Shown piece after piece: positions 1 to 64,000 of a stretch of DNA of 64,000 nt (positions are counted from its first letter, which is position 1; each line of letters begins with the position of its first letter). The position numbers were made by a program, and so were the translations under genes. The notes under the pieces are model-generated. The model saw nothing but the letters and a program-made list of their open reading frames with translations, did no database searches and was not told the origin of the DNA. Source of the stretch: Stegostoma tigrinum. Its lineage: Eukaryota. The stretch spans positions 3,403,795 to 3,467,794 of the forward strand of contig NC_081400.1 in NCBI RefSeq assembly GCF_030684315.1, written 5' to 3'.

Positions 1-694
1 GAAACCAAGCGGAGGCTTGGGGACCGCTTTGCAGAACACCTCCGCTCAGTTCGCAAAAAACAACTGCACCTCCCAGTCGCAAACCATTTCCACTCCCCCT
101 CCCATTCTCTTGATGACATGTCCATCATGGGCCTCCTGCAGTGCCACAATGATGCCACCCGAAGGTTGCAGGAACAGCAACTCATATTCCGCCTGGGAAC
201 CCTGCAGCCATATGGTATCAATGTGGACTTCACCAGTTTCAAAATCTCCCCTTCCCCTACTGCATCCCTAAACCAGCCCAGTTCATCCCCTCCCCCCACT
301 GCACCACACAACCAGCCCAGCTCTTCCCCCCCACCCACTGCATCCCAAAACCAGTCCAACCTGTCTCTGCCTCCCTAACCGGTTCTTCCTCTCACCCATC
401 CCTTCCTCCCACCCCAAGCCGCACCCCCAGCTACCTACTAACCTCATCCCACCTCCTTGACCTGTCCGTCTTCCCTGGACTGACCTATCCCCTCCCTACC
501 TCCCCACCTACACTCTCTCCACCTATCTTCTTTACTGTCCATCTTCGGTCCGCCTCCCCCTCTCTCCCTATTTATTCCAGTTCCCTCCCCCCATCCCCTT
601 CTCTGATGAAGGGTCTAGGCCCGAAACGTCAGCTTTTGTGCTCCTGAGATGCTGCTTGGCCTGCTGTGTTCGTCCAGCCTCACATTTTATTATC
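1..694 (+). mobile_element. Penelope-like retroelement 3' part (GIY-YIG C-terminus plus terminal repeat with hammerhead motif)
   Basis: Frame reads ETKRRLGDRFAEHLRSV..., then LQEQQLIFRLGTLQPYGINVDF. The terminal repeat CTGATGAAGGGTCTAGGCCCGAAACGTC is shared with other insertions. Absent at the paralogous sites 24980 and 57366. Confidence 0.85.
601..632 (+). ncRNA. Minimal hammerhead ribozyme motif in PLE terminal repeat
   Basis: CTGATGA (603-609), stem II GGGTC/GGCCC, GAAAC, then GTC cleavage triplet (628-630). Palindromic ACGT helix III is typical of PLE minimal hammerheads. Stem I is only about 2 bp. Confidence 0.6.
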
Positions 695-1499
695 GGGGAC
701 ATGCTGAGTTGGTGAAAGGTGTTATGCCAATGCAATTTCTCTGACTTGTTCTGACTGAACTGTCGGCAACTCATCAGGCATGACATCATGAAGGACTGAG
801 AGCAGAACTGAAAGTCAGAGTTGGACCTGATAAAGCAATTTTGTTGATTGCTCCTTTTCAACACTGATTTAAGAAGCTATTCATGTTCTTTAATTAATAA
901 GTTTCCATATAGACAATCGTTTGCATTTATATATACCTTGTAATGAAGATATGGAGGGAAATTTACTGGAATGTGAACAGGGATGAAGTGCTTCAGTTTA
1001 AATTTTGCCCTCTCCCACCTTGCTCTTCAAACCGTTTAAGTTCATAACATTTGAAATTTCAATCTGCATCCAGATACACAGATGTTTGATGTGCCCTTTA
1101 ACAAGAGGCTAATAGTTCTCAGAACAGAACAACAGATATGATTTCGCTGAAGAATTTTCAGGGTTTATAAAGACATGTTCTATCAATCAGACACTTCTTT
1201 AAGAATGGAGGAATGTATCAAGATAGGGACAGTTAATGGGGCTGCAGGAGGTGAAAGAAATAGTGAGGCATGCAGGAGCTGGGGGAGGTTACAGAGATAG
1301 GCAGTGACGTATGTGCTGGAGGTAACAGTTTGGGAAGTTTGGAGAGGCTGTATAAGGTTGCAGACAGTGTAAATACCCCCACTACATTAGGTAACAGAGA
1401 TAGGGAGCAATGCAGCAGCTAGAGTATGTTACAGAGATAGTGCAGAGATTCGGGACTGTATGAAGTACAGAGGTAGACTCATGGGTTTTTGCAAACCCG

Positions 1500-2160
1500 A
1501 AGCAGACCCTTTGGCCTATCGTATCCAGTTCCGCTAAATTTATCTCATTCTGGTTGCCAGCAGTTGACCCATATCCCCGTTAAGCCTTCCGATTCATGTG
1601 CACGATCACTGCCACTTTCTTTGGCAGGTCGGTCCACAGAAGCACCACCATCTGTGTGAAAACGTTAAATCTCAGGTCCCTTTTAAATCTTCTGCTCTCA
1701 CGTTGTTAGTATCTCCTACACTGGGAAAATAAGACCTTTACTGTTCATCCTATCCATGCCTCCTATGATTTTATACACTTTTCTCAGATCACCTCTCACC
1801 TCTGACACTCCAGTCAGGAAAGCCCGAGCCTATTCAGCTTCCCCCAACAGCTTAAACCCTCGAAGTGGGACAACATGCTGGTGAATCTCTTCTCAAACAT
1901 TTCGAATAGAACAACATATTTCTCACCGCAGGTAAAACAAAACTGAATGCAGTTTTCTTCAAGTGGCCCAAAAGATGTGCTGTAAAGATGCAAAATGACA
2001 TCCGAGCTCTTGTATTCAATGCAGTGATCAATGAAGGCAAGCATGCCCAGCTCATTCTGCACCATATCGTTTACCTCTGCCTCCACTTTCAAGGAAGTAT
2101 GGACATGAGCATGTGCAACAAGGTTACTTTATTTGTTAACAGTGCCCAAGGCCTCCCATT
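1500..2160 (-). mobile_element. Degenerate CR1-like LINE 3' fragment
   Basis: Minus frame LAFIDHCIEYKSSDVILHLY...LEENCIQFC...KRFTSML resembles the CR1 RT C-terminus. Paralogous at ~25770-26720 and ~58110-60240. Confidence 0.8.
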
Positions 2161-3599
2161 AACTCTGTACAAGTGGTGTCCTGAGTTTATTTGCCCAAAT
2201 GATACACCTAATTGGGGTGTTAAGGCTGAAGAATGTGACAGAGATTGGACAGAATTCCGGGTTGGAGTATGTGACAGAAATAAGAAGGTGTGATAGGTGC
2301 TGGTGATAGTTCAATAGATAGGGAGGGAGAGCAGGGTCAAGCGTTGGTGACAGGAATAAGGAGTGGCATGGACGCTGGAGGATATGAAAGAATTAAGTAG
2401 ATGTGGACGTTTGGAGGAGTTACACAAAAAGGGAGGTGCGTAAGGTCTGACAGAGTTGACAGAGATGGGGGGAGTCTCATGGCTCGAGGAGTTTACAGAG
2501 ATAAGGAGAGTTTTGGGGGCTGGAGAAAGTTACAGAGATAAGGTGGGTTGCAGTGTTGGAGAGATTTCCAGTGGAACGAAAGGTAGAGAAGATAACAGAA
2601 ATAGGGAGACTTTTGGGGCTGGTGGGTCTGACAGAGCTTGGGAACGTTGCAAGTTGTGGAGGGGGTTACAGAAGGAAGGAGGTTGACAGGTCAGGCCGAT
2701 GAATCTATCGCATGAAGATGCACGTGTGTTTGGGATATTATAGCCATTGCAGAGGTATGGCTAAGGAAAGGACAGAATAACAGCTTAATGTGCTGTGGTA
2801 CAGGGACTTTCACCAGGATGGGCGTAAAGGTTATGAGGGAGGGCGAGTTGCAATTTTGATTGAGGGATATATCACAGCAGTAATCAGAGATGAAATCATT
2901 GAGAGATCTTCTCAGTGAATGCTTGTGGGTGGAACAAACAAATATGAAGGGAATGGTGACATTGTTGATGTTGTGCTATAGGCCCCTGAATACCCAACAG
3001 GACTTAAAGGATCAGAAATGCAGGGCAACTGGGGACTTGAAGGAGCAATAAGGTTGTCATCATGGAGCATTTTAATTTTTCTAATGTATACTAGGACTGC
3101 CTTGGATCGGGTAGAATTTCTTATGTGTTTTCAGGTAAGTTTTTTTTTCAAGCAGTATACAGAGTTTCCGACTTCGGAAGGGGGAATCTCGACCTACTTT
3201 TTGGAAGGAGAGCAGGTCAGGTGGCTGAGGTGACAGTGGGGGAGCACATTGAGACCAGTGGCTAGAGATCTATTAATCTTAAAATAGATGTGGAGTAGGA
3301 CAAAACTGGTCCAGATTCACAAGTTCTAACTTGGTAGGCGTAAATGACCACTGGCAAGTGAGGTTTATTTACAAGTGTCAAAGTGTGATCAAGATGTGTT
3401 CCTGAGGGTGACGAGCAAGGTTGCTGAGAGTAGGGAATCCTGGATGACAAGAAGCATTGAGACTTTGACCTGAAAATAGATAGAAGTATGGCTCAGTTAC
3501 AGGCAGCTGGGATCAAGGGAAAACTTGAATGTACAGAGAAGATACAAGATTTTACAGAAGATGGAAATTAGAAGTACGGAAATGGGCATGGAAGTTTAC

Positions 3600-4580
3600 A
3601 GAATTAGGGAAGGTTCTAGGGCTGGCGTTGCTTACAGAGAAAAGGAAAAGTACAGGGACAGGAGCTATTGACTAGTATACAGAGGGGTGCAGGGACTGGA
3701 CAGTTTTACAGGGATATGGAGAGATGTCAATGCTGGAGGAGTTGACAGATGGTGGATGGGGTGGCTGCATGGACTGGCTGAAGTTACTGAGATATGAAGG
3801 AGTGGTTGGTCTGAGTTGTTGATAATGATAGAAAGAGATGCAGGGACTGATGTGGATGACAGAATAGGGAAAGGTGTAGGGGCTAAGTGAGCTAACAGAG
3901 ATAAGGAGAGCTGTCGGGATGGAGGGGGCGCAGTGTTAAAGAGGGATGAAAATGTTGAAGCAAGTTGCAAAGATCATGAGTTGTGTAAATACTGTAAGAT
4001 GTTACAGTGTTAAGGAAGGGAGTTGCAGCAGGAGTTGCCTACAAAGATGGGAAGGGGTGAAGGAAGTGGAGGATGTGGCAGAGATACAGACAGGTCAATG
4101 GATTAGAGTCTCGGGCTGGAAGCAGTTCCAGAGAAAGTGAGTAGCATATTTCTGAGGCGGTTGCACATATATTGAGGCATGTCGGGCCGAGAGGATGGAC
4201 CAGAGCTAGGGAGTGGTATAGGGGCTTGAGGACAGAATAGGGTGGGATGTCGCGAATGTAGGAGGTTATAGAGATAGGGAGCGATGTGTGGGGATGAGGG
4301 GTTACAGGGAGAAGAACATCTTTGGGAGCTGAAGGATACAGTGAGAACAGCAGCATAATTAAAACGCTTCAGGTAGGCAGGAGTGTAAGGAATGAAGGAA
4401 TTGCAGAGTGGAGTCTGGTTTTCAGGAGGTGGCAAAGAGAAGGAAAGATGTATTGACGGGAGATTGTTATGCGTGTCGAGTGTTTGGAAAAAAAGAGAGG
4501 AAGGAAATGGTGCTCTGTTCCACAGAACACCACAGAGGTAGGAAGGAGTGTTGTGGATAGTGGGGATGTCACAGATATTA
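3600..4580 (+). repeat. Degenerate G/A-rich repeat (GGGCTGGAGGAGGTTACAGAGATAGG-like)
   Basis: Recurring ...gctggagga...ttacagagata... units. A longer version is at ~29850-33540 and 63250-64000. Confidence 0.75.
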
Positions 4581-4584
4581 GCAA

Positions 4585-4912
4585 GTTTTGAGAAGATTTG
4601 TAGCTCAGGTTCAGGTTCTGGACGTGAGATTGCTCGCTGAGCTGGAAGGTTAGTTTTCAAACGTTTCATCACCATTCTAGGTAACATCATCAGTGAGCCT
4701 CTGACGAAGCGCTGGTATTATGTCCCGCTTTCTATTTATCTGATTAGGCTGCCTTGGGTTGGTGATGTCATTTCCTACGTTGGTGATGTCATTTCCTGTT
4801 CTTTTTCTCAGGGAATGGTAGATTGGCTCCAAATCAATGTGTTTGTTGATGGAGTTCCGTTTGGAATGCCATGCTTCTAGGAATTCTCGTGCGTGTCTCT
4901 GTTTGGCTTCTA
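4585..4912 (-). mobile_element. Second PLE family, 3' end with hammerhead motif (unit A only)
   Basis: Minus frame AKQRHAREFLEAWHSKRNSINKHIDLEPIY resembles a GIY-YIG C-terminus. Minus-strand CTGATGA-TGTTACC...GGTGAT-GAAACGTT at ~4657-4697. Confidence 0.75.
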
Positions 4913-6658
4913 GGACAAGTGATATTGTGGGATATAGAGACTGGAGGAGGTTACAATGATAGAGCTGGATGATTGAAAGCTGGTGTGAGATCTGGCGTGG
5001 TCCTGGCGTGTGTGGCAGCAGGAGTGAAATGGAGAATGAAAGACTGCAGAAGATAAACAGCAGGAAACCAGTTCGATTATTTTGAGTGGCTCATGGCCCT
5101 GTTGGTGGTAATGTGTGACATGACTGTGAAGGTGAGCGTTTGATGGAGCCTCCGCATTTTCCTTCCTGCTTGTGGGTGAAGCCACAGCTGCCTGTGTGAT
5201 GTTTTGAAGCTGACAATGATTGTGTGGCTGCTGCAAATCGCTCATTGATCAGGTTTCAGTTCCACTGCCAATATGACACACCCTTCCCCTCCATCTGGAG
5301 TGAGTGACCGCACCACCTGCAGCCCCTTCACAAACAGCCCAAATACAGTGTTACGTCGGTTCTCGGAAGCTAAAATGAGGCACTTGAAACAACACTCAGC
5401 TCCCCGAGGTTGAGGTCAGGAGAGAACGCTGCATTGAGGCACCACACAGATTCAGACTCGGATCCACCTCTCAGACAATGTCAATCATCATTGGACTAGT
5501 TTTTAATTGACTTCTGAAGTGCCTTTCCTGTATCCCAGCTTTCAAACGAACAAGCCTGAAAGAACAAGCGTAGACTCCAAACCAGTGAGAAGAGGCCATT
5601 CAGCCTTCCACCTTTCTCTGACTTTCCCACCATACGACATTCATACGCCACGTCCCTCGATTTACTCAGTGTGCAAAATTCGACACTGCATAGTCTTCCA
5701 TAGACATAGAGAATGCTACAGATTCACCAACCTCTGAGACGCAAAACCTTTTTTCATGTCAGTACAAAATCCCTTGTCCCGATCCGATCCCTTCAAGAAA
5801 TTTCCTATTTTCCTATTTTTAAAAATAAAGTGCACAAATCCACATTTCCCAAATGAAAGTTCATCAACTGAGTCTGAAACAAATGTTAATGTATTCTCTA
5901 TTCCATTTCAGCCTTGCTATTCAACTTCAAAACTTTCTCTTCCATCTTTATTCGCATCTTCAACTGCAGCACTCGTTTCACCACTTCTAAATATTTCTTC
6001 AATGTGGATGAGGGTTTTTACCGCAACCATCCTGACAATCAATGTGTGCCAGATACCGACCAAACTCTGCTTGAAAATAGTTTTCCTCACATGTGCTCTA
6101 AACGTCCTGTCCCTTAAGTTAAATCTGTGCTCCATTGTCAGCATGGACACCTTAGGCTGGAGGGCCTTTTGCTATACTCTCGGCCTTTGTGAGAGTGTGA
6201 CTGTCTGACACAAAGCAAGGACGGAAATTAAAGAGAAATGTATGTTTTCAACAAGGAGTTGGATGTAGTTTTCAGGGCCACAGGGATCAAACGTAATGGT
6301 GGAGGAAGTGGAAACAGGAGACTGAGTTGGAAACAAAAACAGAAGTTTCTGGAAAAGCTCAGCAGGTCTAGCAGCATCTGTGATTTATAATCAGAGCTAA
6401 CACTTCAAGTCCGGTGATCCATCCTCAGAACTGGACTGAGTTTGATGGTCAAACATGATCATCTTGAATGGAAGACCAGGCTCGATGGGCTGAATAGACA
6501 ACGTCTGACACTACTTGCTATGCTCAAATGTACTCAAAGTCCATTTGCACATTAAACTTGCATAAATCTGAAAGATTATTCTGTGGATAACGATGTTTGA
6601 AGCGAGAAATAGATCGGTGAAAACTCGGAGTGTCGATTTGCCTGCTCTCTGCTCCTTC

Positions 6659-6681
6659 ATTTGCATTCCAGTGAATAAATA
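6659..6681 (+). promoter_or_regulatory. IgL V promoter: octamer plus TATA-like box (cluster 1)
   Basis: ATTTGCAT at 6659-6666 in light-chain orientation, and TAAATA at 6676-6681, about 140 nt upstream of the leader ATG. Both motifs are conserved in cluster 2. Confidence 0.9.
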
Positions 6682-6806
6682 GAGCTGGATGACCCTCTAC
6701 AGTTTACCGAGCCTGGGTGCAGAACGGATCCCAGGAGCTGACAACAAACAGTTCGACTGAGGGCAACACCTGGGCAGTTGGCTCTTTTACCACATTCTCC
6801 AAGGAA

Positions 6807-6855
6807 ATGTTTTCCATGGTGCATCTACTGTGGGCCCTGCTGCTCCATGTAACAG
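6807..6855 (+). CDS. IgL leader exon, cluster 1 (MFSMVHLLWALLLHVT-G)
   Basis: Hydrophobic signal peptide followed by a phase-1 donor ACAG|GTCAGA at 6856. Confidence 0.9.
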
Positions 6856-6962
6856 GTCAGAAATTGCTCTGGGATAATGCCTGCCCATTAAACACTGGGC
6901 GATGCTCTTTCACACCCGCTGGCAAAGTCACTCAAAGTGTGTCTGTGTTTCTTTCATTGTAA

Positions 6963-7288
6963 GTACCTTGGCCGTTCCTGTCCTCATTCAGAGTCAAATG
7001 TCTGACCCAGTCTTCGCCGGTCAGACCACCGGGTTGAACTGTGCGATGCAGAACGGGAAAGTGGGCAGCTACTATGTGTACTGGTACCGACAGAAACCCG
7101 GAGAGGCCCCGGTGTGGGTGATCAGGCAGGAGACTGATAATGATATATTCAGAGGGACCGGTTTCACTGACCGTTTCCAACCTTCTCGAGACGCCTACAG
7201 TAACAGTTTCATCCTAACTGTCGGAAACCTGGTCTCCAGTGACTCCGCCGTCTATTACTGTGCTGTGTGGAGTGGCTCAGCTGGTTAT
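6963..7288 (+). CDS. IgL V exon, cluster 1 (type I/NS5/sigma-cart-like); expected splice acceptor is AA, possible pseudogene
   Basis: Open frame with LNC, WYRQKPGEAP, DRFQPSRD and DSAVYYC motifs. Ends exactly at the RSS heptamer. Confidence 0.95.
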
Positions 7289-7316
7289 CACAGTGAGTCA
7301 GGCCAATACACTAACC
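7289..7316 (+). promoter_or_regulatory. V 12-RSS, cluster 1
   Basis: CACAGTG, 12-nt spacer AGTCAGGCCAAT, nonamer ACACTAACC. Confidence 0.95.
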
Positions 7317-7644
7317 CAGTGTGCAGGGCACACTCAAATTGACATCAGCTGAGCAATCACTGGCTGAGGACATGTCAGCACCTCCAAAAACATCCCTCAG
7401 CGCAATTTCTTTTGCAGCCCAGCTGCATTTGAAGTGTTACTGTCAGATCTCCAGAGATGTTAGACTCTGGGTCTAACCCAGCGCCGTCAGCGTTCTCAGA
7501 GACAAGAGAGATTTGGGAATCTCTCTTTCATCTGTGAATCGATCCAGTCCCAGCTCCACTCATTCCCCTGAAAAATGAGAATGTGGAAAACGACAGATTA
7601 CTGACATTTCTTCCCTCTTTTCTTCCCACTCCAACCCTAGGTTA

Positions 7645-7683
7645 GGTTTTAGGCCAGTCCTGCGTTTGTGACGCGCCTCTGTG
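7645..7683 (-). promoter_or_regulatory. J 23-RSS, cluster 1
   Basis: GGTTTTAGG (7645-7653), 23-nt spacer, CTCTGTG (7677-7683). Confidence 0.9.
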
Positions 7684-7721
7684 ATACACCTTCGGAGGTG
7701 GAACTGCCCTGACCGTTCGGA
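7684..7721 (+). CDS. IgL J segment, cluster 1 (YTFGGGTALTVR)
   Basis: FGxG motif followed by donor A|GTAAGT at 7722. Confidence 0.95.
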
Positions 7722-7829
7722 GTAAGTGATCCTCTTTTCTCTTTCTCTGTCATTCATACCAGTTCACCTTTCATCCCTCCAGAGTCGATTCTGCACTCTG
7801 GATTTTGCCAAGTCTCGATTTATCACATT

Positions 7830-8925
7830 TTGCAACAAATCTAACTCATATGCACAAGTCAGAATGTTCCGTCAAAAATTATCTCTCTCACTCTCACAGG
7901 TCAGAATATGATTTATTTTAAAAATTTTCTCACAGATTTGTACAGATTGATATGGTTTATAGTATTTATCATTATCTCGCTCTCTCATGGACACCAACAG
8001 GCCACAGTGTTATAAATCTCAATAATTCTCTGGCAAATGCATGCAGAACAGAGTATTATTCACTTCACACATGTCAGACAGATTATTGTAATGATTTTCT
8101 CTCACTCATACAGGTCAGTGTTCCTTTAATAATTCCATCTCCCTCACAGGCACACGCAGTTCAGAGTGTTATTCATCTTACTTATTCACTCTCTTCCTAT
8201 CCCTCTCTCTCAAACACACAGGTCAGAGTCATGTGACTAGTTCTCTCTCTCCCGCACACAGGCCAGTGTGTTTTATATATATATTAGTAATTCTCTTTCT
8301 CCATGTCCCTCTCTCTCACACACAGGACAGCGTGTTATTTGTATTCATAATTCTCTCTCACAAGACATACACAGGTCAGACATTATATCAATAATCCTCC
8401 ACACATCGAGGCCAATGTTACATTTATAATTCTTTCTCGCACAAACTCACAAAAGTCATAGATTACCACAATAACTCCCTCCCATACACAGATCAGAGTG
8501 TTATTTACATTAATAATTCTCTCTCAAAAACAGGCAAAGATCAGATAGATGATATCAATAATTCTTTCCCACATACACATGTCAGGGCTCATTGAATTAT
8601 TTAGTCTCGAACATTGATTGGTACCTGATAAATTAATTCTCCCTCACAAACTCTCACAGGCAATTTTATATTTATAATTCGCCCTCTCCCTAACACACAG
8701 ATAGGTCAGCAAATTATTTACTTTAACAATTCTGTCCGTCACAAACACACTGGTGAAAGATTATGACAATAATTCTCTCATAGACACACTCATCAGTTTT
8801 TCATTGATAATTCTCTCTCACACAAAGACACACAGGTCTGACTGTTAATTGTACAAATAATTTTCTCGCTCCCTCCATCTGCCTGTCTTCCTCTCTCTTA
8901 AAAACACACACACACATACTCATAC

Positions 8926-8987
<62 letters not shown>

Positions 8988-10100
8988 ACAGTACAACGCA
9001 CACACAGATGCACACACACGTAAACAAACACACTCACGTCAGTGTGTTCTATACATTAATAATTGTCCCACAATCAAACACAATCAGCTACCAGATTGTA
9101 TCAATAATTCTTGCTCACATACAGGTCGGTGTGGCATTGATAATTCTCGCTCACACACAAAGAAGCACAGAGGTCGAAAATTAAAGAGATAATTCTTTCT
9201 GACGGACGCTGATCAAAGTTACATTTATAATTCTCTCTCTCACAAAGGTGCACAGGTCAGAGATTGTAAGAATTATTCCTTGTGTTTCTCTTTCTATTTC
9301 CCTATGTTACTCTCTCCCTCTCACAGATTCGCACACAAACTCACATGCACACACTCGCAAGTCAGAGTGTAATTCATGTTCGTCATTCTTTCTCTCTCCC
9401 CCTCTTTCACTCCCTCTCAGACGCTCACAGATCAGTATTTACATCAATGATTCTGTCTCACACAAGTCAGACAGGTCATCTTTCTATTTCTCTCACACAC
9501 AGGTCAGCGTATAACATATATTAAAAATTATCTCTGACACCGGCCAGCGTGTTATATACAATATAAAAAATTGTCTTTCACACGCAGGTCAGATTGAAAT
9601 ACCAATGAATCTTGCGCTCTCTATTTCACAGGCCAAGTGTGACATTAATCATCGTATCTCACACAAAGTCTCAACAGTCGGAATGTAATTTATGTCAATA
9701 AATCGGTGTCTCTAATACAAACATAGCCACACACCCAGAAACACACAAACACAGGCACACACTTCAATGTTTAATATATGATAATAATTCTGTCACTCAC
9801 AAGCACAAACAGGTCAGACATTCTATCAATAATTCTCTCTCACAAACATGTCAGTGTTACATCGTCAATTCTATCTCACACACACAAGCACGGAGCTCAA
9901 AACTTAAACTACTAACATTTTTTCTGACACACACTGGCCAATGTTACATTAATAATTCTCTCTCTCATAAAGTCACAAAGCCAGAGATTGTCACAATAAT
10001 TCTCTCCGCCTCTATCTCTCTGTCTCTGCCTCTCTCCCTTTATCTCTCTCTCTCTCACACACACACACAATCACACACCAACACACGCACACATGCACAA

Positions 10101-10131
<31 letters not shown>

Positions 10132-11330
10132 GACACAGACACAGACCTACACACTCGCATGTCAGTGCTATAATAACGCTTCTCTCACAAAAACACACAG
10201 ATCAACATTTTTCACTCATTCATATTTCTCTCTCAGACAGTCTCTCTCACTCACATACAAAAGACGACACAGTTTGTAACTTAAATCGGTAATCCTCTGT
10301 CTCACACACAGGTCAGAAGTATTTTAATTCTTTGTCTCCCTGCCTTCCTCTCTCTCTATCTCTCTCTCTCTCTCTCACTTCCCTTCACACTGAAACTTCA
10401 GTGTGCCTGATAAATATTACTCACCCTCTCACTTTCACATATACATGCAACACAACAGAGATTAAAACAGTAATATTCCCTCATGCACGCGTGTTAGGTA
10501 AATTATATCTATACTTCTGTCACAGACAATGCTTTTGTTTTGTCAATAATTCTCTGTCTCACTCAAATACAGCAGTTAGATTGTCATCCTTGTCAGTAAT
10601 TCTCTCTCTATTCTTTCACGGGAGGAGGGCTTCGCTGGCGAGGCAGCAATTACTGCCGATCACTAATTGCCCAGCGGAGAGTTAAGAGCCAACCACATTA
10701 CTGTGGTCTGGAGTCACATGTAGGCCAGATCACATGTAGGCCGTGGTGGGATTCGAACCTGGTTCTCCAGAACTTTATCCTGGTCTTTGGATTAACAGCT
10801 CAGTCACAAAGCATTAGGCCATTACATCCCCAAATATTCATGCACAAACGCACAGATCAGAGATTGCATCAATAATGCTTTCTCAAACACACAAGTCAGA
10901 TAGTTGATCTCAACATTTCATTCACACACTGGCCACATTGTTCTATATCTGAATAATTCTCTGTCACACGCAGGTCAGGCAGTTGAATTTATTTCTCCCA
11001 CACTGTCTTTTTCACGCTCTCACACACTTACACACGTGGACACCACACACTGTCACGCAAACACACAAACCCATGCAAATGTCACAGAGCTGTATAAATA
11101 CTTCACTCACTCACTCACTGTGACAGACACTGACAGGTCAGAGTGTTATAGAAACTAATAATTCTCACATACATAGGCCACGTAGAAAGCCACACTCAAA
11201 CATATATGTAAATATTGTTCTCTCTTACATGCAGGTCAGATAGTTACATTGACACATTTCTACCTTTCTGAGTCTTCTATCTATTAGTAATTCTCCATCA
11301 CGCACACAGGTGAGAATGTTTCTCTTCATA
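7830..11330 (+). repeat. J-C intron degenerate minisatellite (AATAATTCTCTCTCACACACAGGTCAGA-like) with CA/CT microsatellites
   Basis: Many degenerate units. (CA)n tracts at ~8903-9035 and ~10058-10145. Confidence 0.85.
10611..10834 (-). mobile_element. tRNA-derived SINE in J-C intron (unit A only)
   Basis: B-box reverse complement GGGATTCGAACC at ~10748-10759. Absent in unit B near 39500. Related degenerate copies on + at ~24400-24750 and ~56800-57130. Confidence 0.7.
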
Positions 11331-11373
11331 CATCCCATCATTTCTCTACCTCTCTCTCTTTCCCCACACACAG

Positions 11374-11696
11374 GTAGTGATGATCGGAAACCATCCGTAA
11401 TTCTGCTCCCACCTTCCCCAGAACAAATAGACACGGCATCAGCCATTCTGTCCTGTCTGGTGAGCAGCTTTAAGCCTGGCCTCGTGCAGGTCCTCTGGAG
11501 CGTGGATGGGAAAGAGACAGACAGTGGAGTGACCACAAGTGTCGTGTCCCCAGAAAGTGATCAAAGCTACAGCCTGAGCAGTTACCTGACAGTCACGGCC
11601 ACTGACTGGAAGAAAGGTTCCAGATATTCCTGTAGTGTGAGGCACGGATCACTGACCTCGCCTCTCCTCAACACCAGTAGCTCCAGCGACTGTTAG
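11374..11696 (+). CDS. IgL constant exon, cluster 1 (type I/NS5/sigma-cart-like)
   Basis: Acceptor tccccacacacAG, phase-compatible with J. SDDRKPSVILLPPS...LSCLVSSFKPG...W...YSLSSYL...YSCSVRHGSL...DC* is a C1-set domain with terminal Cys. Resembles horn/nurse shark type I C from memory. Confidence 0.95.
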
Positions 11697-11966
11697 CTCT
11701 GAGGCATAAAATGCAACTGACAGTCACTGTGTACGATGCGGCATTATGTTGTTTGCTTTTGTTTCGCAATGTAACTTTTGCAGTAATGTCAGCATTTGGT
11801 GTACAACCCGATCATTGAGAGACATGTGGAGGGAGTGAAATGGTTGTTCCTATTGGGGAGCGGGGATTTCCTGCTGCAATCATCTCCATGGGTAGAACGG
11901 AGAGCAACTTCCCGTTCTGGGTAATGAGCGAGATGGATTTGTGAACTGTGTGTAAGGACAGCTCTG

Positions 11967-11972
11967 ATTAAA
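11967..11972 (+). terminator. Candidate polyadenylation signal (ATTAAA)
   Basis: About 270 nt after the C stop codon. Conserved at 40733-40738. Confidence 0.4.
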
Positions 11973-13521
11973 CGCAAAATATGACAAATCAATGACTGTT
12001 CATTATTATCAAACACCGAAAACAACACTGATGGTCTTGACAATGAATAGTATACACCTGTGACAATGATGCACAGAATTGCATTAAATGATGGTATCGG
12101 AAAGTACATCATTAAAGTTCACCTGAATCACTTCCTTGAGGGTATGAGATCCCGATTCTCCCACACTGCCAGTTGGAACAAGTCTCCAACTCTCTCCCAT
12201 TCGATGCAGGCTTGATTTCCCATCCTCTCCAACCTCTCCCGTCTGAAGGAGTCTCATGATCTCTATACCTGAGGTAGCTCTTCCTGCTTTCCTGTCTGAA
12301 TTTATTGGAACCGGTTTTGTTGGCGAAAGAAACAGAATGTTCCATTCCATCCAATCCTCAGAATTTTCAAAACTGAAAACACACAATGTCCCCCAGCTCC
12401 CGTTTCTAGAGAGAATTGTAACAGGTTGGTCATTGTCTCTTGATGAATCCAACCTCCCTGTACTGTCATTGGTCTTGTCGAAGATAACACCTTTTCGATT
12501 GACTCTGCAATTTTGAAAGAACTGGGTGCCCTGGAATTTTATCCTGAGTGCAGTCGAATTAAAAAGAGTGGTAGCGGGTTTATTGTGTAAAATACACGCT
12601 GTCAGGTGCAGCAGATTGAGTGTCGTGAACAGGTAATCTGCAGAGAGGTTTCTATCCCAGTCTTCTTTCGCATTCCAGCACGTTATGTGTTCATATACAA
12701 ACACACACAAGCAGGGGACATTTATTCCAACATGCGTACAAATTGCTTCATACCAACAACACGTGCCCGAGTGTGACTTTTGCCTCTCCACTCGCCCTTC
12801 CACTTCGGCCCTACACTAACTGTGTGTCTGAGTTAGAGGTAATAAGCTTTCGTTGGGGGTAGAGAGCCATTGCCCTGTCCCACCTCATTCAGACTGACCT
12901 ATACTTCCTTCCTCAGAGAGACTGGTTTAGGATATAGGCAGAGGCCGACAGTGGGCACGATTCCCATTGGAGAGAGAGTTGATAACTGGACTGGTGTTGG
13001 TCGTGGGAGTAAAAATTATATTGTATGTTTTTTTCCAAAAAAACCGAGACATTGTGATGTCGCACCCAGGAATGTGAAAGCAGATGGAACAGGAACTTTC
13101 AACACGTGGATAGAGCAGATGGTGGGGTTTTGGGGGAGGTTCACGGTGGGTGTGTGTGGGATCTGCGAGACTAGATCTAGGCTTGAGTCACAATTATAGT
13201 TAATCGCAGAATGTGGATGTGGCAGCACTGTGTTTTCATCTTCAAACACTGGAGTCCTCCATGCACCATCAGTGTTCACATGGAGTCAGGGACTCGCCCT
13301 TCTTCCCACTCACCTCCTCCCACATCCGGGATGTCTGTCAAATTCCAAGAATTAACCGTTGATTGTTTGCAGACATTGGGCTGAGGAATCCTCGCTAGCA
13401 ATGCAGTCTCTTGTGAAGATATTTTTAAAAGGCTGTTTCAATCAAAAATATCAAGCTTTCTTCTGATTACATGGAACGACACGCACACATTCTACATCTA
13501 CTTATTCTCATATACAGACAT

Positions 13522-13565
<44 letters not shown>

Positions 13566-14191
13566 ACACACACACACACACTCACAGAGAATTTCAATTC
13601 ACAATTATTGATGAATTTGTCTATCTTATACAAGTGCATAATAATTCTGAGGCTAAATGATGAGCAAATTAACCCCACCGATAAGTTCCAAGGCATGTCT
13701 TAACAGGAGAGAGGCTGAACAGTTCCGGCCAGCACTCATCAGTGTTTGGACAAATGGGAGGATAATCAACTGAGGCGTGTAAGTTGCTGGAGTGGATTGA
13801 TAAAGGAAAACGTAGACAGGATGTTTCGTCATGTTGGGCAATCTAGACAGAGAGATCACAGTTTTATGATAAAAGGTTACGAATTTAAAACAGAGCCGAG
13901 GAGCAATGATTTCTCTCAAAATGTTGTGAACCTGAGCAGAGCAATGGACGCCGGATCAAAGAGTAACTTTGAGGAGAAGATAGATTTTTCATTAAGAATG
14001 AGTTAAAGGGGGTTATGGAGAGCGGGCAGGAAAGTAGAGTTGTGATCAATCATGAGAGATCAGGCTAAAGGGGCTGACTGGCCTGCGACTGTTCTAGATA
14101 TCATGTTCTTATCAGATGCACTGTAGACAGTAGTCAACATTGACAAGTATGAGTGTCTATAAACAGAACAGACACTGCTGAGATTGCACAG

Positions 14192-15988
14192 TGGACAAAT
14201 ATCTAGCCGCATGGCATCAGCATCCAAAATTTAACTGGGATTTTCTGGGGCCAGATGACAGTACAACATCGGGATGGCTTCTGCTTCCTTCAGAAGAGTA
14301 GAAAAATGATGACTGCAAACTCCAACTTCACCCTGTTAACAAGAAAATGAAAGTGCTTTGAGCATGATCAGATTCGATTCAATCTCACTATATGAAAGAG
14401 CAGACTCATAGGCCTGGATGGCCTACTTCTGCCCCGACGTCGGATAATCCTTCTCAATTAAACCTGCACAAAAGAGGAGTTTCAATTTATGGTCAAGTGT
14501 AGTTCGGGATGAAAAGTGTTCATGTTACTCAGAATGTATCCTGAGACAGCGAGAATGTTAGTCTGAAGGAAACAAATGAAATACTGGGGCTAAATGATGA
14601 GCATTCAAGTGAATGTTAGAGTTTTACTAAGTTTCATTCTGAGTCAGGAATCTGAAGAACAAATTGGAGGCAATATCCAGGGAACACAACATTGTGCTGA
14701 CAGTGACCACGGCTGTCTTCTTCCTGCTCATGGGCTGTGAAATTGTGGGGCTCACCAATGTGGATCCTGATCACTTTCAAGTCGGTCTGGGGACGGCGTC
14801 AGAGCAATTTCACCGGTTGCTGCTGTCACCGACAGAGCTTTCTGTATATGTCCAGCACTGAAACCACACGGATAAGATGGAGTGCCAGGTGGGGTGGGGA
14901 TAAGATGGGGAGGGTGCGGTGGGCAGAGAGCAGGGAATCCATTCACAATGTTTGTTGTTTTCATTTTTGTGGAAATTACCTGACTTGAGTTGGAAAGGAA
15001 TGGGGCGCCCTGGAAAGAAATAGTGCCATGCCGAGACGATGCAACGACTTTCCTGTTCATGGATACAGAGCCCAGGTTTGACATTTGCTGAAGCTGAGCA
15101 GCATTCTCATCCGTCCTGCCCGGTGGCGCTGTGAGATATATATATAGTCATCCCAATCGCTAGGCGGCACTGTGACTGAAATATTTTCCCTTCCCTTCCT
15201 CTGGGGGAGCCTGCTGCTATTGTGTCTGTTGTCAACACATTCTCGTCGCTGCCGATAGGTGGCGATTAGTTACTGAAGTTCTTTCTTTGTTGAAAAAGGT
15301 TTTGTGGATCTGAATTATTACTGTCAGATTTACCTCGATACCGGAAAATATTTTGTTTATCATGTTCCACAGGCAGAGCATATCTTGTAAAGCTCATGAC
15401 AGTAATAAAACAGAGTTGAGAATACAATGCAATGATTATCGAGAAAAGGCACAAAGACCTGGAAATTTAATAACTTGAGCACTCCATGCAGAAATCCAAA
15501 AACAGCAGTGTAGGAGCAGTTTCTGAAAATGTGAGTGCGTGCGCTTCATGCTTTGTATCTTTTTCCTAATGTGAGAGGCTGGAAGAGACTATAACGTGCT
15601 TATGAGGGGATTTTGATTATATTGGCTCCCTTCCCGAGGCAGTGAGAAACATAACTGGAGCCAATTATAAAATTGAGGCCATCGTCTGTGCAACAGCTCG
15701 TCAATCAGCTCCAAGGCATCCGCAAGGTCTCTGCAAGATGTTCCGTCGTCGAGGCATCCCTGGTCTGGGTACAACAGAGATAAAACCAACAAGAATTCAC
15801 ACTTCAGGCATAGAAACGTGCGTCCGTGTTCCGGACACAATCTCTACCTCAGCGATGTGGCACTGCTCCCAGGATTCCCTGCTCTGGGCATCACGACCAC
15901 CAGCAATTCCAGCTCAGATGTGGAACTGAATACTTTCCTTCAGTCCCTGCATGTGCTCAAGTTCTCGCTCTTAGAACTATGTGAATAA
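14192..15988 (+). pseudogene. Unidentified multi-exon pseudogene fragment (exons ~14192-14297, 14648-14780, 14972-15075, 15678-15988)
   Basis: Phase-compatible exon-like blocks conserved in both units, with stops and a frameshift. Protein not recognised. Confidence 0.5.
15116..15265 (+). promoter_or_regulatory. Tandem CTCF-like motif array (unit A)
   Basis: CTGCCCGGTGGCGC 15116, TCGCTAGGCGGCAC 15157, CCTCTGGGGGAGCC 15198, CCGATAGGTGGCGA 15252, compared with consensus CCRSYAGRKGGCRS. Confidence 0.6.
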
Positions 15989-18900
15989 TGTATATTTTCA
16001 AACCAATGGCTGGAAAAACGCTGACTGATAAACATCATCAACCCTGCTGGCTGGTGGTGTATCGCATATACGTTATATTGACACAGTAATACCTGCTGGT
16101 ATGTAGCAATGTGAGTGATATATTTTTATTAATATATGCATACTCATCCCTGCTGCTGATGACACTGTAACTGAAACTTACTCTGATCTCTGTTGCGGGG
16201 TGAGATTTACTGCTATATAACACCAATATCTCTCACTGGTCCAACTGCTGGGAGGCACTGTGATTGCAGGGTTCGAGCTGTTATATTTCTTCAGCCCGCC
16301 AGTTGTGGAACACTGTGAATAACGATTTTTTTCCCATTCCTCATCAACTACCTTACATACTGCAATAAATCAGCTTTTGCAGGTCTGTGCTATCTCAAAT
16401 CATAATATTTACAACTGTTTTTCCACATCCATCCAGTTCAGCAGAAAGACCTTTGAATGAATCTGCGATAGAAATAGAAGCTGCTGGAAAAATTGAGCTG
16501 ATCTGGCAGCACCCCTAAGGAGAAATCAAAGTTAACGTTTTGGGTCCAGTGACCCTTTGTCAAAACTGGGACATCGTCTGTAAGGCCACCTTCAGAGGGA
16601 TCATCAACTGCATTTGCACTAAATACACGAACAGTTCTGATGAGGGCATCAATTTTCCTGGTTTTCAGAGTTGCCTGCAGATTAGAAAAGCTGTGTTCCC
16701 ATGCAGAAGGACCATAAGTACTCCTCTTCTTTCCCAAATTCCTCCCCAGTGGATTGACGGGAAAGTTGGTGGCCTCCTGAAACTCCTTCCAGCTTTTCAT
16801 GCCTACCACTCGGTGGCACTTTGGTCCGTGTTAATCTACGGATGCGCTGATCTGACTGGCTTTAACCTCTGCAGGTGCTAGCGTCTACCATTAGATGGAG
16901 CTACCGAGTCAGCAGTGTTGCAGATCCCTGGACATTGCCAAACTGTGTGAATCATCTCCCTTCTGCTGCAACATCGTGAAGACGACACTTCACCACGTCT
17001 CTCCCTATCGTTGTCGCTGACACATACCCAATTGTCATCCTCTCTCTGTCCCTCTCTCCCGTGTTCTCTGACTCTGACTTGCCATTTCTCCTCCTGTACT
17101 TTGTCTCTCACTGACCTTCTGGCACACATTCCCCTTGCTCACTGACATTGTCTCTCTGTCGTACTCTTTTCCCTTAATCCCCTCTCCCACTAGCAACTTT
17201 CTCTCACTCTCTCTCTACCACTTCTCATTTCTCTCCCTCCCCACCATCCTCTACTGCCTCTATCCTTCCCTGTCTCTCTACCTTTGACTCACTCCCTCAC
17301 ACACATTCTCTCTTCATTCATCATTAAATCTCATTCATCTTTCTCTCCCTCTATTTCGCTCCCACTTTACCCTCTCCCTTTTTTCCAAACCACTAACTCC
17401 TCTCAGATATCTCTCCATCACTCTGTCTCTCAGAAAGTCCTCTCCCTATCACTCTCTCTCTCTTTCATGTTTTCTGTTGCACTCTCTCCCAAATCTCTCC
17501 TCGCACTCTTTGCCTTTCTCTATCTGGCTTGCTGCAGTTCCTCTCACCCTCTTTAGTTCTAAACCTTTGCATCACACACTGGCTCTCTCTTCCCCCACCC
17601 CCCCCCCACTTCCCTCCCAACCTCTCCATGTTCCTTTCTTTCCATCTCTCACACTCCTCCTTCTTAGGTCACTCTCTCCAAACCCCTCTATCACAGTCTG
17701 ATTCTCTCTTAAGCACACTCTCTGTCTCACCCTCTCCCACCTTGCATTTGGACCTATCCTTTCTATCTCACCGCATCTCCGTGACTGCATTCTTCTAATA
17801 TTCCATTGTCTGATTTAATCTTCTGACATTTCTTCTTGCACAGACGTGAAAACTGATGCACGTTTCAACCGGTGTCGCCATCAGACTCAAGTCACTGCCC
17901 TCATGACTTACGTTTTGGGCTCTGTTGTACTGATTGACAGCAGAACCCCCAGAGGTGTCTTCTGATTGGCCCTGGGAGTGAAGTTTCAAATCTGCCATAA
18001 TCAACTGAGGAAGGAAGGATAAAATGTTGCCCAGGGTGGAGGAATATTTTCAGTATGTCTAATGTATACTGAGAACCAAGATCCCTGCTTTGACCTGAGG
18101 AACTGTAGTTGCTTCATGCGAATGTTAATGCACTTGCCAAAGCTGAGATGAAGGAGCTGTGCAGATGCACACTCTGGATTAAATCCCAACACAGGTTCAA
18201 TCAATCACTTGGTTAGTAAATCTGGAGCTTCATCTGCTTCTTGGTCATTGTGACAACTGCCATTGATAGTCACAACAGATAAAAAAAAACACAATCGAGG
18301 ATTTTACAATTGGGGGAAATTAATCTACTCTCATTGTCCCGTCTAAGCCTACATATGACACCAGACCCAGACAGAGATGGGAGTAAGGGGGCAACTCAGA
18401 TGTCCCCTCCGAGGAAGCCAAGGGTCAATTAAGGATGGACAGCGATGCTGGCCCCAACTGGTGGAAGTGCCTTCAAAGAATGATGTGGTGTGGGAATAAA
18501 TTCAGTCAGTAGGACCTTTCTGTGTTACCATGTTCCACTACCCCCAACCCCCGCATCTTCCATTATTACTGGTCTTGGTGTGCACACTGGCAATCTGTCT
18601 CTCTCTCACTTTCTTACTTTCCAAGCCAGTTAATAGGATGATAGATTTATTTTTAGATAATAATGACTTCAAGACAGAGCGTGGGGATATGTCATAAAGC
18701 AACGGTCAGATTGAATGCTGAACAGGCTCGGAGGGTGGAATGGCTTCCTTCTGCTTCAAGTTCCTGCATCATTCTCCCTGTCGCTCTCTGGTTTTCGTTC
18801 CATCTCATGGATTTGGAAAGGGCCTGGGAAATGAGGCTGGATGATGTGTTCTTTGTTTGTGTTCATCCCCAGCTGGAAGTTGTTCTGCTGGAGTAATTGC

Positions 18901-21599
18901 ACAGTGTGTAATGCTGAATGCATGTGTACTGACTACACGTATGATCCAAGGTGAACTTCAGCTGTCTAGTCTGGGAGAGTTTTTACTTGGTGGAATTCAC
19001 ATGTTACCATGACAGTGATAGTGTATACGTATCAATTTCTCCCCAGACTGCAATCGTTTTTGATTCATCAGTTCACATTCCTCTTTACTTGGCTTTCTCT
19101 TTACTTCCGCGTACACAAAATCTCTCTCAATTTTCCTCCCTCCCATCAGCACACAGTAATCTCACACTAGAGTGAAAAATATAACTCAGCAATTCAACTG
19201 TGAGGTCCACGACGGTCTGATCTGAAACTGCTCTCTCTCTCTCTCTCTCTGCTACGCCACAGCCTGCATGGCAAACTGACAGATAAGTGGCATTGCTATT
19301 TAGGGCAGCAAGCATGAGCAGTCTGTTCACCTCCTGGAGACACCAATCTGTGGCCTGACTCTGCCCTGTGCCCTTTCACGGTTTGGACGGTGTGTCTTGG
19401 ATCACAAAATGGGTACTTTTTTTTCAGATACTGTTAAATGTACTTAAGTGAAGACTCGACAGAATGAATTTACTTAGATGTGAACATTTATTAGATAATA
19501 ATAAAACATGAAAAAGAATGGATAAAGAAAGCAAGAAGTCTCCGAGAAGATAGAATTCAGCACAATGCATCACACTCCTGTACAGCAAATTTGGCCTTGC
19601 AGACCCTTGATGGACAGCCTGGAGTCTTAGCTTGTTTGCTGTTACCTTTTGCATTCCCGGTCTGAGCCGAAGAACAATGACTGGGAACAAAACACTCTCT
19701 GTTATACAGTGTAACAAACAGCAAATATAGAAAGGGCAGAAAGCTGATTGTGCCATCTTCAACACATGGACAGAGGCAATGAATCCAAATCAGCTTTTCT
19801 ATCTCTGTATTGACAACACATTAAATTTAAAAATTTAAAGACCCTCAAAACTAACGCCAATGATCCGTCATCACATTTTTTTTGAATGAACGATCCCAGA
19901 CTTGGTGAATGATCAATTATCAATAATGCCATTTTTTATTCACTTAAGCAAAATGTTTGACACTGTACAAACATTATATTACCTTCCTAAGAGGAAAACT
20001 CAGGAACAAATTAAATGGTTTATCTATTATACTGAAAAACCCTTTGTTTCAAGGCCCATTCACACAAAAGACAGATCGTCAAATGAACGCAGTAAACGGT
20101 TAAATGAAAGAAAGTAACAAAATTAGTCAAACTTTTAAAATTGATTTCATGGTGTATCATTCCACAGACATCCATGAATGTTTCGTGATTGATTTGAGCA
20201 CAAGGGCTTTTGCAGATTTGCTTGAGACAATTGATCGGTATCCACCCCTTTGCTGGCAAATAAAATTTAGCTCCCAGGCGTGGCTTTGGGTGAAACCAAT
20301 CCTTGTTTGGTCTGTTTTCCTTTCCTCACAAACTGCTACCCACAATCCAACAGTCACTTTCAGCTCAAGCGTCACAGCTCCAAACAAAATTGGTAAAAGA
20401 TTAAAGATTAAAGTGACGAACAGTGATCAAGGATTCAGACAGGTTGAGACTCGCTTCATGCTCCTTCAGTGGATTTGTGTCCTGTTGACCCTTTTGACTT
20501 CTCTTTAAGCAAACACCATTGCCAGGACTGATACTGTGAGATATTCCACACTGTCACTCCCACCATATGATTATTTGTGAGGCTAAATTTGAAGTAGAAG
20601 GAGGGATGACGCCACTGTTGCTGTCTCGTCCCATCTGGATACATCTCTGTGTCCATTTGACAAAGGCACCCAGCTTGCATTGATAGACTCTGTGAGGAAC
20701 GGGAAAGGTGACACTTTATCTTGCAATATGGAAGAACCAAGAGCTACCAGGTGTAAGTGATGCCAAATGCAATTTGCTGCTCTTAATGACTAGTGGATTG
20801 TATCAAACAGTACGTCCCTTTGTGTTGAATCAAGAGACATCAGCCTGAACCAACTCAATAAATGTGGGCAAAATGCAGAATAGACAGCGATGAAATTCCA
20901 TAGACGGAAGTAACTGTCTTAATAATCCCACCCGAATTATGGATTACACTAGCAGACAATTTCGGGCTATCAGTGGCGTTTGGAAAGTAGCTTCCTGATG
21001 CTTGCTGGCTCCACACGTGTACAGAGGAGAAAAACTGGTATGTTGAAGCCAAAACAAACATCCCTCTTTACTCTTGAAAGGGCATCTACTGCCTCATATT
21101 CATTCCTTACAGAGTGGCAGTAACGAATGATCATGTCAATATTCAGCCATTGGATCTTGTCATCATCGCGAAGCATAGGTGATTGCATAGAAGTAAGTTA
21201 AATTTCGATGGTAATGCCTCAGCCAGGCAGAGCTGACAGACATCCAATCCCTTTTCTGCGGTGGTATAAATTGTTGCCCCCTCGGAAATGTAGTATTATT
21301 GTGTCTTGTCCTGATAAATAATGTACAAGATGAAAGTGATTGACAAGGTGAGTTTATGTGGGATACGAAACATTGAAAGAGAACATTCAGCCCAGATGAG
21401 ACCACTCAAGTGATGATGCTCTGATCATTGTGTGTGAGAGACAAAATAAGATGGGAACAGGGCCTGTTCCACACAGTACACTAACCGACACGAATAAAGG
21501 GAGCCTATATGATTGCCATGGCCTCGCCTGTGAACCAGAGAACATGAAAGGCATTGGAAAGGAATATGTTGAGGGTGAGGACCAGCTAGGCTCAGCAGA

Positions 21600-23170
21600 G
21601 GAAGGTAGTGGTGGGTGTTAACTGCCCAGGCCTTTGCTCAGGTAGGAGCAGAGACCTTTAAGAACATTGTGTTGGTGCTTAGGCGTGTAAAATGATTGTA
21701 TGCCCATTGTAAAGAGGAGGTGGCTGAAGCCTGCATATTTGAAAGTTTGAAACTGACACAAAGTGTCAGAGGAATCACGGATATAGGTGGGCAGGGGATG
21801 GACCAGGGTAGACAAGCCTCAGTCAAGGTGGGAAGAGATGATATCTGTGGTGCAGGAGCATGCTGAAACAATGGACCTGCCCGGTAAGTTCTGTTTCTGG
21901 ATTTTTGCAAGAGTGTAGAAGTGAGCGATGCAGGGCTGGTGGACTGTTAACCTGGAGGAAGTGTGGGGGTCGGGTTGAGGGAGATCACCATATGAAATGA
22001 GGCCAGTACCCGAGTTGACACGATGGCCTGATGTGTCAGGGTGGGGTCATGGTCCGGGGAAGATATGAGGATGTATCAGAGAGCTGACACTGAGACTTTA
22101 AAATGTAGATGTCAGTATGCCAGACTAAAACAGCACCATCCTTATCGGCAGGCCTAATTACACAAAAGTCAGGGATAGATCGAAGCGTGTGGAGTGCAGT
22201 TAGTTAGGAGTGGGATCGGTTGGATTTGGTGAGTGAAGGATAGAAATTGAGGGATCCAATATCATGTGGACAGTTCTCAATGAACAGTTTGAGGCTGAAT
22301 AAAGGTCCATAGATTGGGGTCCAGGTGGAGGGACAATGATGGAACTGGGCAAAGGAGCCTTTGGGATGGGAAGATGACTCCTGCACAAAGAAATGGGAAC
22401 GGAGCTGATTATAGTGGAAGAAGAGCTCGATATTATGCCTTGCCCGAAATATGTTACGGTGGGGTACAGAGGAATAAATCTGCAAGTTTTGCAAAATACA
22501 CAACGTTCAGCATCAGAGAGCAGGAGCCTAGGTGGAATGGTGAATACCCGACAGGTGGGGTTGGTGGCGCAGATGGAGTCAGCGGGAACGGGAGGAGAGG
22601 AAAATTACAGAGGGCCATGGGTCACCCTGATTTTTAGCACATTGCAGGCCTTGCTGCCTGAAAGTCAAAGAAAACATTTGGTGTGAGCGTGACAAATTCG
22701 ATGTATGAAGGACTGGAACTGCCCGGTGGTGCAGCCCTGAGCCGGTGTGTTGCGATGCTGCTGGAGAGAAATGAAAAGAATATGCATGTGACACCGCGGG
22801 GAGCTAATACTGGATCTCAGGATGTGGGGAGAGCAGCTGTCCATGGAACGTTGAATGTCACGGAGATATCTATGATTCCTGGAGGATTCAAATCATGAAG
22901 AGTGAAACTTCCGTTGGAATGCACATGGGATGAGTCTGACTGGGAGGCAGTCACTGGGAAATGTGATATTGCTGTGGAACAAATTTTAGGAAATATTTGT
23001 CAAACAGGAGGAACGACAGTCGAATTAACCTCGGTGGGCAAGAAGAAAGATTGGAACACAACTTCCGTCAGAGAGAGGAGCAGAACTTCTTCAAGGTGTG
23101 AATGCCGAGAAGAGGTGTGGCATGGGGTAAAAGAGGGAATAAAGATTGAAAGAACGGTGGATGTTGTAAA
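21600..23170 (-). mobile_element. Old degenerate PLE reverse-transcriptase segment
   Basis: STLVHPLPTYIRDSSDTL...FTMGIQSFYT resembles PLE RT. Paralog at ~53820-55400. Confidence 0.75.
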
Positions 23171-23499
23171 TAAAGAACAAAAATAAACAGAAGTTTCTGG
23201 AAAACCTCAGCAGACCTGCGAGCAACTGTGAAGGCCAAGAAAAACACAGTTAACGCTTTGGGATAAATGACCCTTCCTGAGAACTGATGGTCACAAGCAA
23301 TGCGTCGGTTTATGTGCAGAAGATAGAGAGTGGAATGAGTAGGGATGAAATGACAAGATCAAGGAGAGATCCCAAAGACAGAGATGAGCAGATGAACAGA
23401 CAAAGGAGTCGATAGGATTTGGATAGGACGGTCAATGGCTAATAATTGGGACTGGAAACCTCTGAAATATCCAAATTCATTATCAACCAAGAATTCCCC

Positions 23500-24190
23500 T
23501 AGACCATTGTGGACAGGGACATCAAGTGGATCCGATCCCTTCTCCTGCACATTTGCTCTGACCACATCTCTTTGGTCCTTCGATAGCGACAGGGTTCCCC
23601 TTGTCTGGACCTACTATCCCATCAGTATCGACATCCAGAAGATTAACAAATACCATTTCCACCAGTTCCAGCAGCTCACAGACATATATTCCCCTCCCCT
23701 CCAGGGTGTGCCTTCCACAGGGACCATTTGCGCTGCACACCCTGATCCATTCTTCTTTCATCCTCAACAATAAGCCACAGCACCACTGAATCTCCACTTG
23801 CAACTAACAAAGGTGTAACATCTACCCAATAAATCCTCCTTCCTCACTGACCAAGGGAATACATAGAACTTCCAGGTGAAGGAACACTTTACCTGTATTT
23901 CCCTGAAGCCAATGTACTGCATTCACCCCTCACAATGTGGTCCCCTCCACATTGCTGAAACGAAGCACATACTGCCTGACTTCTCGCAGAACACCTCCAT
24001 TCTGATAGCAACAAAAGACCGTGAGCTTCCAGTTGCCTGCCACTGTGACACAGCACCTTGTTTCCTGGCTAACACCTCTGCCTCAGGCTTGCCAGAGTTT
24101 ATCAGTGAAGCTCAGCACAAGCTGGAAGAATGGCACCAAATTTTCCACTTGGGTATTCTGCAGCCCTCCAGGTTCAAAACTGAGTTCAAT
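23500..24190 (+). mobile_element. Old degenerate PLE GIY-YIG segment, inverted relative to the RT piece
   Basis: HFTCISLKPMYCIHPSQCGPLHIAETK...PVACH...KLEEWHQIFHLGILQPSRFKTEFNNF. Paralog at ~55700-56580. Confidence 0.75.
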
Positions 24191-52190: not shown

Positions 52191-55100
52191 CCTTGAAAGT
52201 CTCATTTTACAATTCACTCAAATGAAGACAGTAATATTTATAACTTAGTTTAGATTTTCAACTAACTTCCAAAATCTAATAAGGAAAGTCGACATGGAAG
52301 AGACAAATTTTCATGCCGGACACACAGCCTAAAACTCTGATCACTCCCTGAAAGATTGACAATCTCTTGCGCTCTTTCCCAAATGTCATGTAGCATCTGA
52401 CATCTGCATGAGCACTAGGGCTTTTGCAGATTTGCCTCAAACAATTGATAGGTATTCGCCCCTTTGCCGGCCAATTAAATTTAGCTCCCAGGCGTGGCTT
52501 CAGGTGAACCAATCCTTGTTTCGTCTGTTTTCCTTTCCTTACAAACTGCTACCCACAATCCAACAGTCATCTTTAGCTCAAGCTTCCCGGCGCCAAACAA
52601 AATTGGGAAAATATTAAAGACTAAAGAGTCGAAAGGTGATCAAGGATTCTCACAGGTTCAGACTCGTTTCATGCTCCTTCAGTGGATTTGTGTCCTGTTG
52701 ACACTTTTGACTTCTCTTTAAGCAAACACTATTGCCAGGACTGATACTGAGATATATTCCACACTGTCACTCCCACCATATGATAATTTGTGAGGCTAAA
52801 TTTGAATTAGAAAGAGGGATGACACCACTGTTGCTCTCTGGTCCCATCTGGATTCATCCTTGTGTCCATTTGACAAAGTCACGCAGCTTGCACTGATAGA
52901 CTCTGTGCGGAACGGGAAAGGTGACACACCATCTTGCAATGTGGAAGAACCAAGAGCAATCAGGCGTAACTGCTGCCAAATGCAATGTGCTGCTCTTAAT
53001 GACTGGTGGGTTGCATCAAACAGTGCATCTCTTTTTGTTTAATCAATGGGCACCATCCTGAACCAACTCAATAAATGTGGGCAAAACACAGAATAGACGG
53101 CGATGAGATTCCACAGATGAAAGGAACTGGTTTAACAATCCCAACTGAATTATGAATTACACTGCCAGACAATTTAGGATTATCATTCGGGTTTGGAAAG
53201 TAGCTTCCTGATGCATGCTGGCTCCACACATGTGCGGAGGAGAGAAACTGGCCTTTTGAAGCCAAAACAAACATCCCTGTTTACTCTTGAAAGAGCATCT
53301 ACTGCATCGAATTCATTCCTCACAGAGTGGCAGGAGCGAATGATCATGTCAATATTTAGGCATTGGATCTTGTTGTAATCATGGGGAAGAATGGGCTGTT
53401 TCATAGGAGTAAGTGCATTTTCTTTGGCAATGCCTCAGCCAGGCAGTGCTGACAGATATCCAATCGTTGCCCTTTACTACTGTGTTACAAATTGTTGCCC
53501 CCTCTGAAATGTAGTATTATTGTATCTTGTCCTGATAAATAATGTGCAAGATGAAAGTGATTGACAACGTGAGTTTATGTGGGATACAAAACATTGAAAG
53601 CGACCATTCAGCCCAGATGAGACCACTCAAGTGAGGATGCTTCGATCATTGTGTGTGAGGGGCAGAATAAGACTGGAACAGGGAATGTTCCACATACTAC
53701 ACTGACACAAATGAATAAAAGGGGCCTATATGAGCACCATGTCCTCTCCTCTGACCTGAAGAACATGAGAGGAGTGGAAAGGGAATATGTTGAGGGTGAG
53801 GACCAGCTAGGCCCAGCAGAAGAAGGTAGTGGTAGTTGGTAACAGCCCAGGCATTTGCTTAGGAAGGACCAGAGAGCTTTAAGAACATTGTGGTGGTGTT
53901 TAGACGTGTAATGTGATTGTATACCCATTGTAACGAGGAGGTGGCTGAAGCCTGCATATTGGAAAGTTTAAAACTGGCACAAAGTGTCAGAGGAATCACG
54001 GATATACGTGGGCAGGGGATGGACCAGGGTAGACAAGCCTCAGTCAAGGTGGGAAGAGATGATATCTGTGATGCAGGAGCGTGCTGAAACAATGGACCTG
54101 CCCGGAAAGTTCTGTTTCTGCATTTTTGGAAGAGTGTGGAAGCGAGTGATGCAGGGCTGGTGGACTATTAGCTTGGAGGGAGTGTGGGGGACGGAAGGAG
54201 GGAGAGAGATCACCGTATGAAAGGAGGCCAGTTTCCATAGATGAAACAATGGCTTGATGTGTCAGGGTGGGTCATGGTCCAATGGAAGATACGAGGCTGT
54301 ATCAGAAAGCCGACATTGAGACTTTAAAATGTAGATGTCCGTATGCCAGATTAAAACAGCACCATCCCTATCTGCAGGCCTAATTACAAAAAAGTCAGGG
54401 ATCTAAGCATGTGCAGTGCAGTTAGTTTGGAGGGGAATCTGTTGGATTTGGTGACAGAAGCAGAGAAATTGAGGCATCCAATGTCACATCGACAGTTCTC
54501 AATGAACAGTTCGAGGCTGGATAAACGTCCATAGATTGGGGTCCAGGTGGAGGGAGAATGATTGAATTGGGTAAGGGGGTCTTTGGGATGGAAAGAAGAC
54601 TCCGGTACAAAGAAATGGGAATGGAGGTAAATATCTTGGAAGAAAAGCTCGATATTATGCCTTGCCTGCAATATGTTACAGAGGGGTTGCTGAGTAATAA
54701 ATCTGCAAGTTTTGTGAAAGATATAACGTTCAGAATCAGAGAACAGAAGTCCAGGTCGAATGGTGAATACTGAACAGACAGTGGGGTTGTTGGAGGGGAT
54801 TGAGTCAAAGGAAAGGAGAGTTCAGGAAGATTACAGAGGGCCATGGGTCACCGTGATTTTTTGCACCTTGTGGGCCTTGCTGCCTGAAAGGGAAAGAAAA
54901 CATTAGGTGTGAACGTGACAAATTAGATTTCTGATGGACTGGAACTGCAGTGTGATGCAACCCTGAGCCATTTTATTGTGATGCTGCTGGAGAGAAATGT
55001 CAAGAATATGCAAGGGACGCCGCAGGGAGTTGAGACTGGATGTCCGGATGTGGCAAGAGCAGCTCTCAGTGGAACGTTGAACGTCACAGAGAGATCTGTG

Positions 55101-56177
55101 ATTCCTGGAGGATTCAAAGCATGAGGAGGGAAACTTTCACTGGAATCCACATGGGTGGCGTCTGAGTCAGAGGCAGTCACTGGGGAATGTGATATTGCTG
55201 TGAAAATGAGTTTTAGAAAATACTTGTTAAACAGGGAGAATGACAGTCGAATTAGCATCAGTGGACAAGAAGAAAGATTGGAACACAACTTTCATCAGAG
55301 AGAAGAGCAGAACTTCTTCAAGGTGGGATTGCCTGGAAGAGATGAGGCAGGGAGCAAAATAAGGAATAAAGATTGAAAGAACTGTGGATGTTGTAAATAA
55401 AGAACAAAAAAAGAAGTTTCTGGAAAACCTCAGCAGTTCTGGTAGCAACTGTGAAGGGAAAAAACACAATTCATGCTTTGGGATCAATGACCCTTCCTCA
55501 GATCTGATGGGAGCTAGCAATGTGTCTGTTTATAGGCATATGATAGGGAGTGGAATGGGTCAGGAGGCAATGTCAAGATCAAGGATGTAGCCCAAAGAGA
55601 GAGAAGAGCAGTTGGATAGACAAAGGATGAGAGGCGATCTGGCTTCGAGGGTCAATAGCTAATAATTGGGACTGGAAACCTCAGAATTCCCCTAGACCAT
55701 TGTTGACAGGGACATGAACTGGATCCAAACCCTTCTCCTGCACGGTTGCCCTGAACACATCTCTTTGGTCCATCGGCAGCGATAGTGATCCCCTCGTCTG
55801 GACCTACTATCCCATCAGTATCGACATCCAGAAAATTAACAGATGCCATTTCCACCAGTTCCAGCGAGACGCCACTCCCAGGCATATATTCCCCTCCTCT
55901 CCCGTGTCTGCCTTCCGCAGGGACCATTCACGCTGCACACCCTGGTCCAGTCTTCTTTCACACGCAACAATCCCCCAGAGCACCAAGGCATCTCCACTTG
56001 CAACTAACAAAGGTGTAACATCTACCCAATAACTCCTCCTTCCTCACTTTCCAAGGGAACAAATAGAACTTCCAGGTGAAGCAGCACATTACACATATTT
56101 CCCTTAAGCCAATGTACTGCATTCACCTCTCACATTGTGGTCTCCTCCACATTGCTGAAACGAAGCACACACTGACT

Positions 56178-56350
56178 CCCCCTCTCTCTCTATTTATTCC
56201 AGAACCCTCACCCCATCCCCCTCTCTGATGAAGGGTCTAGGCCCGAAACGTCAGCTTTTGTGCTCCTGAGATGCTGCTGGGCCTGCTGTGTCCATCCAGC
56301 CTCACATTTATCTTGGATTCTCCAGCATCTGCAGTTCCCATTATCACTCA
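56178..56350 (+). mobile_element. Solo PLE terminal repeat with hammerhead motif, ~12-bp imperfect TSD
   Basis: CTGATGA...GAAACGTC at 56225-56252. Flanks CACACACTGACT and CACATACTGACT. Empty site near 23966. Confidence 0.85.
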
Positions 56351-57365
56351 CACATACTGACTGACTGCTGGCAGAACATCTCCATTCTGATAGCAACAAA
56401 AGACCATGAGCTTCCAGTTTCCTGCCACTGTCACACAGCAACTTGTTTCCTCGCTAACACCTCTGCCTCAGTCTTGCTGCAGTTTTCCATTGAAGCTCAG
56501 CACAAGCTGGAAGAACAATACCTCATTTTCCACTTGGGCATTCTGCAGCCCTCCCGATTCAATACCGAGTTCAGTAATGTTAAGTCCAAAACTCCCCCAT
56601 GTCCTAGACCCCGAAATCGTACACCAGGCCTTGTTATCATATAATCTGCCATTACACGCTTCTTATCTTTAGTCACGAACATTCCCCATGAACAGGTATT
56701 CGTTCTTGTTGCCAGATCATTACAAACTCCTTCATCTATCCAATTGCTGCACTCTCTCTTTAGACTCTAACCTTTATGGAATCATTTATCCCGTGCCCCA
56801 TGCGGAGGCAACGGCCCTGTGTTTATATCACTGACCTGGACATCGATCGAACAAGTCACTGTCCAGCGTTTGCATCCCTCCATGGCACCTGAATTCAATG
56901 ATCGGAAAATGTGGAATTGGGGAAACTGGTGGAAAGCATGGACCTTTTGTTGATTTTCAGGAAAACCCCATCTGGCTCAGTAATGCCCTTGTGGAAAGGC
57001 AGCTGCTATCCATACCCGGTCTGGTCTGAATGTAACTCCAGGCCCACAGCAATGTGGCTGACTGTCAATTGCCCTCCTTGGGCATAAATCCTGCCGAAAA
57101 GCATCGTCCTCTGAACGTGAATGAGTACAGGGAAAATAAAATCCCCCTGCCTGTCTTCGACACATAAATCGAGATGTTCCTAGCTGCCATCAATTCTGAG
57201 GAAGGGTCAACAGACCAGAAACGTTAACTCTGATGTTTTATTTGACAGATGCTGCCAGACCTGCTGAGCTAATACACAGCTTCTGTTTTTGTTCCTAATT
57301 AACAACATCCACCGTACTTACGGTGTTTATTCAGAATAAAGCAACTCGTTGCCTGTAAAACAAGT

Positions 57366-60300
57366 GGGGACATGCTGAGTTTGTGAAAGGTGCTATGCCA
57401 ATACAATCTCGCTGACTTGTTCTGACGGAACCATCTGCAACTCATCAGGCGTGACATCATGAAGGACTGAAAGTGGAATTGAAAGTCAGAGTTGGACCCG
57501 ATAAGGCAATTTTGCTGACAGCGTCTGATCAACCCTGCTTTCAGGAGTTATTCATCTTCGTTAATCCATAATGAAGATATAGAGGGAGATTTGCGGGAAT
57601 TTGCTCAGGGATGAAGGTCTTCAGTTAAAATTTTGCCCGCCTCCACCTTGTTCGTCAAACCCTTTAAGTTCATAATGTTTGAAATTTCAATCTCCATCCA
57701 GATACACATCTGATTGATGTGTCCTTTAGCAAGAGGCTAATAGTTCTCAGAACAGAACAACACATACAATTTCGTTGAAGATTTTTCAGGGTTTTTAAAG
57801 GCACTTTCCATCAATCAGAGACTTCTTTAAGAATGGAGGAATGTATCGAGATGGGTACAGTAACAGGGGCTGAAGGAGGTGAAAGAGATAGTGAGGGATG
57901 CAGCAGCTGGAGGAGGTTACAGAGATAGGCAGCGTCGTATGTGCTGGAGGTAACAGCTTGGGGAGTTTGGAGAGGCTGTAGAAGGTTGCAGACGTGTAAG
58001 TAGCGTCGAGTCGACATGAGGTAACAGAGATAGGGAGGGATGCAGGAGCTAGAGTATGTTACAGAGATAGTGCAGAGATTCGGGACTGTAGGAAGGACAG
58101 AGTTAGAGTTATGGGTGTCTGTAGCCCCGAAGCAGACCCTTTGATCAAACGTATCCAGATCCGTTAAATTTATCTCAACCCGTTTGCCAGCAGTTGACCC
58201 CTATCCCTCAAAAGCCTTCTGATTCATGGACCCATTCAAATACCTTTTAAGAATAATAATTGTACCGTTCTCTGCCTCTTTCTTTGGCAGCTCATTCCAC
58301 AGAAGCACCACCATCTGTGTGAAAAAATTGACTCTCAGGCCCCTTTTAAAACTTCCACTCTGACGTTAAATGTATCCCCTACTCTGTGAAAGAAAGACCT
58401 TTTACTATTCATCCTGTCCATGCCTCCTATGATTTTATATACTTCTATTAGGTCACTTCTCAGCTTGCAACATGACAGGAAGGAAAGCCCGAGCCCATTC
58501 AGCTTCTCCAGACAGCTGAAACCCTCAAAGCCGAACAACATCCTGGTGAAAATTTTCTGAACCCTTTCGAACAGAACAACATATTTCCCACGGCAGGTAA
58601 AACAAAACTGAAGATAACAAAGTGTGAAGATGGATGAACACAGCAGGTCAAGCAGCATCTCAGGAGCACAAAAGCTGACGTTTTGGGCCTAGACCCTTCA
58701 TCAGAGAGGGGGATGGGGAGAGAGTTCTGGAATAAATAGGGAGAGAGGGGGAGGCGGAGAGACAAGAAGATAGGTGGAGAGGGAGTATATAGGTGGGGAG
58801 GTAGGGAGGGGATAGGTCAGTCCAGGGAAGACGGACAGGTCAAGGAGGTGGGATGAGGTTACTAGGTAGGAAATGGAGGTGCGGCTTGAGGTGGGAGGAA
58901 GGGATGGGTGAGAGGAAGAACAGGTTAGGGAGGCGGAGACAGGCAGCGCTGGGTTTGGGATGCAGTCGGGGGAGGGAACGAACTGGGCTGGTTTTGGGAT
59001 GCGGTGGGGGAAGGGGAGATTTTGAAGTTTGTGAAGTCCACATTGATACCATTGGGCTGCAGGGTTCCCAAGCGGAATATGAGTTGCTGTTTCTGCAACT
59101 TTCGGGTGGCATCATTTTGGCACTGCAGGGGGCCCATGATGGACATGTCGTCTGAGGAATGGGAGCGGGAGTTAAAATGGTTCGCGACTGGGATGTGCAG
59201 TTGTTTACTGTGAACCGAGTGGAGGTGTTCTGCGAAGTGACCCCCAAGCCTCCGCTTGGATTCCCCAATGTAGAGGAAGCCACACTGGGTACAATGGATA
59301 CAGTACACCACATTGGCAGATGTGCAGGTGATCATCTGCTTCATATGGAAAGTCATTTTGGGGCCTGGCATGGGCGTGAGGGACTCGGTGTGGGGGCAAC
59401 TGTAGCACTTCCTGCGGTTGCAGGGAAAAGTGCCGACTGTGGTGGGGTTGGAGCGGCGTGTGGAGCGAACAAGGGAGTCACGAAGAGAGTGGTCTCTGCG
59501 GAAGGCAGACAAGGGTGGGGATGGAAACATGTTTTGGGTGGTGGGGTCGGATTGTAGACGGCGGAAGTGTCGGAGGATGATGCATTGTATCCGGAGGTTG
59601 GTGGGGTGGTAGGTGAGAACGAGGGGGATCCTCTTGGGGCGTTTGTGGCGGGGTGTGAGGGATGTGTTGCAGAAAGTGCAGGAGATGCGGTCAAGAGCAT
59701 TCTCGACCACTGCGGGGGGAACATTGCGGCCCTTGGAGAACGTGGGCGTCTGGGATATGCGGGAGTGGAATGCCTCATCCTGGGAGCAGATGCGGCGGAG
59801 GCGAGGACTTTGAATAGGGGATGGAATTTTTGCAGGAGGGTGGGTGGGAGGAGGTGTATTCTAGGTAGCTGTGGGAGTCAGTGGGCTTGAAATAGACATC
59901 GGTTTCGAGCTGGTTACCTGAGATGGAGACTGAGAGGCCCAGGAAGGTGAGGGACGTGTTGGAGATGGCCCAGGTGAACTTGAGGGAGTTCCCATCATGA
60001 CAAAACAAAACTGAATGCAGTTTTCTGAAAATGACCCAACCGATATCCTGTAAAGATGCAAAATGACATCCGAGCTCTTGTATTCAATGCAGTGATCAGT
60101 GAAGACAAGCGTGCCCAGGTCATTCTGCACCATATTGTTTACCTGTGCGTCCACTTTCAAGGAAGTATGCACATGAGCATGTGCAACAACGTCATTTTAT
60201 TTGTTAACAGTGCCCAAGGCATCCCATTAACTCTGTATATATGGTGCCCTGACTTTACTTGCCCAAATGTAATGCCTTATCGAGGTGTTAAGGCAGAAAA

Positions 60301-63300
60301 ATGTTCCAGTGGCAGAGACACTTTTAGGGGTTGGAGTATGTGACAGAAATAAGAAGTTGTGACAGGTGCTGATGATGGTTAAATTGATAGGGAGGGAGAG
60401 TAGGTTCGAGAGTAGGTGACAGGAATAAGGATTGGCGTGGAGGCTGGAGTATTTGAGCGAAATAAGGAGATGTATCGGGTTCGAGGAGTTATACAAAAAG
60501 GGAGGTGTGTAAGATCTGGCAGAGTTGACAGAAATGGTGGGAGTGTAGTGGCTAGACAAGTTTACAGAGATAAGCAGAGGTTTAGAGGCTGGAGAGAGTT
60601 ACAGAGAGAGGGAGTGTTGCAGTGTTGGAGAGATTTACAGTGGGATGAAAGGTAGAGAAGATTACAGAAATAGGGAGACTTTTGGGGCTGGTGGGTCTGA
60701 CAAAATTTGGTAGGGGTGCAGGTTTTCGAGGGGTTTACAGAGATTGGGAAGCTTACAGATAAGGCCCATGAACCTCACACATGAAGTTGCACGTGGGATT
60801 GGTATTTTATGGCCATTGCAGAAGCATGGTTAAGGAAAGGACAGGATAGCAGCTTAATGCATTGGGGTATATGTATTTTCACTGGGATGGGCGTGAAGGT
60901 TATAAGGGAAGGCGAGTTGCATATTTGATTAAGAGGCATATCACAGCCGTAGTCCAAGATGAAATAACTGAGGGATCTTCTCAGTGAATGTTTGTGGGTA
61001 GAACAAAGAAATAAGAGGGAATGGTGACCTTATTGCTCTTGTCCTAGAGGCCTCAAATACTGAATGGGACTTAGAGGAACGGAAATGCAGGGCAATTGGG
61101 CAGTCTTGCAGGAGCAATAAGGTTGTCATAGTGGGGGATTTTAATTTTTCTAATGTAAACCCGGGCTGCCTTGGATTGGGTAGAATTTCTTATGTGTTTT
61201 CAGGTAAGTTGTTATCAAGCAGTATGTCGATTTCCTGATTGGGAAGAGGGAATCTCGAACAACTTTTGGGAAACAGGGCTGGTCAGGTGGCTGAGGTGGT
61301 AGTGGGGGATCACTTTGAGGCCAGAGACTAAAGATCTATTAATCTTAATATAGTTATGGAGAAGGACAAAACTGGTCCACAGGTTCAAGATCTAAATCTG
61401 TGCTTGGCGAATTTTCGTAGGAGTAGTTTGCTTGCAGGGAAAGGACCACTGGCAAGTGAGATTTCTTTAGAAGTGTAGTATCTAGCGATCAAGTTCAATA
61501 AGTTCCTGTGAGGGGGAAAAGCATGGTTGCCGAGAGCAGGGAATCCTGGATGACAAGAAACATTGAGACTTTCACCTGAAAATAGATGGAAGCATGGTTC
61601 AGTTACAGGCAGCTGGGATCAATGGAATACCTGAAGGAACAGAGAAGATACAAGAGATTACGGAGGAAGGAAATTAGAAGTGCGAAAAGTGGCATGGGAG
61701 GGCTTTGGCTGGTAAAATTAAGGTGTACGAATGGAAATTCTTTAAGTGTGCTAAGTGAATAAAAGAATAACTGGAGAGGAATATAACATTACAAGGACCA
61801 AAGTTGAATTATATGTGTGGAACCACAGGAAATGGTTGTGGTCCTAAATGAATATTTATCCTCTGTGTTTACTGTGGATAACAACATGAAGGCTTGGGTA
61901 CTTGGGGAAGTTAGTGGTGATATCTTGAGGACAGTCTATGTCACAGTAGAAGAGGTGTGGGAGTATAAGAATATGAAGGTGGATCAATCTCCTGGTCCTG
62001 ATCAGATATTTCCAACAACCCCGCAGGAAGTTCGAATAGAAATTGCAGGGGCCCTGGCTGACATATTTGCAGCATTCTCAGCCACGGGTACAGTTTCAAA
62101 ATGCAGGCTGGTAGCAAATGGTTTGCCCTTATTCAGGGAGCGCTGCAGAGAAAAATCCTGGGAATCATATACCAGCAAGTTTGAAATCTGTGGTAGGGAA
62201 TTTCCTTGAGAAGATTCTGGAGGATAAAATGTACATACGTTTGGAAACTTAGCGTTTGATTCGAACTGGTCAGAATGGCTTTGTGGTTGGCAGATCATGC
62301 CTCACAAACTTGTTCGAGTTCTTTGATGAAGTGATCAAGAAGGTTGATAAAGGCATGTCGGTCGTCGTACTCAAGATCAGTTTCAGTGGGGGTTTTGATA
62401 AGATGCCACACAGCAAGATGCTCTGGAAGTTTAATATTGCATGCAATCCAGTGAGAGCTCGCAAATTGGACACACGCTTGGCTATTGATAGGAAGCAGAG
62501 ACTAATACTGGAAGGATGCATGTCAGACTGGAGAACTGTGAGTTATCCTGTTCCTCAGGGATCGGTGCTGAGCCATTGCTTTTGTTACGTGTATCAAAGT
62601 GTGTATGAGAATGTTTAAGGTATGATTGTTAAGGTTGCATATGACACGAAAAAAGTGGATCCATGGACAGTGAGAAAAGTTATCCGAAATTGCAGCAGCA
62701 TCTTGTTCAGTTGTGGAAGTGCTCTGAGAAATAGTAAATGGAGTTAAACATCGATAAGTGTGAGATGTTGCATTTTGAAAAGTCAAATCAAGGAAGGAGT
62801 TTCATTCTGAATGGTAGGACCTTAAAAAGTGTAGTGGGAAACAGTGACCTTACAGCTCAAGTACAGTGATCTCTGAAAGTGGATTCACAGGTAGACAGGA
62901 AATCAAGAAGACTTTACACGGACTGGCCGACATCAATCAGGGCATTGAGTACAGAAGTTGAGAAGTTACGTTGCAATTGTTCAGGTCGCTGGTGAGTCTG
63001 CACTTGGAGTACTGTGTTAAGTTTTGGATCTATTTGCTATAGAAAGGATGTTATTAAACTGGAAACTGGCTGACGAAATTAGATGTTTGCTGCCAGGACT
63101 CAAGGGACTGACTTATAAGGAGAGGTTGGTCGAATTTTATTTTCATTCATAGGAGACTGAAAGAGTGTTGTATAGAAAAATTTCAGATCATCAGGTGCAT
63201 TGATAGGGTGAATACACTCAGCCTTTTCCACAGGGTTTGGAATGGAGGAAGGGATAAGCATGATTGAAGGGATGGTGTGTGTTACAGAGGTCCAGAGTGA

Positions 63301-64000
63301 TTTAGGAGCTGGAGAAGTTGACAGTGATTGGAAGGGGAGTAGGGTCTGGAGGAGGTGGTAGTGGAGAGTGAGTGGGCAGAGCTGGAGGCATTTACAGTGA
63401 TTGGGAGGCGTGTGTGATCTGGAAGAGGTGGCATAGACCACGTCTTGGAAGGTGTTGAAGGAAGTTATAGAGATAAGGAGTGGCCTAAGGGCTGGAGAAG
63501 GGTGCAGAGCTGGGGAGGTGAACAGCGATTGGAGGATGGCATGGATATTGAGTGATTTTTAGACCTGGGGGAGACCACAGTGATATGGAGATGTTTTGGT
63601 GTTTTAGGAGATAACAGAGATCGGGCTGGATATAAGGCCTTCAGGTGGTGACAGAGAGGAGAAGGGGATCGGGACTGGAGGAGATGTGAGAGATCAGAAG
63701 TGCATAGGGCCTAGCTGAAGAGAAGGCACGCAGAGTCTGGATGATTCAAAAATTTCGGCAGGGCTGTTGGATTTTTTTGAAGTTACAGAGGTGGTCAGAG
63801 GTGTAGGGCTGAGGTTGCCAACAGATTGAGGGACAGGCATGGGGACTGGAAATTGTGACACAGATAGGGAGGTTTGGAGGTACTGGATGAAGTATCAGAA
63901 ATAAGGAGGGCTGTGGGCGCTGGATTTTGCTTACAGAAATAGGAAGGGGTGTTGGGTCGGTTAAAAGACTGAATAGGGGCACCGTTTCATGCAGCGTCAC
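57366..64000 (+). repeat. Tandem segmental duplication unit C (partial)
   Basis: Homologous to the start of units A and B, through ~30760 of B. Confidence 0.95.
58613..60001 (-). mobile_element. 5'-truncated PLE (RT thumb plus GIY-YIG) with 14-bp TSD
   Basis: ORF 58925-59710 contains NVVYCIHCTQCGFLYIGESKRRL. RT thumb VYFKPTDSHSYLEYTSSHP. TSD AAAACAAAACTGAA at 58599-58612 and 60002-60015. Confidence 0.9.

What the first reader, a model, noticed from the sequence alone, without database searches (positions are those of the whole stretch)
15100..16901. Co-oriented CTCF-like motif array between successive Ig clusters: candidate insulator enforcing cluster-autonomous V(D)J recombination
Seen: about 3.4 kb after C lies a degenerate tandem repeat (unit ~ATTCTCATCCCTG-CCGCTAGGTGGCGC-TGTG). 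It places CTCF-like cores at 15116, 15157, 15198 and 15252 (spacing 41, 41, 54). Further + strand cores occur at 16245 (CTGCTGGGAGGCAC), 16806 (CCACTCGGTGGCAC) and 16888 (CCATTAGATGGAGC). All recur in unit B (44987, 45028, 45069, 45122, 47253, 48287, 48369), with CpGs retained in CpG-poor DNA. Known: shark Ig clusters rearrange mainly within a cluster, and mammalian CTCF elements (IGCR1, Igh 3'CBEs, Igk Cer/Sis) limit cohesin-driven RAG scanning by orientation. Inference: these forward sites face the next cluster and could stop its J reaching the upstream V (J at 36384 and V at 7288 are 12/23-compatible and only 29 kb apart). Each duplicated unit would thus carry its own boundary. I am not aware of this being described in sharks but cannot check.
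Basis: partly seen in the sequence, partly recalled or inferred. Interest (0 to 1): 0.78.

Follow-up and report, generated by a model that had tools for sequence, protein, structure and literature searches.

The report
CTCF boundary between shark antibody clusters
Between neighbouring shark antibody light-chain genes sits a copied block of same-direction motifs matching the binding site of the genome-folding protein CTCF; it likely acts as a partly decayed one-way barrier that would help keep each gene rearranging on its own, but binding is untested and three other antibody loci of this genome show no such block.

Summary
The window holds two of three tandem, unrearranged sigma-cart-type IgL clusters. 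All 14 reported cores are at the stated places. Nine of 14 pass p<=1e-4 with a recalled CTCF matrix, all on +, which shuffles rarely match (1/1000, 0/1000). Four cores are decayed copies of a locus-specific 41-bp unit with a near-ideal consensus. The 16888 site carries the CTCF upstream motif in register in 8 of 10 paralogues. Part of the block recurs upstream of the first cluster and none follows the last, so it is the unit's 5' flank, about 19-21 kb before V and facing J, like mouse Igk Sis. Evidence for constraint is mixed: column tests give p 0.01-0.075, while score retention in unascertained copies is neutral (8 of 12 vs 7.6). The kappa, IgW and C34 IgL stretches lack arrays; IgM spacers carry one forward site each (picked post hoc). 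Binding and hybrid joints were not tested, and 394-bp V-J proximity could explain autonomy alone. Verdict: probably a real, partly decayed boundary that contributes to insulation, not a general shark mechanism. The scan noted a decaying CTCF minisatellite near Ig DNA in another genome (e1-9337679).

The parts
15101..15270 (+). Block I: four degenerate copies of a 41-bp unit, each with a CTCF-like core (19-mers at 15113, 15154, 15195, 15249; 1.5, 9.6, -1.1, 11.4 bits)
   Evidence: unit consensus 20.8 bits; DNA search finds this block only in 4 clusters of this locus
16140..16270 (+). Block Ib: further decayed unit copies (19-mers at 16149, 2.2 bits, and 16242, 2.9 bits), below threshold
16803..16821 (+). 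Site S6, CTCF core outside the repeat, 13.8 bits; 8 of 10 paralogues score 11.0-19.8
16870..16903 (+). Site S7: upstream (ZF9-11-type) motif at 16870-16878 plus core at 16885-16903, 13.2 bits
   Evidence: TGCAG at offset -15 in 8 of 10 paralogues and TGCAA in a ninth; core passes 7.76 bits in 4 of 10 (c1a, c1b, A, B)
44972..45140 (+). Unit B block I (19-mers at 44984, 45025, 45066, 45119; 12.7, 9.6, 3.4, 8.1 bits)
46428..46446 (+). 12.5-bit hit inside a LINE insertion present in unit B only; recurs in unrelated loci; not part of the ancestral block
47250..47268 (+). Unit B decayed unit copy, 3.6 bits
48284..48302 (+). Unit B site S6, 14.3 bits (best hit of the window)
48351..48384 (+). Unit B site S7: upstream motif plus core, 11.8 bits
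6807..7316 (+). Cluster A leader (6807-6855), V exon (6964-7288) and 12-RSS (7289-7316); octamer at 6659
   Evidence: V-set domain
7645..7721 (+). Cluster A 23-RSS (7645-7683, read on -) and J (7684-7721); 394 bp from the V RSS
11373..11696 (+). Cluster A C exon
   Evidence: C1-set
35664..36016 (+). Cluster B V exon and 12-RSS (35989-36016), 19-21 kb downstream of array A
36345..36421 (+). Cluster B 23-RSS (36345-36383, read on -) and J
40138..40461 (+). Cluster B C exon

Best explanation
The block is a set of same-direction CTCF motifs lying about 19-21 kb upstream of each light-chain V and copied with each tandem duplication; its four or five best sites likely still bind CTCF and would form a one-way barrier to cohesin loops growing upstream from the next cluster. 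SHOWN: motif match, shared orientation, position in the 5' flank, upstream motif at S7, copying with the unit, partial decay. INFERRED: CTCF occupancy; blocking of extrusion from the 3' side; and, as a result, a limit on RAG scanning from the J of cluster B towards the V of cluster A and on enhancer contact between clusters. The barrier would be a back-up to the main cause of autonomy (own V 394 bp away, single J) at a locus whose co-oriented rearranging clusters are unusually close (29-38 kb).
For: Enrichment over shuffles and permuted matrices. The unit consensus scores 20.8 of a possible 27.7 bits. S6 and S7 are not repeat copies yet share the orientation. S7 has TGCAG at -15; the -15/-14 register is also used by four unrelated strong sites in this genome (6 of 126 hits >=10 bits at -15, three of them S7 paralogues; background 0.0034 per position), and this motif marks enhancer-blocking CTCF sites (PMC12885311, passages). 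Informative columns change less than matched flank columns: 25 vs 31.9 (p 0.075, old copies plus A), 23 vs 32.7 (p 0.017, old copies plus B), 5 vs 12.2 (p 0.01, young copies other than B). Core CpGs kept 29 of 32 vs 218 of 316 in flanks. S2, S4, S6 and S7 all pass in c1, A and B, which precede intact genes; the array before the V-less cluster c5 keeps 2 of 5 sites and has an insertion, and the copy upstream of the first cluster has both cores broken. Skate TAD borders have oriented CTCF sites (PMC10115646, passages). Sis orientation and its effect on scanning.
Against: No occupancy data. Scores are moderate (none at p<=1e-6) and position 9 of S6 is non-consensus in 4 of 5 young copies. In copies not used to define the finding (c1, c4), 8 of 12 sites pass vs 7.6 expected under neutral decay (p 0.54); the excess for c1+A+B (15 of 17 vs 10.6, p 0.016) includes the ascertained A and B. 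Taking A's hits to c1 and c4, array sites are kept 5 of 8 vs 4 of 13 for other hits, a difference I did not test formally. Region II alone shows no significant constraint (p 0.08-0.36). Old copies retaining 4 sites fit decay from a strong ancestor (retention 0.33-0.47 per site). The array between B and the germline-joined cluster c4 is intact although no J-RSS lies downstream. No such array in the kappa, IgW, IgM or C34 IgL stretches.
Confidence: 0.5

Rival explanations
1. Decaying relic. The block was a CTCF boundary 5' of the single ancestral gene, was copied passively with each duplication and now drifts; any binding is incidental. Autonomy comes from 394-bp V-J proximity, one J per cluster (lost on joining) and non-consensus RSS nonamers that would pair poorly at a distance.
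For: Neutral score retention in c1+c4; all 23 unit copies used score below the 20.8-bit consensus; cores broken in old copies c0, c5, c7 and c9; no arrays at other Ig loci; two mismatches in each nonamer; weak RSSs support little diffusional joining in mouse (PMC11153149, passages); a similar conclusion was reached for another shark CTCF minisatellite (e1-9337679, unchecked).
Against: Fewer changes at informative columns, retained core CpGs, upstream motif kept in register, and decay concentrated where no intact gene follows or precedes.
Confidence: 0.33
2. Dedicated, required RAG-scanning stop. Every rearranging shark cluster carries its own forward CTCF boundary, and this enforces intra-cluster V(D)J joining.
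For: Sis-like orientation and position. One gene-forward core, with an upstream motif in 10 of 16, recurs in 16 IgM spacers on both arms of the C55 locus; 13 of 16 score >=15 bits.
Against: The IgM site was picked post hoc for being conserved, and one CTCF site per ~110 kb is ordinary density (own knowledge). No array in kappa (231.5 kb), IgW (200 kb) or the C34 IgL loci (200 kb). Proximity suffices in principle.
Confidence: 0.1
3. The motifs are read by another zinc-finger factor, or are a chance product of a GC-rich minisatellite.
For: A 41-bp spacing may be too tight for simultaneous binding (own knowledge); block I copies lack the upstream motif in register; the matrix is recalled.
Against: Permuted matrices give no such counts (0 of 1000); two non-repeat sites match in the same orientation, one with the two-part motif, which is also used in lamprey (PMC5504073, passages).
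Confidence: 0.07

Closest known systems
Mouse Igk Sis element (downstream-oriented CBEs; PMC11153149, passages read)
   Same: CTCF motifs upstream of a 23-RSS J and pointing at it; there, RAG scanning from J ends within Sis, 8 kb upstream.
   Different: Sis lies between V and J of one translocon and is paired with the upstream-facing Cer. Here the block lies 5' of the cluster's own V, separates whole V-J-C units, is copied per unit, has no oppositely facing partner found, and is untested.
Mouse Igh IGCR1 (CBE2) and the ten 3'Igh CBEs (PMC10293834, passages read)
   Same: IGCR1 is an upstream anchor that ends scanning; the 3'CBEs are a run of co-oriented sites just 3' of C genes; CBEs impede extrusion in either orientation, better in the normal one.
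   Different: IGCR1 is a divergent pair. The 3'CBEs face back into their own locus, whereas these sites face away from the C they follow, so they are not 3'CBE-like in orientation.
Tandem co-oriented CTCF arrays and CTCF-bearing repeats (Pcdh HS5-1 region PMC7087399; ICCE/DXZ4 PMC6125249; search listings and abstract starts only)
   Same: Clustered same-direction sites, partly made by tandem repetition.
   Different: Short, old, degenerate 41-bp unit confined to one Ig locus; moderate scores.
Shark IgL NS5 / sigma-2 / sigma-cart locus (PMC2435157, passages; PMC5192425, passages)
   Same: V-12RSS / 23RSS-J / one C; about 390 bp between V and J (880 vs 490 bp in the legend; 394 bp here); a mix of rearranging and germline-joined genes.
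   Different: Here nine C exons lie in one co-oriented tandem, and rearranging units are 29-38 kb apart, against 82 to >200 kb quoted for IgH clusters. The isotype label also rests on recalled sequence likeness.

Membership tests
CTCF-binding element | Core motif match above background | tested here: met
   9 of 14 cores at p<=1e-4; shuffles 1/1000 and 0/1000; permuted matrices 0/1000; matrix recalled
CTCF-binding element | Upstream (ZF9-11) motif in register | tested here: met
   S7 only: TGCAG at -15 in 8 of 10 paralogues; absent at the other sites
CTCF-binding element | Purifying selection on the core | tested here: inconclusive
   column tests p 0.01-0.075; score retention neutral in c1+c4, p 0.54
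CTCF-binding element | Unmethylated core CpGs | tested here: inconclusive
   bisulfite reads gave depth under 2 at the sites and no per-CpG rows; evolutionary CpG retention 29 of 32 vs 218 of 316 in block I only
CTCF-binding element | Occupancy by CTCF and cohesin in vivo | not testable with these tools
   no ChIP run among the 10 listed
Sis/IGCR1-CBE2-type RAG scanning impediment | Sites upstream of the J recombination centre and oriented towards it | tested here: met
   all passing sites in A and B on +, about 19-21 kb upstream of the next V-J
Sis/IGCR1-CBE2-type RAG scanning impediment | Compatible RSS lies beyond the element | tested here: met
   12-RSS of V(A) at 7289 and 23-RSS of J(B) at 36383, deletional orientation; also c1 to A
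Sis/IGCR1-CBE2-type RAG scanning impediment | Scanning ends at the element, and deleting it releases distal joins | not testable with these tools
   needs HTGTS or a reporter
3'Igh-CBE-type 3' anchor | Sites face back into their own locus and follow the last C | tested here: not met
   sites face away from the preceding C; no copy after the last C; a region II copy precedes the first V
General boundary of shark Ig clusters | Comparable array between clusters of other isotypes | tested here: not met
   no group of 4 same-strand hits in 1.8 kb in C34 (200 kb), IgM (400 kb), IgW (200 kb) or kappa (231.5 kb); one forward site per IgM spacer is a post hoc lead; IgNAR and TCR loci not examined
Dispersed repeat or transposon carrying CTCF sites | Many copies genome-wide | tested here: not met
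   DNA searches: 4 and 8 matches, all in this locus; patterns: 1 and 4 matches in 3.2 Gb; these searches give lower bounds

The most novel reading that the evidence does not exclude
The duplicated unit of shark Ig clusters includes its own J-facing CTCF boundary: an array where clusters are only 30 kb apart (sigma-cart), and a single two-part site in the ~110-kb IgM spacers. Loop-extrusion control of RAG scanning would then date to the gnathostome ancestor and explain cluster-autonomous rearrangement and one-cluster-at-a-time activation.
Probability: 0.15. Interest if true: 0.78.

Novelty: new variant of a known kind. Interest (0 to 1): 0.45.

Why it matters
Shark Ig genes rearrange almost only within a cluster (PMC2435157: 97 rearrangements with one possible exception, passages), and the passages I read name no insulating element. 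This block gives a concrete, coordinate-level candidate at the locus where co-oriented rearranging clusters were closest among those examined. It can be checked against CTCF ChIP-seq already made in two sharks (cited in PMC7471279). If bound and conserved, it would extend CTCF control of V(D)J recombination to cartilaginous fish. If not, it is an example of a boundary carried passively by segmental duplication.

Tried and rejected
TRF did not detect the 41-bp unit. Dispersed-repeat origin: rejected. A 3'CBE-like reading: rejected on orientation and on the copy upstream of the first V. The 46428 hit: dropped as LINE-borne. Bisulfite runs X5-X7 (about 1 in 100 of each read): depth under 2 at the sites, most laid reads came from a repeat at 16464-16631, so nothing was learned on methylation. 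No RNA holder was listed, so hybrid V-C transcripts were not examined. A motif scan for enhancers found paired E-boxes 3' of C (14886/44758, 16872/48353) but nothing that defines an enhancer. The PDB search did not identify the isotype. The IgM constraint test (p about 0.02; 40 of 509 13-column windows as conserved) is not counted as support because the site was chosen for its conservation. Literature: nine searches combining shark, skate or cartilaginous fish with CTCF, insulator, loop extrusion, RAG scanning, intercluster, miniloci, NS5, Igl or Tcrg listed no paper describing CTCF sites at shark Ig clusters. I saw listings and abstract starts only. The library lacks most subscription journals, and the 2018 shark genome paper with the ChIP-seq data is not held, so its supplements may bear on this. 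Term searches inside PMC2435157 and PMC12227049 found no mention of CTCF or insulator.
Full report
SETTING. The window is G000:C60:3403795-3467794 of a 3.2-Gb genome. It holds two copies, A and B, of a roughly 29-kb unit at 75-90% identity. Each has a leader, a V (V-set), a 12-RSS, 394 bp, a 23-RSS, one J and one C exon (C1-set). The layout and V-J distance match the nurse shark NS5 (sigma-2, sigma-cart) legend in PMC2435157 (passages); the label also rests on recalled sequence likeness. A genome search with C found nine related C exons in one + strand tandem on C60. In 374 kb around the window, only c1, A and B are split genes with intact RSS. c4 and c6 are germline-joined, c9 appears joined (output partly cut), c5 has lost V, and c7 and c8 are broken.

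OBSERVATION. With MA0139.1 counts recalled from memory, A scores 1.5, 9.6, -1.1, 11.4, 2.9, 13.8, 13.2 bits and B scores 12.7, 9.6, 3.4, 8.1, 3.6, 14.3, 11.8. Nine of 14 reach p<=1e-4, none 1e-6, and six of the window's seven best hits are among them. A has 4 + hits and no - hit (1 of 1000 shuffles as high). B has 6 + hits, one LINE-borne (0 of 1000). Permuted matrices reach neither count (0 of 1000). One of 1130 background strand-windows has 4 hits, and two unrelated 4-hit groups occur in the same 374 kb. The cluster is therefore beyond chance but not unique.

ANATOMY. Block I is four copies of a 41-bp unit, with more decayed copies at 16149 and 16242. The consensus of 23 copies scores 20.8 bits, above every copy. 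S6 (16803) and S7 (16885) are not unit copies. S7 has TGCAG at offset -15 in 8 of 10 paralogues. Among 126 hits of >=10 bits in 1.06 Mb, TGCA[AG] lies at -15 in six (three are S7 paralogues) and at no other offset in more than two. The two-part motif is used from lamprey to mammals (PMC5504073, passages) and marks enhancer-blocking sites (PMC12885311, passages). The block is not a dispersed repeat.

WHERE IT BELONGS. Region II (S6, S7) has a 66%-identical copy 20 kb upstream of the first V, collinear down to that V. The last cluster has a copy 18-20 kb upstream and none after its C. So the block is the 5' flank of the unit and points at the unit's own V-J. That is the orientation of Sis, where scanning from Jk ends (PMC11153149, passages), and the opposite of the 3'Igh CBEs (PMC10293834, passages). 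Block I has no detectable copy upstream of c1. Oriented CTCF sites at TAD borders are documented in skate (PMC10115646, passages).

IS IT MAINTAINED? For: informative columns show fewer parsimony changes than base- and CpG-matched flank columns, 25 vs 31.9 (p 0.075) and 23 vs 32.7 (p 0.017) with old copies, and 5 vs 12.2 (p 0.01) among young copies other than B. CpGs in block I cores are kept in 29 of 32 cells vs 218 of 316 in flanks (p 0.006; cells not independent, A and B included, and the nearest flank is also fairly high at 36 of 48). S2, S4, S6 and S7 pass in c1, A and B, while the array before V-less c5 keeps 2 of 5 sites and is split by a 230-bp insertion, and the 5'-most copy has both cores broken. 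Against: region II alone is not significant (p 0.08-0.36). In a neutral simulation with flank rates, the unascertained copies c1 and c4 keep 8 of 12 sites vs 7.6 expected (p 0.54), and the excess for c1+A+B (15 of 17 vs 10.6, p 0.016) includes ascertained copies. S6 has drifted at a high-information position in 4 of 5 young copies, and S7 is broken in five old copies. Edge copies are also simply the oldest. The array before the joined cluster c4 is intact, which fits enhancer insulation better than a pure RSS barrier. Overall: weak constraint on top of clear decay.

GENERALITY. No group of four same-strand hits in 1.8 kb occurs in the C34 IgL loci (200 kb), IgM (400 kb), IgW (200 kb) or kappa (231.5 kb). 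Co-oriented clusters in the kappa, IgW and IgM stretches are about 80-115 kb apart, against 29-38 kb here. One core recurs gene-forward in 16 IgM spacers; 13 score >=15 bits and 10 carry the upstream motif. I selected it for being conserved, and one site per 110 kb is ordinary, so it is only a lead. IgNAR and TCR loci were not examined.

MECHANISM. Most likely (0.5): the better sites bind CTCF and stop cohesin arriving from the 3' side, so the J recombination centre and enhancers of cluster B are kept from cluster A. Position, orientation and motif are shown; binding and blocking are inferred. This would back up, not create, autonomy: J-bound RAG meets its own V after 394 bp, joining removes the only J-RSS, and both nonamers carry two mismatches. 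Rivals: a decaying relic (0.33), a required and general RAG stop (0.10), or not CTCF (0.07).

NOT SETTLED. Bisulfite reads were too shallow. Occupancy, chromatin contacts, hybrid joints and cross-species conservation were not tested.

NOVELTY. Nine literature searches (listings and abstract starts) showed no description of CTCF elements at shark Ig clusters; the library is incomplete and the shark ChIP-seq paper is not held. Papers read as term-matched passages: PMC2435157, PMC12227049, PMC5192425, PMC10293834, PMC10115646, PMC10484683, PMC11153149, PMC12885311, PMC9263370, PMC7471279, PMC5504073. Abstract and outline only: 10.64898/2026.04.12.717890. No supplements were read. The scan earlier judged another shark CTCF minisatellite beside Ig DNA to be incidental (e1-9337679; unchecked). 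CTCF boundaries at antigen-receptor loci are a known kind; one copied per V-J-C unit and placed between miniloci is a variant. Interest 0.45: it makes an old question testable with existing data, but the evidence for present function is mixed and the pattern is not general.

Noticed in passing
G000:C55:3390186-4904175 (L106-L120 and C55:4718498): One CTCF core recurs in 16 IgM spacers, always in the direction of the genes on both arms of an inverted array, about 33-45 kb upstream of V where measured or estimated; 13 of 16 score >=15 bits and 10 carry the upstream motif. The two weakest are the most diverged copies.
   Followed up: partly
G000:C60:3692550-3692653 (L164): Three + strand CTCF cores 41 and 44 bp apart (7.2, 16.2, 15.8 bits), CpG-rich, with a spacer like that of the IgL unit and an upstream motif on the third; no flanking homology to the IgL block. 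It looks like a better preserved relative of the unit.
   Followed up: partly
G000:C60:3472643-3473000 (L011), just 3' of the window: Cluster c4 is a germline-joined, in-frame V-J about 85% identical to the split clusters, so a recent germline joining; c6 is joined too and c9 appears so.
   Followed up: partly
G000:C60:3391034-3397535 (L009-L010): The spacer between c1 and A carries an internal duplication giving two copies of S6 and S7; one S6 scores 19.8 bits.
   Followed up: yes
window 5308-5326 and 34023-34041, - strand: A weak reverse-oriented CTCF-like hit (9.4 bits) about 1.6 kb upstream of V is kept in all four young units and would be convergent with the array.
   Followed up: no
G000:C60:3563777-3564445 and 3675125-3675793: Two near-identical non-rearranging V plus C-type Ig superfamily genes lie inside and just after the light-chain tandem.
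   Followed up: no
G000:C60:3345246-3346737 (-) and 3588041-3589955 (+): Two other groups of four same-strand CTCF hits within 1.8 kb, unrelated to the array; the first lies 27 kb upstream of the first V and points away from the locus.
   Followed up: no
window 58840-59860, - strand: Retroelement fragment whose translation resembles a Penelope-type GIY-YIG endonuclease region (recalled likeness, not tested); many LINE and SINE fragments fill the spacers.
   Followed up: no
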